Shown: in pieces, positions 1 to 27,882 of the stretch
Numbering within the stretch: position 1 is the stretch's first letter
How the letters are laid out: every line of letters begins with the position of its first letter
Source of the DNA: a virus
Taxonomy: Duplodnaviria; Heunggongvirae; Uroviricota; Caudoviricetes
Virus record (IMG/VR): IMGVR_UViG_2698536647_000011
Location: 1-27,882 of that record
Direction: 5' to 3' (one strand)
Length of the DNA stretch: 27,882 nt
Program-made: the position numbers and the translations under genes
Notes under the pieces: generated by a model
Told to the model about the DNA's origin: nothing
Databases searched by the model: none
What the model saw: the letters and a program-made list of their open reading frames with translations, nothing else

Positions 1-333
1 TTAAACGATGCTGATTGCAGTACCGGCGAACGCGTTACGTTTAATGTTGTCGTCGGTGACGGCAGATGGCCAGAGGACATCTTCAATACGGAAAGAGCCA
101 GATTTGTAATATGCCAGTTCCGCGCTGTTCTGGTCTGCGGTTACAGCCAGGATGCCCATTGCCGCGCCAGCATGAGCACCATCCCAGACGGTCAGCTTGC
201 CAGAAGTGGCATCCAGCATGAGCGGCGTCATGGCTGGAGTGGAAGCCGTCAGTTCGCCAGGACCATACGCAGTGTGCGCCGGGTCGCTGTTACCGAGCGG
301 CTGGTTATGTGTGAAAACTTCAGTAATTGCCAT
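1..333 (-). CDS. D: Head decoration protein (lambda gpD-like), complete 110 aa; stop codon at 1-3
   Basis: Translation [22 protein letters not shown]...FAGTAISIV closely matches my recollection of lambda gpD ([16 protein letters not shown]...[10 protein letters not shown]); same length. Confidence 0.9.
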
Positions 334-342
334 GATAGCCTC

Positions 343-756
343 TTAAACGGGGGTGTTTAACAAATCGTCAGCGGCATCAGAAGATGCGCTACCTGCTGGG
401 AGTGCACCGGGTGCTGTTTCCATCAAACGATCCAGCGCCGTATCGGTACGCGCCTGGGCACTTTGCGGTGCAGCAGCCAGAATGCGCTGTGCGCTCTCTA
501 CCGTCATACCAGGCGTTTCGGCCAGTGCTCGCGCCTGTGACTCACGCCCTTTAGCCTCATCGCAGTTCAGGATGCCCATGATGCGGCTATTCTCTGCAGC
601 TACTGCTGCAGTAACCTGCGCACTGACATCTACAGGGGCCGCTACGGAAGCAATGGTCGTGTCAACGGTAGTGACCTGTTCAGCTGAGGCAGTTGTCTGA
701 GTTGCTGCCTGGTCAACTGGCTTAGTGGTCACAGCTGAAGCAGAAGGTGATGGCAT
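343..756 (-). CDS. Nu3: Nu3-like scaffolding protein, in-frame internal start inside C (137 aa)
   Basis: Internal ATG at 756-754 preceded by strong RBS (GGAGGAACT then ATG); lambda Nu3 is known to be an in-frame nested gene sharing the C 3' end. Confidence 0.55.
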   Translation of the reverse strand: MPSPSASAVTTKPVDQAATQTTASAEQVTTVDTTIASVAAPVDVSAQVTAAVAAENSRIMGILNCDEAKGRESQARALAETPGMTVESAQRILAAAPQSAQARTDTALDRLMETAPGALPAGSASSDAADDLLNTPV

Positions 757-1686
757 AGTTCCTCCAAGGGTTGTTTTTTTGCGTCTGTCGAGTGCTTCGC
801 GCATCACGCCGAGCGCATCGGTATTGTTAACAAGTTCATCCGCCAGTCCGTTATCCAAAGACTCCTGGCCGGAGAATACTGCCGCTTCGGTGTCCAGCAC
901 GTCCTGAACAGACATGCCGGTATAAGCGGAAACCTTTTCGGCAAACATCTGACGAGTGGCATCGATACGCGTCTGGAAATCAGCACGCACATCTTTCGGA
1001 AGCTTTTCGTAAGGGTTGCCGTCGACCTTGCGATCGCCGCTGTAAATCAGCGTGACCTCAACGCCGTTAGTTTTGAGCGCAGCGCCATAGTTGCTGTGCG
1101 CCATCATGACCCCAATGGAGCCGGTTCTGGCCGTTTGTGTGACCAGCCGTCGCGATGCCGAACTGGCTATAAGCTGCCCTGCACTGCAGTTCATGTCATT
1201 GGCCAGCGCCCAGATGGGTTTGATATCGCGCATACGGGCTATAATGTCGGCGCAGTCAAACGCCCCGGACACCATTCCACCCGGCGTATCCATATCCAGA
1301 AGAATGCCGTCAACGCCGGGGTCACTGATTGCCTGCTGCAGGCGAGCAATGATCCCGTTGTAACCCGTCATGCCGGAATAAGGCTGAAGCGCACGGGTTT
1401 TACTGACCAGCGTGCCGGAAACCGGCAAGACCGCGATACCATTTGCCACCTGATAGCTGCGTGATGGACGGGGATCCATGTCATCATCCTCACCAAACAG
1501 CGCCAGCGGTTCGGCTATTTGTCCGGCATCAAGCGTGATGCCAGAGACGGTATCTGTCAGCCGGGTGATGCCCAACTGGCCAGCCAGCGCGCAAAAGAAA
1601 ACCCGCGCATAGGCGGGTTCAAGCATCAGCGGCTCATTAAAGGCCATACTGGCAATATGCGGAAGATTACGCAGCTCGTGCGCCAT
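343..1686 (-). CDS. C: Minor capsid protein C / prohead protease (S49 ClpP/SppA-like), lambda gpC-like
   Basis: 447 aa; [31 protein letters not shown]... is near-identical in pattern to lambda gpC; start overlaps portal gene 3' end as in lambda. Confidence 0.9.
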   Translation of the reverse strand: MAHELRNLPHIASMAFNEPLMLEPAYARVFFCALAGQLGITRLTDTVSGITLDAGQIAEPLALFGEDDDMDPRPSRSYQVANGIAVLPVSGTLVSKTRALQPYSGMTGYNGIIARLQQAISDPGVDGILLDMDTPGGMVSGAFDCADIIARMRDIKPIWALANDMNCSAGQLIASSASRRLVTQTARTGSIGVMMAHSNYGAALKTNGVEVTLIYSGDRKVDGNPYEKLPKDVRADFQTRIDATRQMFAEKVSAYTGMSVQDVLDTEAAVFSGQESLDNGLADELVNNTDALGVMREALDRRKKTTLGGTMPSPSASAVTTKPVDQAATQTTASAEQVTTVDTTIASVAAPVDVSAQVTAAVAAENSRIMGILNCDEAKGRESQARALAETPGMTVESAQRILAAAPQSAQARTDTALDRLMETAPGALPAGSASSDAADDLLNTPV

Positions 1687-3259
1687 CTTGCTCCTCCTCG
1701 TTTGATTTTTTCACTCCGGCCTCAAAAGCTGCAGCGGCCCATGCCGGTGGTTTCAGACCCGCAGCACGACGCTCCATGGTTTCCCGGACCTGCTGGGCAA
1801 AAATCTCCTGATAATCATCACCGCGTTTGGCGCACTCTTTTTCATACGTGCTGAGACCTGCCTCAATGAGCATGACGGCCTCCTGTACCTCTTTCAGCCC
1901 GTCAATTGCCATTCGACCAGAGCCAATCCAGTTGGCATTCCCCCAGGCTGTTCTCGCCTCCTGGAAACTGAACCGGGCTTTCGAAGGAAGCGTGACCACG
2001 CGGCGGACAATCGCCTCTTCAAGCCAGCAAAGAAACATCTGACAGGCCTGTCGGGATGCCACAAACTTGCGACGCCCCATAAAGTACGCCCAGGACTCGT
2101 TAGCACTTGCGCGTGCGGTCGAGTAGCTCATCTGCGAATAGTTTCGCGAAAGCTGCTCATACGACACACCAAGCCCAGCGGCAATATAACGCAGCAGGGA
2201 CTGTTCAAAAGTCGAGTAGCCGTTATCGGTATCCTGCGCCGACTGAAGGTTGAGAGAATCACCCGGCAACAGGTGTGGAACCCTTGCCCCACCCAGGCGA
2301 ACAGGCGCAGCTGAGTAATAGGACGCCATTTCACCGAGCCAGCCCGTAAGTTTGCTCTGCTGCTCTTTATTATCCGCGCCGAGAATAAAGTCCATCGCCG
2401 ATTGGGTATCCAGTTCACTCTCGATGGTAGCGGCATACATAGCCTTCACTATCGCGCTCTGGAGCTGGGTATTTTGCAGGGTATCGAGCATTTTCATCTG
2501 CTCCATCACGCTGTAAAACGCATTGGCCCCACGGGTCTGTCCATCCTCCATCGGTTCGAATACATGGATAAATGAAGGTCGACCGCCGGGTAGTTCGCGA
2601 GGAATGTAGGTCCAGTTCTGCGCCATCCAGCCGGGATAACCATCGTCGCTGACGTAATATCCCAGCGCAGCACCGCTATCATTTATTTTCACACCGGCGC
2701 GACAGTTCCGGGTATCACCGATATTATTCGGATTGCTGACGCGCTTCGGACTGACCATTTTGAACTGAGTACGGAAAAGACGCGTTGAATCGCTGTCCCA
2801 GGTCGCCTGCGTGCATAATTCACCGTTAAACGCGTGCATGGCCACACCTTCTCGGATCATCATCGTAAACGTTCGCTTACGCTCGGCATCAATCCCGCAA
2901 AAGTCGTCCTCGGCATACTCATTCCATGCAGCTTCCACATCCCGCGAGAATGCCCGTGAATCCTCCTCATTTATTCCCAGATAACGCCAGCTTGGTCGAT
3001 AACTGAGTCTGAAAAATGACCCGACGATGTGGTCCTGGTGGAGCTGCACGGCGTTTGCCGCGTAGCCATTATTTCGCACCAGATCGTCAGCGCGGGCATT
3101 TCCGCGAGAATAGTTGGGTAGGAGTGCGGCATCTGCACTTTCACTCGGCGGATTCCAGCCTCGCAGCTGCCCACCAAACCCGCCTCCACCGCCATGATAT
3201 CCTGCGTATTCCCGAAGGGATGTTTTCCCGTCAGGTCCCACCAAAGATGGTATTTTCAT
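1667..3259 (-). CDS. B: Portal protein (lambda gpB-like)
   Basis: 530 aa; ...[27 protein letters not shown]... and the long C-terminal half match lambda gpB closely from memory. Confidence 0.95.
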
Positions 3260-3462
3260 ACGTAAAACCCTGCTGGCCCCCGGCGTCGTGATGTGGTGCC
3301 AACCTGAGATTCAAGGTCAGCAATATATTTTTTGAGATCGCTGACTGAAGTGGCTGTAAATTCCACTCTTCGACCGTCTTTCTGTACCGTCGCCACGCGC
3401 TTTCCCATCATCAGGTCATGTAACGCAGCGCGCGCGGCATCCAGTTCAGTCTGTGTTGCCAT
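3256..3462 (-). CDS. W: Head-tail joining protein W (lambda gpW-like)
   Basis: 68 aa; ...[43 protein letters not shown]...[10 protein letters not shown] matches lambda gpW; start overlaps terminase stop (TAATG). Confidence 0.9.
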
Positions 3463-5384
3463 TATTCATCTCCAGATAATGCCCGCGCGTAATCCGCCAG
3501 GGTCTTGTTATTGTTACGGCTGCCTTCTTCCTCCAGCAGGCTGGCCAGAAGTGAATCAAGATTTAGCTGCCAGCGGGATATGCTTATACGCAGCGCCGCC
3601 AGTGCATAAACAAAGCAATCGAGCGCCTCATTTCGTCGTTTTTTGCTGTCCCATACGATCTTTTTCTTTCCGTCTACCCATTTTTCCACCTGCTCTTCAG
3701 CTGTTAGTTGTTGGGCCTCTGTTAGATCGTAGATTTCTGGGTTATTCGGGAAATGAACCGCTCCCGCCAGCGGCTCGTCTCTTTGCGCCACCAGCGTGAA
3801 ACGGTTATAAATCTGCTCTTTTGCGGTGTCTGTTCCTACCTCTGTGAGGTAAACACCATTCTTGTTACGCTTGCGTGGCATGTTCGCCACTGGCTTTCCA
3901 TAAACCGACGCCCCCTTTATAGGGATCACACGAAACAGACCGTGTTTTTTTGAGCGGTTGTAGACGATGGTGGGATCAATGCCGCCAATATCCCAGCAAG
4001 TGCGGGATATAACCATTTCGAGACCGTTCTGGCGCTTATACGTCCTGTTGATCGCTTCATCAACTCGAGCGAGAGTCGACTCATCATCATGACGACCCAT
4101 AATGATAATTTTGTCGATAAGCCAGCTTTCCTCTCCCGGCCCCCATCCCCAAACACGCATTTCGTAACGGTCAAGCTGGGAGTCAATACCCGCTGTCAGA
4201 TATGCCACTCGCTCCGGCACAGACGCTTCAAAGTGCTCTTTTCGTTCCGCTAAAACTTCAGCATCGGGTCGTTCACCTATTTTCGGTTCCCACGTTTCGC
4301 CCAGGGTCGTGTTAACGAAAGTTTTTCGCTTACCCGTATCACCTTTTGTTTTTATCCAGTCCTTGACGATCTGCACCCAGGTTGTGAACGGGCTATATGC
4401 GGTCCAGATGTGGAATGTAACGCTGTCAGGAGGTTCAATTTCGGTACCGGATGAAGAAAACCAGTTAAGGCCGTCTCGTGTCCAGATACCTGTTTCATCA
4501 CAAATATACCTGGCCTCCAGAAATTCCAGCTCCTGTTGTTTAATCACACAGGCATTGTGTTCACAGAGGTAGTAAACGCTGGCAGGTTCTCCCGGAGACC
4601 ATTTGAAGCCAAATGGTGTCTCTTTATCACCGAATTTCAGATACTGCTCTTCCCCACAGTGTGGGCATGGAACATGGAACCGAAGAAAATGTTCAGACTC
4701 CTTAGCAGCTCTTTCTATCTGGCACGTACCTTTGACTTTCGGTGTAGATCCGCGAATGGATTTCGGCCATACAGAACCCTCAATACGCTTATCACCCAGA
4801 AAGGTGGGAGAACCTTCTTTCTCGATGTCATCATCGAAAGCGGCGAGCTCGTCGTAGCCAGCCACATCAACTGATTTTTCACGGTAGTTTTTTGCAGCCT
4901 TACCGCCCAGGCACCAGAAACCACGACCATTCGAGAAACGCTTCATGCTCAGCGTATTGTCCCGGTGTTTTTTACCGTACCAGGGAGCAAGCGCCAGCAA
5001 CGTCGGAATATCACGAATGGTCGGTTCTACATGAGACTTCATGAAGTTTTCAGCATCACCGTCGGTTGGTAACCATATTAGGGAGTTACGCTGTTTATGT
5101 TGGATGAAATATGCGTAAACGCCGAGCAACATTTTTGAGTAGCCGACACGAGCCGATTTAACGACATTCACCTCGCGAATATAGTCATTACCCATCGCAT
5201 TCATAATTGCACGCTGAAATGGCAGTGTTTCCCAGCGCCCTTCCTGGTAGGCAGACTCTTTCGGGAGATAATAATTCTCATCTGCCCATTCAACTGCTGT
5301 TTGCGGTTGCGGCCGGTACAGCGAACGTAACCCCGCCCGCGCAGAGTGCTGCAGCCCCTTAACCTGACTGTTCGATATATTCAC
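3462..5384 (-). CDS. A: Terminase large subunit (lambda gpA-like)
   Basis: 640 aa, lambda gpA length and position between Nu1 and W; 5' end overlaps Nu1 3' end as in lambda. Confidence 0.95.
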
Positions 5385-5904
5385 TCAGCAACCCCGGTAT
5401 CATTTCATCCAGCGCAGCTGCCTTGTTCATGGCCTTAATGATGTCCTTCTTGAGGAAATCAATATGTCGGTTCTCCAGCTCCGGGAAGCGCCGCTGAACC
5501 GACAGAGGTATTCCATCGAGAATGCTGGCGATTTCTCCGGCTACCCGCGACAGCACGAACGTGCAGAATGCGGTCTCCACCACTTCAGCGGACTCTTTTG
5601 CATTTTTTAATTCCTGAGCGTCAGCCTGAGCTCGCGTAAGTCGGTGTCGCTCATATTCAATCGTGCCAGGTTGAAGATCGGACTCAGAAGCGATACGGAG
5701 ATCTTCAACTTCCTTCCGCAACTTTTCATTTTCTATAGCTGCATCGCGCGCACTGTACCATTCGATTGCAGCAGCAGATTCAAAGAGAACCTCATTACCT
5801 TTGCCACCACCGCGGACAACCGGCATACCTTGCTCCTGCCAGTTCTGAATCGTTCGGACGCTTACCCCGAAAATTTCGGATAAGCGTTTTTTGTTAACCT
5901 CCAT
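5359..5904 (-). CDS. Nu1: Terminase small subunit (lambda Nu1-like)
   Basis: 181 aa; MEVNKKRLSEIFGVSVRTIQNWQEQGMPVVRGGGKGNEVL... is near-identical to lambda Nu1 N-terminal winged-HTH region. Confidence 0.95.
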   Translation of the reverse strand: MEVNKKRLSEIFGVSVRTIQNWQEQGMPVVRGGGKGNEVLFESAAAIEWYSARDAAIENEKLRKEVEDLRIASESDLQPGTIEYERHRLTRAQADAQELKNAKESAEVVETAFCTFVLSRVAGEIASILDGIPLSVQRRFPELENRHIDFLKKDIIKAMNKAAALDEMIPGLLSEYIEQSG

Positions 5905-6149
5905 GGCTTACTCCTGGCAAAAAACAGAGAAAGGAAACAATCAACGGTAAACTTCCGTTTTCCTTGCTCAGCATTTCCTTTCTGGAGAGAGGACGTTTTT
6001 AACAAAAACAATGAGTAAACAAGAAGAAGAACGGAAATGGCATAAACCAGAAAATTTTCATAAATAGCGAGAATCTGCGCGGACGCCGCCCCGTAACAAG
6101 GCGGATCGCCGGAAAGGACCCGCAAACGATAATAATTATCAATTGCACA
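5905..6149 (-). promoter_or_regulatory. cos region (cosB, cosN, cosQ); cosN 12-nt cohesive end predicted at about 6080-6091 (GGGCGGCGTCCG on - strand)
   Basis: Reverse complement of 6060-6125 aligns base-for-base with the lambda genome end junction (...GGTCCTTTCCGG..GTTACG|GGGCGGCG.CC.|CGC...CGCTATTTATGAAAATTTTC); lies immediately upstream of Nu1. Confidence 0.75.
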
Positions 6150-6878
6150 CTATCGACGGCACTGCTGCCAGATAACACCACCGGGGAAACATTCCATCAT
6201 GATGGCCGTGCGGACATAGGAAGCCAGTTCATCCATCGCTTTCTTGTCTGCTGCCATTTGCTTTGTGACATCCAGCGCCGCACATTCAGCAGCGTTTTTC
6301 AGCGCGTTTTCGATCAACGTTTCAATGTTGGTATCAACACCAGGTTTAACTTTGAACTTATCGGCACTGACGGTTACCTTGTTCTGCGCTGGCTCATCAC
6401 GCTGGATACCAAGGCTGATGTTGTAGATATTGGTCACCGGCTGAGGTGTTTCGATTGCCGCTGCGTGGATAGCACCATTTGCGATAGCGGCGTCCTTGAT
6501 GAATGACACTCCATTGCGAATAAGTTCGAAGGAGACGGTGTCACGAATGCGCTGGTCCAGCTCGTCGATTGCCTTTTGTGCAGCAGAGGTATCAATCTCA
6601 ACGCCAAGCGTCATCGAAGCGCAATATTGCTGCTCACCAAAACGCGTATTGACCAGGTGTTCAACGGCAAATTTCTGCCCTTCTGATGTCAGAAAGGTAA
6701 AGTGATTTTCTTTCTGGTATTCAGTTGCTGTGTGTCTGGTTTCAGCAAAACCAAGCTCGCGCAATTCGGCTGTGCCAGATTTAGAAGGCAGATCACCAGA
6801 CAGCAACGCGCCACGGAAAAACAGCGCATAAAGCACTTCATTAGCAGCGCCAGATAGCGTAATGATTTTGTTACTCAT
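6150..6878 (-). CDS. Hypothetical protein (242 aa) abutting cos; no family recognised
   Basis: Long ORF; internal ATG at 6878 (MSNKIITLSGAANEV...) has RBS AAGGAAA; the annotated ORF start at 6917 lacks one. Confidence 0.55.
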   Translation of the reverse strand: MSNKIITLSGAANEVLYALFFRGALLSGDLPSKSGTAELRELGFAETRHTATEYQKENHFTFLTSEGQKFAVEHLVNTRFGEQQYCASMTLGVEIDTSAAQKAIDELDQRIRDTVSFELIRNGVSFIKDAAIANGAIHAAAIETPQPVTNIYNISLGIQRDEPAQNKVTVSADKFKVKPGVDTNIETLIENALKNAAECAALDVTKQMAADKKAMDELASYVRTAIMMECFPGGVIWQQCRR

Positions 6879-7263
6879 GGAATATTTCCTTTTAGGCGTG
6901 AGCCTGTCGCACGGCAATGCCGCCCGAGAGGTAAACGCAACCTAACGGCATCACCCAGGCTCACTACTGAAAGACTCTCTTTGATGTGCGCGTGCGATGC
7001 GCGTAGAAGACTGATTTATCAACCTGTCTTTATATCAGGATTCATTACCTGACTATTTGTGGGTAAAGTTCGTAGTGCGCTGATCGTGCAAAATGATTTT
7101 AGTTGGGAACAGTTCGCAACTCTGTCCCATAAAAATCAGCATATTCCCATCTATCCCATATCCAGCGCATTGACCATCGGGATACTGAAGGGAGATTCCA
7201 TCATCTCTTAGAAAGATCACCATCTCTTTTGTTTCAATTTGCATATAGCTACCTGGAGGATTT

Positions 7264-7878
7264 ATGAATGCAAGGATTTTCATGGACTATTACCATGAGA
7301 TTGATTTTCCATCTTTATTCGCGAGAGCAGTGGAAAGCGATGACGATGTGGGTACTACATTGCGCATTCACCTACTTTGTGAGCGCATGGTCGAAGCATG
7401 GATATGCGCATGCTGTGACTGCCAAGATCTCTTTGGAAGAGATAAAAACAAACTTTTAATCGAATGTAATACTAAAATATCCATGGCGGGAAACCTGGGA
7501 ATCCCCCCGGAACTTATGAAATCACTTAAAACCATCAACTCAATGCGTAATGACCTTGCACACAATCCATCAATACAAAGCATTGCTGATTCAAGGATCC
7601 AGAGCCTGAAGGATACTCTGACTGAATACTTTAAACAGCATCCAACGGAACCCAGCATGGAAGAATCAAAACTGGGTATTTTTAACGCCGAGAATCAATT
7701 AACCGAAGAAGTTTCCTTAGATAGTGACAGTTCAAAAAACAGACTTAAGTTAATCTTGCTGTTCAGCAAGTTAATGCAGGCGTTAATGCAATTAGTTGCA
7801 GCTAATCATAATGGGCGCTGGGATAACCAATTTAGCCAATTCGTTTACCATGTGACCATGAACGCAACAAAGAGATAA
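7264..7878 (+). CDS. HEPN-motif protein (204 aa), possible abortive-infection or RNase-type accessory gene; opposite strand to phage late genes
   Basis: Contains ...LKTINSMRNDLAHNPSIQ..., an R-x4-H arrangement as in HEPN RNase motifs; AT-rich codon usage unlike flanking phage genes; RBS GGAGGA 4 nt before ATG; followed by stem-loops at 7884-7902 and 7915-7935. Confidence 0.55.
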   Translation: MNARIFMDYYHEIDFPSLFARAVESDDDVGTTLRIHLLCERMVEAWICACCDCQDLFGRDKNKLLIECNTKISMAGNLGIPPELMKSLKTINSMRNDLAHNPSIQSIADSRIQSLKDTLTEYFKQHPTEPSMEESKLGIFNAENQLTEEVSLDSDSSKNRLKLILLFSKLMQALMQLVAANHNGRWDNQFSQFVYHVTMNATKR

Positions 7879-7946
7879 ATCCAAGCCCGTTTTGTACGGG
7901 CTGTTGCATTATCACAGGCACTCAGTGAATGCCTGCTGTAATGCCG

Positions 7947-8144
7947 CTAGTCGTCGAGTTGCAACACACCGTGATCCAGTGATTCTGAATAGGCGATAAG
8001 TCCGGTATAACCGGGGATAATCTCACCATTATCAGCTTCAAATTCAGGAATTGTGCCGGTGGTGATGGTGTATTGAGGCTGGCCATCTTCCTTCGCGAAG
8101 GCTGCCAGGTCTTCAATCTGCTTAGCTGTAAGAACTACTGTCAT
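7947..8144 (-). CDS. Small strongly acidic hypothetical protein (65 aa from second ATG)
   Basis: ORF with GAGGA RBS 6 nt before ATG at 8144; about 12 Asp/Glu versus 2 Lys; downstream of a terminator, so likely own promoter. Confidence 0.4.
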   Translation of the reverse strand: MTVVLTAKQIEDLAAFAKEDGQPQYTITTGTIPEFEADNGEIIPGYTGLIAYSESLDHGVLQLDD

Positions 8145-8161
8145 GCTCATTCCTCAGTTGT

Positions 8162-8186
8162 TAAAAAGCCCCGCGAGTGCGAGGCG
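8162..8186 (-). terminator. Intrinsic terminator after lysis cassette
   Basis: On - strand GCCTCGC-ACTC-GCGGGGC hairpin (7 bp with one G-U) followed by TTTTT. Confidence 0.5.
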
Positions 8187-8357
8187 ATTTGATTGAATTC
8201 TCGGCTCTTATCTCAGCGCAGCCCCTTACTGCGTGCCGGTTGCTCGGTGATGAGCATCAGCGATGAGACATTAAAGCCGACCGAAGGCCAGCGGCGTTCC
8301 TCATGTTGCCGACAGAGCCATATCGACAAGAGGACGAAAACTAGCAGCATGAATCGC

Positions 8358-8861
8358 CTATTGGTTATTCGACAGTCGCACTGATTCGTAAATCCGCTCA
8401 CACGTCATTCCTGCCCGGTAGCTTTCGTCAGATCGTCCAGCATAATATCGAGCTGCTTCTGCAAGGCTTCCGAGCATGTCGGCAAGCATTGCTGCGTTGG
8501 CTCCGGCTGTTTTGCTTCTGACGGAAGTGGCGAGATCTGCGGTGTGCTTTGCGGCGTCCATGTGGGTAGCGAGTTTTGTTGCTTCGGCGCGCAGCTGCTT
8601 AACAGTGGTAGCCAGGCCAGCAGAAGTAACGGCAGCGCTCGCTGCTTGAGCTTGAGCATCTTTAACGGCCTCATCCCGGGCGATTGTTCGCCCTTGTTCA
8701 ATCATACGAGCTGCGGTCTGTGCATTCGCTTCCTGTGAAGATTCCGCGCTATCCCGGTCAGCCCACTTTATTTTCCAGCTGCGGTTCGTCCACTCACTGC
8801 CAGCGAGAAACGAACCTACCAACGCAACAATCACAATGATGCAGATGCCACCCGGCTTCAC
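8358..8861 (-). CDS. Rz: Rz-like i-spanin
   Basis: Position after endolysin; N-terminal TM segment (ICIIVIVALVGSFLAG) then Ala/Gln/Arg-rich coiled-coil periplasmic domain; likely GTG start at 8861 overlapping endolysin stop. Start uncertain. Confidence 0.7.
   Translation of the reverse strand: MKPGGICIIVIVALVGSFLAGSEWTNRSWKIKWADRDSAESSQEANAQTAARMIEQGRTIARDEAVKDAQAQAASAAVTSAGLATTVKQLRAEATKLATHMDAAKHTADLATSVRSKTAGANAAMLADMLGSLAEAARYYAGRSDESYRAGMTCERIYESVRLSNNQ
8405..8659 (-). CDS. Rz1: Rz1-like o-spanin lipoprotein, embedded in +1 frame inside Rz
   Basis: MLKLKQRALPLLLLAWLPLLSSC lipoprotein signal with lipobox Cys, followed by Pro-rich short mature peptide; classic embedded Rz1 architecture. 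Alternative start at 8674. Confidence 0.7.
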   Translation of the reverse strand: MLKLKQRALPLLLLAWLPLLSSCAPKQQNSLPTWTPQSTPQISPLPSEAKQPEPTQQCLPTCSEALQKQLDIMLDDLTKATGQE

Positions 8862-9406
8862 TGGTCTATCCCCCAGCACGTCAGTGCGCTTTCCTGGTCC
8901 CGCCGTTCTACCTGCCCATAACATCCATCCTTCTGGCCCTTGGTCAGGCGGCAATCGCGGCCACCGTCTTTAATCCACCAGCGGATTGCCTCGCATGCAC
9001 CGATGCGGTCACCTGCGTTGATGCGCTTATAGAAGGTCGATGGGAAACATTTTCCGGGGCCGATGTTATATGGGCAGAAAGAAGCGATACCCGCTTTCTG
9101 TGGTTCGGTCAGTGGTACTTTGATATTTCGGTCAACCCACGCCAGCGCCTTGTCGCGTTCAATGGCGTTTACCTGGGCGCATTTCTCAGCTGACAGCTTC
9201 ATGCCCTGTACTACTGGCTTGCCATCAACCATTGTTGCACCACGGCAAATGGTCCAGAGTCCGCCGCCGTCGCGATATGCTGTCAAGCTGTTACCCTCTT
9301 TCTCATCCAGAAACTGATCGAGAATCACGGGTGCGGAAGCCCCGGCAAGAATCAAACCAACGACCGCTGCGCTCAATTTATTCTTCAGCTTTAGAGACAT
9401 AGCCAT
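8858..9406 (-). CDS. R: SAR endolysin (T4-lysozyme-like GH24 with N-terminal signal-anchor-release domain), phage 21 R-type
   Basis: N-terminal weakly hydrophobic Gly/Ala-rich segment (LSAAVVGLILAGASAPVIL) followed by E-x8-D-x5-T catalytic triad (EGNSLTAYRDGGGLWT). Confidence 0.9.
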   Translation of the reverse strand: MAMSLKLKNKLSAAVVGLILAGASAPVILDQFLDEKEGNSLTAYRDGGGLWTICRGATMVDGKPVVQGMKLSAEKCAQVNAIERDKALAWVDRNIKVPLTEPQKAGIASFCPYNIGPGKCFPSTFYKRINAGDRIGACEAIRWWIKDGGRDCRLTKGQKDGCYGQVERRDQESALTCWGIDQ

Positions 9407-9656
9407 TGCGCCGATCCTCCCGTTCTTTCCAGCGGAAATACCAGTTCACTGCACAGGTGATTACCGTGCATGCGATACCGACAATAATTGCCCAGTCGCT
9501 CAGGCTTAACCCTGCAATTCTGTCGGCCAACATCCAGGACACCTCTTTTGCTGTTTTTGCTGTTTCGGCATATGCCTTCGCTGATACACCGCAGCCGGTC
9601 AGCGTGGTGCCTGTTCCATATGAAAGTCTGCTGTAAATGGTGCTCATTCTGGTCAT
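9378..9656 (-). CDS. S: Holin, S21/pinholin-like, with dual-start motif (M-T-R-M)
   Basis: C-terminal ...WAIIVGIACTVITCAVNWYFRWKEREDRRNG resembles phage 21 S (…NLYFKIREDRRKAARGE) from memory; two TM segments; overlaps endolysin start; paired with SAR endolysin. Confidence 0.8.
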   Translation of the reverse strand: MTRMSTIYSRLSYGTGTTLTGCGVSAKAYAETAKTAKEVSWMLADRIAGLSLSDWAIIVGIACTVITCAVNWYFRWKEREDRRNGYVSKAEE

Positions 9657-9885
9657 AGCCTCACCTCCGATTTTTCGGATGGCGCTGTGTGTGTATGAAA
9701 AGGATCAGGCCCTCGGGACGATTTAACAAGAAGGCATGTCGATGATGGTTCCCGTGAGCCTGAAATAGAAAGCCCCAGCAAATGCCTAGGCTAAATGAGG
9801 TGCCAGATCATATATCTGGCCGTATAACCTTGCGTTTGGTATTATTAAATCGCCAAAAGTAACCCTTCAAACACAAGGATTTAAA

Positions 9886-10416
9886 ATGACAAAAAGGAAG
9901 TACCGATTTTATCATGCGGACAGGGGTAACTTGCTGAGCCCTGACATGACAATAATCCCTGTAAATGGCCTCTCTTCATTTGGAAAGCATTATCTCTCCC
10001 GGATAAATAGTGGAAATATGAGCGACGTGCTAGACGAAAATGTACAAAGAGAGATGCTGTATGAAAATGTGCGGATGGAAAATTTCCCATCCCGCCCAAG
10101 CCGATTCTCGTGCCTTTTTGGTGCGAACTCCATTCCTGAAGCGGAAAGCTTCGCCAGAAAGATAATCCCGCAACCGACCACCCCAATTAATATTTATGAA
10201 GTTTTTACTGAAAATTTTGTGATTCTCGATATGAATTGGATGGATTACATAACAACAGATTTCGGTAGTAGGGTTGAATATGCCCGGCAGTACTGGTATT
10301 CATCAATTACCCAGCACGCCCCACTTACCGGCGATAGGATGATACCAACCCTGGAAGTCCTGCTGCCGCTTCCCGTGGAAGTAGGCAAGCAAGTCAGTAC
10401 TGTCGCTTTTGATTAA
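9886..10416 (+). CDS. Hypothetical protein (176 aa), AT-rich accessory gene between Q and holin, antisense to late transcription
   Basis: Clean ORF with AAGGA RBS 6 nt upstream; low GC; no recognisable catalytic motif. Confidence 0.55.
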   Translation: MTKRKYRFYHADRGNLLSPDMTIIPVNGLSSFGKHYLSRINSGNMSDVLDENVQREMLYENVRMENFPSRPSRFSCLFGANSIPEAESFARKIIPQPTTPINIYEVFTENFVILDMNWMDYITTDFGSRVEYARQYWYSSITQHAPLTGDRMIPTLEVLLPLPVEVGKQVSTVAFD

Positions 10417-10585
10417 TCTGACAGTTCTGCTCAGGGAAATGGGCCAAAGGTTTATGTAAAGTCCAAAGCACTTCGGAAAGGATAGCTTTATATAGCTCAC
10501 CATCATTTGCATGATAGCGAAACCTTTCAGAAGGTGAGATTTCGAAAAGTACCTTTCCCTCATCTGAAACAATTCGGACTTTCAT
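10394..10585 (-). CDS. Hypothetical small protein (63 aa)
   Basis: Strong RBS (GGAGGA, spacer about 4) before ATG at 10585; 3' end overlaps the convergent 176-aa gene by 23 nt. Confidence 0.4.
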   Translation of the reverse strand: MKVRIVSDEGKVLFEISPSERFRYHANDGELYKAILSEVLWTLHKPLAHFPEQNCQINQKRQY

Positions 10586-10713
10586 CTTTCCTCCAAATTA
10601 GAAGCTACTGATTCAGTTATTACTTACTCCAGATACGACAAAGCCCCACCATTTCTGGCAGGGCTAGATTATTAAGCTGTGTGTCGAAGTGACCACTCTT
10701 AACACGTTAAACT

Positions 10714-10743
10714 AAAAAATGCGGACCGCACTAGCATTTTTTT
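10714..10743 (-). terminator. Weak bidirectional terminator-like hairpin flanked by A- and T-runs
   Basis: AAAAAATGCGGACCGCACTAGCATTTTTTT; short stem only. Confidence 0.25.
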
Positions 10744-10745
10744 AA

Positions 10746-10880
10746 TTATTTTTGCCTACTAACGACTGCATCCATCTCAAGGCGAACATCCAGCATTGAC
10801 AGACACCCCTCAATAAACCCTTCAGCAAGCAGCATTTCTATGCGTATCTGCTTTTCGCTTTTCTTCCGGTGCTTCGCCAT
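10746..10880 (-). pseudogene. Possible 3' remnant of a second Q-family antiterminator gene (44-codon ORF)
   Basis: ...KQIRIEMLLAEGFIEGCLSMLDVRLEMD... parallels the C-terminal segment of the intact Q upstream (ISTIRREVKQIINASLFCL) and what I recall of QuuD-type C-termini; no good RBS. Confidence 0.25.
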
Positions 10881-10940
10881 CTGCCGTTTTGAATACCGTA
10901 GAATATAATGCCCAACCAACAAATGATTGTCTGCGGCCGA

Positions 10941-10966
10941 AATAAAAAAGCCCGAGACAAGCGGGC
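10941..10966 (-). terminator. Intrinsic terminator (candidate late-operon terminator, second of a tandem pair)
   Basis: On - strand GCCCG-CTTGTCT-CGGGC followed by TTTTTTATTT. Confidence 0.55.
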
Positions 10967-11040
10967 AATATGGGGGTAAGGCAATGCCGGCTCGTTGGCC
11001 GAAGGGTCCCAGGCAGTGGGTTCTGTGTGCGGCGTACCGC

Positions 11041-11070
11041 AAATAAAAAAGCCCCGCACGATGGCGAGGC
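11041..11070 (-). terminator. Intrinsic terminator immediately downstream of Q (first of a tandem pair)
   Basis: On - strand GCCTCGC-CATCGT-GCGGGGC followed by TTTTTTATTT; shares the AAATAAAAAAGCCC core with the 10941 terminator. Confidence 0.55.
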
Positions 11071-11151
11071 TTGGCATTCATTCATGTCACACACAACAAC
11101 GGCAACATATACGATTTATTCTGCTCATTTGTTCATTGAAAAGCAAGCTCG

Positions 11152-11634
11152 TTATGAGGATTTTTTTGCAATTTTCCTCACATTTTCGCGATTGTTAAAC
11201 GCATTTTGCAGCGGTTGGTACAAGCAGAACAGTGAGGCATTGATGATTTGCTTCACCTCTCTACGGATTGTCGAGATGCTTGGGTGTTTATACTGATTTC
11301 CGCCACGCGTCTTCATCAGGCGAGGCTTACTTACTGCATGCTGCCATGATGCAATTCGGATCTCGCTGGAGTTACAAACGTAGTAGGCGAAGACAACCCG
11401 CCAGGCATTTTCATCCACATTCTTCAGATAGTGACGAATGACAGCATCAATGAGCATCCCGTCATCATCACTACATACCGGTCGTGATGCTTGCTGGGGC
11501 TCAACGGTAGCCATGAATCTGGCAATCATGTTGATCATCGCTTTATCAATCTTGCCGGTCTGGCACCATGCGCCCCACAACTGGAGCCACTGGTCTACCC
11601 ATTGATGCTGGTCGTTGGTTAATTCCAGTTTCAT
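11152..11634 (-). CDS. Q: Late-gene antiterminator Q (Q21/QuuD-type family, not lambda-Q type)
   Basis: 160 aa; position between nin genes and lysis cassette; ...WLQLWGAWCQ... and ...SRPVCSDDDGM... resemble what I recall of E. coli QuuD (ERWGAW..., SRPQCCDDDGM); RBS AAGGAAG. Confidence 0.7.
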   Translation of the reverse strand: MKLELTNDQHQWVDQWLQLWGAWCQTGKIDKAMINMIARFMATVEPQQASRPVCSDDDGMLIDAVIRHYLKNVDENAWRVVFAYYVCNSSEIRIASWQHAVSKPRLMKTRGGNQYKHPSISTIRREVKQIINASLFCLYQPLQNAFNNRENVRKIAKKSS

Positions 11635-11746
11635 TATGCGGCTTCCTTCTGTGGCTGGTTGGTTTTGGTCTGGCTGTGCTTTGCTACTGGGGGCATGCAG
11701 GCGCGCTTAACGCTTTCTGCCTGGTACCGCAGGAAATCGGCGTGGC

Positions 11747-12391
11747 TCATGCGGCCTCCTGTCGGCGTGCCCGGCGTTTTTCCAGCGCGCGGGCTTTGCG
11801 TGTGAAAATGGATTTGATGCGCTGAAGGTATGGGATATCGAACCGGCGCGGCTCGTTATCAGACTCAAGGCGCTCGACACGTTCCTGTCCGATACGCTCA
11901 ACCAGGCGGATCCGGTACTCGACAGCATTCCCACTCAGCTGCCGGTTGCATCGGGTGCAAGCGGAGTGGACGTTAAAAACGTTGAATTTGAGGTGTGATG
12001 CAGCGCCGCGCGAACGGTAATGGCTAGCATCAATGGCGCTGCCAGTCAGGTAATTGCTTTTGCCGATGAGTGGATTGCCGCAGCTGACGCATTCTTTCCC
12101 CTCGTCCCGGATCCGGATGTAGCGGTTAAAGGCCGATTGAGCCTCTTTATCCCACTGGGATTTAGACTTGAGTGACTCGCGCTTTTCTTGTCGGCGTTTG
12201 CGCCCGGCCTTCTCGGCTTCTTTCTGCTCCTTTATGCGCTTAGCAGCGGCTTTCACCTTCTCCTTTTCGCGTTCTTCCATCGCGAGGATTGTGCCGTGCT
12301 CCGGGCAGCACCAGCGGATCCGGATGTCGTGGAATTTCGGCACGAAGTATTCACCGCATACTTTGCACTTACGGCGGGATGGCTTACGCAC
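11747..12391 (-). CDS. ninG: NinG / Rap recombination protein
   Basis: 214 aa; N-terminal Cys cluster (RRKCKVCGEYF...WCCPEHG), Lys/Glu/Arg-rich linker and C-terminal ...SCG...GHY...RCN...RIGQE... match lambda NinG; GTG start with AGGAGG RBS. Confidence 0.85.
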   Translation of the reverse strand: MRKPSRRKCKVCGEYFVPKFHDIRIRWCCPEHGTILAMEEREKEKVKAAAKRIKEQKEAEKAGRKRRQEKRESLKSKSQWDKEAQSAFNRYIRIRDEGKECVSCGNPLIGKSNYLTGSAIDASHYRSRGAASHLKFNVFNVHSACTRCNRQLSGNAVEYRIRLVERIGQERVERLESDNEPRRFDIPYLQRIKSIFTRKARALEKRRARRQEAA

Positions 12392-12554
12392 GTTTCCTCC
12401 TCGCCGCGAGACGCAGCCATTTCTGATCTACCAGGCGGGCGGTGTAGCCTTTCATAGTCGGGATGTCGGAGGGCTTAATCGCGGGCTTGCGCTGGCGGCG
12501 CGCCGGAACGCGGAAGATTTCGTTTGTGATGACGCGGGAAAGTGGAGTAGACAT
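12384..12554 (-). CDS. ninE: NinE-like small protein (56 aa; below the ORF-track cutoff)
   Basis: Hand-translated: MSTPLSRVITNEIFRVPARRQRKPAIKPSDIPTMKGYTARLVDQKWLRLAARRKRA; ATG overlaps NinB stop (TGATG), stop overlaps NinG start; C-terminus resembles lambda NinE (...TAHLWDIRWLR...RARK) from memory. Confidence 0.5.
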   Translation of the reverse strand: MSTPLSRVITNEIFRVPARRQRKPAIKPSDIPTMKGYTARLVDQKWLRLAARRKRA

Positions 12555-13009
12555 CAGTCCTCCTGCTTATCGCGCAGCTGCTGGTACTCGCAGCTCTGCG
12601 GGATGGTCAGGTGGCAGCCGATATTCATCGCCCAGGCTTCGACTTTGCACAGGAATATGTACATCTCGCCGGTTTCCAGCTCCGACGTATGGCGGAGGGA
12701 TTGTACGGTAGTGACCTCCCCGGACACGACGTCTACCCGGTCTTTGCTTTCGTAGCCGAGATAGGTGTGCTTCATCGCGTCTTTGACCCACTCAGGCGTA
12801 GCGAAGGTCTTACCGCGGGCGATGAGGTACTCGCTGATTTCCGTGTACCACATGTGGCTGAGCGCGTTCTGCGACAAGCTGCGCTTCTCGCGCCACGGCT
12901 TAACCTGCAGGCGGAAGCATTGCCCGGCGTCCAGCAATGGCTGAATCTGCTGGCCGATGGCCGCGAAGTTGCCGCGATGGAGCTTGATGCCGTCTACTGG
13001 AAGAGTCAT
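12554..13009 (-). CDS. ninB: NinB-like recombination protein
   Basis: 151 aa; ...REKRSLSQNALSHMWYTEIS... parallels lambda NinB ...ERNRSLDQNRKLWACLGDVS...; AGGAGG RBS; nin-region position. Confidence 0.7.
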   Translation of the reverse strand: MTLPVDGIKLHRGNFAAIGQQIQPLLDAGQCFRLQVKPWREKRSLSQNALSHMWYTEISEYLIARGKTFATPEWVKDAMKHTYLGYESKDRVDVVSGEVTTVQSLRHTSELETGEMYIFLCKVEAWAMNIGCHLTIPQSCEYQQLRDKQED

Positions 13010-13096
13010 ACGGCCTCCTTAACGGAAACCGCAGAATACAGAAAATCGCAGGTGCATTTCTGCATCTGTGACAAGGTGAGAAGTTCATATTGTGGT

Positions 13097-13120
13097 CGCA
13101 TTTAAGTCCCCTTAAATGCG
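13097..13120. repeat. Perfect 10-bp inverted repeat with 4-nt spacer (CGCATTTAAG-tccc-CTTAAATGCG)
   Basis: Read directly; lies in a 200-bp non-coding gap upstream of NinB where lambda carries tR2; no U-tract on either strand. Confidence 0.5.
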
Positions 13121-13212
13121 CAGAAGTCACAATCGGGTGTTCAGGCCGACTGCGACTTAATTATGGCGGGATGATTTGAGAAAATCAATTTGCGAATAGC
13201 GACAATATATAG

Positions 13213-13410
13213 TTAAGGAATCCAGCCTTCGCCGCAATTTCCTGTCTCTCTCATCCACTCATGACCGCATTCCGAGCATTTGTAATAACGCTCGTTTGCT
13301 TCGCGTCCGTGATGGCTGAAGTTAACGGATTTATCGCCTTGCAAGACCATGCATGGAAGAGGCGGGTCCCTTCGTCCAAGGGGTTGTTTGTTACATACTT
13401 CACAAGTCAT
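13213..13410 (-). CDS. Small zinc-ribbon protein (65 aa)
   Basis: Two CxxC pairs (CEVC ... CSEC) typical of a zinc ribbon. Confidence 0.5.
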   Translation of the reverse strand: MTCEVCNKQPLGRRDPPLPCMVLQGDKSVNFSHHGREANERYYKCSECGHEWMRETGNCGEGWIP

Positions 13411-13528
13411 AAATCCCGGACCTCACACGTCATTCGCCTGTAAAAAATCATTATACCAAGAAAGATTTGGTTAAGATGCGAGCGGAATGTAAAACATGTG
13501 TATAGCTATTAAATCGGTCCTTGGCGAT

Positions 13529-13789
13529 TTATTTTTTAGCGTCAAACCCCACATGATGGGACGCAACTTCAGTAAATTTACGAACAACATCCATGGCGAA
13601 ATCACCTCTCTCAGCAATCTTCCAGACCCAATGTACCACCTGCTCTGCGTTCGTTAGGTGGGAAAGAGGAATTGAGTAAACCTGTCCATGGATGTCAATC
13701 ACCTCAAGCTCATCGAGGCACACCTTAACAAGATCATCAAGCTCCCTTTCTCTTTCAAGAATCGTTGTGATGCTCATGCTATTTTCCAT
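13529..13789 (-). CDS. Hypothetical protein (86 aa from internal ATG)
   Basis: AGGAGA RBS 6 nt before ATG at 13789; annotated start at 13816 would overlap the upstream gene. Confidence 0.45.
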   Translation of the reverse strand: MENSMSITTILERERELDDLVKVCLDELEVIDIHGQVYSIPLSHLTNAEQVVHWVWKIAERGDFAMDVVRKFTEVASHHVGFDAKK

Positions 13790-13805
13790 TTGAATCTCCT
13801 GAAAT

Positions 13806-14060
13806 TTATTTTGCATTTTGCTCAGTCATTTCAATGTAGCGAGGATCAGATGCCTTAGGCAATGCAACGCTCTGCTCGCGATAGTGCCGCACGCGATCCA
13901 TGAAATACTCTCGTAGATGCTCTGGTTGCTCACGAGCTACCTGCTCGGCGATAACTGGCATGTTTAGGCGTTCTTTGTACGCCACACCAGAAGCAGCAAG
14001 GTCAACGTTCACCTTGTCCTGTTCTTCTTTTGATTTTGCTGCGATGTTATGGCTAGACAT
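13806..14060 (-). CDS. Hypothetical protein (84 aa)
   Basis: ORF with GAGGGGG RBS; charged, helical-looking sequence. Confidence 0.45.
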
Positions 14061-14100
14061 GATGAATCCCCCTCAATGCTTTGAGAAGGATTATACAAAG

Positions 14101-14126
14101 AAAAACCGCCGAAGCGGTTTTGTAGT
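14101..14126 (-). terminator. Bidirectional intrinsic terminator
   Basis: AAAAACCGC-CGAA-GCGGTTTTGTAGTTTT; on - strand ACCGC-UUCG-GCGGU with U-run. Confidence 0.55.
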
Positions 14127-14152
14127 TTTCAAATATTCATCTCAATATCTGG

Positions 14153-14389
14153 CTAGTTGATATCAAATGCCAGTGGATTTGGGCGAACAGCGTTTATTTG
14201 TCCAATGGCCCATTGATGATTGTAGGCGGTTCCTACAGGTAGAAGATACCCGTAAGTACCATCTTTAAGCGTCACATGCATACACAAATGGTCTCCACCA
14301 TCTATATCGTAAATTGAGCCTTGAGGAATAAATTCCTCAGTTTTAATCAGTGTTATGCCGTTATTGCGTGGAAATATATAGTGATGCAT
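14153..14389 (-). CDS. Hypothetical protein (78 aa), AT-rich
   Basis: ATG at 14389 with GGAG RBS; low GC relative to neighbours. Confidence 0.4.
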   Translation of the reverse strand: MHHYIFPRNNGITLIKTEEFIPQGSIYDIDGGDHLCMHVTLKDGTYGYLLPVGTAYNHQWAIGQINAVRPNPLAFDIN

Positions 14390-14488
14390 TTTATAGCTCC
14401 TTTGTCGATTGGAGCCCAATTATATCAAGTTTAAATCTACGTCATTGAAGTAGCAGGATTTGTTACGTCCTGCCCTGAAACTCAGACT

Positions 14489-14716
14489 CTAAGCCGCTAT
14501 TTGTTTCGATTGGCATAGTTCCGGCAAATTAGCACGCACCAGCGCTTCAGCGAACGGCGGTGGCACCGCGTTACCGCAGCGGGCAACCTGTTTATCCTTC
14601 GCGTACTTCTTGCCCCGGTAGTCCTGGTCGATGATGTACCACTCTGGGAAGCCCTGCGCGCGGTATAGCTCGTGTGCAGGCGATCGAGTGATACAGGACC
14701 GTGCGCCGGGTGATTG
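14489..14716 (-). pseudogene. C-terminal remnant of a C5-cytosine DNA methyltransferase (last about 72 codons, no start)
   Basis: Hand translation in the frame not reported by the ORF track: ...ITRSPAHELYRAQGFPEWYIIDQDYRGKKYAKDKQVARCGNAVPPPFAEALVRANLPELCQSKQIAA*, carrying the conserved C-terminal motifs of C5-MTases (GFP...GNAVPPP); in-frame stop immediately upstream. Confidence 0.55.
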
Positions 14717-14740
14717 TTAGTTGTCATGGGTTAGTCCTCC

Positions 14741-15049
14741 TTAATCCCATTGCAAAACTGATGCGAAATATGCACCGCGACACGGCGTGTCACGAGGATG
14801 ATGCCAGCCTGAATACCCATCCTGACCACCAATTGGGCTAACTTTGTACCAGCACTGGTAATAGCGGGCGCTACTTGCAAAATCAGCCGCACCATCCGGG
14901 TCGATTACATCTTGTGACACAGAAGCCTGAATTATTTCCGCTTCCGTATAATCGCCGCGCATAACAATAAATCGCGCATCGTCCGAGCAAAGATAATCAC
15001 ATGAGCCGTCATGTTTACCTTTGGTGGTAGGTTTGATTAATTTATCCAT
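14741..15049 (-). CDS. Hypothetical protein (102 aa)
   Basis: ORF in co-directional early-right gene string; no family recognised. Confidence 0.5.
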   Translation of the reverse strand: MDKLIKPTTKGKHDGSCDYLCSDDARFIVMRGDYTEAEIIQASVSQDVIDPDGAADFASSARYYQCWYKVSPIGGQDGYSGWHHPRDTPCRGAYFASVLQWD

Positions 15050-15050
15050 C

Positions 15051-15422
15051 TCACTCCCCCTTCACGCCAATGCCAGCGGTGGCCGCTTCATGCGGGTGCT
15101 TTGCGTCCCATTCTTTCATGTACTCCTCAATTTCCCACGCCGTTTCACCGATAGTGCAAAGACCATCAATCACACGTTGGCGCTCCTCCGCTAAATTCTT
15201 CTGCTCCCGAGCCTCCAGTTCAGCAATCCGCTCCTCATACCGAGCGCCAACGGAAACGGCTTTATGGAAGGCTTCGCACCATTTGGACGATTGCGCCTGC
15301 ATCTTCTCCAGCTCATCCAGCAGCTCCAGCACGTCGCGAGTGGGAACCATGAAGTTCGGAATGAAGTTATCTTTCGCTTTCTCTGCTGTTAGGCGCAGCG
15401 CCTGTTTGTCGATGTTGCTCAT
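15051..15422 (-). CDS. Hypothetical coiled-coil protein (123 aa)
   Basis: ORF tightly packed with neighbours; Glu/Lys/Arg-rich helical sequence. Confidence 0.5.
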   Translation of the reverse strand: MSNIDKQALRLTAEKAKDNFIPNFMVPTRDVLELLDELEKMQAQSSKWCEAFHKAVSVGARYEERIAELEAREQKNLAEERQRVIDGLCTIGETAWEIEEYMKEWDAKHPHEAATAGIGVKGE

Positions 15423-15679
15423 TGGGCGGCTCCTTCTGTGCGATACATCATGATTGTCAGATCGCCTTTAGTCGCCAGGCGCACCGTTGTTCCTGGTTCG
15501 ATGCTGGACAGGTCAAACGCATCGTAAAATTCGTTTACTGCCTTCTGTCTACGAGATAGCTTTCTACGCTTATCCCACTGCTTTAGCGCAATGGAGATAA
15601 ACCACTGGCCCGTTTTGAACATGATGAATAACCACCCCATCAGAGCGAGACCAGTGTTTAGAATGTCCAGAATGCTCAT
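15419..15679 (-). CDS. Small membrane protein (86 aa)
   Basis: N-terminal hydrophobic segment (LALMGWLFIMF); overlaps neighbours by 4 nt (translational coupling). Confidence 0.45.
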   Translation of the reverse strand: MSILDILNTGLALMGWLFIMFKTGQWFISIALKQWDKRRKLSRRQKAVNEFYDAFDLSSIEPGTTVRLATKGDLTIMMYRTEGAAQ

Positions 15680-16119
15680 GACTGCACTCCTTTGCGAAGC
15701 TGTGCGGCGATGTCTTCGAGTACTCCATCAGCGAAGGAGCGATCAAAATCCCCCTCTGGCGCATCAGCCATAAACTCTGTAGATGTGAGAATCATCCGTG
15801 CGATGTCTGCCGCGTTCTTCGCCGTGTCATCTATAAACCCAGCCTCCCATGCGGCCAGCATCCTGTTAGCAACAAAGTGAGCGCCTTCCTTGTGGGCCTG
15901 CGCCCGCACTTCAGCCAGGAAAGCGTCCGTAGCAGGAGTTTCGCGTTTCGATGGCAGGTATGTGCCAGGATGTTTCAGGTCGTACACTTCCGCAGCCAGC
16001 GCCGCGAATGTGGTTTCAACCACGTTAAGCAGAGTCGTAACCTCTGTCGGTGACATGTGCTCACCACATTCAGCATTCACCCTGGCGTTTTTAATCAGAT
16101 CTTCGTATTTGTTGCTCAT
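15676..16119 (-). CDS. Hypothetical protein (147 aa from ATG at 16119)
   Basis: GGGGGAGGGAAGGGG RBS before ATG 16119; ATGA overlap with upstream gene stop. Confidence 0.5.
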   Translation of the reverse strand: MSNKYEDLIKNARVNAECGEHMSPTEVTTLLNVVETTFAALAAEVYDLKHPGTYLPSKRETPATDAFLAEVRAQAHKEGAHFVANRMLAAWEAGFIDDTAKNAADIARMILTSTEFMADAPEGDFDRSFADGVLEDIAAQLRKGVQS

Positions 16120-16460
16120 ACCCCTTCCCTCCCCCAAACCATCAAAATTCGCTTCATCGCCGCGCTGTTGCGGCACTCCTGGCAGATCACGTTTGCCTCT
16201 GTACGCTGCACCAGCTTCGAATTTCCCTTCGGCATAGCCGGGATTGTTTCTGGTGCGTATTTCATGCCGTAATCGGTCAGCCGATAAAGCCGCTGTCCGT
16301 GCTTGCCTTCGAACTCGATCAAGCCGTCTGCCAGCAGCGTGCTCACCGTTCCGGATATCTTTTTGGTGGTCATGCCGATCATGCTGGCAATACGAGCACT
16401 GTTCAGGCCCGGGTTGTTACGCAGGGCTGCAAGAATCTGCCCGCGGATTGTTATGGTCAT
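16116..16460 (-). CDS. Winged-helix DNA-binding protein (114 aa)
   Basis: MarR/wHTH-like pattern (...ARIASMIGMTTKKISGTVSTLLADGLIEFEGKHGQRLYRLT...). Confidence 0.5.
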   Translation of the reverse strand: MTITIRGQILAALRNNPGLNSARIASMIGMTTKKISGTVSTLLADGLIEFEGKHGQRLYRLTDYGMKYAPETIPAMPKGNSKLVQRTEANVICQECRNSAAMKRILMVWGREGV

Positions 16461-17311
16461 GCTGCCCCCTTAGAACGGTAAGAATCCCACGTGAATGACA
16501 GAGTGCACCCGCCGCCATCGCTCATGCGGTCAAGAACGCGCTCGCCGATGAATGCTGCCAGCTCTTCCCTTGTCTGGTTGCTGATCAGGATGGTCGGCTT
16601 CATACGCTCATAACGGGTGTTGATGATTTCGAACATGATCAGCTTCTCGGCCTCGCTGCCGAACTGGACGCCAACTTCGTCGATGATCAAAAGGTCCGGA
16701 GTGGTGAAGTGCGCAATCACGTCGTTCTCGCAGCGCTTCGCTGTTTTCGACCACGTTGATTTGAATTCGCGGGCAATCTTCAGCGCGGTGGTGAAAATTA
16801 CCGGGCTCTGGTGGTTCTCGATGACATAACGGGCGATCGCCAGGGCGAGGTGGTTTTTACCGGTTCCCGGCTTGCCGCACATCACCAGGCCACCACCCTG
16901 CTTCAGGCGCTCTGGCCACTTCGCGGCATACGCCTGGCAAACCCGCAGCGCGCGCTCTGACTCCTTCCCCACCGGCTGATAGCTTTCCAGCGTGCACGTT
17001 ACAAAGCGCTCAGGGATTTCGAGCTGGCGCAGCAGGCGATCGATGTTCTGCTGGCGCGTGCGGTCTTCCCACCGCTTTTTCTCGTCATACAGGAAGGTCA
17101 GCTCATCGCGAAGGCAGCCAGGACAACGAGTCGGCGGTGACGGCAGCTTGATCAGGCTGCTGGTAAGCACGCGTTTACGCTGTTCGTACTCGCCATGTTT
17201 CTCGCAAAGCACTGTTTCGAAGACGGTCTCGCAGTTAGGGAGCTGCTCTGGAGGTCTACCAAGGACTTCCAGCATTTTTTCGATAGCGTCGATTTTTTCG
17301 AGCAGTTCCAT
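16457..17311 (-). CDS. DnaC-like helicase loader (AAA+ ATPase, IstB/DnaC family)
   Basis: Walker A GKPGTGKNHLA and Walker B LLIIDEVG; ATG at 17311 with GAGGGA RBS (ORF-track start at 17329 is TTG). Confidence 0.85.
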   Translation of the reverse strand: MELLEKIDAIEKMLEVLGRPPEQLPNCETVFETVLCEKHGEYEQRKRVLTSSLIKLPSPPTRCPGCLRDELTFLYDEKKRWEDRTRQQNIDRLLRQLEIPERFVTCTLESYQPVGKESERALRVCQAYAAKWPERLKQGGGLVMCGKPGTGKNHLALAIARYVIENHQSPVIFTTALKIAREFKSTWSKTAKRCENDVIAHFTTPDLLIIDEVGVQFGSEAEKLIMFEIINTRYERMKPTILISNQTREELAAFIGERVLDRMSDGGGCTLSFTWDSYRSKGAA

Positions 17312-17313
17312 AC

Positions 17314-18183
17314 TCAGTCCCTCGCCCAAGATGGAATTTCAGTCTGGCCATAGTCCTTGCCAGCGAAGTTCTCAGATACGCGAGACTGATTGCGGGCTGG
17401 CTGCTTGATGCCTTTCGGCTCAAACAATCCCTGCCAGCCGTTCGCAATGCTCTGGTTGATGATTTCTTCAGGCTGATATCCGCTGCACTTGCAACGCTCG
17501 AGCAGGTTGATGGCCTGGGTAACCGTCTGCTGAGACTTGATCGGTTTCTTCAGGTCGCGACGATAATCGACCCATGACTTCCAGACTGAAACTGACAGCC
17601 ATTCAGGAAGGTCAACACCAGCCGGATCGAACGAAGCCGGTTTGGGGGATTTAGGGGGTTTATTAATATTGTCTTTATTGTCTTTTGTAATAGTGTCTTT
17701 TGTGTGTCCCCATTTTGGTGACAGGGTTGTCACTGTTTTGGTGACACTTTTTGTCACCACCGTAGGGACACTGTCACTACCATGGTGACAGTCACTACTA
17801 TGGTGACATTTTGGCGCAGGCTTAGTGCCCGGAATTACCCACTCACTCAGGTTTTTGTTGGGCCCGATCAGCATGCCGTCGGACACCAAAACATTCATCG
17901 CAATGAGTTCGTTTTTGGCAGCGTTAACCTTCTGGCGAGGTAGCCTGGTCAGCTCAGAAAGTTGTGAGTCTGCTATGCGGTCCATCTTTTTGTTGAACCC
18001 ATAGGTTTTGCGGCAAACAGCATGAGCTACCTTGGCCTGATTTTTGGTCAGGTTCGCGCCGATAAGCTCCTCATACAACTCGTTTGCCAGACGGGTGTAC
18101 CCATCGTCTGTATCGGCCACGCGTTGCTCCTGTATTCCCGAAACTACAGCGGGAAAGTTGAGAATTTCTGCGGTGTTTGACAT
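17314..18183 (-). CDS. O: Replication initiator protein O-like
   Basis: MSNTAEILNFP...DDGYTRLANELYEEL...LTKNQAKVAHAVCRKTYGFNKKMDRIADSQLSELT... parallels lambda O N-terminal domain; internal iteron origin. Confidence 0.85.
   Translation of the reverse strand: MSNTAEILNFPAVVSGIQEQRVADTDDGYTRLANELYEELIGANLTKNQAKVAHAVCRKTYGFNKKMDRIADSQLSELTRLPRQKVNAAKNELIAMNVLVSDGMLIGPNKNLSEWVIPGTKPAPKCHHSSDCHHGSDSVPTVVTKSVTKTVTTLSPKWGHTKDTITKDNKDNINKPPKSPKPASFDPAGVDLPEWLSVSVWKSWVDYRRDLKKPIKSQQTVTQAINLLERCKCSGYQPEEIINQSIANGWQGLFEPKGIKQPARNQSRVSENFAGKDYGQTEIPSWARD
17657..17815. repeat. Origin of replication: AT-rich tract plus at least four or five GGTGACA...TGTCAC iterons, inside the O gene
   Basis: Read directly: ...TTATTAATATTGTCTTTATTGTCTTTTGTAATAG... 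then GGTGACAGGGTTGTCAC, GGTGACACTTTTTGTCACC, GGGACACTGTCAC, GGTGACAGTCAC, GGTGACA; lambda ori likewise sits within O. Confidence 0.7.
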
Positions 18184-18220
18184 ACTTACTCCCGTTACTT
18201 GGCGTAACACAGTGTGATAA

Positions 18221-18262
18221 GGGCCTTTGAAGTTACCGCTTCAAGGGCTTTTTCTTTTCTTG
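18221..18262 (+). terminator. Strong intrinsic terminator on + strand, antisense to early-right operon; candidate 3' end of an OOP-like sRNA
   Basis: GGGCCTTTGAAG-TTACCG-CTTCAAGGGC (10-bp stem, one G-T) followed by TTTTTCTTTTCTT; sits between YdaT-like and O genes; TTGACA hexamer at 18177-18182, no clear -10. Confidence 0.5.
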
Positions 18263-18268
18263 TGCCTC

Positions 18269-18814
18269 TCATATAACCCCCAGCATCGATGTAACCATCG
18301 TCATCAGCGGTCCTACCTGCTCCGGCATGAGGCGGAACAGCGACGCTATACCCTCGCTTACCTCTTTGAGCTTCTGATGCTCTGGAGCGTCCAGCAGCAC
18401 GGCCTGTTTAGCCTCGGCACACTCTTTCATCGCAGAGGCGATCAGCGACATCGTGTCGTTCTGCGGCGCCAGACGGTTTCGGTACTCCAGCGGCAGGACC
18501 GACATGATTGCCGGGGCCAGCTGGCGAATGTTGTTGGCGGCGTATTCGGTATCGCCATCAATCCATCGAAACACTTTCTGCATCTGGCGGTGCGAGTCAG
18601 TCGGGATATCCAGACCGGTTCCGCCGGACGCCCGCCACTCTTCCACGATCAGCGCGGCGACAAATTCACGGCTTCGGCAATCAGCTGCCCAGGCGCGAAC
18701 AGCTGCGCGGATCCCATCGATGTTTAACGCCGTGGAATCAGGCTCCCGGCGATTCTGGTAAATCATCGCCGTTGGCGAAAATTTGTTACCTTGTTGATAC
18801 GCAAGTGAATGCAT
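18269..18814 (-). CDS. YdaT-like protein (Rac-type; occupies the cII position)
   Basis: 181 aa; ...QKVFRWIDGDTEY...APAIMSVLPLEYRNRL... resembles my recollection of Rac YdaT; AAGGGA RBS. Confidence 0.5.
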   Translation of the reverse strand: MHSLAYQQGNKFSPTAMIYQNRREPDSTALNIDGIRAAVRAWAADCRSREFVAALIVEEWRASGGTGLDIPTDSHRQMQKVFRWIDGDTEYAANNIRQLAPAIMSVLPLEYRNRLAPQNDTMSLIASAMKECAEAKQAVLLDAPEHQKLKEVSEGIASLFRLMPEQVGPLMTMVTSMLGVI

Positions 18815-18831
18815 TGCTTTCCCTTTCGTGG

Positions 18832-19065
18832 TTAGGCCGCAGTATCACGCGGCGATGCGAATACCAGGCTTTCTTTTAGGACCGGAGCCTGGCGGTGAAA
18901 ATTCTTCGTGCCTTTCTCGATAGCAGATGCCATTTCTGGAGATGCCCGGCGATTTCCGTAGGCGATCTGGTCCAGGTAACCTGGCGTCGTGTTAGCCAAC
19001 TTTGCGAGCTGCGCCCATTCGTCGGTAGTGGCGGCCTTGCGCCAGCGGTGTAGTTCAGTGCTCAT
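18832..19065 (-). CDS. Cro-like HTH regulator (YdaS/Cro family)
   Basis: 77 aa with HTH (WAQLAKLANTTPGYLDQIAYGNRRAS); divergent from cI across operator region. Confidence 0.7.
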   Translation of the reverse strand: MSTELHRWRKAATTDEWAQLAKLANTTPGYLDQIAYGNRRASPEMASAIEKGTKNFHRQAPVLKESLVFASPRDTAA

Positions 19066-19089
19066 TGGTGTCTCCGGGTGAGTCGTTTG

Positions 19090-19160
19090 ATTTGGAGTTT
19101 AGCGTTATGCTAAATACTACGCAAGCATCATTTAGCAATTTGCACATTTATCATTTTGCT
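19090..19160. promoter_or_regulatory. Right operator/promoter region (OR, pR/pRM) with TTTAGC-N5-GCTAAA-type operators
   Basis: TTTAGCGTTATGCTAAA (perfect 6-bp arms), TTTAGCAATTTGCACAT, ATCATTTTGCTAAAAGC between divergent cro-like and cI starts. Confidence 0.6.
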
Positions 19161-19181
19161 AAAAGCAGTAACAATGCAGGT

Positions 19182-19859
19182 ATGGAAAATAAAGAAATCA
19201 GAAAAGCCAACCTGGAAGCGCTGTACGAGAAGCGTCAGCACGAGTCTGGAATGACCAAAGCGCAGTTTGCCGAGCTCATCGAGACAAGTCCGGCTGCGCT
19301 TAGCCAGCTACTGGGACCAAACCCTCATCGCAATATCGGCGATAAGATGGCTCGCAAAATTGAAACTGCGCTTGATCTGCCTTTTGGCTGGATGGATGTT
19401 TTACACGCCAGTGAAGAACCTTCGAACGTTGCATTTCGAGGACTGAACGAGACAAAAGGAAGTTATCCTGTAATCAGCTGGGTAAGCGCGGGGCAATGGA
19501 TGGAAGCTGTAGAACCTTATCACCGAAGAGCGATAGATCGCTGGTATGACACGACTGTTGACTGCTCAGAAGATTCATTCTGGCTGGACGTTAAAGGGGA
19601 TTCTATGACCTCCCCGGCTGGACTGAGCATACCCGAGGGAGCAGCGATACTTGTTGATCCTGAAGTCGAGCCGCGCAACGGAAAGCTGGTTGTCGCGAAG
19701 CTAGAAGGCGATAACGAAGCGACCTTTAAGAAGCTTGTAATCGATGCCGGCAGACGCTTCCTAAAGCCCCTTAACCCCGCATATCCAATGCTAGAAATTA
19801 ATGGAAACTGCAAAATCATCGGCGTTGTGGTTGATGCCAAAATACTAAACATCCCATAA
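19182..19859 (+). CDS. cI: CI-type repressor (N-terminal HTH plus C-terminal LexA-like S24 autopeptidase)
   Basis: ...VKGDSMTSPAGLSIPEGAAILVDPEVEPRNGKLVVAKLEGDNEATFKKLVIDAGRRFLKPLNPAYPM... matches lambda CI C-terminal domain; no SD before ATG, consistent with a leaderless pRM transcript. Confidence 0.9.
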   Translation: MENKEIRKANLEALYEKRQHESGMTKAQFAELIETSPAALSQLLGPNPHRNIGDKMARKIETALDLPFGWMDVLHASEEPSNVAFRGLNETKGSYPVISWVSAGQWMEAVEPYHRRAIDRWYDTTVDCSEDSFWLDVKGDSMTSPAGLSIPEGAAILVDPEVEPRNGKLVVAKLEGDNEATFKKLVIDAGRRFLKPLNPAYPMLEINGNCKIIGVVVDAKILNIP

Positions 19860-19877
19860 CCTCACGCAAAACCCCTC

Positions 19878-19903
19878 AAGCCCGCCATCGCGCGGGCTTT
19901 TTT
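19878..19903 (+). terminator. Intrinsic terminator downstream of cI
   Basis: AAGCCCGC-CATC-GCGGGCTT followed by TTTTT. Confidence 0.6.
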
Positions 19904-19942
19904 ACGTCCCGAATTCCTTCGCTGTAAATTTTTAATCGCTTA

Positions 19943-20017
19943 TTAATCAATACGCTAAATAAAACCATTCAACAATTTAGCATTTTGCTATTGCGCATAA
20001 TTTAGCATCACGCTAAA
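19943..20017. promoter_or_regulatory. Left operator/promoter region (OL, pL) with three TTTAGC-N5-GCTAAA-type operators
   Basis: TTAATCAATACGCTAAA, TTTAGCATTTTGCTATT, TTTAGCATCACGCTAAA; same half-site as OR. Confidence 0.6.
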
Positions 20018-20029
20018 TTTATCCCATCG

Positions 20030-20753
20030 AAACGAAACATCGACAGCTGAGCGAAGTTAGCCAGCGGCGGACAGCAAGTCGCCTGCTTTTTAACAACATG
20101 CAGATTTACAGCGTCAATGACCTGTTAAGACCCCTACACGAAAACGTGCTGTATCACCGGGTGCGATCCGGTCGGTGAGAGAGTATCCCCGCGCGAGAGC
20201 GATAACGGCGTGAGAACGGGCAACACTGGCAGGGAGTTGGCGCTTAATGAACAAATCTTAGCTGCCCGGCTGGCAACCTACTGCCAATAACACAGCTTTC
20301 CCCGTATGAGAGGCTAACTGCGGGGCGCGGACTCGACGCGTAGTACAGGTGTAACCCGCAACACGAAGTTCGAGTGGCGTCCGTCTGGTAAGTGGCTACG
20401 GCCTGCAACTGGATGAAACGCCAAGGGTGACAGCCGGAGAGACGGCTCACAACGAAAAGAGCGCTGGCATGCAAAAAATAATCTCGCAGCCATTGCAGTA
20501 CCAAAAGCCAGGATGGAATGGCAAAACGCGGTAGTGCTCTTTTCGTTGTGGCGAAGTGCTTTGGGGTGAAGCGGCGTGGGAAATCGGTGACACGCAAAGT
20601 GGCGAACCGTACACACTGAATCACGGGGTTGGGTAGCAAGGTGGCCCACGGAAGCGCGAACGAGCGGACCGGAACACATCGCCGGGGTAACGTCCGGCCT
20701 TCACCACCAAAGCATTTCTCCCGCATCTGCGGGTAACGATAGAGGGTAAGGGG
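20030..20753 (+). ncRNA. Candidate long structured leader/ncRNA downstream of pL (no + strand ORF of 60 codons or more)
   Basis: About 700 bp, GC-rich; hand-checked ATG ORFs are all 27 codons or fewer; many short GNRA/GAAA-type hairpins; early hairpin GGCGGAC-AGCAA-GTCGCC then TGCTTTTT at about 20063-20091. Confidence 0.25.
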
Positions 20754-21050
20754 ATGATCGACGACATCAAGCGCATCGACTCAATGATAAATGCGCTTCG
20801 CAATATGAAACAGGACATCAAGCGTCAGCAGAAACTAAGTGAAATAAACAGTTTAGACCTGTCGCCGAAGCAAGCTCAAAAGCGCAATGCCGATGCTGAC
20901 TGGATTGCGATGGAACAGATTAAGCGTCGGCATGAGCTGCACGCTCTGTCTGTTGAGCTTGGGTTCGCTGAGCGCCGGGAAAGTTATGCTCCATTTGAAT
21001 TAACTGACGGGTGGCACCGATTCGACCACAAGCCGCGCGAACCTCAATAG
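20754..21050 (+). CDS. Hypothetical protein (98 aa), first ORF of early-left operon
   Basis: ORF with GAGGG RBS; charged helical sequence; not Arg-rich-motif N-like. Confidence 0.45.
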   Translation: MIDDIKRIDSMINALRNMKQDIKRQQKLSEINSLDLSPKQAQKRNADADWIAMEQIKRRHELHALSVELGFAERRESYAPFELTDGWHRFDHKPREPQ

Positions 21051-21213
21051 CCGCCTAACCAGCGGCTTTTTCATACCTGGAGTCATTTACGAGTGGCTCA
21101 AGTTATGACAACCGGCGGCCATCCACCGCCCATTGAAACACTGAATAAATGCGTTGAAGTCTTGTATTAACCGTTCCGCTGGCCTGGCGACAAGGGCAAA
21201 CGAGGGGATTGAG

Positions 21214-21483
21214 ATGAAAGGTAATACGAAGAAAACAGGCATGATCGGCTTTGGAGCATGCTGGGCACGTAAATTCTATTCACGCCAAAAGCCAATGCAA
21301 CTCCCAAGTTCTCGATCGAATGGCGGGAAAGGTTCAAACAGCCCTGAAGCAAAACACCATCGCCGCGCCCAGCAGAGATTCAACAAAACAGGCGGCATTC
21401 CTCGCGGCAAAGCCTACGTGAAAATGTACCGCCTGGGATATCGCAGCGAGAGCCGAAAAGACCTTATGCGAGCGACTCAATAG
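21214..21483 (+). CDS. Hypothetical highly basic protein (89 aa from ATG 21214)
   Basis: GAGGGG RBS 6 nt before ATG; Lys/Arg-rich low-complexity sequence; 3' end overlaps convergent gene. Confidence 0.35.
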   Translation: MKGNTKKTGMIGFGACWARKFYSRQKPMQLPSSRSNGGKGSNSPEAKHHRRAQQRFNKTGGIPRGKAYVKMYRLGYRSESRKDLMRATQ

Positions 21484-21757
21484 GTTTCAGGGCTAACGGC
21501 TGATCCTGTTCCGGCACATATCGCTCTTTGACAATAACAGCCAGTTTTTGCTTAGCCGCAGGGTCGTCATTAGATGTGACGAGTCTGTTTATCTGTTCTG
21601 AAAGTGAAAACCATCCGTGAGTATCGCAAACGTAAACCACTGATGGAACTTCACGAATAGTTGGTGGTTTTACTTTGATGTTAACCAACTGATTTGTCTG
21701 GTTAAAAGACAAAGAATCTTCACCACAAATAGGACATGGCTTAGTTACTGATTTCAT
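21464..21757 (-). CDS. Zinc-ribbon protein (YgiT/MqsA-N-like CPxCG...CxxH), antisense to early-left operon
   Basis: MKSVTKPCPICGEDS...VYVCDTHGW...; strong RBS (AAGGA, spacer 6). Confidence 0.5.
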   Translation of the reverse strand: MKSVTKPCPICGEDSLSFNQTNQLVNIKVKPPTIREVPSVVYVCDTHGWFSLSEQINRLVTSNDDPAAKQKLAVIVKERYVPEQDQPLALKPIESLA

Positions 21758-21936
21758 AGTTATTCCTTGCTGGCTGTGTGAGAACTACCAGCATACCACC
21801 GAGCCTGAAGTGGATAAAAGACAGGCACATAAGAGTGGGTTTCGCGGTGGTGAACTGCAGAGTTAAAACGCTCAACTGTGAAGATCAGCACCACGGCACC
21901 ACCAGCGAAGTTCACTCAGCAATAGTGGAGAACATC

Positions 21937-22143
21937 ATGGTTCATCAGCACTACGGTACACAGACAGTAAACCGCGGCGCAGTTCAGCCGGGGATGCTCG
22001 TCAAACACAAGGATTCAACCTGGACGGCATCAGCTAATGCTCGTGGTCGTTTGTATCTGCATCGCGGCGTTGAGATGACTTACACCAGGGATTTGCTGGT
22101 TGAAGTTTATCTGAACGGTCTGGGGAATGGCCTCAGCCATTAA
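21937..22143 (+). CDS. Hypothetical small protein (68 aa)
   Basis: ATG at 21937 with GGAG RBS; upstream part of the longer track ORF lacks RBS. Confidence 0.4.
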   Translation: MVHQHYGTQTVNRGAVQPGMLVKHKDSTWTASANARGRLYLHRGVEMTYTRDLLVEVYLNGLGNGLSH

Positions 22144-22176
22144 CGGAGAGTTGCCAAAACACTTTAAGGACAGGTG

Positions 22177-22335
22177 ATGAAAAAAGAATGTGGTTATTGC
22201 CACAAGCCTGTTGAAGAAGGCGCAGAAGTAAAGAGCACCTTGCTCTATCTCAACGGTTCGCAACTGGCACAGAAAGAAAAAGAATATTGCTCTAAGCAAT
22301 GCGCTGAATACGACCAGATGGCGCACGAAAGTTAA
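22177..22335 (+). CDS. Small Cys-rich zinc-finger protein (52 aa), possibly Rac YdaE-like
   Basis: Hand-translated MKKECGYCHKPVEEGAEVKSTLLYLNGSQLAQKEKEYCSKQCAEYDQMAHES; AAGGA RBS. Confidence 0.4.
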   Translation: MKKECGYCHKPVEEGAEVKSTLLYLNGSQLAQKEKEYCSKQCAEYDQMAHES

Positions 22336-22420
22336 ATAGCAGTCCTGAAATATGAAATGAAAAATTCGCCATTAATTTGGCGCGGCTTCTTACACCCTTA
22401 ATTTAACAACTGGAGATTTT

Positions 22421-22708
22421 ATGGAAATCGTAAAAATCGAAATGAACCTGAAAGCAGTGAATAAAGAAGTGGCTGCATTCAACTGCGAGAAGAAAGTATC
22501 AGGCGTTATTCACTCAACTACAAACGGTGAAACAACAGTCATTCTCGACGGTGGCTATGTGCTTGGCAAGTTTGATTGCCCGCACTGCGCCATTGAGGAG
22601 ATCAGCTTGCTGGTACTCAAAATCAGCGATAGCGATTACGCCGGCTGGGGAACCTACCGTACATACAAGCAAGATTTTATGAATGAGGCGATCGTAGCCG
22701 TCAGTTAA
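22421..22708 (+). CDS. Hypothetical protein (95 aa)
   Basis: ORF with GGAG RBS directly upstream of recE-like gene. Confidence 0.5.
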   Translation: MEIVKIEMNLKAVNKEVAAFNCEKKVSGVIHSTTNGETTVILDGGYVLGKFDCPHCAIEEISLLVLKISDSDYAGWGTYRTYKQDFMNEAIVAVS

Positions 22709-22848
22709 GCGAAAGCCCACCGAAGTGGGCCCGCCATGTCCGGCCTCACCGACCAAAGTTACACCGGAAACAACATTAAAACCAAAGTTAACCCAATGGG
22801 CGCTATCAATGGTCCGGGGATTCTAACACCCAAAAAAGAGGATCTCAC

Positions 22849-25800
22849 ATGGAATTTCCATATGTAGTTAAAGCCACGCAAAAGTCGGGAAAGCCTGATG
22901 CTTTTGTCTGGTTCACTGCAAAAACAGAGGCTCGCGCCAATCTGATGCTGGATGTTGCGCTGGAAGATGCAGGTATCGAAACAGGTAGGGGTAAGGACTA
23001 CGCCAAACCGATTCGCACTGATTTCCCAGTTGTCGACGGCCTGCCGAAAGAAGGTGAAGTTGATTTTACCTGGTGTGATCGCTACGAGCTTCAGGACGAT
23101 GGGCGCACCTGGCTGCCAAAAGCCGCTGGTGTGTCTACTGGTTCCGTTGACGCCCCCTACACACCTACTCCGACCGTAATCGTTGAAGATGCGACTGCGT
23201 CCGAAATTGTCCCGGTTGAAATCCGTACTCCAGCGGTCCGCTTTGCCGTCCATCTGATGAACGATAAATACCAAACCCACGTCACTAAAGAGCAGCAGTT
23301 GGCTGCCAGCGAAATGTCACTGGATGAAGGCAATACATATCTCCATAGCCTGCTTGTGGCAAGGAACGATGTGCCCGCGACCGCCAAACTCAGCCTGAAT
23401 GCTGAGTGGAAAATGATTCGGGCGGTTAAGGACATTTTCACACCAGACGAAGAGCACGAACCAAGATTGATCGCTGCATTCATGTCTGACTGGGTGAACA
23501 CGGATGCCGGTGACCGCAATCAACTGATAGAAGACTGGCGCAGTGGTAAGTTGCAGTTGCTCAAAACTGAAACCAGCAGCGGTGCTAACGTTACAACGGG
23601 TCAAGATCTCACTGTTGAGGACGGCATCCAGGCCGACGAGCACGGCCGGGCAGAAGGTGGCGTCGTTGATAGTGAAGTCGATACCGAAGAGCAATCCCAG
23701 CAGATACAGCAACCGAACCTGATCGTTGTTGCCACCCTGCCTTTCCGCCAGCGCGTACTGGCTCAGTTCATCGGTGATGGTGAATATCTCTATCACATCG
23801 ACGCAGGGCAGAAAAATGAGATTGTCCGCCTTGAGATGGACACCGATGACGCGTACGTCCAGAACCTGCTGCTGGCAGCTGAGAATGTGGAAGCATTCAA
23901 AAAAGCCATTGAGCACGATATTCATAAAGTCGTGAATGCCGTTAAGAAAGTCTTCCCTGTCGATGGAAAAATCCCTGAACTCGCAACCTTAATCCAGTTT
24001 TTGAAATTGTGGTTCGCTACAGATCACATCGACCGCGGTATCCTCATTCGCGAATGGGCCGCCGGTAATCGCATCAGTAGTGTGCAGCGTACTGATTCCG
24101 GCACTAATGCCGACGGCGGTTACGTCACTGACCGTGGACCTGACGCACACCACACACTGGACACTCTCGATTTAGAGATTGCGTGTGCCCTTCTGCCTAT
24201 GGACTTCAACCACTTCGAGATCCCGGGCAGCATTCTTCGTCGCGCTAAAGAAATCGTGACCAAAAAAGAAGAACCATGGAAATCATGGAGCAACATCCTG
24301 CGCAATCAGCCAGGCGTTCTGGGTGTTAACCGCACGGCTATTTTTAACCTGGTACGTATCGCACCGGAAAATATTCATTTAACTCCTGTCGCTCACCTGG
24401 AATTTGTTAACCAGACCATGACAGCCGCGTTCAATTCCGCGGTCGAGTTATTGCCGTTGCATGAGGCTGAACCCGCAGCACAGGAAATTCCCCAACCTGA
24501 AGGTAAGGAGTCTCCGCGCAAATCCTTCTGCACTCACGAAGAGAACCTGCAACGCGTGCGTGAAGAAGGAGCACGCCGCCGCGCAGAGGAAGCGGCAGCA
24601 CAACCGCAGAAAGTCGAACAAGAACTGGTTAAAAATGTCGGCAACGGAATATTCGACGTTACGGCTTTGCTGCAGAACTCAGCAACTCATGGCACGAAAA
24701 AGGCTACGGAGACCACCAGCAATGTGCAGGTTCAAGAAACTGTCAGTGATGAAAAACAAGCTGGTGATGAAGTACAGCCAGGCGAAAGCAGTCTGGAGTC
24801 TGGTGAAGAGTCAGATACCAGCCAGAAGGACGATGTAGACCAGAATACGGATTCTGTCGCCAAAAATAGCGATTCTGTAAGCCAAACCGAACCAGTTGCA
24901 GCACAAACCGAGCCAGAAGCGCAATCTGACGAACCAGCTGTTGTTTATCCCGCTTATTTCGAGCCAGGCCGCTATGAAGGGCTGCCAAACGAGGTTTACC
25001 ACGCCGCCAACGGCATCAGCTCAACCCAGGTGAAAGATGCGCGCGTTTCGCTGATGTACTTCAATGCGCGCCACGTAGAGAAAACCATCGTCAAAGAGCG
25101 CTCAGCGGTGCTGGACATGGGCAACTTGGTGCATGCGCTGGCGTTGCAGCCTGAACTACTGGACGCAGAATTCAGCGTTGAACCGGTGATCCCTGAAGGC
25201 GCATTCACAACGGCCGCGACCCTGCGCGCCTTTATCGATGAGCACAATGCCAGCCTGCCGGCGCTGCTGTCTGCCGACGACATCAAGGTGTTACTGGAAG
25301 AGTACAACGCCACCCTGCCGCCGCAGGTTCCGCTTGGCGCTAACCTGGAAGAAACGGCACAGAACTATATGGCGCTGCCAGCTGACTTCCAGCGTATTGA
25401 TGGTGACCAGAAGCAGACGGCGACGGCAATGAAGGCATGCATTAAAGAGTACAACGCCACCCTGCCGCCGCCGGTTAAAACCAGCGGCAGCCGTGACGCG
25501 CTGCTGGAGCAGTTGGCAATCATCAACCCTGACCTTGTGGCTCAGGAAGCACAGAAACCGGCACCACTGAAAGTGTCCGGTACCAAAGCAGACATGATCC
25601 AGGCCGTGAAGGCAGTCAAACCAGATGCCGTATTTGCCGACGAACTGCTGGATGCCTGGCGCGATAACCCGGAAGGAAAAGTGCTGGTCACCCGCCAGCA
25701 GCTGAGCACCGCGCTGAATATTCAAAAAGCGCTTCTGGCACACCCGACCGCCGGCATGCTGCTGACCCACCCTAGCCGAGCCGTTGAGGTGAGCTACTTT

Positions 25801-26238
25801 GGTTTTGACGAGGAGACGGGCTTGGAAGTTCGTGTGCGCCCTGACCTTGAGATCGACCTGGATGGCGTGCGTATAGGTGCAGACCTGAAAACCATCAGCA
25901 TGTGGAATGTTAAGCAGGAAAGCCTGCGCGCCAGGCTACACCGGGAAATTATTGAACGTGATTATCACCTGAGCGCGGCTATGTACTGCGAAACCGCAGC
26001 GCTGGATCAGTTCTTCTGGATTTTCGTCAACAAAGACGAGAACTACCACTGGATCGCCATCATCGAGGCATCCGCTGAACTACTGGAGCTGGGTATGCTC
26101 GAGTACCGCAAAGCGATGCGCAATATCGCAACCGGATTCGACACAGGTGAATGGCCAGCGCCAATCACTGCTGACTACACCGACGAACTGAACGACTTCG
26201 ACCTGCGCCGCCTTGAAGCGCTGCGTACTCAGGCATAA
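22849..26238 (+). CDS. recE: RecE-like exonuclease VIII (1129 aa) with C-terminal PD-(D/E)xK nuclease domain carrying a tandem-repeat insertion
   Basis: N-terminal ...[10 protein letters not shown]...[24 protein letters not shown]... and ...[37 protein letters not shown]..., C-terminal ...[19 protein letters not shown]..., ...[10 protein letters not shown]...IGADLKT... match Rac RecE segments from memory. Confidence 0.85.
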   Translation: [1129 protein letters not shown]

Positions 26239-26249
26239 GGGGAATGATG

Positions 26250-27362
26250 ATGGAAAACACGAATATCGTAACCGCTGAACAGCAGACTCCAAACACGATC
26301 TCAGCCAGCAATGCCATTTTCAACGTGCAGGCTTTAACCCAGCTTCAGTCTGTCGCCGGGTTGATGGCACAGGCAGCCGTAACGGTGCCTGAGCACCTCC
26401 GCGGCAATCCGGCAGACTGCATGGCCATCATCATGCAGGCGATGCAGTGGGGTATGAACCCTTACGCCGTGGCGCAAAAGACGCACCTGGTTAACGGTGT
26501 CCTGGGATACGAAGCGCAACTGGTTAATGCGGTGATCTCCAGCTCAAACGCCATCGTTGGCCGCTTTCACTATGAGTACGAGGGCGACTGGTCGAAATGT
26601 GCCAGCAGCCGCGAGATAACCGTTAAAAAGCCTGCGAAAGGTGGCGGGACGTACGACAAGAAAGAAATGGTACGCGGTTGGGAAAGTGCTGATGAACAAG
26701 GACTGTCGGTACGGGTAGGTGCCGTTATTCGCGGTGAAAGTGATATCACCTGGGGAGAGCCTGTTTTCCTCTCCAGCGTAATCACACGTAATTCTCCACT
26801 TTGGGTATCAAACCCGAAACAGCAGATCGCTTATCTGGCACTCAAATACTGGGCGCGCCTATATTGCCCTGCAGTTGTTCTTGGTGTGTACACCCCTGAT
26901 GAGATTGAACAGCGCACAGAAAAAGAGATCAACCCAACGCCGCAACGCGTTAGCCTGGCTGATATCTCAGGTGACACCGTCACAACCACGCAAAGCGCAC
27001 AGGAATCGTCGGTAAATGTCGACTCTCTTGCCGATGATTTCCGCGAACGCATCGAATCTGCTCAGGACGTGGATAGCGCCAAATCGCTGCGTGCCGACAT
27101 TGAAACGGCGAAAGCTACGCTGGGATCCGCACTATTCACCGAGCTGAAAAACAAAGCCGTAAAGCGTTATTACCTAGTGGATGCACGCAACAAGGTTGAG
27201 GAGGCTATTAAATCCCTGCCCCAGCCCGACGAGCCGCATGCAGCCGAACGGTTCGCTGAAGCCGAGCGCATGCTTGCATCTTCAAAGCGTCACTTAGGCG
27301 ATGAACTGCACGATCAATTCAGCATCACCCTGGCGGATATGAAACCGGAATACGTGGCCTGA
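26250..27362 (+). CDS. Single-strand annealing protein (Bet/RecT family), partner of RecE
   Basis: ...CMAIIMQAMQWGMNPYA... and ...NPKQQIAYLALKYWARLYCPAVVLGVYTPDE... parallel lambda Bet (...FIALLIVANQYGLNPWT..., ...HPKRMLRHKAMIQCARLAF...); third of three tandem ATGs has best RBS spacing. Confidence 0.8.
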   Translation: MENTNIVTAEQQTPNTISASNAIFNVQALTQLQSVAGLMAQAAVTVPEHLRGNPADCMAIIMQAMQWGMNPYAVAQKTHLVNGVLGYEAQLVNAVISSSNAIVGRFHYEYEGDWSKCASSREITVKKPAKGGGTYDKKEMVRGWESADEQGLSVRVGAVIRGESDITWGEPVFLSSVITRNSPLWVSNPKQQIAYLALKYWARLYCPAVVLGVYTPDEIEQRTEKEINPTPQRVSLADISGDTVTTTQSAQESSVNVDSLADDFRERIESAQDVDSAKSLRADIETAKATLGSALFTELKNKAVKRYYLVDARNKVEEAIKSLPQPDEPHAAERFAEAERMLASSKRHLGDELHDQFSITLADMKPEYVA

Positions 27363-27400
27363 CGAGACCGGGAGGGGTAACCCTCCCTCAAGGAGATTAT

Positions 27401-27643
27401 ATGCGACTGATCAATCGAGGAAGTAAGCAATCACCTTTAGCTCGCCAAGCATGCGACATCGCGCTGGCAGCTCACTTGCAAACATATGGCGACTATGGGC
27501 GAAGCAAGATGAAAGAGACTTATACGGTGAAGGTTGAAGGCGTGAAAGTCTGGGTGGAGGTGGTGAACCGAAAGGCGAGCTACGTGGCCACGGCGATGAC
27601 AGGCATGCGCCGTCTCCGCTCCCTGCCCGGGCAGGTTGGTTGA
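27401..27643 (+). CDS. Hypothetical protein (80 aa)
   Basis: Strong RBS AAGGAG 5 nt upstream. Confidence 0.5.
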   Translation: MRLINRGSKQSPLARQACDIALAAHLQTYGDYGRSKMKETYTVKVEGVKVWVEVVNRKASYVATAMTGMRRLRSLPGQVG

Positions 27644-27684
27644 AAAAGATTTTGAATGGCCCGAACGGGCAACTGGAGAGAGCT

Positions 27685-27882
27685 ATGGATGATATTTTGG
27701 TAACGTCAGACCTGACCAGTCGCTACAAAATTTCACGCAAAACCCTTTGGTCATGGCAAAGTGCAGACACAATGCCTCGGGGCTTCGTATGCCCGTTCCC
27801 ACCCCCTGACTGGCCCGGCAACCCTAACCGCTGGCGCTTTGAGTCAATCAAAGAGTGGGAGGATAAAAAGAAGATAAATTAA
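27685..27882 (+). CDS. AlpA/Xis-like small DNA-binding protein (putative excisionase or regulator), 65 aa
   Basis: ...RYKISRKTLWSWQSADTMPRGFVCPFPPPDWPGNPNRWRFESIKEWEDKK... fits the AlpA-family pattern; ATG 27685 with GGAGAG RBS; stop at window end. Confidence 0.5.
   Translation: MDDILVTSDLTSRYKISRKTLWSWQSADTMPRGFVCPFPPPDWPGNPNRWRFESIKEWEDKKKIN

Follow-up and report, generated by a model that had tools for sequence, protein, structure and literature searches.

A predicted lambda-type cos region with an N15-type cosN in a lambdoid Escherichia coli prophage

In lambda-like phages, cosQ is the packaging termination signal, cosB is read by Nu1, the small terminase subunit (TerS), and gpA, the large subunit (TerL), combines an ATPase motor with the endonuclease that nicks cosN. 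In lambda (NC_001416), these sites and the terminase genes are arranged as cosQ, cosN, I2, R3, I1, R2, R1, nu1 and A. The cosB of N15, a linear-plasmid prophage, is of the simple kind: it has only one R3, its rR2 lies inside terS, and terS starts at bp 89. The TerS of N15 has a specificity of its own. In the N15 record (NC_001901), which opens with GGGCGGCGTCCGCGCAGATTCTCGCTAT, the annotation gives bases 1-12 as a single-stranded 5′ sticky end.

The cohesive ends of N15 and phiD326, the latter "determined long ago", are unlike the lambda ends at bp 9 and 12 (PMC4669245, Feiss et al. 2015). Variation at bp 7-12 is described as common among lambda-like phages, with cosQ and the left half conserved (PMC4669245). 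Changes at bp 7-12 did not measurably affect cleavage (Xu & Feiss 1991, as cited in PMC4669245). With lambda terminase and an adjacent cosB-lambda, the two nicking sites gave equal yields, 120 pfu per cell for cosN-lambda and 132 for cosN-N15 (PMC4669245, Table 4), and chromosomes with one end of each allele were viable at an approximately fourfold cost in yield (PMC4669245). The engineered phage phi1201 (cosQ-lambda cosN-N15 cosB-lambda), which uses lambda terminase, grew like its control (Feiss et al. 2015).

HK225 (JQ086371) and mEp237 (JQ182730), from Hong Kong and Mexico, respectively, are named, plaque-forming E. coli phages with complete genomes. Neither record has a cos annotation in the stretches that we retrieved. 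We considered the GenBank ends of these two records as empirical termini and rejected them, as both records were linearised at the nu1 ATG.

The cos region and its cohesive end

The window, by which we mean the whole 27.9-kb stretch of DNA analysed, comes from a lambdoid E. coli prophage and is reversed with respect to the lambda map. It has the architecture described above for lambda, in a cos region at 5927-6140 on the minus strand, which is the direction of the phage map. Sequence comparison makes it very probable that this region is a complete lambda-type cos, in which a cosN of the N15/phiD326 allele is combined with a cosB and a TerS of lambda specificity.

As the reference for alignment, we rebuilt the lambda cos junction from NC_001416. 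In a global alignment, the minus strand from 6121 to 5958 corresponded to lambda 48473-48502 followed by bp 1-134 (counted from the left end) with zero gaps. The reverse complement of 6060-6125, which consists of TTGCGGGTCCTTTCCGGCGATCCGCCTTGTTACG, GGGCGGCGTCCG and CGCAGATTCTCGCTATTTAT in succession, was identical to the lambda junction at 56 of 66 positions, also ungapped, and to N15 at 62 of 66 positions. A blastn search with the cos region gave E = 2e-47 for phage HK225 and E = 5e-24 for lambda-type records, where the match in DE3 is annotated as "cos site". The 12-mer of the cohesive end was uninformative by itself, with approximately 2.7 chance matches with two or fewer mismatches expected in the window. 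Because such near-matches occur at the chance rate, the extended alignment was used as evidence.

A preliminary description of this DNA had placed a lambda-type cos with both mature genome ends at 6060-6125 and had named alignment to lambda cos as the check. The alignment, ungapped from lambda 48473 to about bp 134, with cosQ, cosN and cosB in the order, orientation and spacing of lambda, bears this out. The call of a lambda-type cos is correct; the feature itself is already known and belongs to the textbooks, and the result will not surprise a specialist. Presence of both ends inside one window is normal for any integrated or circularised lambdoid genome. For annotation, the site would fix the coordinates and the orientation of the mature genome, with a predicted left end at 6091 running down and a predicted right end at 6080 running up.

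The two named phages resemble the window most clearly in the cos core, which over 106 bp is 100% identical in HK225 and 99% identical in mEp237. Over roughly 240 bp, including the overhang, cosQ, the R boxes and a Fur-box-like palindrome, the identity is about 97-99%. In contrast, the DNA upstream of approximately 6146 is unrelated to that of the window in both phages, and the accessory genes of the right arm differ.

cosQ (GGGTCCT) is at 6115-6121 on the minus strand, that is, at bp -30 to -24 from the left end. It aligns with lambda 48473-48479 and, in the ungapped alignment, lies at the same distance upstream of cosN as in lambda, as is characteristic of a lambda-like cos. This highly conserved 7-bp site is required for termination (PMC4669245). 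We made a profile of 123 unique cos regions from the IMG/VR matches listed together with lambda, N15, 21, HK225, mEp237 and one E. coli prophage. GGGTCCT was invariant in lambda, 21, N15, HK225 and mEp237 and was present in 119 of the 123 natural regions (among the matches listed).

cosN (CG^GGGCGGCGTCCG^CG) is at 6078-6093 on the minus strand and consists of the 12-bp cohesive end with a CG dinucleotide on each side. The flanking CG pairs were found in all 123 sequences among the matches listed, where the search pattern itself required them. Twofold symmetry was seen at 10 of 16 positions, the same ones as in lambda, whose cosN has partial twofold symmetry (PMC9026076). CG flanks and such partial symmetry mark a lambda-like cos (PMC4669245). 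Both substitutions in the overhang fall at positions that are non-symmetric in the window and in lambda.

The predicted 12-nt 5′ cohesive end of the left end, GGGCGGCGTCCG, occupies 6080-6091 and is read from 6091 to 6080 on the minus strand; the predicted overhang of the right end is its complement, CGGACGCCGCCC, on the plus strand at the same positions. When compared to GGGCGGCGACCT of lambda, the left-end overhang has A changed to T at bp 9 and T changed to G at bp 12, and bp 1-8 are identical. It thus matches lambda at 10 of 12 positions and N15 at all 12, being identical to bases 1-12 of NC_001901. These are the two differences from lambda that had been claimed for the cohesive end, and that claim holds on the minus strand at 6080-6091. 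By homology with lambda and N15, nicks are predicted between 6092 and 6091 (minus strand) and between 6079 and 6080 (plus strand).

An unverified 28.9-kb contig designated "Escherichia phage Phi06_2987 S" (KM389287.1; L003) starts at bp 7 of the overhang (CGTCCGCGCAG...). The source of its DNA is undocumented; a contig end at this position would fit a trimmed physical virion end and is suggestive.

The two-base difference from lambda is an allele that has already been described and tested, that of N15/phiD326. The window shares with N15 not only the overhang but also all of bp -7 to +28, cosQ, and the spacing between cosQ and cosN. The overhang belongs to a short haplotype of linked positions, bp 9, 12, 16, 18 and 21, and at all five of them the window differs from lambda. 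Among the IMG/VR matches listed, the overhang alleles (bp 9/bp 12) were A/T in 112 unique sequences, T/G in 7, T/T in 3 and A/G in 1. T at bp 9 was always linked to CGCAGATTCTCGC at bp 13-25, and the T/G haplotype was found with N15-type and with lambda-type cosB (both among the matches listed). A survey by Vahanian et al. 2017 is said to be devoted to natural cosN variation. A full-text literature search with the string of the 12-mer returned only unrelated eukaryotic papers; the allele was published in words ("bp 9 and 12").

The cos of the window is the natural counterpart of the engineered cosQ-lambda cosN-N15 cosB-lambda. phi1201 has the same combination of cosN and cosB. However, it was constructed in the laboratory in a lambda b511 background, whereas the window is a natural mosaic with diverged cosB spacers of its own. 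The window adds one more natural case of an N15-type cosN with a lambda-type cosB, and it fits the view in the literature that variation is tolerated at bp 7-12 but not in cosQ or at bp 1-6. In mixed concatemers with a phage of the lambda allele, chromosomes mismatched at bp 9 and 12 are predicted, which would be viable at an approximately fourfold cost (PMC4669245). Because mismatched ends have this cost in yield, it is conceivable, as a lesser possibility, that the cosN haplotype (bp 9-21) serves as a weak compatibility barrier between phages that share the packaging specificity of lambda.

cosB, terminase and packaging specificity

We mapped the sub-sites of cosB from the curated cos annotation of phage 21 (M81255) and from published lambda coordinates (PMC9026076, PMC4669245). 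In lambda, R3 is at bp 50-65, with the TerS contact at bp 55-63 and the specificity positions at bp 56, 58 and 59 (PMC9026076, PMC4669245).

The equivalent of I2 of phage 21 (bp 30-44) is at 6048-6062 on the minus strand, inside a strongly conserved block, CTATTTATGAAAATTTT. R3 (TGCCATTTCCGTTCTT), the putative critical TerS binding site, follows at 6027-6042 on the minus strand (bp 50-65). It contains the exact lambda R core TTTCCGTTCT, and its TerS contact segment (bp 55-63) is identical to that of lambda. Because the alignment is ungapped, the distance from cosN to R3 is also that of lambda.

The equivalent of I1, a presumed IHF bending site between R3 and R2, is at 6006-6020 on the minus strand, the position of I1 in phage 21. 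It was assigned by position only, because a scan with the IHF consensus allowing one mismatch at most found no match in cosB; the counts were at chance level overall. The plus-strand sequence AAACAATGAGTAA (6006-6018) has two mismatches to WATCAANNNNTTR, in the same quality and register as AAACATTAAGTTA of lambda.

R2, another putative TerS binding site, is at 5969-5984 on the plus strand (lambda bp 108-123), inverted with respect to R3 and R1, and carries the exact R core TTTCCTTTCT at 5974-5983 on the plus strand. R1 (GATTGTTTCCTTTCTC), a putative accessory TerS binding site, is at 5927-5942 on the minus strand (lambda bp 152-167), with the exact R core at 5928-5937 on the same strand.

The exact R core (TTTCCKTTCT) had only three copies in the 27.9 kb, namely R3, R2 and R1, all in lambda orientation. 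With one mismatch allowed, 11 copies were counted in the 27.9 kb where 3.5 were expected, and the count stayed below 11 in all 100 shuffles. From cosQ to R2, the sites are spaced as in lambda. Unlike that of lambda, the cosB of the window carries a 2-bp deletion between R2 and R1, along with a further R-like copy with one mismatch (TTTCCTTGCT, 5956-5971, core 5959-5968), which lies next to R2 and, like R2, on the plus strand. At the aligned position, lambda lacks such a copy. Just outside the R core, CGTTTCC of lambda is replaced by CATTTCC or TGTTTCC in the window. The whole forms a complex cosB of the lambda-like kind, with R3, an I1 position (two mismatches, as in lambda), an inverted R2 and R1, and without an indel between cosN and R2.

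The terminase genes lie downstream on the minus strand. nu1 (5359-5904; also 5362-5904 in the gene list) encodes a TerS of 181 amino acids that matches the Phage_Nu1 family (PF07471, E = 1.6e-95), and its ATG at 5904 corresponds to bp 188. A (3462-5384; also 3465-5384 in the gene list) encodes a TerL of 640 amino acids with GpA_ATPase (PF05876) and GpA_nuclease (PF20454) domains. A Nu1-family TerS with a gpA-family TerL directly downstream is what a lambda-like cos would be expected to have beside it. Lambda Nu1 and the TerS share 87% identity, and in the recognition helix residues 17-24 (RTIQNWQE, with Q20 and E24) are the same in both. For the TerL and lambda gpA, the identity is 88% over an ungapped alignment of 640 amino acids. 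Headful packaging was considered and rejected, as it is not expected from a terminase of the lambda gpA type.

The specificities of lambda and phage 21 can be told apart by bp 56 and 59 of R3 and residues 20 and 24 of TerS (PMC4669245, PMC9026076). In the window, bp 56, 58 and 59 of R3 are T, C and C as in lambda; in phage 21, bp 56 and 59 are both G. T56 and C59 of the window are accompanied by Q20 and E24 in TerS. Because these R3 positions, the TerS helix and the TerL are all of lambda type, the packaging specificity is predicted to be that of lambda, not of 21 type or N15 type.

A packaging specificity other than that of lambda, either of 21 type or of N15/Monarch type, would have to be argued from the left part of the site. 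There, all 28 positions of bp 1-28 agree with N15, and in the spacer that separates cosQ from cosN 29 of 31 positions agree with N15, compared with 27 of 31 for lambda; the R cores also have flanks that differ from lambda. However, to the right of this segment the match changes sides, with 19 of 20 positions identical to lambda and 12 of 20 to N15 over bp 29-48, and 58 of 86 compared with 20 of 86 over bp 49-134. T/C/C in R3 is the lambda state, and TerS residues 17-24 are those of lambda; residues 20 and 24 are E and S in phage 21, and the N15 helix is unrelated. nu1 starts at bp 188, compared with bp 89 in the simple cos of N15. Over its full length, the TerS is 59% identical to that of N15, with no convincing alignment in the N-terminal DNA-binding region. 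The likeness to N15 is limited to the cosN haplotype, and a specificity other than that of lambda is very improbable. It is even harder to credit that this is the cos of a phage-inducible chromosomal island (PICI), which would hijack the terminase of a helper phage. Such islands do have a cosQ and a cosN that are almost the same as in lambda-like phages (PMC9026076), but their cos sites are without phage R sequences and are followed by rpp. The window has R3, R2 and R1; its cos is followed by nu1, A, W, portal and protease in place of rpp, and on the other side lies a phage lysis cassette.

Another reading takes the cos as intact in sequence but situated in a defective prophage that never yields virions or mature ends. 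Non-viable cryptic prophages of K-12 keep cos-proximal Nu1 homologues, nohA and nohB (PMC2189734). Only 27.9 kb of the present prophage is visible, it is heavily mosaic (best coverage by an E. coli genome 64%), and a truncated second Q-like ORF at 10749-11081 hints at a past rearrangement. Nevertheless, every ORF examined is full length, and the cos is base for base that of phage HK225; we consider a relic unlikely. This reading concerns the activity of the prophage and not the identity of the site.

From the lambda paradigm (PMC4669245, PMC9026076), we infer the following mechanism for packaging from this site. After induction and rolling-circle replication, IHF would bend the DNA at I1, and Nu1 dimers bound to R3 and R2 on either side of the bend would position gpA on cosN. 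gpA would then nick the phage top strand at 6092/6091 and the bottom strand at 6079/6080. The strands would part, with terminase remaining on the cosB-containing end and the left end carrying the 5′ overhang GGGCGGCGTCCG. The DNA would be translocated into the prohead nu1 first, toward the head genes, which is leftward in window coordinates. Packaging would terminate at the next cos, where cosQ and cosN would be required.

Conservation and a palindrome beside cosQ

The window had the consensus base at all strongly constrained columns of the profile, that is, in the cosQ block, bp 1-8, the flanking CG pairs and bp 22-40, the last with a column conservation of at least 0.9 (among the matches listed). 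A full-length match to the cos was found in approximately 10 of 5,426 complete E. coli genomes, 5 of them with 100% identity; E. coli YPE10 and ECONIH4 carry a cos that is 100% identical. An exact 21-mer had no match in a one-genome-per-species collection, which is not evidence of absence.

Several IMG/VR contigs contained inverted pairs of a diverged cosN core (L015 at 4161-4758, L017 at 3782-4690, and L008, L032, L041 and L071). Arm lengths were 56-72 nt, the two arms of a pair were 85-89% complementary, and the unique DNA that separated them measured 454-797 nt. Because the arms have diverged and enclose unique DNA, these pairs are not simple assembly palindromes.

A Fur-box-like palindrome (GATAATTATTATC) is located at 6128-6140, 6 bp upstream of cosQ, at the left edge of the conserved cos block. 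It is kept in lambda, 21, N15, HK225 and mEp237 despite unrelated DNA further upstream. Compared with the 19-bp Fur consensus, the palindrome has 15 of 19 positions in agreement in the window and 16 of 19 in lambda. Among the matches listed, 92 of the 123 unique cos regions scored 13-18 of 19, compared with a background maximum of 11. The centre of the palindrome is 230 bp upstream of the nu1 ATG. For the K-12 Nu1 homologue nohA, a Fur site at -233 was confirmed by gel shift, and a further Fur site was predicted at -133 of nohB (PMC2189734). The palindrome of the window corresponds in position to the nohA site. A weak sigma-70-like site was found on the minus strand at 6129-6156, with its -10 hexamer inside the palindrome. 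We found no discussion of the palindrome as part of phage cos in the literature. It may have a function in lambda-like cos regions, for example in a Fur-repressed promoter reading across cos into nu1, but we give this idea only a small chance of being right. If it were true, the expression of the prophage terminase, or the access to cosQ, would respond to iron.

Gene context and mosaicism

The layout of the genes is the standard lambdoid prophage order, seen reversed. The left arm, on the minus strand at and below 5904, consists of nu1, A, W, portal and head protease. On the other side of cos, three small accessory ORFs (6153-6917, 7056-7283, and 7264-7875 on the plus strand) lie between cos and Rz. 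Then come, all on the minus strand, an Rz-like spanin (8361-8954), a lysozyme/endolysin (8861-9406), a holin (9381-9656) and a Q-like antiterminator of 160 amino acids (11155-11634, phrog_943), so that Rz, endolysin, holin and Q span 8361-11634. Further right are NinG, a DnaC-like loader, an O-like initiator and cII, with cI and RecE/RecT on the opposite strand. The preliminary description had assigned everything up to about 6091 to the left arm, with packaging and head genes, and everything from 6092 to a right arm ending in lysis genes. Gene order supports a division of the arms at cos; the lysis genes, however, do not abut cos, as about 2.2 kb lies between.

Among the ORFs examined, those for nu1, A, W, portal, protease, the lysis cassette, Q, NinG, O, the P-like loader, cII, cI, RecE and RecT were full length. 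Tail genes and att sites were not found in the 27.9-kb window, which holds part of the prophage only. No complete E. coli genome contained the whole window, the best coverage being the above 64% at 98.5% identity; this is expected because the prophage is a mosaic lambdoid one.

The Q-type ORF at 10749-11081 (111 amino acids) adjoins Q (11155-11634) and matches only the C-terminal part of Phage_antitermQ (Pfam profile positions 67-118). It may be a remnant of a module swap. At 22849-26235, a RecE-family exonuclease ORF of 1129 amino acids is followed by a RecT-like annealing protein of 372 amino acids; this is a Rac-type recombination module replacing exo/bet of lambda.

The ORF at 6153-6917 (255 amino acids) ends just before cos and occupies the slot of the lambda late accessory genes. 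In related prophages, its PGAP name is "Fur-regulated protein". It belongs to phrog_17079, which has no function assigned in PHROG, and had a marginal Pfam match to a tail-tip-fibre family and zero matches to NCBIfam models. A gene overlapping cos, suggested by a "Fur-regulated protein" under the BLAST match, was considered and rejected, as this ORF ends before the cos block.

Between this ORF and the palindrome, at approximately 6146-6149, there is a mosaic junction. At this point, just left of the palindrome, homology to HK225 and mEp237 sets in abruptly, as does the block that the window has in common with lambda, 21 and N15. It appears that the packaging module is exchanged as one unit, with the palindrome and cosQ as parts of it.

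Follow-up and report, generated by a model that had tools for sequence, protein, structure and literature searches.

Organization of the locus

In the window, the whole 27,882-nucleotide stretch of viral DNA that was analysed, the genes for holin, lysozyme and Rz are followed further on by tai, ati, an open reading frame (ORF) of 242 codons, cos, nu1 and terminase. The same order occurs in phi80, mEp213, mEp237 and two related loci (L136 and L137), and the synteny running from Rz to tai-ati-gp66-cosQ-cosN-nu1 is common to the window and phi80. The features of the region, with the basis of each assignment in brackets, are as follows.

5359–5904, minus strand: nu1 (terminase small subunit), the first gene past cos (ORF list)
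6080–6121, minus strand: cosN cohesive end GGGCGGCGTCCG at 6080–6091 and cosQ GGGTCCT at 6115–6121 (alignment with the phi80 and lambda right ends)
6127–6141, no strand assigned: Fur-box-like palindrome CGATAATAATTATCA, with the core GATAATAATTATC at 6128–6140 (13/14 to the 7-1-7 Fur motif)
6150–6878, minus strand: gp66-like coding sequence, 242 aa plus stop (ORF list and sequence)
6876–6893, minus strand: Shine-Dalgarno AAAAGGAAA at 6893–6885, ∼7 nt before the ATG at 6878–6876 (invariant in leader alignments)
6885–7004, minus strand: structured RNA leader of 120 nt, ending in the Shine-Dalgarno (covariance model and covariation)
7053–7283, minus strand: atiEcA orthologue, 76 aa, phi80 gp64, anti-Tai (99% identity; phrog_20632)
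7264–7878, plus strand: taiEcA orthologue, 204 aa, phi80 gp63, divergent (99% identity)

In the ORF list the 242-codon gene starts at an ATG (6878–6876) and stops at a TAG (6150–6152) on the minus strand. The initial annotation described a well-formed gene with a good ribosome-binding site that ends about 60 bp from cosN, in a slot empty in lambda. This description is borne out by the 242-aa ORF with AAAAGGAAA ∼7 nt 5′ of its ATG, by the 58 bp measured between the stop codon and cosN, and by the final ∼550 bp before cos in lambda, where no gene is annotated. An alternative TTG start at 6917, which would give a protein of 255 aa, was rejected, as it falls within the helices of the leader and the homologues begin at the ATG. 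The gene is counted as real because 658 homologues exist, which fall into 107 representative clusters.

The same annotation recognised no family for the protein, a view overturned by its 98.3% identity (tblastn) to phi80 gp66. Codons 17–242 are identical to those of phi80 gp66, and the sole differences lie in codons 2–16. The phrog_17079 profile covers residues 1–242 of 242 (E=7.8e-170), and the 242-aa homologues carry the NCBI name 'Fur-regulated protein', while the phi80 record (PHI80_66, AFV29203) reads 'ORF x171.28; similar to N15 gp59'. The label 'unrecognised' thus fails as regards family, which is that of phi80 gp66 (PHROG 17079), and stands in so far as no morphogenetic family is matched with confidence. 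To judge from the sequence, the ORF is the orthologue of phi80 gene 66 and, in what is a lambdoid prophage of the phi80 type, the final gene ahead of cos. Phi80 gene 66 has already been catalogued, sequenced and deleted, and the gene itself is not new. NCBIfam and PADLOC searches with the protein returned nothing meaningful, and a full-text literature search found nothing relevant on 'x171.28', N15 gp59 or a leader RNA of rha or kilA.

On the late strand the gene follows the lysis cassette and precedes the packaging genes, and it occupies the slot by which the gp66 family is recognised; the nu1 equivalents in related loci carry PF07471 (Phage_Nu1). Phage phi80 deleted for orf62-66 is viable and forms plaques, and among the single deletions of orf62, 64, 65 and 66 only that of orf64 lowered the titre; orf66 is dispensable in phi80 and is not the anti-Tai factor (PMC11364771). 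The absence of a titre defect on deletion of orf66 argues against an essential role in tail assembly. The gene is most likely a late gene, a non-essential accessory ('cargo') component of the late operon. A functional significance for its adjacency to cos was rejected, as the homologues in HK97-like phages are not beside cos. In these and other phages the homologues precede glycosyltransferases or other genes, and one glycosyltransferase that follows an HK97-like homologue has been noted as similar to mycobacteriophage Corndog gp56.

A pseudoknotted RNA leader upstream of the gene

The interval 6879–7263 was initially taken for a 385-bp non-coding region. It contains atiEcA (7053–7283), on the same strand as the gene, and the 120-nt leader (6885–7004), and only ∼50 nt of it lie outside the two. 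The leader comprises the following elements.

7002–6999 paired with 6991–6988, minus strand: P0
6964–6956 paired with 6906–6898, minus strand: P1
6955–6946 paired with 6922–6913, minus strand: P2
6997–6992 paired with 6912–6907, minus strand: pseudoknot PK1, UCGCAC with GUGCGA
6979–6975 paired with 6930–6926, minus strand: pseudoknot PK2, GAGAG with CUCUC

Strong covariation supports the three nested helices and the two pseudoknots, PK2 itself covarying. The covariance model scores 117.7 bits (E=1e-25) at the sole strong copy in the window, and 17 bits on the plus strand. In the leader alignment 98% of the cells are paired, compared with 22–52% when the partners are slid, and eight pairs are changed on both sides. 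None of 500 shuffles reached the observed score, and the folding z-score is −3.65. The G-U pairs show that the RNA strand is that of the gene. A search of the region 5900–7300 against Rfam 15 (4,227 families) returned no match at the gathering thresholds or at E≤5.

The leader precedes the first post-lysis gene (rha, kilA, gp66-like or glycosyltransferase) at more than 70 phage loci; the cargo behind it is Rha-like in 23 of 92 cases and KilA-N-like in 6 of 92. Its hosts are lambdoid phages of Escherichia, Salmonella, Klebsiella, Enterobacter, Citrobacter and others, and its position, where the lysis cassette meets the first accessory gene, is constant. In other phages an intrinsic terminator directly precedes it, and the Shine-Dalgarno marks its end. 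Two coding interpretations of the leader region were rejected. A small ORF within it would have no ATG in the window or in phi80, Fraca and LMessi, and the indel lengths are not divisible by three. Phi80 gp65, an antisense ORF that covers the leader together with the 5′ end of the gene, has only 51 aa here and overlaps the covarying RNA, and it is probably not a true gene. The leader is apparently a conserved, widespread and undescribed double-pseudoknotted RNA. Possible roles are those of a riboswitch-like sensor, of an operator bound by a protein or of a site of self-processing, and the invariant YCUUUCAG within it might serve as an anti-Shine-Dalgarno.

The independent promoter that had been suggested for the gene derived from the misread upstream interval, which is occupied by atiEcA and the leader, and a search of the minus strand at 6879–7263 revealed no sigma-70-like site. 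That the leader begins right after terminators and ends at the Shine-Dalgarno in other phages implies that the RNA is made only through read-through from upstream. In the published phi80 model orf64 and the packaging genes are expressed in a Q-dependent manner (PMC11364771). Q-dependent read-through of the late operon is more likely than an independent promoter, and we infer that the gene is expressed only late.

The cos region and the Fur box

The cohesive end consists of 12 nt and differs from that of phi80 at positions 9 and 12. Both cosQ and the sticky end are annotated in the phi80 record (background on cosQ is given in PMC4669245). Between the stop codon of the gene and cosQ, ∼230 bp upstream of the nu1 ATG, the palindrome at 6127–6141 represents the best Fur-box match of the whole window; its 6-1-6 core is unique in the window, where 0.02 matches would be expected by chance. 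The identical palindrome is found at the right ends of lambda and phi80, and no Fur box was detected in 6879–7263. In K-12, nohA and nohB are the nu1 homologues of cryptic prophages. Fur sites have been reported at −233 of nohA and −133 of nohB, with a gel shift for nohA (PMC2189734). The Fur box thus lies 3′ of the gene, in the cos/nu1 region as at nohA, and the name 'Fur-regulated' is therefore positional; it appears to reflect the cos/nu1 Fur site and not a promoter of the gp66-like gene. A study of phi80 lysis in iron-restricted medium reported lysis to be independent of iron and does not mention Fur-regulated phage genes.

Domain architecture of the gp66-like protein

The protein divides into three segments.

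6639–6878, minus strand: N-terminal domain, residues 1–80, an acidic winged helix (AF2 and Foldseek)
6339–6632, minus strand: middle segment, residues 83–180, with J-type motifs (PF09327 and BLASTP)
6153–6338, minus strand: C-terminal segment, residues 181–242 (AF2 and family alignment)

The AF2 model of the N-terminal domain has a pLDDT of 88–97 over residues 11–70, and above 90 for most of them. The structure-based search that had been advised at the outset identified a MarR-like winged-helix fold (Foldseek, on the predicted model), the top 50 PDB matches being MarR-type winged-helix regulators (probability 0.96–1.0, E∼1e-3). Matches in BFVD are stand-alone phage proteins of 75–106 aa, and the domain also matches phrog_4365, 16910 and 29914; many phages have it as a separate protein or in other domain combinations. 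Its sequence matched no HTH or MarR family in Pfam or NCBIfam. The domain has a pI of ∼5.9 (8 K+R against 10 D+E), and its predicted third helix, KSGTAELREL, lacks the basic or polar residues that recognition helices typically have. From these predictions the acidic winged helix seems better suited to interactions than to reading DNA. The C-terminal segment is modelled by AF2 as a long helix (182–230) and a short one, and the family alignment displays in it a family-wide end motif, PGG(V/L/I)(W/L). Residues 118–180 have a pLDDT below 50 in the monomer model.

The family alignment is extremely mosaic, with heavily shuffled modules, as is typical of conflict or receptor-related genes. The N-terminal modules are of at least three unrelated kinds, and variants that lack the winged helix retain the remaining protein. 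In one variant of the locus, tai-ati-X-nu1, a J-type fn3 and tail-tip module takes the place of the winged helix. The longest genuine relative has 417 aa, and no full-length J or fibre was found among the 107 representative relatives.

The middle segment contains the motifs YxxxMxxGVE, NGxxFIKDAxIxxGxIxxAxI and YNIxxG...ADKFKV. It matches PF09327 (Phage_Tail_Tip) at 23.4 bits, just above the cut-off of 22, over 33 residues (119–151; profile positions 74–106 of 139), and the same profile is matched by 31 of 57 family members, the best with E=4.7e-13. Against phi80 J, BLASTP aligned residues 1063–1129 at 33% identity over 67 residues (E=3e-4), whereas the J of phage Fraca shows no significant similarity to the gp66-like protein of that phage. 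These two comparisons weaken the proposal that the protein is a close mimic of its own phage's J, and so poor a copy is unlike what a simple self-mimicking decoy predicts. A PDB sequence search, with the single protein and with the family profile, gave matches at chance or motif level only, the best being the F2-pyocin fibre (E=0.05). The full J architecture, ∼1,100 aa that comprise hub, fn3 and receptor-binding parts, is absent, the protein having 242 aa and no other tail domain. A confident match to a known phage family with a morphogenetic role, which the initial annotation held would overturn its view of the protein, was not found, the 33-residue PF09327 match standing alone.

Possible functions of the gp66-like protein

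The taiEcA gene overlaps atiEcA by 20 bp at its 5′ end. In phi80, TaiEcA (orf63) confers immunity by inhibition of tail assembly and AtiEcA (orf64) is the anti-Tai counter-defence (PMC11364771). The taiEcA orthologue in the window has weak HEPN-type PADLOC matches and an RNDLAH motif. The Tai study modelled the C-terminal region of J (913–1192) and reported escape mutations in this region (PMC11364771); the J-like match (J 1063–1129) falls inside the modelled segment. In Salmonella phage SP-016 a distant Tai homologue (28% identity) is located upstream of the leader and a gp59-like gene. At most loci with gp66-like genes no Tai was detectable nearby, and the adjacency may therefore merely reflect a shared insertion hot spot. 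As deletion of orf66 caused no titre defect with the phage's own TaiEcA present, gp66 can be dispensed with in overcoming self-immunity so long as the phage has AtiEcA.

The reading that we put forward, and hold only tentatively, is that gp66 is a trimeric J-like accessory protein in conflicts directed at the tail fibre (tail-tip assembly). Transcription would occur by Q-antiterminated read-through from pR′, via atiEcA, and translation would start from the 120-nt double-pseudoknotted leader, which ends in the Shine-Dalgarno of the gp66-like gene. The product would be a modular protein in which an acidic winged helix is followed by ∼100 residues with distal, trimer-forming J motifs and by a long C-terminal helix. 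A soluble J-like trimer would then form late in infection and, in a conflict over tail-tip assembly, would capture or divert factors aimed at the distal part of the central fibre, the region that the neighbouring TaiEcA and its relatives in other elements target. It is likewise possible, though we would not count on it, that the leader belongs to a class of functional RNA not yet described and acts in cis as a portable regulatory cassette for the post-lysis 'cargo slot', with gp66-type proteins as J-mimicking players in tail-assembly immunity and with tai, ati, leader and gp66 as one conflict module.

The J-type motifs (PF09327 and NGxxFIKDAxI, as in J and the F2-pyocin fibre) could also belong to a virion-associated accessory fibre or decoration, anchored by the N-terminal module, with a projecting J-like trimeric shaft and helical end, and dispensable in the laboratory like the side tail fibres of lambda. 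The late-operon position, the non-essential nature of the gene, a fibre-like mosaicism in which the N-terminus is conserved and distal parts vary, the annotation of the SP-016 homologue as a tail component (COG4733) and the glycosyltransferases that follow the gene in HK97-like phages are all in keeping with such a role. We nevertheless regard a fibre as unlikely. The gene is distant from the tail cluster, and the existence of at least three unrelated N-terminal modules argues against one virion anchor; moreover, the extreme C-terminus, usually the most variable part of receptor-binding fibres, is conserved here, and full-length fibres are absent from the 107 representative relatives.

Similarly, the MarR-like fold of the N-terminal domain might indicate a DNA-binding late regulator or antirepressor-like protein, whose winged helix binds DNA or a repressor while the C-terminal helices oligomerise. 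Such a protein would parallel Rha and KilA-N, the other frequent cargo of the leader (23 and 6 of 92, respectively) and both DNA-binding-domain families, and the gene adjoins cos. The adjacency to cos is not conserved among homologues, however; the domain is acidic (pI 5.9), KSGTAELREL lacks typical recognition-helix residues, no Pfam HTH family is matched, and variants devoid of the winged helix keep the remaining protein, all of which makes a regulator a decidedly poor candidate. Least probable by far, in our estimation, is that the gene is a moron, a lysogenic-conversion gene under Fur control that the prophage would transcribe from a separate promoter when iron is scarce. This would explain the names in the NCBI and phi80 records ('Fur-regulated protein / ORF x171.28') and the near-perfect Fur box 9 bp from the stop codon. 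That box, however, is 3′ of the gene and outside its promoter, and lambda, a phage devoid of any such gene, carries the identical palindrome at an equal spacing from cosQ. Its location ∼230 bp 5′ of nu1 matches the gel-shift-confirmed −233 site of nohA (PMC2189734), and upstream of the gene there is no promoter-like site, the interval being occupied by atiEcA and by the leader, whose RNA must originate further upstream.

For a gene that was already known, the present analysis adds a clearer domain map and the occurrence of J motifs in a gene beside a J-attacking system, and it traces the database name 'Fur-regulated protein' to the cos/nu1 Fur site. The leader matters more than the gene, being a strongly covarying pseudoknotted RNA without an Rfam family. 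If it regulates or processes the late mRNA, it would add a new level of control over the accessory and anti-defence genes of phages, and would also be a useful marker for finding cargo slots. The leader further flags probable mis-annotated start codons, such as that of rha in phi80.

Comparison with known systems

The leader resembles riboswitch-like leaders and the self-cleaving ribozymes of phages in its compactness (105–125 nt), nested helices, two pseudoknots and invariant unpaired nucleotides, and resembles riboswitch-like 5′ UTRs in being immediately 5′ of the Shine-Dalgarno. In its topology a hairpin loop pairs with an internal loop and a single strand pairs with an apical loop, an arrangement that appears unlike that of HDV-like, twister or pistol ribozymes.

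The closest relative of the protein, phi80 gp66, occupies the same slot, the last before cosQ/cosN, and has the same neighbours, taiEcA and atiEcA. The window differs from phi80 in that codons 2–16 and the leader are from another lineage, which marks the 5′ end of the gene as the site of a recombination junction, and in that a 67-aa ORF stands in place of the rha module. The N-terminal domain is held in common with phiKO2 Gp59 and several Klebsiella phages (60–65% identity). MarR winged-helix factors share the fold of residues 10–80 (helix, strand, helix, β-hairpin wing, helix). The protein differs from them in matching no sequence family, in being acidic and in lacking the MarR dimerisation helices, and MarR structures superpose in part only (TM 0.2–0.3 on the full model).

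With J (phi80 gp21) the protein shares the distal repeats YxAGMGxGVE, FLADRFAV and NGQxFIxxxFIxDGxIxxAKI, and the J-type fn3 domain recurs in one variant of the locus. J, however, has ∼1,190 aa compared with 242 aa here, where neither a Phage-tail_3 nor a baseplate-hub part is present; the gp66 gene is non-essential and is located outside the tail cluster, between the lysis genes and cos, and the N- and C-terminal modules of gp66-type proteins are missing from J. Compared with Tai and Ati, gp66 displays no sequence similarity to either and no PADLOC match, and phi80 escapes its own Tai without need of gp66, a phenotype being seen with the orf64 deletion only. The gp66 gene nevertheless forms, with tai and ati, a block of three genes that precedes the packaging genes; like atiEcA it is on the late strand, and part of its product resembles in sequence the region of J at which Tai is directed.

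Gene 66 and its neighbourhood at cos

The window represents a phi80-type lambdoid prophage in reverse orientation. The following features surround gene 66, so named after its phi80 counterpart.

6080-6091: 12-nt cohesive end, GGGCGGCGTCCG on the minus strand, placed by alignment with the phi80 and lambda right ends
6115-6121: cosQ, GGGTCCT, placed by the same alignment
6150-6878 (minus): gene 66, ATG at 6878 and TAG at 6150-6152 in the ORF listing, product of 242 aa
6893-6885: Shine-Dalgarno of gene 66, AAAAGGAAA, ahead of the ATG
6885-7004 (minus): leader RNA
7053-7283 (minus): orthologue of AtiEcA (phi80 orf64), 99% identity
7264-7878 (plus): orthologue of TaiEcA (phi80 orf63), 99% identity

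The ORF at 6150-6878 is a real gene. The initial annotation described it as well formed with a ribosome-binding site, which is supported by the Shine-Dalgarno AAAAGGAAA and by 658 database homologues of the product, falling into 107 clusters at the 50% identity level in an exhaustive search. The position of the cohesive end places the stop codon 58 bp from cosN, as close as had been stated, and the slot is indeed empty in lambda, the last ∼550 bp of which contain no annotated gene. The view that the protein belongs to no recognisable family does not hold. It is 98.3% identical to phi80 gp66 (PHI80_66), labelled ‘ORF x171.28; similar to N15 gp59' in the phi80 record, it matches phrog_17079 end to end, and its homologues carry the NCBI family name ‘Fur-regulated protein'; gene 66 is thus a recognised gene, albeit one without functional characterisation. 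All differences from the phi80 gene lie in codons 2-16, the remainder being identical. The 911 bp around gene 66 are 100% identical to Escherichia coli Nissle 1917 and related strains, and 95% identical to the phi80 remnants in DH10B and DH5-alpha.

Nissle 1917 (NZ_CP022686 446208-454118, compared with window 5359-6150) contains an identical tai-ati-gp66 block, followed by a packaging module with a DUF1441 small subunit and a 700-aa large terminase, where the window has a Nu1/A pair. A mosaic boundary therefore lies directly after gene 66. The cohesive end and that of phi80, GGGCGGCGACCT, differ at two positions, 9 and 12, which are also those reported to distinguish N15 from lambda; the gene just before cos is otherwise the phi80 one.

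TaiEcA is an immunity protein made by the phi80 prophage that stops tail assembly in other phages; escape mutations lie in the C-terminal part of J, the central tail fibre, and AtiEcA is the late-expressed antidote (PMC11364771). The two orthologues in the window are divergent and their 5′ ends overlap by 20 bp. The Tai orthologue displays an RNDLAH (Rx4H) motif and weak PADLOC matches to CARF-HEPN models, both suggestive of a HEPN-like fold; the term ‘HEPN' was not seen in the Tai paper (PMC11364771). Among single deletions of phi80 orf62, 64, 65 and 66 only that of orf64 lowered the titre, and phi80 with orf62-66 deleted still formed plaques (PMC11364771). These data show that gp66 is dispensable and is not the anti-Tai factor.

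A structured leader RNA precedes gene 66

The 385 bp upstream of gene 66 (6879-7263), initially regarded as non-coding, in fact include atiEcA and a 120-nt element (6885-7004, minus) between atiEcA and the gene 66 start codon. The element is near-invariant among phages with unrelated flanks, its end is always the Shine-Dalgarno of the next gene, in many lambdoid phages the first one past the lysis genes, and in many phages it starts directly downstream of an intrinsic terminator at the close of the lysis cassette. Scanning IMG/VR with a sequence pattern, together with a covariance model, recovered 73 copies in 100 sources, with a length of 105-125 nt across phages. The window contains one strong copy (117.7 bits with the covariance model); others are at 2146-2267 and 3740-3846 of phi80 locus L001, at 1491-1612 of phage locus L014 and at about 70 further loci. 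Phi80 and loci L016 and L093 have two copies apiece, those of phi80 preceding rha and gene 66.

The leader folds into three nested helices (P0, a hairpin at the 5′ end, followed by P1 and P2) and two pseudoknots. In the first, the loop of P0 pairs with the internal loop that separates P2 from P1, with the variants UCGCAC/GUGCGA, UCUCAC/GUGAGA and UCGCAU/AUGCGA. In the second, a single-stranded pentamer pairs with the apical loop of P2; 31 distinct sequences have GAGAG/CUCUC here, 28 have GAAAG/CUUUC, locus L049 has GAUAA/UUAUC, and two divergent second copies have CCGAG/CUCGG and GUCGA/UCGAC. To count covariation, 42 distinct leader sequences were aligned independently with MAFFT. Standard pairs occupy 98% of cells, a share that falls to 22-52% once partners are shifted by 1-3 columns, both sides change in 8 of the 27 pairs, and the covariation score of 0.166 (0.074 in shuffles) was reached by none of 500 shuffles. 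G-U pairs and a 100-bit strand difference demonstrate that the RNA is the sense strand of gene 66. No Rfam 15 family matches the leader, nor did full-text literature searches yield an account of it. Pairing between the invariant YCUUUCAG and the Shine-Dalgarno AAAGG is conceivable, and possible roles are translation control, ligand or protein sensing, or processing.

The window leader differs from that of phi80 gene 66 in a 13-nt insertion hairpin and the GAGAG/CUCUC second pseudoknot. Comparison of window 6830-7004 with 3740-3900 of phi80 locus L001 reveals a recombination junction, the leader subtypes being different and the genes identical after codon 16.

Across 92 leader instances the cargo is Rha-like in 23, winged-helix gp66-like in 16, another J-like mosaic in about 20, a glycosyltransferase in 11 and KilA-N in 6, with HNH and small ORFs comprising the remainder. 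This variety, together with the two phi80 copies, identifies the leader as a portable 5′ cassette of a post-lysis cargo slot. An independent promoter had been suggested for gene 66; no promoter-like site was found upstream of the gene, and the leader RNA must come from upstream. Gene 66 would therefore most simply belong to the Q-dependent late transcript, the published expression model for phi80 orf64 and the packaging genes (PMC11364771).

Annotated starts of rha and kilA-N genes (phi80 rha at L001 2240-2794, CobraSix_82 and pPE42_gp39) fall within the leader, 5′ of the Shine-Dalgarno, and the true starts are probably 25-35 nt further downstream. Phi80 gp65 (L001 3730-4029) is probably not a gene, as it runs antisense across the leader and into the 5′ end of gene 66 and is cut to 51 aa in the window (6702-6857, plus). 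In the HK97-like phages mEp390, Fostie, CharmingMan, LMessi, SaltyDalty and SP-016 the slot holds one or two glycosyltransferases, after or in place of the gp66-like gene. One of these is recorded as resembling gp56 of mycobacteriophage Corndog, and a role in virion or other late glycosylation is possible. In the place of phi80 rha the window has a 67-aa ORF (7947-8150, minus; phrog_9518) with an intrinsic-terminator-like hairpin ahead (8185-8168) and without a leader copy. Elsewhere, 22710-22807 (minus) matches isrB, an Hfq-binding sRNA family of Rfam (38.2 bits, gathering score 35, E=0.0012), and adjoins the start of a 1129-aa RecE-like gene (22849-26238), after which comes RecT (26244-27362).

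The Fur box belongs to the cos/nu1 region

Nowhere in the window is there a better match to the Fur box than the near-perfect CGATAATAATTATCA (6127-6141), which is 9 bp past the gene 66 stop codon, between the gene and cosQ, and ∼230 bp upstream of the ATG of nu1, the terminase small subunit gene. Its 6-1-6 core (GATAAT-A-ATTATC) is unique in the window, against a chance expectation of 0.02 matches. Lambda (GATAATCATTATC) and phi80 have the same palindrome in the same place. We take nohA and nohB to be nu1 homologues of cryptic prophages. In E. coli K-12 these genes have Fur sites at -233 and -133, respectively, and Fur binding by a nohA fragment was selected in vivo and confirmed by gel shift (PMC2189734). 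The window box agrees in position with the nohA site. The retained palindrome and the noh sites thus make the Fur site a feature of the lambdoid cos/nu1 region, where it may act in terminase transcription or packaging. The ‘Fur-regulated protein' label on gp64 and gp66 most likely derives from a shared Fur-titrating clone, as indicated by the names ‘ORF x171.8 / x171.28'. A promoter-like -35/-10 pair (6156 to 6129, minus), a consensus match only, reads towards cos and overlaps the Fur box.

Modular architecture and possible function

The AlphaFold2 model, based on a 57-sequence alignment, displays a confident domain at residues 10-80 (helix, strand, helix, β-hairpin, helix) and, after it, a helix spanning 98-114; residues 118-180 are unmodelled, and the chain ends in a long helix (182-230) and a short one. 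Foldseek matched the N-terminal domain to MarR-type winged-helix structures (probability ∼1.0, E∼1e-3), and also to stand-alone proteins of 75-106 aa from diverse phages. As the domain is acidic (pI 5.9) and profile searches matched it to no helix-turn-helix family, we interpret it as an interaction module and not as an established DNA reader. J-distal motifs occur in residues 83-180 (gene 66, then J):

YCASMTLGVE; YYAAGMGIGVE
LIRNGVSFIKDAAIANGAIHAAAI; VIQNGQTFIRASFIQDGTISNAKI
YNISLG...ADKFKV; YNIKVG...ADRFAV

BLASTP aligned the product with phi80 J residues 1063-1129 (33% identity, E=3e-4), and PF09327 scores just above threshold, occurring in 31 of 57 relatives (best E=4.7e-13). The F2-pyocin fibre aligns to the same J-like motif; no full-length J was found among the relatives. 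The family is strongly mosaic, the winged helix being duplicated in some members, swapped in others for an unrelated module (MKYLSL.../MTGLEIIETDEG...), and replaced in member P0200 by a J-type fn3 and tail-tip module at the same tai-ati-X-nu1 locus. The distal helical end, with its ...PGG(L/I/V)(W/L)... motif, is kept throughout.

We tentatively propose that the product, expressed only late, would trimerize via the J-like segment and the long helix, and may act in conflicts over tail-tip assembly. This possibility is favoured because the J-like stretch matches the part of J that Tai targets, and because several lineages have the gene within the tai-ati block, one of them with the fn3-J variant. 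It is also favoured by the distant Tai (28% identity) upstream of a gp59-like gene in Salmonella phage SP-016, and by module shuffling resembling that of arms-race genes. Against such a role, however, the orf66 deletion has no phenotype against self-Tai, the protein resembles its own phage's J weakly in phi80 and not significantly in Fraca, and most gp66-like loci lack a detectable Tai. An accessory virion fibre is a somewhat less likely identity. The winged-helix fold could point to a regulator or antirepressor-like protein, which appears unlikely for a domain that is acidic and without a helix-turn-helix sequence match. With the Fur site a feature of the cos/nu1 region, a Fur-controlled moron is highly improbable. 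The remaining probability falls to some other function.

Gene 66, correctly sighted in the initial annotation, is an already known, uncharacterised phage gene; what is added here to the phi80 gp66 already on record is a structured leader RNA together with a new reading of the Fur label.

Follow-up and report, generated by a model that had tools for sequence, protein, structure and literature searches.

The Tai-Ati cassette of phage phi80 in a lambdoid prophage, and the predicted relationship of its HEPN protein Tai to the anticodon nuclease HepS

Two described systems lie closest to the locus analysed here. The first was found in phage phi80, whose lysogens stop the lambdoid siphoviruses HK106, HK544 and HK578 in dependence on taiEcA, a gene named for "tail assembly inhibition" (He et al., Nat Commun 2024; PMC11364771). 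The block by TaiEcA falls late in infection: under Tai, phage DNA replication, lysis and capsid production are normal, the transfer of cos plasmids is unaffected, and the particles seen by electron microscopy are tailless, with capsids only. Escape mutations lie in the C-terminal part of the central tail fibre J; J is insoluble, so that an interaction between Tai and J was not demonstrable biochemically (PMC11364771). Protection acts at the level of the population; it holds at low MOI, whereas at high MOI the culture collapses. TaiEcA is constitutive: lysogens contain it without induction, mitomycin C leaves its level roughly unchanged, and overexpression of Q lowers it; Tai proteins have also been cloned and expressed alone from pBAD18 (PMC11364771). 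No Tai tested restricts lambda (PMC11364771), and lambda plates normally on phi80 lysogens (PMC2885432). The authors propose a direct, non-abortive and non-enzymatic blocking of J or tail assembly and contrast Tai with abortive-infection effectors (PMC11364771). The words "HEPN", "nuclease" and "domain" are absent from the text of that paper, and neither a catalytic motif nor an enzymatic activity is assigned to Tai.

Lytic growth of phi80 itself requires a second gene, ati. The titres of delta-ati phi80 are low, and suppressors are IS insertions in tai; delta-ati lysogens are viable and fail only upon induction (PMC11364771). Phage HK106 becomes immune to Tai when it is given ati by transplant, and TaiSalB and AtiSalB interact in a two-hybrid assay. 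The authors deduced the expression of atiEcA from that of the late protein Orf6, and in their model the Q-dependent late operon is the gene's sole source of transcripts (PMC11364771).

The second system is HepS, an anticodon nuclease encoded by Salmonella Gifsy-1 that acts as a solo HEPN protein in abortive infection (Sargen et al., Nature 2026; PMC13043305), for which two structures have been solved (PDB 9oij and 9oik). HepS is constitutive, tetrameric and non-toxic by itself. Its trigger consists of residues 902-933 of the siphovirus tail-tip protein J, which form a composite beta-sheet with the N- and C-termini of HepS, and the activated enzyme cuts the anticodon loops of tRNA-Thr and some other tRNAs. 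Both R100 and H105 are needed for RNA cleavage, and the H105A mutation abolishes protection; the authors suggest a combined effect, in which the folding or assembly of the tail tip is blocked and tRNA is cleaved (PMC13043305). The name "Tai" is absent from the text of the HepS paper, and our literature searches returned no paper containing both "tail assembly inhibition" and "HEPN", and none that links Tai to HepS. The connection between Tai, HepS and the HEPN proteins is what the present analysis adds, and it is apparently unreported.

The window, by which we mean the whole analysed stretch of 27,882 nucleotides, comprises positions 1 to 27,882 of the virus record IMGVR_UViG_2698536647_000011 in IMG/VR. 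The gene under study occupies 7264..7878 on the plus strand; it starts with ATG and encodes a protein of 204 amino acids, and here the list of open reading frames agrees exactly with the original prediction, which had been made from the sequence alone. The gene is an allele of taiEcA and is located between the lysis cassette (8358-9656, minus strand) and the gene for the small terminase subunit (5359..5904, minus strand). The lysis cassette contains an Rz-like gene (8358..8954), a lysozyme gene (8858..9406) and a holin gene (9378..9656), all on the minus strand. The neighbouring late genes without exception run on the minus strand, and tai, as had been predicted, is opposite to them; it is a prophage moron before terS that is transcribed against the Q-dependent late operon. 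Two further features noted at the outset held up as well, namely the lower GC content (0.39-0.43 over 7000-7900, against 0.48-0.57 in the flanking lysis and terminase regions) and a ribosome binding site belonging to the gene itself, the Shine-Dalgarno sequence GGAGG at 7255-7259, which ends 4 nt ahead of the ATG. The claim of hairpins on both flanks held for the downstream side, where two strong hairpins stand in tandem, whereas the upstream structure at 7035-7052 is weak (z -1.8). A scan for sigma-70 promoters over 6800-8400 gave no site, and an Rfam search of the same region gave no match.

The protein encoded at 7264..7878 is 99.5% identical in amino acid sequence to phi80 gp52/orf63 over 204/204 residues, with one residue differing. 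In the phi80 genome gp52 is annotated as a hypothetical protein (JX871397, 44365-44979), and these coordinates are exactly those listed for TaiEcA in Table S3 of the original study (Enterobacteria phage phi80, JX871397 (44,365-44,979), before terS; PMC11364771). What the original prediction had overlooked is a conserved partner gene at 7053..7244 on the minus strand, co-oriented with the late operon, whose start codon is 19 bp from that of tai. This gene is atiEcA; its product, a counter-defence protein of 63 amino acids predicted to be all-beta, is 100% identical to phi80 gp51/orf64 (AtiEcA). The mechanically called reading frame extends to 7283 (76 amino acids) and is overextended, the conserved core and the RefSeq start both pointing to Met 7244. 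Judged from these identities, the locus is the Tai-Ati cassette of defence and counter-defence genes known first from phi80, here in a lambdoid prophage. As a gene pair it is not new: it is the published TaiEcA/AtiEcA, since Tai is nearly identical to a gene that has been characterised experimentally. The earlier proposal of a prophage defence gene that is expressed in the lysogen is therefore one that experiments on the 99.5%-identical phi80 allele have already shown to be correct, and for phi80 the same experiments answer the question whether the gene acts alone or with a neighbour, in that it works with its neighbour AtiEcA (PMC11364771).

When positions 6900-8300 are compared with phi80, the segment 6954..7947 is 99.4% identical in DNA sequence and the DNA on either side differs. 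The segment, which includes ati, tai and the hairpins, therefore behaves as a low-GC mobile cassette of about 1 kb. The locus is like that of phi80 in gene order, in its divergent layout and in its place before terS; it is unlike it in the host prophage, in a gene for 67 amino acids that stands in place of rha, and in its lysis genes. A prophage of E. coli Nissle 1917 matches the same 6900-8300 region at 99.9% identity, and remaining parts of the window resemble other strains, which makes the prophage a mosaic. At 99.4% identity the cassette also occurs in the chromosomes of E. coli DH5alpha, DH10B, NEB 5-alpha and HST04, where its source is the phi80dlacZdeltaM15 remnant; cloning strains of the DH5alpha, DH10B and NEB 5-alpha type may thus be actively defended against some lambdoid siphoviruses. 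Between ati and the terminase gene sits a gene for a protein of 255 amino acids (6150-6917, minus strand), N15 gp59-like according to the phi80 annotation, which has a weak Pfam match to Phage_Tail_Tip (E 7e-5, residues 132-164); it is curious that a tail-tip-like segment should adjoin a defence that would sense the tail tip.

The two hairpins directly downstream of tai have z-scores of -4.75 on the plus strand and -6.44 on the minus strand. The first, a GC-rich hairpin of 7 bp at 7884..7902 directly past the tai stop codon, looks like a terminator of late-strand transcription lacking the Q modification, because a T-rich run follows it on the minus strand. The second is an element of 39 bp at 7906..7944 (GCATTATCACAGGCACTCAGTGAATGCCTGCTGTAATGC), which lies at the right edge of the cassette and has no match in Rfam. 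Its exact sequence recurs in at least 119 IMG/VR viral contigs, many of them from unrelated phages, as well as in phage records from Klebsiella, in Pectobacterium ZF40 and in other phage records; tai is present in 6 of the 119 contigs among the matches listed. The left flanks of the element are unrelated to each other, and the right flank usually opens with a reverse-complemented stop codon. The element therefore lies directly 3' of a late-strand gene, which in the window is the 67-codon reading frame at 7947..8150. Possible roles are those of a portable terminator, an RNA-stability element or a moron-junction element.

The same prophage has another gene that is a candidate moron or defence cargo. 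A gene encoding a DUF2441 protein (9886-10416, plus strand) is located between Q and the holin gene, antisense to the late operon, and PADLOC gave no match for it. It is accompanied by a C-terminal remnant of the Q antiterminator, listed with 10746-11081 (minus strand). We considered whether the split Q gene signals a dead late operon and rejected this reading: the second reading frame is the Q remnant known to accompany the DUF2441 moron, and therefore there is no evidence of a broken Q. At the DUF2441 spot in E. coli MLI104K1, genes for tRNA-Thr and tRNA-Asn are also present.

The pairing of tai with a divergent ati is strongly conserved. We examined 36 loci whose Tai homologues are 48-100% identical to TaiEcA and added the window. 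A divergent Ati homologue is found directly upstream of tai in 36 of these 37 sources (the window and 35 of the 36 loci), so the layout is retained down to 48% Tai identity. The start-to-start spacer, which in the window occupies 7245..7263 and carries the Shine-Dalgarno sequences CCTGGAGG on the plus strand and CCTCCAGG on the minus strand, measures 19 bp in most loci and is slightly longer in the most diverged ones (at most 24 bp among those measured). Beyond this range, a Tai homologue at 36% identity (L039) has a 63-residue Ati-like protein encoded 18 bp upstream, and P0035, a distant Tai homologue at 27% identity (L038), has a partner of 98 amino acids with the same N-terminal motif 22 bp upstream. 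The range of the pairing is thus wider than the five Ati versions in PMC11364771. The cassette is found at different sites, between the lysis and terminase genes (the window, L003 and L007), among tail genes (L006) and between the tail-tip genes M and L (L039), and at all of these Ati runs along the late genes and Tai against them. Branches of the wider family without a partner exist too, namely P0020, P0031 and HepS. A scan of genome contigs for related loci returned one locus only.

The longer divergent upstream genes, encoding 111 amino acids next to TaiSalA (L044, 1067-1402, minus strand) and 98 amino acids next to P0035 (L038, 3682-3978, minus strand), are weakly similar to each other at the C-terminus (W.S.S.EQK..I; BLASTP E 0.001 over 32 residues). 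By this resemblance they may constitute a second, longer class of Ati that is absent from the list in PMC11364771. The AlphaFold2 model of Ati itself has four beta-strands and is all-beta (pLDDT 84); a fold search with the model returned no informative structural neighbour. Searches of Ati against Pfam, NCBIfam and PADLOC gave no match, and in particular no MNT or other known antitoxin domain, and PHROGs places it in a family of unknown function. The label "Fur-regulated protein", attached to phi80 gp51 and to NCBI homologues, we reject as unsupported, because no Fur box stands above chance: the best site in 6900-8000 has 12/19 positions of the consensus, and 200 shuffles of the region gave a mean of 12.1, with 154/200 reaching 12. 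In one locus (L027; IMGVR_UViG_3300042934_001321, approximately 3790-4000) ati has decayed to a frameshifted remnant that has no start, and the tai beside it is intact, 63% identical to TaiEcA and with RNDLAH kept. This suggests that Ati is dispensable once a prophage no longer needs lytic growth.

The original prediction rested on the peptide SMRNDLAHNP (Tai residues 93-102), in which R95-N96-D97-L98-A99-H100 (7546..7563, plus strand; R95 codon 7546-7548, H100 codon 7561-7563) would constitute the Rx4H catalytic motif of a HEPN protein. A lone match to Rx4-6H is not above chance, since by our own estimate about 0.7 matches are expected per random protein of 204 residues; it is therefore uninformative, and we assessed the motif through its conservation and through the fold. 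The close family comprises 19 clusters at 90% identity, all from Enterobacteriaceae; when they are aligned, all 19 have R95, N96, A99 and H100, and likewise E40, R41, E44 and W46 of an N-terminal helix motif. When 1.8 billion representatives were searched exhaustively with the profile, 210 relatives scored below E 1e-3, most of them 170-210 amino acids long. Among 138 diverse relatives, with a mean column identity of 14%, H36, E40, K71, R95, N96 and H100 are at least 90% conserved. The pattern R[NDHST]xxxH is present in 160 of the 168 proteins retrieved, TaiSalA having the version RNARSH.

The AlphaFold2 model of Tai, built from the 19-sequence alignment, is a confident single domain (pLDDT 86.5, pTM 0.83) apart from residues 189-204, which are disordered (pLDDT < 50). 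In a Foldseek search of the PDB with this model, the top four matches are chains of HepS (9oij/9oik; probability 1.0, TM 0.5-0.57), and the MtlR/YggD proteins come next. According to the model, Tai is a HEPN protein with the all-alpha HEPN fold, and its nearest solved structure is HepS. The expectation from the first reading that structure prediction would give a HEPN fold and that R and H would be conserved in homologues was thus borne out, and the peptide owes its meaning to this conservation and fold. Profile searches for HEPN gave a divided picture: the Pfam and NCBIfam scans of Tai had no match, PADLOC matched it weakly to the HEPN part of CARF-HEPN models (E 0.004), and PHROGs has it in a family of unknown function, whereas the family's own profile detects HepS, as described below. 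A single-sequence phmmer search of the PDB with Tai gave no useful match.

Sequence comparison leads to HepS as well. The profile of the TaiEcA subfamily alone, searched against the PDB, finds HepS at E 7e-4 over the helix-loop-catalytic-helix region, and the 138-sequence profile finds it at E 6e-19 (71.7 bits; profile 12-145 to HepS 17-151). Aligned by hhalign, the TaiEcA subfamily and a HepS-proximal set, consisting only of HepS and its 15 nearest representatives, match over 162 columns with a probability of 99.6% (E 3.1e-24). The HepS sequence used, residues 17-156, was taken from an alignment printout; a 48-residue fragment of HepS gave no match in the phage collection or in the database of 5.8 billion proteins. 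Many of the relatives that the TaiEcA profile retrieves also match HepS directly in phmmer (E as low as 2e-17), and the sequence P0070 forms a bridge, with 4.7e-15 to the TaiEcA profile and 1.2e-12 to HepS. At a constant offset of -5, R95, N96 and H100 of Tai are aligned with R100, N101 and H105 of HepS, in which the motif reads R100-N101-x3-H105. E40 aligns with a glutamate in helix 2 of HepS, K71 with HepS K76, and L78 with the interface residue L83; the conservation at L78 and K71 is only suggestive of a HepS-like tetramer and of tRNA cleavage. On these profile comparisons Tai and HepS belong to the same sequence family and are homologous rather than merely alike in fold, and the assignment of Tai as a HEPN-type protein, first made from the motif, is upheld. 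One might also ask whether TaiSalA is HepS itself; we reject this identification, as TaiSalA is a gene of Salmonella phage FSL SP-016.

Taken as a whole, the explanation that we consider very likely is that the locus is the phi80 Tai-Ati cassette, in which Tai is a HEPN protein of the HepS family that would be triggered by J and restrained by Ati. We infer that Tai may be a J-triggered HEPN RNase that also sequesters J. Resting Tai would be an inactive HEPN oligomer. The newly made J of an invading phage would bind to it, and this binding would both withhold J from tail-tip assembly and switch on RNA cleavage by Tai, with tRNA as the probable substrate. J would be encoded near the distal end of the late operon, with heads and lysis proteins made beforehand, and tailless particles and lysis would therefore be compatible with a nuclease that blocks translation. 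Upon induction of the prophage, a Q-antiterminated polymerase would read through the hairpins at 7884-7944 and antisense across tai to yield Ati, which would bind Tai and keep it off during the prophage's own lytic cycle. The last step draws on the two-hybrid result for one homologous pair only, TaiSalB-AtiSalB. The C-terminus of Tai, where the conserved residues W186, N188 and Q192 lie within or near the low-confidence region of the model, resembles the termini of HepS that fold only upon trigger binding, and is a candidate for the sensor segment.

A more specific joint reading, which we regard as having somewhat better than an even chance, is that Tai and HepS, which were reported separately and with different mechanisms, form one family of tail-protein-triggered HEPN RNases; Tai proteins at large, among them the phi80 copy in cloning strains of the DH5alpha/DH10B type, would then need the catalytic R and H (R95 and H100 in TaiEcA) for defence. 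As a small beta-sheet protein, Ati would sit in the site at which the trigger binds, or mimic that site, and so keep the nuclease off in the prophage's own late phase. If this is true, Ati represents a second, protein-based answer to the problem of self-targeting, beside the J variant of Gifsy-1; and if RNxxxH is functional, the mechanism of Tai needs revision, and two literatures describe one widespread prophage defence family. We looked in the window for tRNA genes, a possible counter to an anticodon nuclease, and found none. A HEPN nuclease is also a plausible candidate for the determinant of the T4-exclusion and P1-interference phenotypes of phi80 lysogens (PMC2885432); we found no paper naming the gene behind those phenotypes.

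The alternative that fares best is a purely steric one, in which Tai binds J or another tail protein stoichiometrically, the HEPN fold serves only for binding and the Rx4H motif plays no part in catalysis. The standing of the MtlR/YggD regulators as next-best structural matches after HepS fits such a role, as these HEPN-fold proteins act as non-catalytic regulators. So do the tailless capsids seen by electron microscopy, the undisturbed phage DNA replication and cos-plasmid transfer, and the explicit contrast that the authors draw with abortive-infection systems (PMC11364771). Nevertheless, R95, N96 and H100 are invariant in the close family and hardly vary among the 138 diverse relatives, in an alignment that is otherwise very divergent, and such conservation of the motif would scarcely be expected unless catalysis is under selection. 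In the homologue HepS, moreover, R100 and H105 are needed for cleavage, and H105A loses protection (PMC13043305); the MOI dependence of Tai, too, is the same as that of abortive infection. We therefore regard a purely steric Tai as possible but rather doubtful.

A classical type II toxin-antitoxin relationship, in which Ati constantly restrains a HEPN toxin and defence results from decay of the antitoxin, appears very improbable. In the published model atiEcA is expressed only from the Q-dependent late operon, yet Tai is constitutive and non-toxic in the lysogen, and it has been expressed alone from pBAD18 (PMC11364771). The viability of delta-ati phi80 lysogens (PMC11364771) and the intact tai, with RNDLAH, beside the frameshifted ati of L027 both argue against such a relationship. 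Against it also stand the solo members of the family, such as HepS, P0020 and P0031, the lack of an MNT or known antitoxin domain in Ati, and the divergent arrangement of tai and ati, which are not co-transcribed. The last alternative, that the Rx4H arose by chance in a helical protein of some other kind and the gene is not related to HEPN proteins at all, could appeal to the empty Pfam and NCBIfam scans, the weak PADLOC match (E 0.004) and the one Rx4-6H match expected by chance, but it is refuted by the Foldseek result, the match of the 138-sequence profile to HepS and the hhalign comparison, and its probability is negligible.

How the phi80-type cassette relates to known systems can now be stated more closely. 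Tai and HepS share only about 15% of their residues overall, and no sequence alignment is possible in the N- and C-terminal sensor segments. Lambda is restricted by HepS but not by TaiEcA; therefore the trigger epitope or the specificity differs. The trigger of HepS includes F924 of lambda J; for TaiEcA, escape mutants in the C-terminal part of J have been described (PMC11364771). Gifsy-1, which lacks a partner gene, escapes its own nuclease by means of a variant J, while phi80 and the prophage in the window have Ati; with this conserved partner the TaiEcA subfamily departs from the solo character of HepS. The HEPN-MNT toxin-antitoxin systems of type II/VII (SO_3166/SO_3165; PDB 5yep, 7ae2) are more distant, with about 130 residues aligned against 162 for HepS. 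They pair the toxin with a minimal nucleotidyltransferase from the same operon, whereas Ati is not a nucleotidyltransferase and is divergent from tai, and Tai, unlike HEPN-MNT toxins, is not toxic without its partner. The MtlR/YggD proteins (PDB 3brj, 6kcr, 3c8g) have no detectable sequence relationship to Tai and no phage context. The nearest parallels in genetic arrangement are noncontiguous-operon pairs, Tab of Pseudomonas prophages and Tha/Ith of S. aureus prophages, as they are cited in PMC11364771. As far as these citations go, their proteins are unrelated to Tai and Ati. The organization, however, is like that of Tai-Ati: the defence gene lies antisense in the late operon, and autoimmunity is prevented by confining production of the counter-defence to the lytic cycle.

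Follow-up and report, generated by a model that had tools for sequence, protein, structure and literature searches.

A lambdoid prophage late-gene control region apparently built by module exchange, with a Q21-type switch ahead of a truncated second Q gene

The interval from 10,714 to 11,151 of the window (by which we mean the whole 27,882-nucleotide stretch of Caudoviricetes DNA analysed, IMG/VR record IMGVR_UViG_2698536647_000011) is, with a probability that we put at roughly 85%, the late-gene control region of a lambdoid prophage, on the minus strand, built by at least two module exchanges which left a Q21-type antitermination switch together with a second, dead Q gene. The figure of at least two exchanges comes from finding the same Q remnant behind two different Q modules: a Q21-like one here, and a 229-aa Q followed by tRNA-Asn and tRNA-Thr in MLI104K1. 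An earlier note, made from the letters of the DNA, had seen a recombination scar from Q-module exchange in this place, possibly defining the late-promoter/antitermination region. We confirmed its two terminators, the 14-mer that they share and its 44-codon ORF, all on the minus strand, as is Q. The scar is borne out by a Q 3′ remnant recognised by Pfam, PHROG 79 and the NCBI annotation pipeline PGAP, together with clean mosaic joints in the comparators, and the control function by a phage-21-type late promoter PR′, Q-binding element (QBE), sigma-dependent pause element (SDPE) and terminator tR′, all assigned by homology. Alignment of the Q-to-S region with related phages, which the note had proposed as a check, gave sharp mosaic joints, with tRNA genes or tR′ ahead of a conserved spacer and the second terminator. 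The features are collected in Table 1.

Table 1. Features of the late-gene control region and its right-hand flank, in window coordinates.
Feature	Coordinates	Strand	Basis
Intact antiterminator Q, 160 aa, Q21 subtype of the Q21/Q933W family (PF06530)	11634..11152	-	Pfam, structure and PHROG matches
Putative -35 of PR′, TTGCTT	11146..11141	-	1 nt upstream of the column of phage 21 TTGACA; 3/6 consensus
Q-binding element, direct repeat AATGAACA (QBEu) + AATGAGCA (QBEd)	11137..11122	-	Alignment with phage 21
Putative -10 of PR′, CAGAAT	11123..11118	-	By alignment; overlaps the QBEd end as in phage 21
Predicted start (~11110) and putative sigma-dependent pause element TATGTTG	11110..11103	-	Column-for-column alignment with phage 21
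Terminator 1 = tR′, closing a leader RNA of ~68 nt	11072..11041	-	Hairpin, HK639 annotation, phage 21 position
17-nt linker GCGGTACGCCGCACACA	11040..11024	-	Conserved in tRNA-less tandem contigs
Conserved 57-nt spacer before terminator 2	11023..10967	-	Comparator alignments
Terminator 2, second terminator before the lysis genes	10966..10940	-	Hairpin and covariation
Terminator 2 trailer and recombination joint	10938..10920	-	8-nt microhomology ATCATTTG at 10927..10920
Q pseudogene, last 61 codons of a short Stx-phage-like Q	10931..10746	-	Pfam, PHROG 79, PGAP
44-codon ORF, internal ATG within the pseudogene frame	10880..10746	-	Pfam match
Orphan late-promoter block of the dead Q	10743..10672	-	Conserved in independent prophages; in at least 120 viral contigs
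Terminator 4, the orphan unit's own terminator, outside the noted interval	10665..10632	-	Hairpin 10665..10642
63-aa cargo ORF	10585..10394	-	Strong ribosome-binding site GGAGGAAAG-ATG
176-aa cargo gene, DUF2441 domain	9886..10416	+	Converges on the 63-aa ORF, 23-nt overlap
Terminator 5 and start of the holin leader	9792..9762	-	Hairpin of -10.4 kcal/mol, tail UUUCUAUU
Holin, first lysis gene, proposed target of Q read-through	9656..9378	-	Pfam Phage_holin_2_3, E 1.7e-11
Lysozyme, after the holin	9406..8858	-	

The intact Q belongs with the Q21/Q933W family by homology over the whole protein and by its placement between the nin region and the lysis genes with a promoter and terminator of its own: the gene order is NinG, a small ORF, Q, PR′, terminator and, farther on, holin and lysozyme. 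It matches Pfam PF06530 (E 1.8e-21) and PHROG 943 (E 2.4e-70), and its residues 2-156 align with residues 5-159 of phage 21 Q, for which structures are available (6P18/6JNX; E 1.3e-46). The closest Q modules are those of HK639 and of a prophage in E. coli G3/10, whose Q proteins are 97-98% identical to ours (97.5% for HK639) and which share the PR′ region and terminator 1. An A-run in the gene is longer by one A (A7, against A6 in G3/10), which shortens the C-terminal tail and replaces its last residues. The protein has 160 aa here, against 165 aa in HK639 and 166 aa in both G3/10 and 23CRST004; this insertion falls outside the part aligned to phage 21 Q. We assume, from its sequence, that the protein is active.

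Downstream of Q, the window can be aligned with each element of the promoter cassette in the annotated phage 21 record that we used as reference (OL657228), which runs in the order -35, QBEu/QBEd, -10, start site, SDPE, terminator, tRNA-Asn, tRNA-Thr, holin. Two directly repeated 8-bp subsites abut the putative -10, which is the arrangement of a Q21-type promoter. The phage 21 element is ATTGAGCA+AATGAGCA, so that QBEd is identical in the two phages and QBEu differs at 2 of 8 positions. The repeat of the window is its sole exact match, with no other site at fewer than three mismatches, and is unchanged in HK639, G3/10 and 23CRST004 while DNA identity in the Q region falls to 84%. The candidate -10 agrees with the consensus at four of six positions, including the A at position 2 and the T at position 6, and is separated from the candidate -35 by a 17-nt spacer. 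A simple promoter scan of the window did not include this TTGCTT/CAGAAT site among its predictions. The predicted start and TATGTTG match the columns of phage 21 start site A and of its SDPE, TAAGCTG.

We take terminator 1 to be tR′ from its position after the ~68-nt leader of the late promoter. Its hairpin (stem 11072..11049, T-tract 11050..11041) has a 9-bp stem, a 6-nt loop and a U6AU3 tail, with a folding energy of -14.6 kcal/mol (z -2.4); the HK639 record annotates it as a terminator, and the late terminator of phage 21 stands at the same position. In lysogens PR′ is constitutive and is terminated at tR′, with Q giving read-through (10.1101/651190; PMC7547250). By this precedent, transcripts from PR′ would stop at terminator 1 in the lysogen, and terminator 2 would catch those that leak through. 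On induction, Q would bind the QBE and load onto RNA polymerase paused at TATGTTG, and the modified polymerase would then ignore terminators 1 and 2, a weak third hairpin and terminators 4 and 5 to reach the holin, lysozyme and spanin genes some 1.45 kb downstream.

The likeness to phage 21 thus covers a full-length Q homologue (E 1e-46), the order and spacing of the elements, an identical QBEd, a putative SDPE in the same column and a terminator after a short leader. The differences are that the Q of the window is only ~47% identical, that its leader is ~68 nt long rather than 50 nt, that no tRNA genes follow tR′, where a different spacer and a second terminator stand instead, and that 1.16 kb of foreign DNA (the Q remnant, the orphan promoter and cargo) precedes the holin leader. 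Short RNAs running from just downstream of Q to an intrinsic terminator also include lambda 6S RNA and IsrK/IsrJ of Gifsy-1, and the isrJ terminator hairpin resembles terminator 1; however, the Rfam isrJ match (RF01393, at 11120..11048) is mostly hairpin-based and sub-threshold at 28.3 bits against a cut-off of 37, and no regulatory role is implied for the leader in the window. The Rfam search returned no above-threshold match anywhere in the region.

Terminator 2, with the spacer ahead of it, is a separate and widespread module and not a copy of terminator 1. Its hairpin (stem 10966..10950, T-tract 10949..10940) has a 5-bp GC stem, a 7-nt loop and a U6AU3 tail (-8.1 kcal/mol); compensatory changes occur at three of the five pairs, and 65-67 of 67 distinct sequences are paired. 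Both terminators thus consist of a GC-rich hairpin with an adjoining U-tract, as intrinsic terminators do. The spacer is 84-99% identical in MLI104K1, 23CRST004, CobraSix and G3/10, where tRNA genes or terminator 1 precede it, and its motif CCTGGGACCCTTCGGCCA occurs in at least 120 viral contigs. Relatives of the phage 21, HK639 and CobraSix kinds carry the module after tRNA genes and before the holin. The order in 23CRST004 is Q, terminator 1, tRNA-Thr, spacer, terminator 2, holin; in CobraSix it is a different Q, a hairpin like terminator 1, an ORF, tRNA-Arg, spacer, terminator 2, holin; and in HK639 Q and terminator 1 are followed directly by tRNA-Asn, with a different downstream region that has three more annotated terminators. 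G3/10 shares the linker, spacer and terminator 2 with the window in the order Q, terminator 1, spacer, terminator 2, holin, but its terminator 2 lies directly upstream of the holin leader, with neither Q remnant nor cargo in between.

Because tRNA genes are absent here, as from about a quarter of the related viral contigs, the two terminators stand only 101 nt apart, and the tandem layout could be a deletion product, in which the tRNA genes between tR′ and the spacer were lost from an ancestor like HK639, phage 21 or 23CRST004 and the linker is what was left over. We regard this history as quite possible, if somewhat short of an even bet. The nearest relatives of Q have tRNAs at exactly that point, in tRNA-bearing contigs 9-10 nt separate the end of the last tRNA from the spacer motif, and the 3′ part of the linker, CGCCGCACACAGAACCC, resembles the 3′ end (…GATCGCCACACACAGAACCC) of a tRNA-like element found in 12 contigs. 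However, the 32 of 119 viral contigs that have the tRNA-less tandem layout keep an identical linker, behind several different first-terminator stems, which a stable module in its own right would explain equally well as a repeated scar, and an ARAGORN scan of the window found no tRNA or tRNA remnant.

Beyond terminator 2 lies the second Q. The earlier note had proposed a second Q 3′ fragment here, and the 44-codon ORF is indeed similar to Q proteins, matching positions 84-118 of the 118-position Pfam Phage_antitermQ profile (PF06530) with E 1.7e-8 and 34.8 bits, above the curated cut-off of 26. When the frame is read back to 10931, the match extends to profile positions 67-118 (E 3.2e-14; 53.3 bits, for the frame 10746..11081), and PHROG 79 is matched at positions 97-154 of 156. 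The remnant aligns from residue ~68 onward of full-length Q proteins of 126-144 aa, so that ~70 N-terminal codons are missing. We took these full-length relatives from loci found by DNA pattern; a large protein search for the full-length parent gave only eight Q C-terminal pieces of 50-90 aa, and a PDB sequence search with the remnant gave nothing. We read the second Q as a pseudogene because the N-terminal half common to both Q subfamilies, with WGAW… and the C-DDDG region, is missing and only profile positions 67-118 are present. PGAP likewise calls the identical sequence in two E. coli genomes (L001 and L002) an incomplete antiterminator Q family protein or pseudogene with its N-terminus missing; of 5426 complete E. 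coli genomes, only 2 carry the remnant.

The remnant comes from a different, short Stx-phage-like Q subfamily and is unlike the C-terminus of the intact Q. The idea that the 44-codon ORF parallels that C-terminal segment did not hold: BLASTP of one against the other gave zero alignments at E ≤ 100, and the parallel is one of position only. In profile-profile comparison (hhalign) the two subfamilies align over their N-terminal ~85 residues only, ending where the 44-codon ORF begins. Other ORFs of the interval, on both strands, had no Pfam match.

At the joint itself the partners overlap by the 8-nt microhomology of Table 1, the left one being the trailer GGCCGCAGACAATCAYTT of 23CRST004 and CobraSix and the right one the full-length Q sequence GATTATCACTTGCTGG. 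This suggests that a crossover within the microhomology, between the terminator 2 trailer and Q coding sequence, truncated the second Q at about codon 70, and that the late-promoter block of the dead Q, its terminator and two cargo genes would have stayed downstream as an orphan unit. Such a joint is in keeping with the mosaic boundaries of lambdoid phages, attributed to relaxed or short-homology recombination (PMC3945230), which likewise show sharp transitions of ancestry; here one of them lies at an 8-nt microhomology, and the linker-like spacer and terminator 2 are common to phages with different Q modules. Nothing in this is unusual, the one particular being a truncated gene whose promoter stayed in place.

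The late-promoter block consists of an A-tract (10743..10737), the palindrome GCGGTCCGC (10729..10721) and a putative -10-like hexamer TAACGT (10709..10704), followed by a predicted start at ~10699-10697 and a conserved transcribed stretch to 10672. The third weak terminator of the earlier note belongs here: there is a weak hairpin with a T-run at 10732..10718 (-6.4 kcal/mol, mostly A-U), but it sits inside the promoter block. At loci with any Q within 4 kb upstream of the block, that Q is of the short PF06530 type and on the same strand in 105 of 106 cases. The simpler rule that the block directly follows Q holds in only 33 of the 106; the association with the short Q stands if cargo inserts of up to 1.8 kb are permitted. 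We therefore suggest, from this association, that the block is the late-promoter unit of the short Stx-type Q subfamily.

Across 82 distinct copies, the YANNNT hexamer of the block has its A in all 82. The Sakai Sp5 counterpart of TAACGT in the alignment is TATCAT, and by our count the PR′ start published for Sakai (PMC7547250) lies 7 nt downstream of that hexamer. We placed this start by counting 258 nt back from a T-tract; the coordinates in the paper are those of an older version of the record. A mapping by analogy with phage 21, with TAGTTT as -10 and TAAGAGT as SDPE, was dropped in favour of TAACGT with a start inside TAAGAG, on the strength of the invariant positions and of the Sakai anchor. 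The copy in the window retains every invariant position: the A-tract, the T, the palindrome, the YANNNT hexamer and the transcribed block. A hairpin with T-tract stands at the position of terminator 4 after 73 of 83 distinct block copies; in the window it has a 10-bp stem, a 4-nt loop (-17.4 kcal/mol, z -3.9) and an imperfect tail, CUUUGUCGU.

With every invariant position intact, the orphan unit might still be active, firing in the lysogen to give a terminated RNA of ~60 nt and, by leakage, Q-independent expression of the 63-aa ORF. This would add to the module-exchange reading, and we hold it tentatively, as possible but with the odds against it. In the published description of Stx phages (PMC7547250), PR′ fires at all times and its transcripts are terminated in lysogens; terminator 4 combines a strong stem with the tail CUUUGUCGU; and a strong ribosome-binding site precedes the 63-aa ORF, whose start lies 47 nt beyond that tail. 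However, no -35 can be recognised in the block, which may need its cognate Q or further factors, the 63-aa ORF has no known family, and many intact copies of the block share a ‘TTTTGTCGT’-type tail, so that such a tail need not be leaky. A broader form of the idea, read from sequence, seems rather unlikely to us: that Q-module exchange made a late promoter lysogenic, the orphan PR′ (10743..10632) being constitutive but having lost antitermination by its own Q, so that it would yield the ~60-nt RNA and, through leakage, the 63-aa protein, with the gap between short Q and PR′ acting as a favoured landing site for opposite-strand cargo. Opposite-strand cargo in that gap accounts for 59 of 66 distinct cases.

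The PR′/StxS unit of Stx phages, as in Sakai Sp5 with its 933W-type Q (PMC7547250), is the nearest described counterpart of the orphan unit, the dead Q of the window being in the same PF06530 family and the block sharing the -10 position and the transcribed stretch TAAGAGTGGTYAC…, followed by a hairpin. In the window, in contrast, the cognate Q is truncated and the unit ends at its first hairpin, ~60 nt from the predicted start, as against a transcript of 258 nt in Sp5. No homologue of the 74-nt StxS was found in the window; BLASTN with the Sp5 PR′-to-tR′ sequence aligned only a 28-nt initial transcribed block (E 0.27) and T-tracts.

Of the two cargo genes that follow, the 63-aa ORF matches nothing in Pfam, PHROG, PADLOC or NCBIfam, and the 176-aa protein matches two families of unknown function (Pfam DUF2441, E 5e-8; PHROG 5663, E 3.6e-27); neither matched PADLOC or NCBIfam. 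Terminator 5 is the positional counterpart of terminator 2 in G3/10, and the sequences after both align.

The strong conservation of the spacer (at least 84% identity among phages with unrelated flanks), its 3′ end in a covarying hairpin with a long U-tract, and the precedent of StxS, a 3′ product of the PR′ transcript (PMC7547250), led us to consider whether spacer and terminator 2 (~11023..10940) could be a conserved small RNA derived from the 3′ end of PR′ read-through or tRNA transcripts. By analogy with StxS this may be imagined, but we think it improbable: the spacer matches no Rfam family, the whole stretch folds like its shuffles (z 0.0), and the predicted spacer helices are invariant in a sample itself chosen by an 18-nt spacer motif, so that the covariation seen is that of the terminator. 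Conservation may instead reflect a role as a recombination linker between modules. Moreover, the module is present at none of the 118 loci chosen by way of the short-Q block, so the two modules are not generally linked.

That the 44-codon ORF or the 61-codon frame makes a functional small protein, such as a Q-derived modulator of antitermination, is very improbable. The frame is open with an internal ATG, the protein is near-identical to the same part of the Q at locus L087 where the DNA is only 87.7% identical, and other Q C-terminal pieces of 50-90 aa are in the protein database; but the whole shared N-terminal half is missing, including the conserved C-DDDG region, no clear Shine-Dalgarno sequence was seen by reading ahead of the ATG, and to these are added the incomplete verdict of PGAP and the occurrence in 2 of 5426 genomes already given. 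Amino-acid conservation can predate the truncation, and the short entries in the database could come from gene calling, as parts of genes that are full-length or broken.

As for the ‘tandem near-duplicate’ terminators of the earlier note, there are two hairpins with an exact 14-mer in common (GGGCTTTTTTATTT; AAATAAAAAAGCCC on the plus strand; at 11041-11054 and 10940-10953), but they are not near-duplicates, only the last four bases of the stem and the T-tract being identical. Local duplication of one terminator is hardly credible, even though a 14-nt match at this 101-nt distance is expected only 0.01 times in shuffles, as neither the stems (9 bp against 5 bp) nor the loops or flanks are related, the two terminators are separated in relatives by tRNA genes or other RNA-like elements, the 14-mer identity is not conserved there (terminator 2 stems CCGGC.. 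and CCTGG..), and a 13-mer of it also closes an unrelated terminator of another phage (L008).

On the module-exchange reading, this region illustrates in detail how late-control modules change places among lambdoid phages, with a joint at an 8-nt microhomology inside Q and a second exchange within the conserved spacer, the outcome being a seemingly working Q21-type switch upstream of a dead Q whose promoter looks intact. This is ordinary phage mosaicism, new here only as a further example, and the current understanding of Q antitermination is unchanged. In annotation, no gene should be called for the 44-aa ORF, terminator 1 should be named as tR′, and the ‘third terminator’ should be treated as part of a promoter block. 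For those who annotate prophage late regions, three things may help: a sequence signature of the short Stx-type Q late promoter, the observation that cargo is usually inserted between a short Q and its promoter, and a widespread spacer-plus-terminator module before holin genes.

The phage genes around the interval lie on the minus strand, running from NinG through the intact antiterminator Q to the holin. Over the 2-kb stretch, identity is 99.5% with a prophage of E. coli AREA_C483 and 99.6% with one IMG/VR contig. The phage 21 Q protein (structures 6P18 and 6JNX) aligns with intact Q over its whole length (E 1.3e-46), and HK639 Q is 97.5% identical to it. Q21 and Q933W belong to one family, PF06530, and the cassette described in the structural paper comprises Q, the late promoter PR′, a Q-binding element (QBE) of two directly repeated 8-bp subsites, a sigma-dependent pause element (SDPE) and a terminator (10.1101/651190). 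The phage 21 record is annotated with -35 TTGACA, QBEu ATTGAGCA, QBEd AATGAGCA, -10 AACACT, start site, SDPE TAAGCTG and terminator, 3′ of which lie tRNA-Asn, tRNA-Thr and then the holin. By aligning the window, HK639 and the related prophages of strains G3/10 and 23CRST004 to this record, we placed the promoter elements listed in the table. The QBE repeat shows no differences among all four Q21-like phages, although the Q region of 23CRST004 is only 84% identical, and no second good QBE copy occurs within the window.

Features of the Q-to-holin region, in order along the minus strand
Feature	Position	Strand	Basis or remark
NinG	12391..11747	-	first in order toward the lysis genes
38-aa ORF with PPVAKH motif	11634-11750	-	directly upstream of Q
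Intact Q	11634..11152	-	after the PPVAKH ORF, before the interval under study
Putative -35, TTGCTT	11146..11141	-	alignment to phage 21
QBEu + QBEd, AATGAACA + AATGAGCA	11137..11122	-	alignment to phage 21
Putative -10, CAGAAT	11123..11118	-	alignment to phage 21
Predicted start site, A	about 11110	-	alignment to phage 21
Putative SDPE, TATGTTG	11109..11103	-	alignment to phage 21
tR′ (terminator 1)	stem 11072..11049	-	alignment to phage 21
Terminator 4	10665..10642	-	10-bp hairpin, -17.4 kcal/mol, z -3.9, tail CUUUGUCGU
63-aa ORF	10394-10585	-	strong ribosome-binding site; downstream of the interval
DUF2441 / PHROG 5663 gene, 176 aa	9886-10416	+	opposite strand
Holin	9656..9378	-	followed by lysozyme and an Rz-like gene

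The leader RNA from PR′ to terminator 1 has a predicted length of about 68 nt; terminator 1 carries a terminator annotation in HK639. We did not assign it as isrJ: the match is full-length but sub-threshold (28.3 bits against 37), stops before most of the U-tract and takes most of its score from the terminator hairpin. The sole Rfam match above threshold in the window is the Hfq-binding RNA isrB at 22710-22807 (-) (38.2 bits against 35, E 0.0012), which falls between a 95-aa and a 1129-aa ORF of the + strand.

Two details of the Q gene itself may be recorded. At its 3′ end (11152-11170) the window has A7 and G3/10 has A6, a frame shift outside the part aligned to Q21, so that the proteins end in …KIAKKSS (160 aa) and …KIAKNPHNALAFQ (166 aa) respectively; AREA_C483 has the same 483-nt gene as the window. 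The stop codon of the PPVAKH ORF overlaps the Q start codon by one base; this ORF, whose homologue in 23CRST004 is named ‘PPVAKH motif-containing phage-derived small protein’ by PGAP, is conserved ahead of Q in every Q21-like comparator and also precedes the unrelated 229-aa Q of the MLI104K1 prophage (93.7% identity over 63 nt).

A hairpin scan found three terminator-like hairpins on the minus strand of the interval, at 11072..11049 (-14.6 kcal/mol), 10966..10950 (-8.1 kcal/mol) and 10732..10718 (-6.4 kcal/mol). The earlier note had described two terminators after Q, about 100 bp apart and with a common core, and these are indeed there: terminators 1 and 2 contain the exact 14-mer GGGCTTTTTTATTT, in copies 101 nt apart (0.01 such matches expected by shuffling). 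Calling them near-duplicates was an overstatement, because they are identical only in the stem end and T-tract, with unrelated stems and loops; the same 13-mer also terminates an unrelated terminator of another phage, and the terminator 2 stem differs in relatives. Compensatory changes at 3 of its 5 pairs (67 distinct sequences, among the matches listed) mean that terminator 2 is a selected hairpin; it is a module separate from terminator 1. We read it as a second barrier ahead of the lysis genes that Q-modified polymerase would pass; in HK639, too, more than one terminator is annotated between Q and holin.

The order of parts between Q and holin varies among the comparators. HK639 is common with the window over 11695..11046 and has tRNA-Asn thereafter; G3/10 runs from Q through terminator 1, a 17-nt linker, a conserved spacer and terminator 2 directly into the holin leader; in 23CRST004, Q and terminator 1 are followed by tRNA-Thr, part of the spacer, terminator 2 and holin; in CobraSix the Q is a different one of 229 aa, and after it come a terminator 1-like hairpin, an ORF, tRNA-Arg, spacer, terminator 2 and holin; and MLI104K1 has its 229-aa Q, tRNA-Asn and tRNA-Thr, followed by 99.5% identity to the window from 11023 to 9688. 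An 18-nt spacer motif occurs in at least 120 viral contigs. Where at least 600 nt on its upstream side and 400 nt on its downstream side were available (98 contigs among the matches listed), ARAGORN called tRNAs upstream of the motif in 43, usually ending 9-10 nt before it. The tRNA-less layout of the window was seen in 32 of 119 classified contigs (among the matches listed), all 32 having an identical 17-nt linker and, between them, several different first-terminator stems. This linker resembles the end of a tRNA-like element, which tips the balance slightly toward tRNA loss here rather than gain elsewhere. In many contigs a structured-looking element of ~200 nt (…CACAACAGGAAAGAGCATT…GTGCTCTGTCCGTTGTGGTG…) lies between tR′ and spacer (CobraSix, about 1900-2000; L244, L248 and L146, upstream of the motif), and in some of them its end is a tRNA-like T-arm, GGTTCGAGTCCGATCGCCA, that ARAGORN did not call; the element may represent an unusual RNA gene, tRNA-like or of another kind.

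Beyond terminator 2, the 44-codon ORF at 10880..10746 proposed as a Q 3′ fragment is borne out as such: its match to the C-terminal end of Pfam Phage_antitermQ exceeds the curated threshold, the match begins at profile position 67 once the frame is extended back to 10931, and exactly this 186-nt stretch is described by PGAP in two E. coli genomes as an antiterminator Q family protein that is incomplete and lacks its N-terminus. Its supposed likeness to the C-terminus of intact Q did not hold up, as BLASTP gave no alignment between the two, and in profile-profile comparison only the N-terminal ~85 residues of the two Q subfamilies align (97.8% probability), ending where the 44-aa ORF begins. 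The remnant belongs to another Q subfamily. Its full-length relatives in viral contigs (L065, L040) encode a Q of about 137 aa, and comparison with them places the start of the remnant at about codon 70 (…DYHLLVGHY…); the closest relative among the matches listed, contig L087, has 87.7% DNA identity. Among 5426 complete E. coli genomes, the remnant is present in only 2.

The joint ahead of the remnant can be placed closely. Up to 10921 the sequence is the terminator 2 trailer of 23CRST004 and CobraSix (GGCCGCAGACAATCAYTT), Q homology runs from about 10927 on (GATTATCACTTGCTGG in L087), and the two partners overlap in ATCAYTTG (10927..10920), making the joint a microhomology crossover. The identical joint lies behind two Q modules, that of the window and AREA_C483 and that of MLI104K1, suggesting that the second Q was truncated once and that the upstream module was probably swapped again later, in the spacer region around 11023-11030. 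Together with the remnant of another Q and the comparator map, the joint supports the recombination scar proposed earlier.

Homology to full-length short-Q phages extends about 74 nt beyond the remnant stop, into a putative orphan promoter block whose layout is common to six independent prophages: an A-tract, TAGYGCGGTCCGCA, 15 variable nt, TGTTAAGAGTGGTYACTTCG…CTTAA, and a hairpin with T-tract. At least 120 viral contigs show this pattern. Among the matches listed, 106 loci have some Q within 4 kb upstream; in 105 it is the short PF06530 type and shares the strand of the block, in the remaining one it is a Q21-like Q, as in the window, and in none is it the 229-aa type. Q adjoins the block in 33 of these 106 loci and is apart from it in 73 (by 0.1-1.8 kb, median about 1.2 kb), the separating DNA being opposite-strand cargo ORFs in 59 of 66 distinct cases (all among the matches listed; survey of viral contigs L015-L134, L135 4743-6992 and L136 4545-6744). 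The gap between short Stx-type Q and PR′ block looks like a favoured place for cargo to insert.

Within the 15 free nt, all 82 distinct sequences (among the matches listed) agree on an A at one position, with T or C before it and T four bases after, giving a YANNNT hexamer (TAACGT in the window, 10709..10704). In Sakai Sp5 this column reads TATCAT, then GATAAGAGTGG. The Sakai PR′ start has been mapped, with a transcript of 258 nt to tR′ (PMC7547250); counted back from the tR′ T-tract, it falls inside TAAGAG, 7 nt after the hexamer. The anchor is an indirect one, the published coordinates being those of an older record version. What the earlier note took for a third weak terminator is a real hairpin but part of this promoter block: the palindrome GCGGTCCGC and its T-run lie between A-tract and putative -10, and half of the relatives have A’s in place of the T-run, which argues that terminator function is not the conserved feature. 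A hairpin with T-tract follows the block in 73 of 83 distinct copies (among the matches listed), in the window as terminator 4. Sp5 (L255 863-895) has a good hairpin and T7 about 20-50 nt after the PR′ start, and the published transcript runs on for 258 nt to a later terminator; the first hairpin of this promoter family may be an inefficient terminator, which bears on the reading of terminator 4.

G3/10 homology returns at 9779, and the hairpin at 9792..9771 with the sequence following it aligns with the terminator 2 and holin leader of G3/10. Flanked by two terminator-plus-leader copies, the 1.16-kb segment 10939..9780 therefore comprises the Q remnant, the orphan promoter and terminator 4 together with the 63-aa ORF and the DUF2441 gene; it is best seen as the leftover late region of a resident short-Q phage to which a Q21-type module became attached. 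The orphan unit cannot be served by its own Q; no Q21-type QBE was found at it in the window search and no StxS homologue within the window. That it would still fire constitutively is an idea to which we give clearly less than even odds. PR′ promoters do fire constitutively (PMC7547250). The 63-aa ORF and the DUF2441 gene are convergent, their 3′ ends overlapping by 23 nt; the former has no family match and neither product has a PADLOC match. By their arrangement they look like a cargo (‘moron’) pair, perhaps with antisense interplay.

The observation from which this work started is thus largely right, save for the duplicate terminators, the Q subfamily of the fragment and the third hairpin. 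From the phage 21 model and the homologies of the window elements, the switch would most likely operate as follows. In a lysogen, transcription from PR′ (about 11110) would yield a short leader ending at terminator 1, and leak past it would be caught by terminator 2; after induction Q would bind the QBE and load onto polymerase paused at TATGTTG, and the Q-modified polymerase would pass all five hairpins to reach the holin about 1.45 kb away. All of the parts fit known kinds: a Q21-type antitermination cassette, a Q pseudogene already flagged by PGAP, and lambdoid mosaicism, itself a known phenomenon (PMC3945230).

Follow-up and report, generated by a model that had tools for sequence, protein, structure and literature searches.

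The perfect 10-bp inverted repeat that lies upstream of ninB in this viral sequence is a conserved RNA hairpin (HP2); it is not a terminator, and it is unlikely to be a DNA operator. We consider it probable that, within a four-hairpin leader equipped with its own promoter, HP2 serves as a gate that sequesters the ribosome-binding site of a short leader ORF coupled to the expression of ninB. This model builds on the hairpin itself and the strand on which it forms, on covariation among relatives, on the geometry of the ORF, and on the promoter and the four-hairpin architecture, each of which is laid out below.

In the window (i.e., the whole 27,882-nt stretch of DNA that was analyzed), positions 13097–13120 read CGCATTTAAG tccc CTTAAATGCG on the plus strand, and direct reading of the sequence confirms what the first-pass annotation had reported: a perfect 10-bp inverted repeat with a 4-nt spacer. 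This is the sole perfect inverted repeat of at least 10 bp with a 3- to 8-nt loop in the 27.9-kb window. Dinucleotide shuffles produce 0.2 such repeats per window, and since 15% of the shuffled windows contain at least one, the repeat taken alone is not significant: It is structural conservation, and not the sequence of the repeat alone, that puts it beyond chance. Because the genes around the repeat are all on the minus strand, the relevant sequence is the reverse complement of the repeat, 5'-CGCAUUUAAG-GGGA-CUUAAAUGCG-3'. The first-pass annotation had thus placed the repeat correctly with respect to NinB but not on the relevant strand, ninB being a minus-strand gene (13009..12554), and the gap of about 200 bp that it took to be non-coding holds a 31-codon ORF (13101..13006), a predicted promoter and three further hairpins (Table 1). 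Its remark that the repeat has no U-tract and is not a canonical intrinsic terminator stands: Neither side has a run of U or T (3' of the repeat, the minus strand continues as ACCACAAU and the plus strand as CAGAAGUC), and the repeat is not among the calls of the terminator scan.

Table 1. Features of the ninB leader and its surroundings, listed in the direction of the minus strand (window coordinates).
Feature	Position	Strand	Basis or remark
65-aa zinc-ribbon-like ORF, upstream of leader	13410..13213	-	
Predicted leader promoter, -35 hexamer TTGATT	13183..13188	-	promoter scan, TTGATT-17-CATAAT
Palindrome of TTGAT-N8-ATCAA type, over -35 and spacer	13171..13188	.	one mismatch in window
Predicted leader promoter, -10 hexamer CATAAT	13160..13165	-	promoter scan; phage 82 annotation
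HP1, 11-bp hairpin GUCGCAGUCGG / CCGAUUGUGAC with conserved 9-nt loop CCUGAACAC	13126..13156	-	fold -12.8 kcal/mol
Linker UUCUG between HP1 and HP2, pyrimidine-rich	13121..13125	-	matches mapped RNA 3' end in K-12 DLP12 homologue
HP2, the reported repeat, CGCAUUUAAG-GGGA-CUUAAAUGCG	13097..13120	-	fold -13.3 kcal/mol, z = -6.7
Leader ORF of ylcH/orf33 type, 31 codons (MRPQYELLTLSQMQKCTCDFLYSAVSVKEAV)	13006..13101	-	stop UGA overlaps ninB AUG as AUGA
HP3, UCACAGAUGCA-GAAA-UGCACCUGCGA, two conserved A-C mismatches, then UUUUCUGUAUU	13035..13071 (hairpin 13071-13046, U-rich tail)	-	inside leader ORF
HP4, UGCGGUUUCC-GUUAA-GGAGGCCGUA, pairs ninB Shine-Dalgarno AAGGAGG (13014-13020) and reaches ninB AUG	13009..13033	-	fold -15.8 kcal/mol, z = -4.2
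ninB/ybcN, Orf-family recombination mediator, gene served by leader	12554..13009	-	NCBIfam PRK09741 3e-79, weak Pfam NinB match
NinG gene	12391..11747	-	
Q-like gene	11634..11152	-	

Four hairpins form on the minus strand when a 161-nt segment (about 13155 to 12995) is folded (z = -4.5), and HP2 is the second of them. Its loop presents a Shine-Dalgarno sequence in a GNRA-type tetraloop, GGGA, which together with the closing G reads AAGGGGA, and its 3' arm carries the AUG (13101–13099) of the 31-codon leader ORF. Conservation in related phages, which the first-pass annotation had proposed as a check, is complete with respect to this geometry: A GGGGA-like Shine-Dalgarno sequence in the loop and an ATG or GTG in the 3' arm recur in 180 of 180 distinct homologous leaders. 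These were drawn from 118 loci gathered via NinB and 120 gathered via the HP3 pattern, and 142 of the leaders were used to build a covariance model of 183 positions. The model finds a single copy of the leader in the window (12991–13175, minus strand) and 98 further copies in 99 related loci, two of which contain the leader twice. In the resulting alignment, 86% of cells pair in the standard way, as compared to 31–45% when partners are slid, and changes on both sides occur in 29 of 39 pairs; none of 500 shuffles reached the observed values.

Because an alignment made with a covariance model is fitted to that model, and so leans towards structure, we relied on two other checks, namely RNAalifold applied to MAFFT alignments and the folding of single variants. 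Double compensatory changes are seen in 9 of the 10 HP2 pairs in the covariance-model alignment of 99 homologous leaders, and when 14 distinct HP2 variants are simply aligned with MAFFT, RNAalifold again predicts the upper stem, each of its six pairs being compensated. There are at least 14 different HP2 stem sequences, and all 14 of those folded singly give hairpins of -12.9 to -17.3 kcal/mol with a loop of 4–6 nt. Since MAFFT alone misaligns several HP2 variants, the covariance-model alignment was used along with the per-variant folds. The HP2 block of the covariance-model alignment has its own distortion, in that it misregisters the bulged variants of the DLP12 type (47 A-C vs. 24 G-U cells); in HP1, HP3 and HP4, G-U cells outnumber A-C cells. 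Each of the four hairpins covaries as an independent stem, and covariation that preserves structure across relatives excludes a chance palindrome.

The same variants reveal the level at which selection operates. G-U pairs, which are A-C mismatches on the opposite strand, occur in 10 of the 14 HP2 stems, and the ninB-sense strand is more stable than the antisense strand in every variant (14 of 14, by 4.2 kcal/mol on average). It follows that selection acts on the minus-strand RNA and not on a DNA palindrome, and that the compensatory substitutions maintain HP2 pairing in the mRNA. The first-pass suggestion of a binding site for a dimeric protein, if on the DNA, is not supported by these observations, in that the half-sites vary while the pairing is kept. 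The elements of HP2 that do not vary freely are its G-C-rich base and its loop, which is GGGA in 12 of the 14 variants; so strict a loop could mean that a protein recognizes it or that it makes a tertiary contact, and need not reflect the Shine-Dalgarno sequence alone. We also considered an RNA thermometer, for which stems of -13 to -17 kcal/mol seem too stable.

The features of the ORF that begins within HP2 are highly constrained. Among the 180 distinct leaders, the start codon is ATG in 170 and GTG in 10, and the distance from the Shine-Dalgarno sequence to the start is always 3–8 nt (5 nt in 137 leaders). The ORF is 29–34 codons long in all but one leader and 31–33 codons long in nearly all, indels between leader subtypes keep the reading frame, and the stop codon overlaps the start of the next gene in 178 leaders (as ATGA in 136 and GTGA in 42). 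The peptide, by comparison, is poorly conserved and varies where HP3 undergoes compensatory change (e.g., QMQKCTC, QMLKSTC and PMAKVTG). Because frame and length are kept while the peptide varies with HP3, the pattern is, judged from sequence, what one expects of an ORF that is kept for the act of being translated and not for its product. The ORF belongs to the ylcH/orf33 family, whose members have about 31–33 codons, overlap ybcN or ninB and share the core SQMQKCTC; its peptide is 59% identical to K-12 YlcH over 17 residues, and no Pfam or NCBIfam model covers it.

Downstream of the start codon, the ORF runs through the two remaining hairpins. HP3 is paired in 98.5% of cells, with compensatory changes in four pairs, and a terminator-like match in the terminator scan overlaps it. 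Of the pairings that were considered for this region, the variants support only the UGCA-GAAA-UGCA stem, and neither the RNAfold pairing of GAAA with the U tract nor the 5-bp option of the terminator scan is retained. HP3 is best described as a terminator-like hairpin at which transcription may terminate; in K-12, the Term-seq tables show no 3' end within ylcH, hence none at HP3. HP4 displays compensatory changes in six pairs and 218 G-U vs. 49 A-C cells. The gene that follows the leader is a member of the NinB family, either of the YbcN type or of the classical Orf type, in every intact leader-bearing locus examined. These two types of NinB proteins are only 16% identical (PMC4118853), and the leader subtypes are reshuffled relative to them; for this reason, autoregulation by NinB was judged unlikely, even though the next gene is always of this family.

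The leader would be transcribed from a promoter of its own. A sigma-70-like promoter, TTGATT-17-CATAAT, is predicted at 13188–13160, and a transcription start near 13153 can be tentatively placed, only by spacing. In 149 of 169 distinct upstream contexts, we find TTGAYT or TTGCTT, an invariant 17-bp spacer and NATAAT, and the remainder have an extended -10 element, TGnTATAAT. A TTGAT-N8-ATCAA palindrome accompanies 126 of the 149 promoter contexts, and its counterpart at 13171–13188 is a possible candidate operator. Its half-sites match those of FNR, whose consensus consists of TTGAT and ATCAA at N4 spacing, but the N8 spacing led us to reject an FNR site. In 41 of 152 related contexts, the leader promoter is preceded by a canonical terminator, which ends 9–19 nt before the -35 hexamer.

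HP1, the first hairpin of the leader, has compensatory changes in 9 of 10 modelled pairs (105 G-U vs. 36 A-C cells) and a loop whose consensus across leaders is YYUGARCAN, and it is present as two or three tandem copies in three of the related loci (L018, L025 and L032). Because the outer pairs of HP1 precede the predicted start site, part of the selection on it may act on transcripts that read through from pR. No intramolecular partner of the HP1 loop was found on inspection of the leader alignment, and no complement to it in the window. The linker that separates HP1 from HP2 is short and pyrimidine-rich in every leader subtype.

Parts of this element have been noted before. The leader region matches phi80, HK225, HK639, CobraSix and other phages, and megablast detects the leader in 1,201 of 5,426 complete E. 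coli genomes, O157:H7 strains among them. The phi80 record (JX871397.1) contains the same element and gives this very repeat the name IR4. A record from the 1990s for phage 82 (X92588.1) likewise contains the element and annotates a putative -35, a -10, an RBS, orf33 and orf151; it attaches the label 'possible regulator-binding site' to the HP1 repeat and leaves HP2 unmarked. The small leader ORF is annotated in HK225 (HK225_060), in phage 82 (orf33), in K-12 (ylcH) and by PGAP. The phi80, phage 82, HK225 and K-12 records assign no function or RNA structure, and HP3, HP4 and the covariation are annotated in none of the records examined. A literature search on ylcH, ybcN and ninB with sRNAs and small proteins returned no functional study; the element is partly annotated already, and a functional or structural description was not found in the literature.

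Evidence on expression comes from the DLP12 homologue in K-12. According to Term-seq data (PMC7815308, supplementary files 1 and 3), an RNA 3' end maps, in two growth conditions and at low counts (about 1,600–1,900 reads), to MG1655 572349/572350 (+). The RNA ends ...CUCCGGUGACUUCUG-3', 19 nt before the ylcH AUG; the end is 5–6 nt past HP1 and immediately ahead of HP2. Term-seq does not separate termination, pausing, cleavage and exonuclease trimming from one another. The ylcH RNA has also been scored as a unit of its own, up under microaerobiosis and with no known regulator (PMC8910356). Adequate expression of DLP12 rusA, which lies downstream of ybcN, requires a promoter supplied by an insertion (PMC4118853), a requirement compatible with a leader whose default state is off.

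Under the model that we favor, initiation on the leader ORF would be repressed by HP2, which buries its AUG in a stem of -13 kcal/mol, and would be low by default. A ribosome that did initiate would read through HP3, with its terminator-like form and U-rich tail, and then through HP4, in which the ninB Shine-Dalgarno sequence is paired, and would halt at the UGA overlapping the ninB AUG, such that translation of ninB would be both unmasked and coupled to that of the leader. Another possible effect of translating the leader ORF is relief of termination or polarity at HP3. In this scheme, the entrance of the nin-Q operon would hold a translation-coupled attenuator, with HP2 as its gate. Because the Shine-Dalgarno sequence of ninB is itself strong, the coupling may be partial. 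Candidates for the signal that would open the gate are a factor acting on HP1, a factor acting on the promoter palindrome, and cleavage of the linker between HP1 and HP2.

An element of this kind would work both like hairpins that occlude a ribosome-binding site and like leader-ORF attenuators. Close parallels among the latter are the pyrBI and trp leaders, in which a short ORF of conserved length and variable sequence runs through a terminator-like hairpin to the start of the structural gene, much as the leader ORF extends across HP3 and HP4 into the start of the next gene. Unlike these leaders, the ninB leader has the additional hairpins HP1 and HP2, its four stems are independent, and we found no mutually exclusive antiterminator pairing within it and no repeated regulatory codon in its peptide. 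Promoter-proximal hairpins are also a feature of other lambdoid early transcripts, namely those containing lambda nut boxB and the put RNAs of HK022 and HK639. The HP1 loop, CCUGAACAA, agrees in 8 of 9 letters with lambda boxB, whose sequence is CCCUGAAAAA, but the stem register differs, the loop is of 9 nt, and the version in the window is without the closing A. A lambda-type nut site consists of boxA and then boxB, a hairpin in which a U-A pair on a 5-bp stem closes a GNRNA pentaloop; there is no boxA match near HP1, and the leader occurs in phages with different N proteins or with none. We rejected a put-like RNA, in that the putL-like RNA of HK639 has no visible sequence resemblance to the leader of the same genome.

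Several other explanations for HP2 must be considered. A protein could be the actual switch, with the HP2 RNA as the site of a repressor or an activator (a phage early, nin-region or host RNA-binding protein). It would then be a protein-bound translational operator like those for MS2 coat protein and for T4 gp32, gp43 and RegA, and HP2 resembles the MS2 replicase operator and the T4 gene 32 and regA targets in having a start codon in the stem, a Shine-Dalgarno sequence at or near the loop, and a stability that is conserved over sequence; it differs from them in controlling a short leader ORF and not the main gene directly, and no protein is known to bind it. The conserved GGGA tetraloop and G-C-rich stem base would fit a protein site, and HP1, with its conserved loop and tandem copies directly alongside, resembles a protein-binding array; moreover, the gene served always encodes a NinB/Orf-family ssDNA-binding protein (PMC4118853), a class known for mRNA-binding autoregulation. 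However, the stem below the loop varies freely over 14 variants, leaving little sequence to recognize besides the Shine-Dalgarno sequence, specific autoregulation would be hard to maintain with leader subtypes shuffled against NinB subtypes that share 16% identity (PMC4118853), and there is no identified candidate protein; we regard this explanation as rather unlikely. A role in RNA processing or stability, to which we assign a low probability, supposes cleavage or termination in the UUCUG linker, after which HP2 would be a 5'-terminal stem-loop stabilizing the ninB mRNA and HP1 would protect the upstream fragment. The first-pass annotation had offered an RNA processing element as its second idea, and of its two ideas the one invoking RNA has fared better. 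In favor of processing, both K-12 conditions place the end of the RNA 5–6 nt past HP1, right where the homologous HP2 begins, and the linker retains its short, pyrimidine-rich character in all subtypes. Against it, the Term-seq counts are low (about 1,600–1,900) and their source cannot be told apart among termination, pausing, cleavage and trimming. In the main leader subtype, the HP2 stem is followed by ACCA, as hairpins are in RNase P model substrates, but we rejected an RNase P-like substrate since ACCA is not conserved in the other subtypes. Processing also offers no account of the conservation of the ORF or of the constant presence of the AUG and Shine-Dalgarno sequence within HP2; processing and the gate model can both hold, and the one does not exclude the other.

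The remaining alternatives are less easily reconciled with the data. That the promoter yields a short trans-acting RNA (HP1 alone or HP1 through HP3), operating via the U-turn-like loop of HP1 and retaining HP2 as a structural module, is very unlikely, despite the conserved promoter, the short K-12 RNA that ends after HP1, and a YUNR motif in the HP1 loop, which is typical of antisense recognition loops; IsrK of Gifsy-1, a dual sRNA/mRNA, would be a precedent. No complementary target was found in the window, no Rfam family corresponds to the leader, and the conserved ORF with its ATGA coupling points to a role in cis; furthermore, because the mapped K-12 RNA ends before HP2, HP2 would not belong to the short RNA. 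A DNA operator at which a dimeric P22-type repressor blocks transcription into ninB is highly improbable. The idea is based on a sequence match: The core of the repeat, ATTTAAG-N4-CTTAAAT, contains both P22 c2 half-sites at the correct 4-bp spacing and without a mismatch to ATTTAAGNNNNCTTAAAT, and any one palindromic half-site would be this heptamer by chance with a probability of about 6e-5. The operator consensus is ATTTAAGATATCTTAAAT (PMC5175364). Against such an operator, the site is single and isolated: Nothing else resembling an operator turned up in the window, the surroundings of the repressor and cro genes included; the only other match in a search of the window is at 13788 with three mismatches, and the number of matches is at the level expected by chance. 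The immunity region in the window is of the HK225/phi80 type, of the stem variants, which number at least 14 and all retain pairing, a single one has the P22 half-site, and the G-U pairs and the greater stability of the sense strand mark selection at the level of RNA. The central 4 bp are, in addition, G/C-rich, which lowers the affinity of P22 repressor. We therefore rejected the P22-type operator: The consensus is matched, but at a lone site whose half-site is lost in relatives and at which selection is strand-specific. Least probable of all is that the repeat is an atypical terminator equivalent to lambda tR2, or a palindrome of no function. The first-pass annotation was right that the map position is that of tR2 (before the first nin gene of the early-right operon, between ren and ninB), and a 10-bp perfect repeat is present in 15% of shuffled windows; but the equivalence to tR2 fails. 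In lambda, this position is taken by a canonical terminator of another kind: tR2 is a G+C-rich hairpin with TTTTTATTT after it and directly precedes the ninB Shine-Dalgarno sequence, whereas HP2 has no U tract, contains the Shine-Dalgarno sequence and start codon within the hairpin, and sits downstream of its own promoter. The lambda genome lacks the leader, yielding no match with the covariance model. Because tR2-like terminators, where present in relatives, lie upstream of the leader promoter, the repeat is not their analogue, and no tR2 homology or replacement is seen; chance, for its part, is excluded by covariation that preserves the structure.

The gate model bears on how a wider set of genes may be controlled, since the leader sits at the entrance of an operon that ends in the late-gene antiterminator Q. 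If HP2 does function as a gate, it could time late gene expression in lambdoid phages without N/nut control of the lambda type, and a translation-gated leader that has its own promoter and is off by default would explain the silence of genes such as rusA in DLP12 without an insertion-supplied promoter. A bolder proposal, which we hold to be doubtful, is that the ninB leader is an undescribed riboregulatory switch, i.e., an N-independent checkpoint for the expression of nin-Q and hence of the late genes, the gate of which would be opened by a factor on the HP1 loop (boxB-like or U-turn) or on the promoter palindrome. Were this true, it would apply to lambdoid phages and prophages such as phi80, 82, HK225, HK639 and many prophages of E. 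coli.

For annotation, what appears before ninB as a 'non-coding gap with palindrome' turns out to be a structured leader that includes a small ORF with the look of a translated one. Rfam 15 has no match at 13000–13200, even at E-values of up to 5, and the covariance model derived from 142 sequences could seed an RNA family. The sole Rfam match in the window above its gathering score is isrB-like and lies elsewhere than the leader.

The core of the inverted repeat that forms HP2, the second of the four leader hairpins, matches the P22 c2 repressor operator consensus (ATTTAAG-N4-CTTAAAT) perfectly in both half-sites. Despite this match, the immunity region of the window is not P22-like; in a polylysogen, a P22-type repressor would be a candidate for cross-binding the repeat core.

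HP1, the promoter-proximal hairpin, carries a loop whose consensus across homologues is YYUGARCAN, the window's own version being CCUGAACAC. Within this loop lies a YUNR motif, that is, a U-turn motif, and the loop is similar to that of lambda boxB (CCCUGAAAAA). Some leaders of relatives (L018, L025 and L032) contain two or three HP1-like hairpins in tandem. The hairpin is labelled a 'possible regulator-binding site' in the database record of phage 82 (X92588.1), and in K-12 an RNA 3' end has been mapped 5-6 nt downstream of it (PMC7815308).

The leader promoter is overlapped by a palindrome of the TTGAT-N8-ATCAA type, which was found in 126 of 149 promoter contexts. Its half-sites are identical to those of FNR, but an FNR site has a spacing of N4 rather than N8. 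The ylcH RNA of K-12 is reported to be up under microaerobiosis (PMC8910356).

Coordinates of leader elements and other features (window positions unless a contig is named)
Feature	Position	Strand	Remark
P22-type operator match	13100-13117		core of the repeat
HP1	13126-13156	(-)	conserved 9-nt loop on freely covarying stem
TTGAT-N8-ATCAA type palindrome	13171-13188		overlaps -35 and spacer of leader promoter
Leader copies, contig L155	2261-2447 and 4572-4759
Leader copies, contig L156	12908-13092 and 10498-10686
isrJ-like match	11048-11120	(-)	28.3 bits, under gathering score
isrB-like match	22710-22807	(-)	38.2 bits, above 35-bit gathering threshold
Intrinsic terminator	~14098-14125	(-)	AAAACCGCUUCGGCGGUUUUUCUUU
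TATAAT-like hexamer, SD-pairing hairpin	within 14060-14097	(-)	3' of terminator
Stretch right of repressor gene	~19860-20750	plus	~900 bp

Two phage contigs (L155 and L156) each hold two leader copies in the same orientation, about 2.3 kb apart. The first copy in L155 is truncated after the terminator-like HP3, and an inserted cassette whose ORFs are unrelated comes next, an arrangement that looks like the insertion of a moron into the leader accompanied by duplication. In one relative, L082 (IMGVR_UViG_2663762836_000006), unrelated sequence stands in place of the promoter and of HP1's 5' half, yet HP2-HP4 are intact; this locus is a natural promoter-less leader variant.

The early-right strand has a canonical intrinsic terminator roughly 1 kb upstream of the leader. 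Behind it come a TATAAT-like hexamer and a hairpin in which the SD (GAGGGGGA) of an ORF starting at 14060 is paired. The pattern in which a terminator precedes a promoter-like site and an SD hairpin recurs here, and weak isrK and rsmX Rfam matches fall in the same region. The weak isrJ-like Rfam match sits immediately 3' of the Q-like gene, a position that would suit a pR'-type leader RNA. Over the tabulated stretch on the right-hand side of the repressor gene (19065..19859), the plus strand, which we infer to be the early-left strand, lacks a convincing ORF, and the stretch gave no meaningful Rfam match; the left operon might have a long leader or a non-coding region here. The isrB-like Rfam match adjoins the large, RecE-like exonuclease gene where that gene starts, at 22849.

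Follow-up and report, generated by a model that had tools for sequence, protein, structure and literature searches.

Does the nin region of this prophage hold a cytosine methyltransferase gene, or only the end of one, and, if only the end, does it still do anything? The DNA analysed, referred to below as 'the window', is 27,882 nt in all and is a lambdoid prophage of the phi80/HK225/mEp237-like type. A first-pass annotation had proposed that a phage anti-restriction methyltransferase was deleted here down to its 3' end. We find that the last codons of a C5-cytosine DNA methyltransferase (MTase) gene are joined, at a sharp boundary, to the first codons of another gene. The result is very probably a dead and inert deletion scar, as far as function can be read from sequence. 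In what follows, we describe the scar and its setting, the intact gene from which it comes, other remnants of the same family, and the several ways in which the leftover DNA might yet be useful.

Genomic setting

The scar sits in the nin region, in the lambda sense, where the first-pass annotation had placed it. Replication protein O and a DnaC-like loader lie upstream, and NinB, NinG and Q lie downstream. Passing along the - strand from the loader to the scar, one meets a winged-helix gene, a DUF4752 gene, an Ead/Ea22-like gene and a 102-aa gene. Past the scar come a 78-aa gene, a homologue of DNA polymerase III theta, NinB, NinG and Q. The other side of the window carries RecE/RecT and a cI-like repressor. 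The principal landmarks are:

17317-18210, - strand: replication protein O, upstream of the scar
16460-17329, - strand: DnaC/IstB-like loader, upstream of the scar
13806-14060, - strand: DNA polymerase III theta (HolE-like) homologue (PF06440, E 2e-35)
12557-13009, - strand: NinB, downstream of the scar, with NinG and Q beyond

Two features elsewhere in the window deserve mention in passing. The segment 22710-22807 (- strand), just upstream of the RecE-like gene (22849-26238, + strand), matches the Rfam family of the Hfq-binding sRNA isrB (RF01386) with 38.2 bits (gathering score 35; E 0.0012). And two adjoining ORFs at 10749-11634 (- strand) match the Phage_antitermQ profile (118 positions), the one at 11155-11634 over positions 2-90 and the one at 10749-11081 over positions 67-118. 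These may represent a split, frameshifted or partly duplicated Q gene.

A methyltransferase gene reduced to its 3' end

The scar is made up of the following elements:

14674..14740, - strand: 5' fragment of a 108-aa gene (DUF550-type start), comprising the RBS GGAGGA (14740..14735), the ATG (14727..14725) and 18 codons (MTTNNHPAHGPVSLDRLH)
14672..14676: deletion junction, codon 18 of the 108-aa gene (14674) joined to the end of MTase codon 602 (14672)
14489..14674, - strand: C5-cytosine DNA methyltransferase gene remnant, comprising 1-3 nt of codon 602, codons 603-662 and the stop codon TAG (14491..14489)
14497..14727, - strand: chimeric 76-aa ORF, comprising 18 codons of the 108-aa gene and then 58 codons in which the MTase remnant is read in the wrong frame

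The MTase frame is open for 75 codons, from TAA (14719..14717) to TAG (14491..14489); by direct translation it reads QSPGARSCITRSPAHELYRAQGFPEWYIIDQDYRGKKYAKDKQVARCGNAVPPPFAEALVRANLPELCQSKQIAA and terminates in ...HELYRAQGFPEWYIIDQDYRGKKYAKDKQVARCGNAVPPPFAEALVRANLPELCQSKQIAA. The first-pass annotation had described about 72 codons closed upstream by a stop. The frame is indeed bounded by a stop at both ends, but the length needs correcting, and so does the extent of the homology: the MTase-derived part comprises the last 60-61 codons only (14674/14671..14492), and the first 14 codons are another gene's 5' end, read out of frame.

That this part is the C-terminus of a C5-MTase, as the first-pass annotation had recognized from its motifs, is borne out by several comparisons, among them the tblastn searches with C5-MTases that it had recommended. 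Window 14671..14492 corresponds to residues 603-662 of the 662-aa MTase of the Escherichia coli H6 prophage (WP_073464677.1), with 59 of 60 residues identical (tblastn, E 3e-33). Among phage records, 89 match the remnant by tblastn, the best being the 'C-5 cytosine-specific DNA methylase' of mEp237 (93% identity, E 2e-33). The Pfam profile DNA_methylase (PF00145) is matched over positions 281-320 of 324 (E 1.9e-4), at 21.4 bits, just below the 22-bit cut-off, and residues 603-662 of the H6 enzyme align to the C-terminus (motifs IX and X) of a solved MTase, 3g7u. Motif IX (xELxRxQGFPD/E) is present in the remnant as ELYRAQGFPEWY, and motif X (GNAVxxP) as GNAVPPPFAEAL.

The rest of the enzyme is missing. 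When the full 662-aa H6 MTase was sought by tblastn in all six frames of the window, the next-best match had an E value of 0.57. There is no trace in these frames of motif I (FxGxG, AdoMet binding; DNFAGGGGAS in the H6 MTase), of motif IV with its catalytic Cys (SPDCRHFS in the H6 MTase), or of motifs VI and VIII, and the target-recognition (variable) region between motifs VIII and IX (H6 residues ~220-595) has no counterpart in the window. The catalytic N-terminal motifs are thus absent, as the first-pass annotation had held, and they do not reappear upstream in another frame. Of the features expected of a functional enzyme of the PF00145 family, only motifs IX and X are present. The frame contains no ATG, and a start at the first GTG would give only 25 codons. 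Lacking AdoMet-binding motif I, catalytic motif IV, a target-recognition domain and an in-frame start, the remnant would be incapable of DNA methylation.

The intact relative and the deletion

The related prophage of E. coli H6 provides the comparison that the first-pass annotation had hoped for: an intact 662-aa MTase at the same locus (L002, the H6 locus, 2196..4184), followed by the window's own 78-aa and DNA polymerase III theta-like genes. The order in H6-type nin regions is 108-aa gene, 85-aa gene, 662-aa C5-MTase, promoter, 78-aa gene. The 108-aa gene (L002 1616..1942) thus lies two genes upstream of the MTase, and its first 18 residues (MTTNNHPAHGPVSLDRLH) are those of the ATG-initiated ORF in the window. 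At the DNA level, window 14674..14740 is 98.5% identical to L002 1603-1669, the start of that gene. The same residues also open a 155-aa DUF550-type ORF in the prophage of E. coli Nissle. The anti-restriction role of the intact enzyme is putative; no partner restriction-enzyme gene is annotated beside it in H6.

Homology breaks sharply at 14674/14672 when window 14100-15100 is compared by megablast with complete E. coli genomes (query 427/429). Up to 14674, the window matches the Nissle prophage at 96.6%; from 14672 it matches E. coli H5/H6 with 99% DNA identity over 573 nt, a stretch that includes the promoter and the 78-aa gene, and the H5/H6 feature beneath this match is annotated 'DNA cytosine methyltransferase'. 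The base between, an A at 14673, has no counterpart in H6. Where the MTase allele has His (CAC), as in mEp237, the two sides of the junction overlap by 1 nt. Microhomology at the junction is therefore at most 1 nt, and since the parental sequences share at most one base there, the joining was by illegitimate recombination.

Further evidence comes from two Logan contigs, L004 and L005, which an exact protein lookup found to encode the identical 76-aa chimeric protein. By blastn, L004 matches L002 1-1669 at 99.8% and L002 4001-4488 at 98.8%, with a single base between. It is thus an H6-type genome with a clean 2,331-bp deletion, and confirms that the MTase was deleted down to its 3' end. The remnant can be assigned to a deletion on two grounds: its homology to an intact gene at the same locus, and the collinearity of both flanks with a single relative (L004 with L002). 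The DNA missing at the junction corresponds to L002 1670-4000. Lost with these ~2.33 kb were the rest of the 108-aa gene, the whole 85-aa gene and, from the MTase, 601-602 codons.

Between the RBS and a point beyond the downstream promoter, junction included, the window, L004 and L005 show no difference. Immediately upstream of the RBS, L004 departs from the window, whose flank beyond 14740 is a different module; L005 carries the window's upstream genes. We propose that an H6-type lambdoid prophage lost ~2.33 kb by illegitimate, essentially homology-free recombination, and that recombination probably carried the scar afterwards into two or more distinct upstream settings. The simplest history would be a single deletion, after which recombination gave the scar a new set of upstream neighbours. 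We considered a two-parent origin, too, in which a Nissle-type DUF550 gene was crossed with an H6-type MTase. The Nissle-like upstream genes of the window speak for it, but L004 makes one deletion within an H6-type genome the simpler account.

The deletion is probably recent. Six bases, most of them synonymous changes, set the remnant apart from the H6 allele, and five of these lie within ~45 nt of the junction. The near-junction differences match the mEp237 allele (CAC GAG CTA ... GAG), and reflect allelic mosaicism older than the deletion rather than decay since. This particular junction is also rare. It was found in the two Logan contigs only: an exact search for the 28-nt junction pattern gave nothing in IMG/VR, in JGI metagenomes or among GTDB species representatives, and megablast did not find the junction in the complete E. 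coli genomes of RefSeq.

Other remnants of the same family

Using sensitive blastn, we surveyed 5,426 complete E. coli genomes with the whole H6 MTase gene. Matches occur in 65, and 15 of these hold at least 80% of the gene; about 50 of the 65 hold only 3' pieces, as judged among the 50 of 65 matches listed. Among those listed, every partial copy is 3'-terminal and starts at nt 1620, 1821, 1890 or 1918. With the window, at least five junction classes keep the 3' end:

nt ~1620: mEp237 and CUWW10, ~122 codons kept (mEp237 about 122-134)
nt ~1806: the window
nt ~1821: ~35 E. coli genomes, Z22-6 type, 55 codons kept
nt ~1890: MSB1_9D and KMi029, 33 codons kept
nt ~1918: ~22 codons kept

The lengths retained at the 3' end range from 68 to ~370 nt. 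In the Z22-6-type scar, the MTase 3' end has become attached, out of frame, to the opening 24 codons of a winged-helix gene. The corresponding chimeric ORFs (L006 2429-2611 in Z22-6, and L007 2429-2629 of the EC17CM13 type) are annotated 'hypothetical protein', with no PGAP pseudogene flag. Outside E. coli the gene is mostly whole: among the best 80 loci from GTDB species representatives (mostly other Enterobacterales), ~70 are full-length MTase genes. Two of the GTDB loci are of another kind. At L033, residues 1-29 and 526-662 of the MTase are kept, an internal deletion; at L057, residues 1-78 are set ~1 kb apart from the rest, possibly by an insertion.

A second, 63-bp copy of a gene end, the last 21 codons of a third MTase allele, is found in mEp237 (L001 3709-3771) and Z22-6 (L006 3192-3254), ~0.5 kb further downstream than the first remnant. 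After this copy come an intrinsic terminator, a LexA box (TACTGTATAAAAACACAGTA) and dinI. In Klebsiella phage 5 LV-2017, an intact MTase is directly followed by dinI.

The intact genes have features of their own. The 85-aa gene upstream of the H6 MTase (L002 1942-2199) matches only the C-terminal end of phrog_111 (DNA methyltransferase; positions 276-341 of 345), and intact E. coli relatives of the H6 C5-MTase adjoin a 'phage N-6-adenine-methyltransferase'. Taken together, these suggest that the 85-aa gene may itself be the remnant of a second methylase. The variable region of the H6 MTase (L002 2196-4184), as we read it, has a motif resembling P-x-x-T-[VI]-T-A-G-G repeated some five to seven times, and gives overlapping, self-similar tblastn HSPs in distant relatives; the repeats may form a tandem array of target-recognition modules.

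The downstream transcription unit

Directly after the scar comes a unit that is intact (14102-14445, - strand), consisting of a promoter-like site, the 78-aa gene and a hairpin terminator:

14419..14445, - strand: promoter-like site read from the sequence, ATGACG, 15-nt spacer, TATAAT, with extended -10 TGaTATAAT at 14427..14419
14153..14389, - strand: 78-aa gene, function unknown (phrog_30079, E 1.6e-49), the first intact gene after the scar
14102..14121, - strand: terminator-like hairpin from a terminator scan, AAAACCGC TTCG GCGGTTTT, then a T-run

A consensus promoter scan of 13900-15100 returned no sites. It demands a spacer of 16-18 nt and so passes over this one; the 15-nt spacer being beyond the rules of the scan, the promoter call rests on conservation and on the annotation of mEp237. 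In that phage, a promoter is annotated at the homologous place, and the promoter segment, GTAACAAATCCTGCTACTTCAATGACGTAGATT, is identical between alleles whose coding DNA is only ~84% identical. The 78-aa gene follows the MTase in H6, mEp237 and MSB1_9D, and is annotated WP_016247098.1 in H6 and MSB1_9D. Just past the MTase stop codon, GCAGGA-N9-TCCTGC (14473..14453) could form another hairpin. We rejected it as a conserved structure: mEp237 changes the 5' arm (AACATGG) and leaves the 3' arm, TCCTGC, unchanged, without compensation.

Does the scar retain a function?

The scar DNA is probably still transcribed, within the early rightward operon. As the first-pass annotation had noted, an ATG at 14727..14725 with the RBS GGAGGA opens a different frame over the same DNA. 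This frame runs for 76 codons, and its start signals turn out to be those of the 108-aa gene, fused out of frame to the MTase remnant. From the inherited RBS and ATG, ribosomes probably make a nonsense peptide of 76 aa, the junction being out of frame; its 58-residue tail has pI 12 and is rich in Arg, Ser and Thr. One might see in it a newly born gene for a small basic protein instead, given its strong inherited start signals, its position within the early operon, and the occurrence of the identical sequence in two further contigs that differ in their upstream contexts. We think this very improbable. The ORF belongs to no Pfam or PHROG family, and GC-rich coding DNA read in the wrong frame gives just such a composition (14 Arg, 10 Thr, 8 Ser; pI 12). 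The three copies, being identical in DNA, carry no evolutionary signal, and their exact identity more likely reflects recency than constraint; moreover, the analogous Z22-6-type scar yields a different chimeric peptide, also out of frame. The ORF at 14497..14727 arose incidentally with the deletion, and should not enter annotations as a gene of unknown function. That the C-terminal MTase fragment itself is expressed, from an internal start or by frameshifting from the ATG at 14727, and acts, for example, as a dominant-negative or DNA-binding module, is scarcely credible. The MTase frame does run unbroken to its natural stop, and the protein is 98% identical to the intact enzyme, but an unbroken frame is to be expected of a deletion so recent. 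The closed frame offers no start beyond the GTG already described, we see no signal for the frameshift that would be needed to enter it from the ATG frame, and in the architecture of C5-MTases, motifs IX and X by themselves form neither the cofactor pocket nor the catalytic loop.

It could also be the DNA, rather than a protein, that matters, the MTase 3' end being retained for a role in cis: as a regulatory part of the downstream promoter-gene unit, as a terminator or processing signal, or as a 'linker' for the exchange of nin modules. The remnant classes found are all 3' ends, a pattern that might betray selection acting at the gene's end or immediately beyond it. At least five independent junction classes keep the 3' end, mEp237 and Z22-6-type prophages have the second 63-bp gene end upstream of dinI, and the intergenic promoter segment directly downstream is perfectly conserved between diverged alleles. 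Even so, we judge a cis-acting role to be quite improbable. Synonymous sites in the last 60 codons are no more conserved than those of the other codons: third-position identity between the gene of H6 and that of Klebsiella phage 5 LV-2017 is 0.51-0.56 in the former and 0.43-0.70 in the latter, and nothing here suggests a hidden function. The lengths retained vary widely, and two unrelated modules follow the remnants, either the promoter and 78-aa gene, or the terminator, LexA box and dinI. The GCAGGA..TCCTGC hairpin is not kept in the mEp237 allele, and, in a search of the whole window, no Rfam family matches in or near the remnant. Random deletions that stop short, on the right, of a downstream promoter worth keeping give the same picture, and explain the bias toward 3' ends without further assumptions.

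Why the methylase might be lost

McrBC kills cells whose genome becomes methylated (PMC2614495), and it is conceivable that the MTase is lost repeatedly, and directionally, from E. coli lambdoid prophages on account of the harm that m5C does to hosts with methyl-dependent nucleases such as McrBC. In that case, how far each deletion reaches at the 3' end would be set by the promoter-gene unit downstream, which is needed. The counts behind this idea are those of the survey: 15 E. coli genomes with at least 80% of the gene, versus about 50 with a 3' scar only (50 of the 65 matches listed), and intact genes at ~70 of the best 80 loci from species representatives of other bacteria, mostly other Enterobacterales. 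We consider it unlikely, though far from negligible. If true, the scar in the window would be one of at least five independent casualties in a conflict between phage anti-restriction methylases and host Type IV restriction. The E. coli scar counts offer a small, testable lead on selection against phage C5-methylases.

Comparison with known systems

Features of this kind are already known, and the present one is ordinary: gp46 of mEp237, and several PGAP pseudogenes, are annotated as MTase remnants. The locus should be labelled an MTase pseudogene fragment, and no cytosine methyltransferase should be ascribed to the prophage. Beyond correct annotation the scar matters little, and the repeated 3'-only loss of the methylase in E. 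coli prophages is the one lead from it, itself only mildly interesting.

One close relative is the MTase of H5/H6 (WP_073464677.1; 662 aa; PF00145), which shares with the remnant its nin position, its downstream neighbours and its last 60 residues (98% identical). Unlike the window, which has only codons 603-662 and no start codon, it is intact, with motifs I-VIII and the long variable region. Another, among the remnants, is mEp237 gp46 (YP_007111419.1), annotated 'DNA methyltransferase ... similar to C-terminus of putative site-specific DNA methylase'. It, too, is a nin-region 3' remnant of the same MTase family, with the same promoter and 78-aa gene next to it and 93% protein identity in the part that both retain. 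It differs in being an independent truncation (~122-134 codons) of another allele (84% DNA identity), and in having the second 63-bp copy. The pseudogenes labelled by PGAP as 'DNA (cytosine) methyltransferase, incomplete; missing N-terminus' (JMW03_RS26355 in MSB1_9D, WAZ84_RS24730 in KMi029 and ACNHKS_RS09030 in CUWW10), together with the unlabelled Z22-6-type scar, are likewise 3' MTase ends at nin-region junctions; their junctions are at other positions (nt ~1620, ~1821, ~1890 and ~1918, versus ~1806), with other upstream partners.

In the scale of the loss, the window resembles well-documented spontaneous events, the nin5 deletion of lambda and the deletions of Sf6, in which kilobases disappear from the dispensable stretch between the replication genes and Q. 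Sf6, a related phage, tolerates nin-region deletions of 1.2-4 kb, or even favours them, and many of these are linked to IS911 (PMC5630979). The window differs from Sf6 in that no IS is involved, and the junction microhomology is 1 nt or less. What it adds is a clean and fully reconstructable case of a nin mosaic joint, in which a homology-free deletion would have been followed by spread through flanking homology.

Follow-up and report, generated by a model that had tools for sequence, protein, structure and literature searches.

Results

Organization of the locus

Around 18.2 kb, the window analysed here (the whole 27,882-nt stretch of viral DNA) carries the region for immunity and replication of a lambdoid prophage, in which the following genes and signals were assigned:

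19182-19859, + strand: LexA/S24-type repressor gene (Pfam Peptidase_S24, E = 1.9e-29, and HTH_3)
18832-19065, - strand: cro-position gene (assigned by position)
18269-18814, - strand: cII-like gene, 181 aa (Pfam YdaT_toxin, E = 2e-27), with its stop codon at 18269..18271
18193-18189, - strand: Shine-Dalgarno sequence of O, GGGAG (complement of + strand 18189-18193), which the 5' end of the RNA described below abuts
17314-18183, - strand: O gene (Pfam Phage_rep_O, E = 3e-38), with its ATG at 18183-18181
16457-17329, - strand: DnaC/IstB-like gene (Pfam)

The early pR operon has the order cro-like, cII-like, O and P, and proteins of the YdaT family are considered functionally equivalent to lambda CII (PMC9986795, PMC5917428). 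An 85-nt spacer separates the cII-like stop from the O start and contains the terminator flagged in the initial annotation. Terminator scanning and folding both confirmed that this is a strong intrinsic terminator on the + strand, opposite to the flanking - strand genes, the scan placing its stem-loop at 18219-18252 (AAGGGCCTTTGAAGTTACCGCTTCAAGGGCTTTT), followed by TCTTTTCTTG.

Other signals were seen in the window. The top-ranked site of the terminator scan was a strong + strand terminator at 19878-19899 (AAGCCCGC-loop-GCGGGCTT, then a T-run), 19 nt past the end of the repressor gene, where the cI-like transcript probably ends. Inside the O gene, positions 17716-17815 carry repeated GGTGACA/TGTCAC units, which correspond in position to the four gp15-binding iterons annotated in phi80; presumably these repeats are the replication origin. 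The only Rfam match above its gathering threshold in the window was the Hfq-binding sRNA isrB (22710-22807, - strand; 38.2 bits vs. 35, E = 0.0012), which would lie antisense inside a RecE-family exonuclease gene if the window is collinear with the annotated prophage of E. coli W619 and positions are carried over by offset.

A probable M3-type RNA gene between the cII-like gene and O

Megablast of the region retrieved phages HK225, phi80 and HK639, and window positions 18194-18253 (+) are identical at 59 of 60 nt to the annotated M3 RNA of phi80 (aligned to L001:1543-1602), the sole mismatch (G18202 vs. C) falling in the loop of the 5' hairpin. The phi80 record JX871397 lists, at 36229-36288, a 60-nt ncRNA (PHI80_R1, “M3 RNA; homolog of lambda oop RNA”) that is antiparallel to cII and gene 15; the older phi80 record X13065 has an “M3 RNA” feature at the same place (4164-4223), and phage HK639 an annotated “M3-like RNA” at the corresponding place. 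In the window, as in phi80, HK225 and HK639, the RNA is placed between the cII-like gene and O on the opposite strand to both, running against the direction of the pR operon. A covariance model of the RNA matched the window a single time, with no match on the - strand (89.7 bits, E = 4e-20). From these comparisons, window 18158-18258 (+) is very probably the gene for a phi80-type M3 RNA, a homolog of lambda OOP, in a phi80/HK225-like lambdoid prophage, with the following predicted parts:

18158..18163, + strand: -35 element TTGAGA of a pO-type promoter (promoter scan; aligns with TTGAGT of lambda pO; inside the O codons for the conserved ILNF motif)
18178..18186, + strand: extended -10 element TG-a-CATACT (promoter scan; CAT is the complement of the O ATG and TG that of CA in O codon 2, TCA; lambda has TTTGTCATAAT there)
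18194..18253, + strand: OOP-homologous small RNA of the M3 type, running for 60 nt from G18194 into the first U5 run (phi80 identity and covariance model)
18194..18208, + strand: 5' hairpin GUUAC-UUGGC-GUAAC (folding of relatives; the phi80 mismatch is in its loop)
18207..18215, + strand: ACACAGUGU motif, conserved and largely single-stranded, forming the linker between the hairpins
18219..18258, + strand: Rho-independent terminator, 13-15 bp stem, loop UACC, U5-C-U4 tail (scan, fold and covariation)

It is the near-identity to phi80 M3 that argues for the existence of the RNA in the window. M3 is an experimentally known RNA induced by phi80, isolated as the + strand RNA from infected cells. 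It is one of the classical RNase P substrates other than tRNA, and later reviews state that RNase P cleaves it once (PMC5499578, PMC10731613, PMC11143913); a literature search for the function of M3 in phi80 found no study. Judged by its sequence, the feature is real and functional-looking, and the M3/oop RNA is already described in phi80. The OOP-like antisense sRNA of 50-80 nt that had been proposed to adjoin the cII-position gene is supported accordingly, as a 60-nt RNA whose promoter aligns with lambda pO.

Of 5426 complete E. coli genomes, 83 have a conserved copy of the element; DH5alpha is among them, with a 96%-identical copy that it owes to its phi80 fragment. The element also occurs in many phages and in many Enterobacter, Klebsiella and Citrobacter prophages. 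A search of the M3 RNA against Rfam returned no family at the gathering threshold (best sub-threshold match ctRNA_pGA1, 20.5 bits vs. a threshold of 45), and permissive thresholds gave for the M3 region only chance-level matches to ctRNA, trpB and miRNA families. The RefSeq annotation of E. coli W619, the one genome inspected, has no RNA feature at the M3 position, and for the other listed E. coli matches the feature names were those of the two flanking genes only. The value of the present identification is mainly one for annotation, i.e., a widespread RNA gene for which Rfam is without a model.

A predicted pO-type promoter across the O start codon

A promoter scan returned one sigma-70-like site in 7 kb (4.4 expected by chance), made up of TTGAGA (18158-63), a 17-nt spacer and CATACT (18181-86) with an upstream TG at 18178-79. 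The initial annotation had seen no convincing -10 element here, which was wrong: the TG-extended CATACT overlaps the TTGACA hexamer that it had correctly located at the start of O (18177-18182). The last base of CATACT, T18186, falls between the Shine-Dalgarno and the ATG of O. The predicted start lies at ~18193-18194, and the position 7 nt past CATACT, 18194, is the 5' end of M3 as annotated in phi80.

Aligned column by column, the lambda sequence TTGAGT-17-CATAAT-GACTCCT-GTT corresponds to TTGAGA-17-CATACT-TACTCCC-GTT in the window, so that the start at G18194 aligns with lambda 38675 (the OOP +1), 11 nt from the O ATG at 38686. The element across the O start is, on this alignment, a predicted pO-type promoter that matches lambda pO.

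We compared this promoter across 94 related loci, which represent 38 distinct upstream contexts in which the divergent gene has at least 10 unrelated N-termini. The -35 element is weak and variable among relatives (3-5 of 6 positions matched), whereas CATACT or CATAAT is found at the -10 position in 34 of the 38 contexts and the upstream TG in 33, and the second codon of the divergent gene is always NCA. Coding constraints would hardly account for the retention of the extended -10 and of NCA in front of unrelated genes, which is in keeping with selection for a -10 of the extended type.

Fold of the RNA and covariation in the terminator

The predicted fold of the 60-nt RNA has a GUUAC/GUAAC hairpin at the 5' end, a ~10-nt linker with ACACAGUGU, and a terminator hairpin of 13-15 bp, at -23.0 kcal/mol (z = -3.9; none of 200 shuffles folded as well). 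Relatives were collected by two routes: the cII-like protein led to 26 loci in bacterial genomes, and a 14-mer taken from the conserved 5' half matched 120 loci in viral contigs (~95 of these belong to the RNA family by inspection, and the rest look like chance matches). A covariance-model alignment was built from 50 hits, 43 of them distinct.

Among these relatives the 5' half is nearly constant, and the terminator arms vary widely yet stay complementary. In the covariance-model alignment 12 of 13 terminator pairs have compensatory (both-sided) changes, and 99% of terminator cells are paired, vs. 79% in column shuffles and 36-50% when the partner is slid by 1-3 columns; an independent loop-anchored count agrees with this covariation. 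The 5' hairpin is also 99% paired in relatives, with one-sided changes only, and one subgroup can form an alternative 5' hairpin (UGUGUU/AACACA) that recruits part of ACACAGUGU. When 39 relatives were aligned with MAFFT alone, RNAalifold returned no structure, because the length differences had been placed inside the stem. The near-palindromic ACACAGUGU was conserved as well in relatives found by their cII-like protein rather than by RNA sequence (loci L009 and L031).

Position relative to cII and comparison with known OOP-type RNAs

The RNA of the window ends at 18253 and the stop codon of the cII-like gene occupies 18269-18271, which leaves a 15-nt gap and zero overlap with the open reading frame, so that the RNA is antisense to the intercistronic cII-O RNA only. 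Its complementarity to this intercistronic RNA is perfect, from 16 nt past the cII-like stop through the base next to the O Shine-Dalgarno. The same holds for every relative with a YdaT-type cII (~181 aa), in which the RNA ends 15-19 nt short of the reading frame, whereas next to a short lambda-type cII (~95-100 aa), as at loci L087 and L044, RNAs of this family reach 35-38 nt into the 3' end of the gene and have their terminator hairpin inside the coding sequence. Read in the frame of cII, the spacer of the window resembles a decayed copy of the C-terminus of a short cII (EKKKPLKR and a stop vs. DKAPMSGNSFEA and a stop). We infer that a YdaT-type gene was joined to a pre-existing module of oop plus replication genes just outside the terminator. 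This systematic loss of the cII overlap in the YdaT-type lineage is the only mildly new point about an otherwise known RNA.

The phi80 M3 RNA is like that of the window in its length of 60 nt, its site, flanked by a YdaT-type cII and by the O-like gene 15, its promoter over the start codon, its terminator and its 15-nt gap to the cII stop. The two differ in the -35 element (TTGATT in phi80 vs. TTGAGA in the window), because the O alleles differ upstream of ~18150.

Lambda OOP, a 77-nt RNA made from the pO promoter (lambda 38675 to ~38599), shares several features with the 60-nt RNA of the window. Both run leftward, and both start 11 nt from the O start codon with a homologous +1 G followed by UU. 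Their promoters correspond (TTGAGT-17-CATAAT in lambda vs. TTGAGA-17-CATACT in the window, with an upstream TG in both), both end at an intrinsic terminator, the lambda loop GUUGCCGC resembling the window loop GUUACCGC, and both are antisense to the pR transcript at the cII-O junction. In contrast, the body of OOP can be aligned with the window RNA only in its first 3 nt and the terminator loop, and a search of the lambda locus (L005) with the M3 covariance model gave no match, so that homology to OOP rests on the promoter, the position of the +1, the map position and the terminator loop. The neighbours differ as well, a 97-aa CII in lambda vs. a 181-aa YdaT-family protein in the window.

A further difference is in the overlap itself. 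In lambda, OOP covers the final 55 nt of cII, and this overlap was reported to be necessary for regulation by OOP (PMC3349717), whereas the window RNA overlaps none of the cII-like reading frame. OOP-type RNAs of other lambdoid prophages, such as OOP-BTP1 of Salmonella and oop of Stx phages, were identified by their position antisense to the 3' end of cII (PMC7067206; PMC3349717 Fig. S2). They share the map position and orientation of the window RNA but overlap the 3' end of cII, unlike the M3 subtype next to a YdaT-type cII, which is purely intergenic. With the arrangement otherwise that of textbook OOP, the intergenic YdaT-type RNAs and their overlapping short-cII sisters offer a natural test of whether OOP-type regulation needs overlap with the open reading frame.

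Discussion

Possible function of the M3-type RNA

What these sequence comparisons establish is the identity of the RNA, its position, the architecture of its promoter and terminator, and selection on its + strand structure; what the RNA does has to be argued from lambda. The pO-type promoter, with its weak -35 (TTGAGA) and TG-extended -10 (CATACT), should drive transcription from G18194 against the pR operon, and the transcript should form the small 5' hairpin, the ~10-nt single-stranded linker and the strong intrinsic terminator, to end at ~18253 as a 60-nt RNA. Lambda OOP acts through RNase III on the cII mRNA (PMC2327240, PMC3349717, PMC12197685). An equivalent route here would have the RNA pair with the pR transcript into an RNase III substrate, whose cleavage would separate the cII-like part from O-P and destabilise the cII-like message, and this destabilisation would in turn bias the phage toward lytic growth. 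Since the RNA does not overlap the reading frame, we give this RNase III and destabilisation step about an even chance: it is the cII/oop overlap that makes lambda cII regulatable (PMC3349717), so that the lambda mechanism may not transfer to the window RNA. To say that a YdaT-type M3 “downregulates cII” would be to speak by analogy with lambda, where OOP itself has at most a minor role in the elimination of CII after SOS induction (PMC2327240). Convergent transcription from pO may also damp the pR transcription that enters O and the origin, lambda pO activity being known to affect both pR transcription and replication (PMC3985674).

This last effect can be taken further, to a situation in which the promoter rather than the RNA is under selection: convergent pO transcription would interfere with pR transcription into O and the origin and so tune replication, and the short RNA and its terminator would merely keep pO transcription out of the immunity region. 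Such an explanation is compatible with the main one, and we regard it as possible, if somewhat unlikely. Inactivation of pO in lambda changed plasmid copy number and increased pR read-through, while OOP levels had little effect on replication (PMC3985674). Likewise, the RNA module stays by the start of the replication gene, even where it has no overlap with cII, and the extended -10 is conserved before unrelated replication-side genes. However, a mere stop signal would need no conserved 5' half, and the body of the RNA is strongly conserved (both the 5' hairpin and the ACACAGUGU linker), with a terminator kept by compensatory change.

This pattern, in which the overlap with cII has been lost while the 5' half, ACACAGUGU and the terminator fold are conserved, raises a further suggestion, which we consider doubtful enough to be offered only tentatively: the main selected role of the phi80-type OOP homolog may not be antisense silencing of cII, the alternatives being tied to the replication module. 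Candidate roles may include control of O translation (a candidate because the RNA pairs right up to the Shine-Dalgarno), pO/pR interference at the origin, and a function that the conserved single-stranded motif would have in trans or after RNase P processing.

Strand and start of the transcript

A different possibility is that the hairpin acts in the rightward mRNA of the - strand, where it could stabilise the 3' end or be a processing site downstream of the cII-like gene, or could serve as an attenuator ahead of O. The inverted repeat does lie just past the cII-like stop codon and is GC-rich, and its - strand transcript also forms a hairpin (-10.6 to -13.8 kcal/mol). Against this, the opposite strand of the 60-nt element folds no better than shuffles (-13.8 kcal/mol, z = -1.6), and the U-run is confined to the + strand, with none after the - strand hairpin. 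Moreover, the terminator stem of the relatives contains 113 G-U cells vs. 4 A-C cells, which corresponds to 99.1% pairing on the RNA (+) strand vs. 78.4% on the opposite strand, and indicates that the fold is selected on the + strand; it is also the + strand RNA that was isolated from phi80-infected cells. Together with the covariation and the single copy found by the covariance model, this strand asymmetry argues against a role in the rightward mRNA, which we consider very unlikely.

The preferred reading, a + strand M3-type RNA, leaves the choice of its start. The initial annotation took TTGACA (18177-18182), a perfect -35 consensus, as the promoter -35, which would give a shorter RNA from ~18211-18213, essentially the terminator hairpin alone. 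This we rejected as highly improbable. The positions 16-18 nt downstream read TGGCGT or GGCGTA, which are not -10-like, and the promoter scan contained no TTGACA-based site, while the 5' end of phi80 M3 and the +1 of lambda OOP both align to 18194, only 12 nt after the hexamer. TTGACA is instead composed of the spacer tail and the first bases of the -10 element, and it is not conserved in relatives, which have TTTGTCA, CTGCCA or TTTGCCA at this site and keep only the TG and the CA.

Finally, although the terminator scan was permissive (18 sites in 7 kb vs. 7.6 expected), a chance hairpin without function has next to no probability, given that conservation, covariation, strand asymmetry, the single model copy and near-identity to a known RNA already refute it.

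Other modules at the OOP position

Relatives with the same YdaT-type cII do not all carry an M3-type RNA downstream. In many Enterobacter, Yokenella and Klebsiella prophages (loci L010, L013, L014, L017-L025, L029, L030, L032 and L034), a different small module lies at the M3 position, ~20-110 nt downstream of the YdaT-type cII stop and on the opposite strand. This module, here class B, has a CATTAT or CATAAT -10 over the start of the next gene. Its 5' hairpin is GCAA...UUGC, compensatory changes can be seen in its GAAAGYCG...CGRCUUUC stem, and its U-run is poor. A search of class B against Rfam gave no match, and from its sequence it looks like a second, undescribed type of OOP-position RNA. 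In four loci from Atlantibacter and Lelliottia (L026, L027, L028 and L033), the next gene directly follows the YdaT-type cII, without a spacer or an RNA module, which suggests that an OOP-position RNA is dispensable in some lineages. Phage KO-TP1 (L007) is a hybrid, in which the M3 5' half is combined with a terminator stem resembling that of class B (GAAAGCCG...CGGCTTTC).

What the first reader, a model, noticed from the sequence alone, without database searches (positions are those of the whole stretch)
20030..20753. Roughly 700 bp ORF-free, GC-rich structured region downstream of pL where an N gene is expected
In a compact lambdoid genome the first 700 bp transcribed from pL has no + strand ORF of 60 codons or more (largest hand-checked ATG ORFs are 18-27 codons). 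The region is GC-rich and full of short GNRA/GAAA-type hairpins (CACG-AAAA-CGTG, CGC-GAGA-GCG, AGCCG-GAGAGA-CGGCT, CCCCG...CGGGG), starts with a hairpin plus U-run just after the OL operators, and contains a boxA-like TGCTCTTTT. The only long ORFs are antisense with implausible composition. This could be a large cis-acting antitermination or regulatory RNA, a trans-acting ncRNA, or a decayed N gene; I cannot tell which.
Basis: partly seen in the sequence, partly recalled or inferred. Interest (0 to 1): 0.7.

Follow-up and report, generated by a model that had tools for sequence, protein, structure and literature searches.

The report
Modular pL leader with new RNA
The "empty" 700 bases are the long untranslated leader of a prophage's early-left operon, sitting in front of an intact phi80-type N gene, and they carry two separate folded RNA modules, one of which is a widespread, previously unannotated RNA element that probably helps transcription run through terminators.

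Summary
The region is non-coding, but no N gene is missing. The ORF immediately after it (20754-21050) is 100% identical to phage phi80 N.

Window 20026-20753 is the 728-nt pL leader, built from portable mosaic modules:
- **5' segment.** It is shared with phi80, HK225 and HK639.
- **Annotated phi80 nutL.** This is an rrn-type boxA (20084-20096) plus a ~115-nt multi-hairpin domain (20121-20233) that shows covariation.
- **Spacers.** Two unstructured stretches, 20245-20431 and 20551-20706.
- **"C2" (20432-20550).** A ~120-nt structured RNA.
- **N's translation-initiation module.**

C2 matches no Rfam family, no annotation and no searchable paper. It occurs once per genome in about 150 viral or metagenomic contigs, 22 of 5426 complete E. 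coli genomes and 4 named phages. It always lies downstream of the repressor at the start of the pL transcript, next to varying genes. Ten of its base pairs show compensatory changes, against 2.2 expected.

Strong terminators cluster just downstream of C2. I infer that C2 is a cis-acting antitermination or anti-Rho signal, analogous to nut or put but belonging to neither family. That function is untested.

Only the phi80 nutL module and C2 are structured.

The parts
19878..19899 (+). Intrinsic terminator after the cI-like repressor gene (repressor ORF ends at 19859)
   Evidence: Terminator scan. The repressor has HTH_3 and Peptidase_S24 domains.
19991..20019 (+). Putative pL promoter (TTGCGC, 17-nt spacer, TAAATT) among repeated TTTAGC..GCTAAA operator-like sites. 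Inferred transcription start is about 20026.
   Evidence: Position is aligned to the annotated phi80 pL -35/-10. Homology to phi80, HK225, KO-TP1 and HK639 begins at CCATCGAAACG, 20023. Inferred, not mapped.
20026..20083 (+). Module A: 5' end of the pL transcript, including the hairpin GGCGGAC-AGCAA-GTCGCC (20066-20083) directly before boxA
   Evidence: 98-99% identical in phi80, HK225 and KO-TP1. The first ~45 nt are also found in HK639, ahead of its annotated putL-like RNA. Hairpin.
20084..20096 (+). boxA (TGCTTTTTAACAA). It is TGCTCTTTAACAA or CGCTCTTTAACAA in relatives.
   Evidence: Annotated as nutL boxA in phi80 JX871397. The pattern is exact here, with 0.33 matches expected in the window. 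It is conserved across 70-100% identical variants even where the upstream flank is unrelated.
20121..20233 (+). Module B structured domain of the phi80-type nutL. Closing helices are CCUGUU/GGCAGG and CCC/GGG. Hairpins are H1 20137-20148 (CACG-AAAA-CGUG, the phi80 'nutL core'), H2 20154-20178 and the variable H3 20189-20208 (CGC-GAGA-GCG).
   Evidence: RNAalifold on 23 non-redundant homologues gives 6 pairs with compensatory changes. In H1, A:U/G:C occurs 12/11 and G:C/A:U 11/10. Folding is strand-specific: z -2.0 on +, +0.62 on -.
20245..20431 (+). Spacer C1. It is absent from phi80 and shared with a few contigs.
   Evidence: Divergence from phi80 starts at 20245. Shared at 92-98% with the L115 group, L072 and L099. 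Fold z is +0.97, no better than shuffles.
20432..20447 (+). C2 helix P0: hairpin AGCCG-GAGAGA-CGGCU, abutting P1
   Evidence: Homologues carry at least 9 different stem sequences, all folding into a 5-6-bp hairpin ending 1-2 nt before P1.
20448..20550 (+). C2 core. P1 is 20448-20465 paired with 20533-20550 (18 bp; the 3' arm holds the boxA-like UGCUCUUUU at 20535-20543). P2 is 20489-20494 with 20517-20522. P3 is 20508-20510 with 20514-20516. The joining regions are highly conserved.
   Evidence: 52 non-redundant sequences: 95.8% of cells paired, and 10 pairs with changes on both sides against 2.2±1.1 in shuffles (0/500) and 0-4 in slid controls. The covariance model scores 130 bits on + and 25 bits on -. 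Fold z is -5.65. No Rfam hit.
20551..20706 (+). Spacer C3, unique to this prophage and UPEC85
   Evidence: Only 1 of 5426 E. coli genomes covers it. Fold z is +0.70.
20707..20753 (+). Module D: portable 5'UTR and translation-initiation region (hairpin CCCGCA-UC-UGCGGG at 20720-20733; Shine-Dalgarno GAGGG/AAGGGG at 20742-20753)
   Evidence: It re-converges with phi80 here. The same ~50 nt precede different genes in HK639 and in the L115-type contigs.
20754..21050 (+). phi80-type N gene (98 aa), intact
   Evidence: 100% identical to phi80 AFV29181.1, annotated 'early transcription antiterminator protein N'. No Pfam family; PHROG 25091 is of unknown function.
21049..21067 (+). Intrinsic terminator equivalent to phi80 tL1A, the first terminator the pL transcript meets
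   Evidence: Terminator scan. phi80 annotates tL1A right after N.

Best explanation
Window 20026-20753 is the untranslated 5' leader of the pL (early-left) operon of a lambdoid prophage, and it precedes an intact phi80-type N gene. Recombination has assembled it from portable modules.

**Two modules are folded RNAs.**
- **Module B.** This is the annotated phi80 nutL: a small hairpin, an rrn-type boxA, and a ~115-nt multi-hairpin domain.
- **C2.** This ~120-nt element has hairpin P0, an 18-bp closing helix P1 and inner helices P2 and P3 with near-invariant joining sequences. In other prophages it sits alone at the very start of the pL transcript.

**Proposed mechanism (inferred, not shown).** Both modules act in cis on the RNA polymerase that has just transcribed them. 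They make it resistant to Rho, which would otherwise attack a 700-nt untranslated RNA. They also make it resistant to the intrinsic terminators that follow, tL1A here and tandem terminators in relatives.
- B does this through boxA and the host NusB/NusE factors, with or without phi80 N.
- C2 does it through an unknown partner, which could be RNA polymerase itself as for HK022 put, host factors, or an unrecognised phage protein.

The remaining ~340 nt are unstructured mosaic spacer.
For: **Anatomy (shown)**
- N is intact and 100% identical to phi80 N.
- phi80 annotates pL, nutL boxA and the nutL core at the aligned positions.
- Module boundaries coincide with breaks in homology.
- There is no coding signal in any frame. 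In C2, 1-2-nt indels destroy the only ATG ORF while the nucleotides stay conserved.

**C2 is a real RNA structure**
- Covariation statistics are, P0 covariation, and fold z -5.65.
- G:U pairs, including one invariant G:U, favour the + strand.

**C2 context**
- In 95 loci it lies on the repressor's strand, 128-1300 nt after the repressor's stop. The repressor alleles and the first downstream genes vary widely.
- In L153 a promoter-like site (TTGACC-17-TACATT) lies ~190 nt upstream of C2. In L107-type loci a promoter-like sequence read by eye (TTGACC-17-TAGATT, not tool-scanned) lies ~25 nt upstream.
- No protein is universally linked to it.

**Need for antitermination**
- 22 of 25 sense-strand strong terminators fall within 1 kb downstream of C2, against 7 of 15 antisense.
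- One subfamily has tandem terminators between C2 and the first gene.

**B**
- boxA is conserved even when the flanks differ, and the domain covaries.
- boxA-NusB/E is the key step in both lambda N and rrn antitermination, and rrn does not need boxB (PMC2800207).

**Composition.** G>C skew on the transcript runs against Rho loading. That link rests on established knowledge of rut sites.
Against: - No experiment bears on C2, so the function is inferred from position only.
- C2 has no second copy in the pR operon, unlike nutL/nutR and putL/putR.
- Only 15 of 63 non-redundant loci show strong intrinsic terminators within 1 kb.
- C2's boxA-like sequence is buried in an 18-bp helix, which should block NusB/E binding.
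- C2 diversity is shallow (83-100% identity), so much of the sequence invariance could reflect recent ancestry. The search patterns also fixed parts of the sequence.
- B occurs in more than 100 phages with no detectable phi80 N homologue. In phage P13374 it precedes Rha/Ant-type genes. The "N-utilisation" label for B is therefore itself unproven.
- tRNA genes abut C2 in several loci, which fits a processing or stable-RNA role as well.
Confidence: 0.55

Rival explanations
1. C2 is a processing module or a stable, possibly trans-acting, small RNA. RNase III would cut the long P1 helix, or RNase P would cut at an abutting tRNA. This would release a ~75-105-nt RNA, or define the 5' end of the downstream mRNA, as with the lambda N-leader RNase III site or the RNase P-processed P1 c4 RNA.
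For: - P1 is an 18-bp near-perfect helix.
- tRNA-Arg or tRNA-Asn genes start within the last 3 nt of P1's 3' arm in at least 7 loci, involving two different tRNAs.
- It is single-copy, on the pL side only.
- A second long-stem element with similar ends also abuts a tRNA.
Against: - Most loci have no tRNA.
- RNase III sites do not normally need ~60 nt of near-invariant internal sequence.
- No target complementarity can be proposed, because the downstream genes vary.
- It has no terminator of its own.
Confidence: 0.2
2. C2 is a sensing leader, like a riboswitch or attenuator. It would decide whether polymerase stops at the terminators just downstream, in response to a ligand, a protein or the physiological state.
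For: - It has covarying helices around highly conserved junction nucleotides.
- One subfamily has tandem terminators between C2 and the first gene.
Against: - The terminators lie 250-860 nt away and do not overlap C2, so no alternative-pairing expression platform is visible.
- Most loci lack them.
- The downstream genes are unrelated to each other.
Confidence: 0.1
3. The region is a decayed gene, such as a degraded N or moron, or simply mosaic junk with no function.
For: - The spacers 20245-20431 and 20551-20706 are poorly conserved and no more structured than shuffles.
- The leader is 320 nt longer than in phi80.
Against: - N is intact.
- None of the six frames hits Pfam or PHROGs.
- B and C2 are conserved as discrete blocks across otherwise unrelated flanks, and both show compensatory base-pair changes.
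Confidence: 0.05
4. C2 acts at the DNA level, as a small mobile inverted-repeat element or a recombination or protein-binding site with 15-18-bp terminal inverted repeats.
For: - It has perfect terminal inverted repeats, CACAACGAAAAGAGC and GCTCTTTTCGTTGTG.
- Homology breaks lie at its edges.
Against: - There is one copy per genome, always at the same place and in the same orientation relative to the repressor.
- G:U-type substitutions are tolerated only in the + sense.
- The internal helices P2 and P3, and P0, also covary.
Confidence: 0.05

Closest known systems
Phage phi80 nutL and N leader (GenBank JX871397, M11919)
   Same: Window 20026-20244 and 20707-21050 are 98.5-100% identical to phi80. 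This covers the pL start, boxA, the 'nutL core' hairpin, the N gene and the tL1A terminator.
   Different: - The window has a different immunity region (operators and repressor).
- Its leader is 728 nt against 406 nt, with ~460 nt replaced or inserted, including C2, which phi80 lacks.
Lambda nut sites (boxA + boxB, bound by N and Nus factors)
   Same: It sits at the start of the pL transcript. It has a boxA, a small A-rich-loop hairpin downstream of boxA, an N gene and then a terminator.
   Different: - The boxA is rrn-type and is preceded by a hairpin.
- The H1 loop sequence varies (AAAA, UAAA, AGAAA, CAAA).
- The hairpin is embedded in a 115-nt multi-helix domain.
- phi80 N has no recognisable family or arginine-rich N-terminus.
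- The module occurs in many phages without an N homologue.
HK022 and HK639 put RNAs (protein-independent antiterminator RNAs)
   Same: - They are cis-acting structured RNAs just downstream of pL, in lambdoid phages that lack a recognisable N.
- HK639 is annotated with a putL-like RNA only on the left side.
- HK639 even shares the first ~45 nt of its pL transcript with this window.
   Different: - There is no sequence or covariance-model similarity.
- put is a ~70-nt V-shaped two-stem RNA (PMC9378689). C2 is ~120 nt with an 18-bp closing helix.
- HK022 has L and R copies.
E. coli rrn leader antitermination signal (boxB-boxA-boxC)
   Same: The order is hairpin then boxA. boxA in relatives is TGCTCTTTAACAA, which to my knowledge is the rrn consensus. 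Both protect a long untranslated, structured RNA.
   Different: The context is a phage promoter, the downstream domain is different, and dependence on Nus/SuhB is untested.

Membership tests
Any Rfam 15 family | Covariance-model score at or above the family's gathering threshold | tested here: not met
   The whole window at gathering thresholds gave only isrB, at 22710-22807. A permissive scan of 19800-21200 (E up to 10) gave only sub-threshold chance hits.
Lambda-type nut site | boxA sequence near the 5' end of the early transcript | tested here: met
   TGCTTTTTAACAA at 20084-20096, aligned to the annotated phi80 boxA and conserved across the family.
Lambda-type nut site | boxB hairpin 3' of boxA with a conserved N-binding loop | tested here: inconclusive
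   Hairpin 20137-20148 is present and its stem covaries. Its loop varies among close relatives, and it lies inside a larger domain.
Lambda-type nut site | Cognate N protein co-occurring with the site | tested here: not met
   phi80 N is present here. By tblastn, however, homologues occur in only 22 phage records, none of them the HK225, KO-TP1 or Stx2a phages that carry module B. C2 has no universally linked protein.
Lambda-type nut site | Second copy (nutR) in the pR operon | tested here: not met
   BLAST of the leader against the window finds no second copy. The covariance model for C2 finds none in the window or in 100 loci. For B this rests on BLAST only.
HK022 put RNA family | Sequence and structure similarity to putL/putR (two-stem ~70-nt RNA) | tested here: not met
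   The C2 model scores at most 11.6 bits anywhere in the HK022 immunity region. The C2 model was not run on HK639. The HK639 putL-like segment does not align with the window by MAFFT or blastn. The architecture differs from the published structure.
HK022 put RNA family | Protein-independent antitermination that depends on the RNA polymerase beta-prime zinc-binding domain | not testable with these tools
   This needs in vitro transcription and rpoC mutants.
rrn-type Nus-factor antitermination leader | Hairpin followed by a consensus boxA | tested here: met
   Hairpin 20066-20083 is followed by boxA 20084-20096, and variants carry TGCTCTTTAACAA. The consensus itself is from my own knowledge.
rrn-type Nus-factor antitermination leader | Dependence on NusB/NusE/SuhB | not testable with these tools
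   This needs genetics or biochemistry.
RfaH ops / JUMPstart | 12-mer GGCGGTAGnnTG on the non-template strand | tested here: not met
   C2 has CGCGGTAGTGCT, which is 3 mismatches and is not returned at 2 or fewer. There is no JUMPstart Rfam hit.

The most novel reading that the evidence does not exclude
C2 is a new class of self-sufficient antiterminator RNA. It would be structurally unrelated to HK022 put, and would bind the transcribing polymerase or host elongation factors to carry pL transcription through Rho-dependent and intrinsic terminators without any phage protein. If so, N-independent RNA antitermination would be common among Klebsiella, Enterobacter, Pantoea and E. coli lambdoid prophages. 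A corollary is that the widespread phi80 'nutL' domain would also work without N, as an rrn-like boxA device.
Probability: 0.25. Interest if true: 0.8.

Novelty: new variant of a known kind. Interest (0 to 1): 0.62.

Why it matters
- **A possible second RNA antiterminator.** Processive antitermination in lambdoid phages is a textbook system, yet only one RNA-only mechanism (put) is known, and many lambdoid phages have no recognisable N. C2 is conserved, supported by covariation and unannotated, and it sits exactly where nut and put sites sit, upstream of terminators. It is a concrete, testable candidate for a second RNA device.
- **The phi80 "nutL" label is in question.** That site turns out to be a ~150-nt structured module with an rrn-type boxA. 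It travels independently of N, including into Shiga-toxin phages, where early-operon read-through matters for induction.
- **Annotation.** A 700-bp gap in a prophage is explained, and a mistaken "missing or decayed N" call is prevented.

Tried and rejected
- **Known RNA families.** Rfam at gathering and at permissive thresholds found nothing in the region. There are no tRNA or tmRNA genes in the window.
- **Decayed gene.** The antisense 160-aa and 121-aa ORFs, and all six stop-masked frames, have no PHROG or Pfam hits. The 21-35-aa ORF inside C2 is broken by 1-2-nt indels in relatives.
- **put homology.** A shared CAGGATG(G)AACGGCA string with HK022 putL looked promising. The C2 covariance model gives HK022 nothing above noise. 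It was not run on HK639, whose putL-like segment does not align by MAFFT or blastn.
- **RfaH ops.** The GCGGTAG core is present in C2, but the 12-mer has 3 mismatches.
- **Partner protein.** phi80 N and the common 99-aa downstream protein are unrelated. The largest downstream protein cluster covers only 57 of 95 loci.
- **Second (pR-side) copy.** None was found.
- **Deeper homologues.** The species-representative genome scan gave only two Pantoea hits, plus chance matches. A gapped metagenome scan added ~44 contigs, but none more divergent than ~83%.
- **Whole-region fold z-scores.** These were uninformative and not strand-specific.
- **Literature.** The King 2011 and Rotman 2012 papers were not held. 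Full-text sequence searches for C2 and B returned nothing.

Full report
**What is at the coordinates**

The window carries a lambdoid prophage.
- A cI-like repressor (HTH plus S24 peptidase; ORF ending at 19859) is followed by a terminator at 19878-19899.
- Operator-like repeats and a pL-like promoter follow the terminator.
- The flagged stretch begins after the promoter.

No + strand ORF of 60 codons exists in 20030-20753. The largest are 35, 35 and 33 aa. The antisense 160-aa and 121-aa ORFs, and all six stop-masked frames, match nothing in PHROGs or Pfam. RefSeq leaves the stretch unannotated in the one E. coli genome that has it in full, UPEC85 at 99.9% identity. GC is 0.52-0.59 against 0.43-0.50 in the flanks, with G>C and A>T skew on the + strand.

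**N is not missing**

The ORF that starts one base after the finding (20754-21050) is 100% identical to the 98-aa protein that phi80 records annotate as N. A terminator equivalent to phi80 tL1A follows at 21049-21067.

In phi80 the same gene lies behind a 406-nt leader with an annotated pL, nutL boxA and nutL 'core'. Aligned to the window, these fall at ~19991-20019, 20084-20092 and 20137-20148. The region is therefore the pL leader, 728 nt long if transcription starts near 20026. The start is inferred from the phi80 annotation and from where homology begins. It has not been mapped.

**The leader is a mosaic**

| Segment | Coordinates | Relation to other phages |
|---|---|---|
| Upstream of transcript start | before ~20023 | Operators differ from phi80 |
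| A + B | 20023-20244 | 98.5% identical to phi80 |
| C1, C2, C3 | 20245-~20706 | Unrelated to phi80 |
| D + N | 20707-21050 | phi80-like again |

- **First ~45 nt.** They also open the pL transcript of HK639, just before its annotated putL-like RNA.
- **Last ~50 nt.** This stretch holds a hairpin at 20720-20733 and the Shine-Dalgarno. It precedes different genes in HK639 and in other contigs.

**Where the structure is**

Whole-region folding is uninformative: z -2.8 on + and -4.3 on -, with 20 shuffles. Piecewise folding with 200 shuffles gives the following.

| Piece | Coordinates | z (+ strand) | z (- strand) |
|---|---|---|---|
| C2 | 20433-20553 | -5.65 | -5.72 |
| nutL domain (B) | 20108-20246 | -2.0 | +0.62 |
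| Spacer C1 | 20250-20395 | +0.97 | not run |
| Spacer C3 | 20556-20700 | +0.70 | not run |

About 270 of the 728 nt are structured. The rest is spacer.

**Module B (phi80 nutL)**

Distribution:
- Parts of the region are in 298 of 5426 E. coli genomes and 119 phage records, including about 100 Stx2a phages.
- Variants range from 70 to 100% identity.

Architecture, across 23 non-redundant sequences:
- boxA (YGCTCTTTAACAA) is kept even where the upstream flank is unrelated.
- About 25 nt downstream lies a domain closed by CCUGUU/GGCAGG and CCC/GGG.
- **H1**, the 'core' hairpin, covaries strongly (A:U/G:C 12/11; G:C/A:U 11/10).
- **H2** covaries.
- **H3** is variable, usually with a GNRA-type loop.

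A hairpin directly precedes boxA. That is the rrn order rather than the lambda order, which I state from my own knowledge.

tblastn finds phi80 N homologues in only 22 phage records. None of them is HK225, KO-TP1 or the Stx2a phages that carry B. In phage P13374, B precedes Rha/Ash and ORF6N (Ant-like) genes. B therefore travels independently of N. Its "N-utilisation" label rests on annotation, and that annotation itself says "putative".

**Module C2**

A 128-nt piece (20423-20550) first turned up in an unrelated prophage of E. coli EC7, at the same relative position.

Distribution:

| Source | Count |
|---|---|
| IMG/VR viral contigs (three pattern scans) | ~115 |
| Metagenome contigs | ~44 |
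| Pantoea genomes | 2 |
| Complete E. coli genomes | 22 of 5426, one copy each, unannotated |
| Named phages | 4 |

The four named phages are Klebsiella phages ST101-KPC2phi6.3 and vB_VIPKPNMC05, and Escherichia phages vB_EcoS-733R5 and vB_EcoS-716R3.

Structural evidence, on 52 non-redundant sequences:
- My model (P1 18 bp, a 3-bp P1b, P2 6 bp, P3 3 bp) has 95.8% of cells paired.
- Ten pairs show changes on both sides, against 2.2±1.1 in shuffles (0 of 500 reach it) and 0-4 in slid controls.
- The upstream hairpin P0 takes at least 9 different stem sequences, all folding right before P1.
- G:U pairs, one of them invariant, and a 130-bit against 25-bit model score favour the + strand.
- 1-2-nt indels in an A-run break the only ATG ORF, while the surrounding nucleotides stay conserved at all codon positions.

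C2 matches no Rfam family, and its sequence appears in no searchable paper.

**Context of C2**

In 95 loci it lies on the repressor's strand, 128-1300 nt after the stop codon. The repressor alleles are many, and the first genes vary: RdgC-like, Ea22-like, phi80 N and others.

Promoter-like sites lie close upstream. In L107-type loci one read by eye (TTGACC-17-TAGATT) lies ~25 nt before P0. In L153 one found by the scan (TTGACC-17-TACATT) lies ~190 nt before P0.

No second copy exists in the window, and none was seen elsewhere in the loci searched. phi80, HK225, P13374, KO-TP1 and HK022 have no match.

Strong sense-strand terminators cluster just downstream. Of 25, 22 lie within 1 kb, against 7 of 15 on the antisense strand, and 15 of 63 non-redundant loci have one. 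One subfamily has tandem terminators between C2 and the first gene.

In at least 7 loci a tRNA-Arg or tRNA-Asn gene begins within the last 3 nt of P1.

**Interpretation**

Shown:
- The region is a non-coding pL leader in front of an intact N.
- It contains two conserved RNA structures with covariation.
- C2 is a new, position-specific element.

Inferred:
- Both modules modify the transcribing polymerase so that a long untranslated RNA, and the operon behind it, escape Rho and intrinsic terminators.
- boxA-NusB/E is the key step for both lambda and rrn antitermination, and rrn needs no boxB (PMC2800207).
- put RNAs show that an RNA alone can do this from just downstream of pL (PMC9378689).

Against a simple reading:
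- C2's boxA-like UGCUCUUUU is locked in P1.
- C2 has no pR-side twin.
- Most loci lack obvious intrinsic terminators.
- The tRNA junctions fit a processed, stable RNA equally well.

I put 0.55 on the overall account. The anatomy is near certain. The antitermination role of C2 is roughly 0.3-0.4.

**Comparison with known systems**

B is the annotated phi80 nutL and is already known, although its extended structure and its independence from N are not in the annotations. C2 works from the same place as nut and put. It fails the membership tests for lambda nut (no cognate protein, no R copy), for put (no model, sequence or architecture similarity), for ops and for every Rfam family. I class the finding as a new variant of a known kind, namely leader RNAs of lambdoid early operons.

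Noticed in passing
window 22710-22807 (-): Rfam isrB (Hfq-binding sRNA) match at 38.2 bits, just above the gathering score of 35. It lies just upstream of the RecE-like gene, on the opposite strand.
   Followed up: no
window 21522-21534 (+) and 8158-8170 (-): Two further boxA-like sequences with one mismatch each. CGCTCTTTGACAA lies in the pL operon downstream of tL1A. On the pR-direction strand, a GC hairpin followed by GGCTTTTTAACAAC sits just before an ORF, resembling the hairpin-boxA arrangement at 20066-20096. Three matches were found against 0.33 expected.
   Followed up: partly
L006 (phage P13374) 2501-2661; L007 (HK225) 2497-2704; ~100 Stx2a phages: The phi80 'nutL' module (boxA plus structured domain) is 93-99% conserved in phages with no detectable phi80 N homologue. 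In P13374 it sits upstream of Rha/Ash and ORF6N (Ant-like) genes, downstream of a restriction-modification pair.
   Followed up: partly
L092 5296-5372, L088, L089, L039, L127 (tRNA-Arg UCU); L133, L135 (tRNA-Asn): tRNA genes begin inside the last 3 nt of the C2 P1 3' arm. RNase P cleavage would therefore trim C2's closing helix.
   Followed up: partly
L092 5116-5200 (-); L070 7468-7554 (+); L088, L089; weak hit in L151/L139 6485-6563 (-): A second ~85-nt long-stem element (CACA[AG]C...G[UC]UGUG, with conserved inner CAGUUAUGGGUGACAGGUGUGAAAC) lies near C2 on the same strand. In L070 it abuts the tRNA-Arg. It scores 18-31 bits with the C2 model, mainly through the stem.
   Followed up: no
L080, L032, L029, L043, L078, L041, L026, L031: 100-320 nt downstream of C2: A conserved ~250-nt stretch with two consecutive strong terminators (GGCGGUGG...CCACCGCCCUUUUU, then GCCCGGUUCGCCGGGCAUUUUUUU) precedes the first gene's Shine-Dalgarno. 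A short ORF with an Arg-rich start (MPNRLRTTTQSRLRTV...) overlaps it in some loci, and its reality is unclear.
   Followed up: partly
L009 (HK639) 34336-34379 and 33652-33701: HK639 shares the first ~45 nt of its pL transcript with this window, before its putL-like RNA. It also shares the ~50-nt translation-initiation module (window 20707-20753), in front of an unrelated gene. Leader pieces are exchanged as cassettes.
   Followed up: partly
window 19065-19160 and 19940-20020: Repeated TTTAGC(N5)GCTAAA-type operator-like sites flank the repressor gene. They differ from phi80's operators, so this prophage has non-phi80 immunity joined to a phi80-type pL transcript.
   Followed up: no

Follow-up and report, generated by a model that had tools for sequence, protein, structure and literature searches.

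The window, the whole stretch of 27,882 nucleotides that was analysed, is a lambdoid prophage, and the two small convergent open reading frames (ORFs) considered here are genes in two adjacent, well-known immunity-left slots of such prophages. One encodes a very basic protein and the other, on the opposite strand, a zinc-ribbon protein. The zinc-ribbon gene with its upstream control cassette is not a new kind of system; the long-known N/sieB/sas arrangement here carries the gene as a new passenger, next to an early gene that is likewise new. We favour an account in which it occupies the sieB slot, is transcribed from a promoter within the cassette, is shut off by antisense RNA from pL and sas, and has an exclusion-type role; taken as a whole, this account is rather probable. 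The gene pair alone is of modest interest: its two small prophage proteins are uncharacterised, and the place is a familiar one. The sas/sieB identification supplies a concrete regulatory model for a gene that has no homologues of known function.

The module lies in an early-left operon

Gene layout and phage gene assignments set the direction of the early-left (pL) operon, which is the + strand. The features that define this context and the module itself are as follows.

Portal, terminase and NinG genes, - strand
Replication gene O and a DnaC-like loader gene, - strand
YdaT-like gene, - strand
18832-19065, - strand, cro (77 aa)
19182-19859, + strand, S24/HTH repressor gene, followed by a terminator
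19942-20018, repeated operators
20754-21050, + strand, phi80-type N gene, DNA 98% identical to N of phage phi80
21049-21067, + strand, tL1A intrinsic terminator, with the N gene directly upstream of the module
21173-21213, + strand, conserved leader block AACCGTTCCG, with a hairpin and the ribosome-binding site (RBS), just upstream of the basic ORF
21214-21483, + strand, very basic protein (89 aa), ATG start preceded by a GAGGGG Shine-Dalgarno sequence
21380-21435, - strand, tentative terminator-like structure of the zinc-ribbon mRNA, within the basic ORF
21464-21483, overlap of the 3' ends of both ORFs (20 nt)
21464-21757, - strand, zinc-ribbon protein (97 aa), ATG start preceded by an AAGGA Shine-Dalgarno sequence
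21758-21835, sieB/sas-type control cassette, matching P22 sas RNA on the + strand
21790-21817, - strand, zinc-ribbon promoter predicted at the level of consensus
Beyond the module, + strand, kil, ydaE, a racC-like ORF, recE and recT

Because the phi80-type N gene and tL1A stand directly upstream, the module is placed within the pL operon. A preliminary description, made from the letters of the DNA, had put the pair in an early-left operon with pL on the + strand and had noted that the zinc-ribbon gene is antisense to it; the layout of cro, repressor, operators, N and recET bears out the location, and the antisense orientation is likewise as described. The order repressor, basic ORF, zinc-ribbon ORF, kil, ydaE, recE and recT was seen repeatedly across genera. 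The module is missing from otherwise similar prophages, in which kil stands directly after N or after the leader block, and it thus behaves as an insertion between two conserved junction sequences. The leader block is the recombination junction of the module with phi80-like sequence (21169-21199). An Rfam scan at the module gave no match.

Two conserved genes with overlapping 3' ends

The two ORFs, described earlier as a Lys/Arg-rich 89-aa frame on the + strand and a 97-aa zinc-ribbon frame on the - strand, do converge and share 20 nt at 21464-21483, the least variable stretch of the module. Across 19 loci (14 distinct sequences) there is no difference in the lengths (89 and 97 aa), the two ATG starts, the two RBSs or the 20-nt overlap. 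Two further points of the preliminary description hold in this set: the attribution to each ORF of its own RBS (GAGGGG for the basic and AAGGA for the zinc-ribbon ORF, both kept in the 19 loci), and the conservation of both ORFs together with their overlap, which it had proposed as a check. Variable sites are found at 73 of 83 third codon positions of the basic ORF, against 26/83 first and 35/83 second positions; the corresponding figures for the zinc-ribbon ORF are 82/91, 46/92 and 37/91. Judged by these sequence comparisons, both ORFs are real genes under protein-level selection and not products of chance. For the basic ORF, a 109-aa frame from TTG 21154 is a mechanical call only; the conserved start is ATG 21214, and the RefSeq CDS covers the same 270 nt (WP_016247087.1). 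The zinc-ribbon ORF is annotated as WP_016247086.1, and RefSeq gives both CDSs with exactly these boundaries in two E. coli genomes. The module is rare in that species, with just two complete genomes that align across it. Both protein families are narrow, with relatives in Escherichia, Klebsiella, Citrobacter, Raoultella, Kosakonia, Phytobacter, Atlantibacter, Pseudescherichia and Pantoea.

Three distant loci, at ~35% identity, all again have a convergent partner of MKGNTK type, with overlaps of 56 nt (L030), 20 nt (L033) and 6 nt (L034); the range among more distant pairs is 6 to 68 nt. Within the true families the co-occurrence of the basic and zinc-ribbon proteins is strict. Linkage alone could explain this, because overlapping genes are not separable by recombination. 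Several loci disfavour an obligate dependence of both genes: L024 has a truncated basic ORF next to an intact zinc-ribbon gene; L039 (Pantoea) shows the reverse, a frameshifted zinc-ribbon ORF next to an intact basic gene; in L040 a basic-like chimera stands beside unrelated cargo; in L145 the partner of a distant zinc-ribbon-like cargo is unrelated and does not overlap it; and L004 joins a window-like basic allele (84% identity) to a divergent zinc-ribbon allele (57%). In lambdoid phages a convergent overlap is the usual geometry of this spot and is nothing special.

The zinc-ribbon gene occupies a position held by sieB, behind a sas-like block

The position of the zinc-ribbon gene is exactly that of sieB in lambda, P22 and Rac. 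In lambda and P22, sieB is on the strand opposite to pL; in lambda it converges with N (sieB ends at 35036, N at 35037) and in P22 with gene 24; in Rac, sieB and ydaF overlap by 4 nt and are followed by kilR, ydaE, racC, recE and recT, as here. The zinc-ribbon gene likewise runs against the pL operon and converges with the pL-proximal gene.

In a flank alignment across loci, the ~75 nt upstream of the zinc-ribbon ATG proved more conserved than the coding sequence, and they match the region that controls sieB in lambda, P22 and Rac. A sensitive search with this stretch matched 140 phage records. A 35-nt part is shared at ~94% identity with lambda, P22 and many other records, and an exact 31-nt core (21796-21826, - strand) is also present in lambda, P22, SfII and SfV. 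The conserved stretch lies just upstream of sieB in lambda and P22, and the Rac copy of the core is diverged. Every zinc-ribbon locus that covers the core has it exactly, except the diverged L033 and L039; the contig of L032 is truncated.

The sas antisense RNA of P22, 127 nt long, is printed in a 2026 small-RNA study (PMC13397905, Table 2). It comprises the antisense of the sieB translation-initiation region (TIR), then a hairpin UCUCG...CGAGA, a second hairpin ACCAC-CGAGCCUGAC-GUGGU and the tail UAAAAGACAGGCAC (PMC13397905). The + strand of the window at 21753-21835 has the same design, with a 3' half that is nearly the same. Its anti-TIR segment, UUUCAU-AGUUAUUCCUU, is the antisense of the zinc-ribbon start and RBS. 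The first hairpin pairs GCUGG (21769-21773) with CCAGC (21788-21792), next to the RBS, and the second pairs CCAC (21796-21799) with GUGG (21810-21813) around the loop CGAGCCUGAA and is followed by AAAAGACAGGCAC. In the second hairpin, (A)CCAC-CGAGCCUGAA-GUGG(A), the flanking A/A is unpaired here and is A-U in most relatives; the tail after it is UAAAAGACAGGCAC, as in P22 sas.

The arms of the first hairpin were seen as GCUGG/CCAGC, ACUGG/CCAGU, UCUUGG/CCAAGA, UCCUUUUA/UAAAAGGA and UCUCG/CGAGA. This hairpin covaries, with double changes in four of its five pairs and 94% of cells paired, and none of 500 shuffles reached its score. The second hairpin is invariant across loci and hence uninformative on covariation; the minimum free energy of the sas-like stretch is unremarkable (z = 0.17). 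Because the sas design matches and the first hairpin covaries, we assign the conserved block to a sas/sieB control cassette, and it is very likely from these alignments that the slot is the sieB slot and the upstream block a sas cassette. Since the cassette matches the sieB control region and sas, the zinc-ribbon gene is a non-SieB cargo in the sieB slot. A reading of the block as a mere promoter with a 5' UTR was dropped: the hairpins lie upstream of both the predicted transcript start and the start mapped in P22, and for that reason we assign them to the pL-strand (sas) RNA. The KilS small RNA of Rac is not the conserved element.

A predicted promoter within the cassette

For the zinc-ribbon gene we predict a -35 element TTATCC (21817-21812; TTATCC or TTAACC across loci) inside the core, a 16-nt spacer, and an extended -10 element TGgTATGCT (21798-21790) directly after the core, which would place the transcript start near 21783 and give a 5' UTR of about 26 nt. 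A generic promoter scan did not call this promoter at its threshold. In the curated P22 record, P_sieB and the sieB RNA start lie immediately downstream of the conserved core. The distance from ATG to core is ~38 nt in the zinc-ribbon loci versus ~75 nt for P22 sieB, and in the zinc-ribbon loci the equivalent of the P22 -10 abuts the start codon; the mapped P22 promoter therefore cannot serve the zinc-ribbon gene. Among the matches listed, 55 of 84 distinct core-bearing sequences have TAYnnT right after the core, with the start at a median of 38 nt, and most of the other core-bearing sequences among those matches are without TAYnnT and start ~70 nt from the core. This clean split into two geometries supports the predicted promoter. 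That the zinc-ribbon gene has a promoter of its own is, on sequence grounds, very probable. The preliminary description had proposed just this, by analogy with exclusion genes, and the proposal gains from the match of the 75 nt upstream to the sieB region and P22 sas and from the position in the sieB slot.

At the other end of the gene, the terminator-like structure has a stem CAGGCGG/CCGCCUG followed by UUUUGUU; its tail has fewer U in one clade, and distant lineages have different hairpins. A terminator-like hairpin on the + strand (21564-21582) was set aside, as it is not conserved among relatives.

Properties of the zinc-ribbon protein

The zinc-ribbon protein belongs to PHROG 31519, a family without known function. 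The zinc ligands C8, C11, C44 and H47 are invariant in 22 cluster representatives, and in two distant relatives the H47 position is Asp. Its structural model is confident (pLDDT 86), with four long beta strands and two helices, and the protein is soluble in character (GRAVY -0.27). A Foldseek search of this model against PDB and BFVD returned nothing below E = 0.1, and an exhaustive profile search of 1.84 billion representatives added about 3-4 further zinc-ribbon clusters at roughly 35% identity. Neither it nor the basic protein matched a family in Pfam, NCBIfam or PADLOC, or a GenBank phage by tblastn, and PDB sequence searches gave noise only. We found no detectable relationship of the zinc-ribbon protein to SieB or to defence families; specifically, it has no Pfam match to the SieB family PF14163 and is a soluble, not a membrane, protein. 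Lar/Ral (PF14354, TIGR03655) was rejected as a relative: the score of 15 bits fell below the cut-offs (28.6 and 39.6), and the CPxC knuckle alone aligns.

The protein had also been called MqsA-N-like. The likeness consists of an N-terminal CPxC zinc knuckle followed by beta strands, and nothing more. The second ligand pair is CxxH, whereas it is CxxC in MqsA; the C-terminal HTH of MqsA is absent, the model having two short helices after the sheet; and there is here no MqsR partner, no operon and no family-model match. With an hhalign probability of 1.6% and MqsA absent from the fold-search results, the comparison was given up.

The basic protein and its leader

The basic protein (PHROG 29236, a family without known function) has a pI of 11.5, with 22 K+R and 3 D+E. 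Structure prediction was of low confidence (pLDDT 58, pTM 0.24); the protein is predicted to be mostly disordered, most likely as befits a nucleic-acid-binding protein. The N-terminus MKGNTKK is invariant, and a word-indexed profile search of the family retrieved close relatives only. In most relatives the basic ORF is the first pL gene, that is, at the position of N in lambda and P22, with operator repeats and a pL-like promoter ~70-130 nt upstream. Here it comes after the phi80-type N and tL1A, so that N is first. The basic ORF is a pL-driven early gene, and it should therefore be off in the lysogen. It showed no similarity to N, YdaF or YdaG.

The leader block contains a hairpin, GCCT-GGCGACAA-GGGC, at 21182-21197 on the + strand. 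Across loci this takes the form GCC(U/G/C/-)-GGCGAYAA-(G/C/G/-)GGC, lies 12-27 nt upstream of the basic ATG, and has a closing pair that covaries. The same leader block also stands before unrelated genes: before kil in HK225, before an unannotated ORF in phi80, and before other first genes in 13 of the at least 120 unrelated core-bearing loci described below. A sequence search of the pR side of every locus, which a very divergent nutR could escape, found neither a boxA nor a repeat of the leader hairpin. The leader hairpin was thus ruled out as a nut site, because the block also stands before unrelated genes and has neither a second copy nor a boxA.

Other cargoes behind the sas core

When viral contigs were scanned for exact copies of the 31-nt core, at least 120 further loci were found. 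A cargo ORF could be called in 104 of these, with a median length of 83 aa among the matches listed. Together with the loci fetched earlier, the cargoes comprise SieB and about 24 unrelated small families, at least ~25 in all, and SieB is the commonest among the matches listed after the pre-fetched zinc-ribbon set. When representatives of ten cargo families were compared with Pfam, SieB alone gave a real match (9e-30) and eight gave none; one small zinc-ribbon cargo among the ten had sub-threshold zinc-ribbon matches only. For several cargoes there is an overlap of 8-89 nt with the convergent first pL gene. None of the at least 120 loci listed carries the true zinc-ribbon family, which we therefore take to be a rare cargo. 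About two dozen unrelated small proteins thus share this slot, SieB being the only characterised one, and the core offers a cheap sequence handle for candidate exclusion genes and sas-like antisense control in enterobacterial prophages.

Proposed mechanism and comparison with known systems

We propose that in the lysogen, with pL repressed, the zinc-ribbon gene would be read leftwards, against the operon, from the promoter internal to the cassette. Upon induction, or from the pL of an infecting relative, RNA polymerase would cross the whole zinc-ribbon gene in antisense, and this read-through would yield a sas-like structured RNA over the zinc-ribbon RBS and start codon. The gene would thereby be shut off, as P22 does to sieB. 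By analogy with P22, expression in the lysogen and antisense shut-off are the most likely behaviour of this gene. We suggest only tentatively that its product, expressed by the prophage, is an accessory protein for exclusion or abortive infection: the protein has no detectable relation to SieB or to defence families, and what points to such a function is position and regulation.

The P22 sieB/esc/sas locus, reportedly described by Ranade and Poteete in 1993, is the nearest precedent. In both loci the gene runs antisense to pL and converges with the first pL gene, the core lies directly upstream, and a two-hairpin sas-type RNA on the pL strand abuts the cargo RBS. They differ in that the cargo here is a 97-aa soluble zinc-ribbon protein whereas that of P22 is the membrane protein SieB, and no internal Esc-like start was seen in the zinc-ribbon gene. 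Start codon and core are separated by ~38 nt here, with the -10 directly after the core, versus ~75 nt in P22, and the 3' ends overlap by 20 nt here but are separated by a 20-nt gap in P22. The N/sieB region of lambda and ydaF/sieB of Rac share the identical slot geometry and operon type, but other proteins fill both slots, and the basic ORF shows no similarity to N, YdaF or YdaG. Morons and hotspots, such as the P2/P4 defence hotspots and the rex slot next to cI, resemble this locus in their fixed position and conserved flanks, in holding many unrelated small genes, and in expression independent of the lytic programme. In contrast to these, the flank here is itself a sas regulatory RNA and promoter cassette that would give antisense shut-off, and the cargoes are very small (median 83 aa among the matches listed).

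Alternative explanations

Several other readings concern the basic gene and its relation to its neighbour. It could be an N-type antiterminator of Rac-like prophages, with the neighbouring gene irrelevant to it, and much about the protein is consistent with this: like N of lambda it is small, basic (pI 11.5), predicted to be disordered (pLDDT 58) and encoded by the first pL gene in most relatives; it stands at the position of N or gene 24, convergent with the sieB slot; its MKGNTKK N-terminus is invariant; its leader has a covarying hairpin; and these prophages have no other recognisable N. However, the protein resembles no N family, the sequence search of the pR operons of all loci found neither boxA nor a second hairpin, the leader hairpin block stands before kil in HK225 and an ORF in phi80 as well, a phi80 N is already present in this window, and acidic, helical proteins fill the same slot in other phages. 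We consider the antiterminator reading unlikely. The basic protein may have an early function that is N-like or otherwise directed at RNA, and it need not act jointly with the zinc-ribbon protein. A joint action is what a two-component self-immunity would require, in which the zinc-ribbon protein is an exclusion or abortive-infection effector made by the prophage and the basic protein, made first from pL, neutralises it much as Esc does SieB, so that lytic growth of the phage itself escapes. An MKGNTK partner accompanies every true member of the zinc-ribbon family down to ~35% identity, a 3' overlap is kept, whether of 6, 20, 56 or 68 nt, the basic gene is the immediate-early first pL gene in most loci, and SieB/Esc/sas of P22 is a precedent. 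Against this, the linkage of overlapping genes could by itself produce the co-occurrence; a basic-like protein is found with unrelated cargo in L040 and a zinc-ribbon-like cargo with an unrelated, non-overlapping partner in L145; and L004 mixes an 84% basic allele with a 57% zinc-ribbon allele. We judge self-immunity of this kind to be improbable. The same low probability attaches to a broader version, in which the sas core is a portable cassette for expression and self-immunity that serves interchangeable small anti-phage effectors, the zinc-ribbon protein is a new exclusion or abortive-infection effector of a new fold and the basic protein its antidote; if this were true, self-immunity would operate at two levels, through a sas-type antisense RNA and through a neutralising protein.

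The preliminary description had also likened the pair to toxin-antitoxin genes, and one could imagine the zinc-ribbon protein as an MqsA-like antitoxin with the basic protein as toxin, or the reverse. Both genes are small, adjacent and co-conserved, the CPxC knuckle at the N-terminus recalls MqsA, and ydaS and ydaT are examples of further toxin-like genes close by in Rac-like prophages. But no MqsA, MqsR or toxin-antitoxin family matched (the hhalign probability being the 1.6% given above), MqsA did not appear among the fold-search results, and each gene can decay alone, the basic one in L024 beside an intact zinc-ribbon gene and the converse in L039. Moreover, the genes are convergent, not an operon, and oppositely regulated, and for this reason they would not be co-expressed; a classical toxin-antitoxin pair is disfavoured by this arrangement, in which pL drives one gene and the other lies antisense to it. 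The toxin-antitoxin reading is thus very improbable, and what survives of the earlier interpretation is an independently transcribed, exclusion-like gene antisense to pL, with the likenesses to MqsA and to toxin-antitoxin modules falling away. For the zinc-ribbon protein by itself, a role as a regulator of prophage or host transcription, through binding to DNA or RNA polymerase, seems to us quite doubtful, a little more so than self-immunity. The preferred reading remains that of a passenger in the sieB slot under the control of a sas-type cassette. Neighbouring slots in relatives hold genes for HipA-like/DUF3037, DUF6414, an SDH-type protease and BstA.

Unrelated genes behind a shared leader block

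Just upstream of the 89-aa basic ORF lies a conserved leader block, AAYGTTCCGYYNGCC, which contains an RBS as well as a short hairpin that covaries across loci. The same block is found in other loci, including phage phi80.

Positions of the leader block, in each case upstream of unrelated genes
21173-21213, + strand: the window
2604-2641: compared locus L003
3963-4002: phi80 (L028)

Among the matches listed, the block is present in 13 of the 120 IMG/VR loci. The genes that follow it, including the basic ORF, kil of HK225 and an ORF of phi80, are mutually unrelated, and the recombination junction in the window coincides with the block itself. The leader block appears to be a portable cassette that serves both as a junction and for translation start.

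The phi80 ORF is unannotated, and its start is directly 3′ of the hairpin block that phi80 has in common with the window.

About 4003-4215, + in locus orientation: phi80 (JX871397) ORF of ~70 aa, starting MSDLELGLKIYALWF

At this start, the JX871397 annotation places the rho-dependent terminator tL1B. The ~70-aa protein looks like one with two transmembrane segments.

Diversity of cargo behind the sas core

The sas core is a 31-nt conserved control sequence, and the small genes behind it, antisense to the pL operon, constitute its cargo. Among the matches listed, which include the IMG/VR loci L045-L164, about 25 unrelated cargo families occupy this position, and the median cargo length in the 120 unbiased IMG/VR loci among them is 83 aa. 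When the ten largest cargo families were scanned against Pfam, only SieB scored above the family cut-off. The promoter geometry at the core-bearing loci falls into two main classes: in one, TAYnnT is found right after the core and the ATG is at about 38 nt; in the other, the core is followed by no TAYnnT and the ATG is at about 70 nt.

Klebsiella phage 5 LV-2017 (L041, KY271399) has two candidate ORFs behind or opposite the sas core's cargo position, the zinc-ribbon one being wholly antisense to the other.

1580-1810, + strand: candidate 76-aa CPDC...CANC zinc-ribbon ORF, unannotated, directly behind the sas core
1583-1891, - strand: candidate 102-aa ORF, with the leader block upstream

Inverted repeats within distant basic-type ORFs

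In distant lineages, long perfect inverted repeats lie within ORFs of the basic type (L030, about 550-610, where the repeat is 13 bp long; L034, about 6340-6400). In both loci the codons for KHHRR pair with those for TGGVC, and the repeats are positioned downstream of the zinc-ribbon stop. These repeats may be a 3′-end structure of the mRNA of the antisense (zinc-ribbon) gene.

Other features of the pL region

Two further features of the window are antisense to the pL operon or its leader.

20244-20726, - strand: putative 160-aa ORF, opposite the pL-N leader (20020-20753)
22710-22807, - strand: isrB match, between the racC-like ORF and recE

It looks doubtful that the 160-aa ORF is a true protein gene; the leader also contains an 18-nt inverted repeat (20448-20465 / 20533-20550). 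In another E. coli genome, a RefSeq ORF at the matching place just upstream of N is named 'ECs_2282 family putative zinc-binding protein'. The isrB match (RF01386, an Hfq-binding sRNA family in Rfam) scores 38.2 bits against a gathering score of 35. In relatives, the rex-like slot between the repressor and pL holds varied candidate defence genes (L004, L020, L022/L023, L025, L034), among them HipA_2-like together with DUF3037, DUF6414, a protease of the SDH type and a protein with a BstA C-terminal domain.
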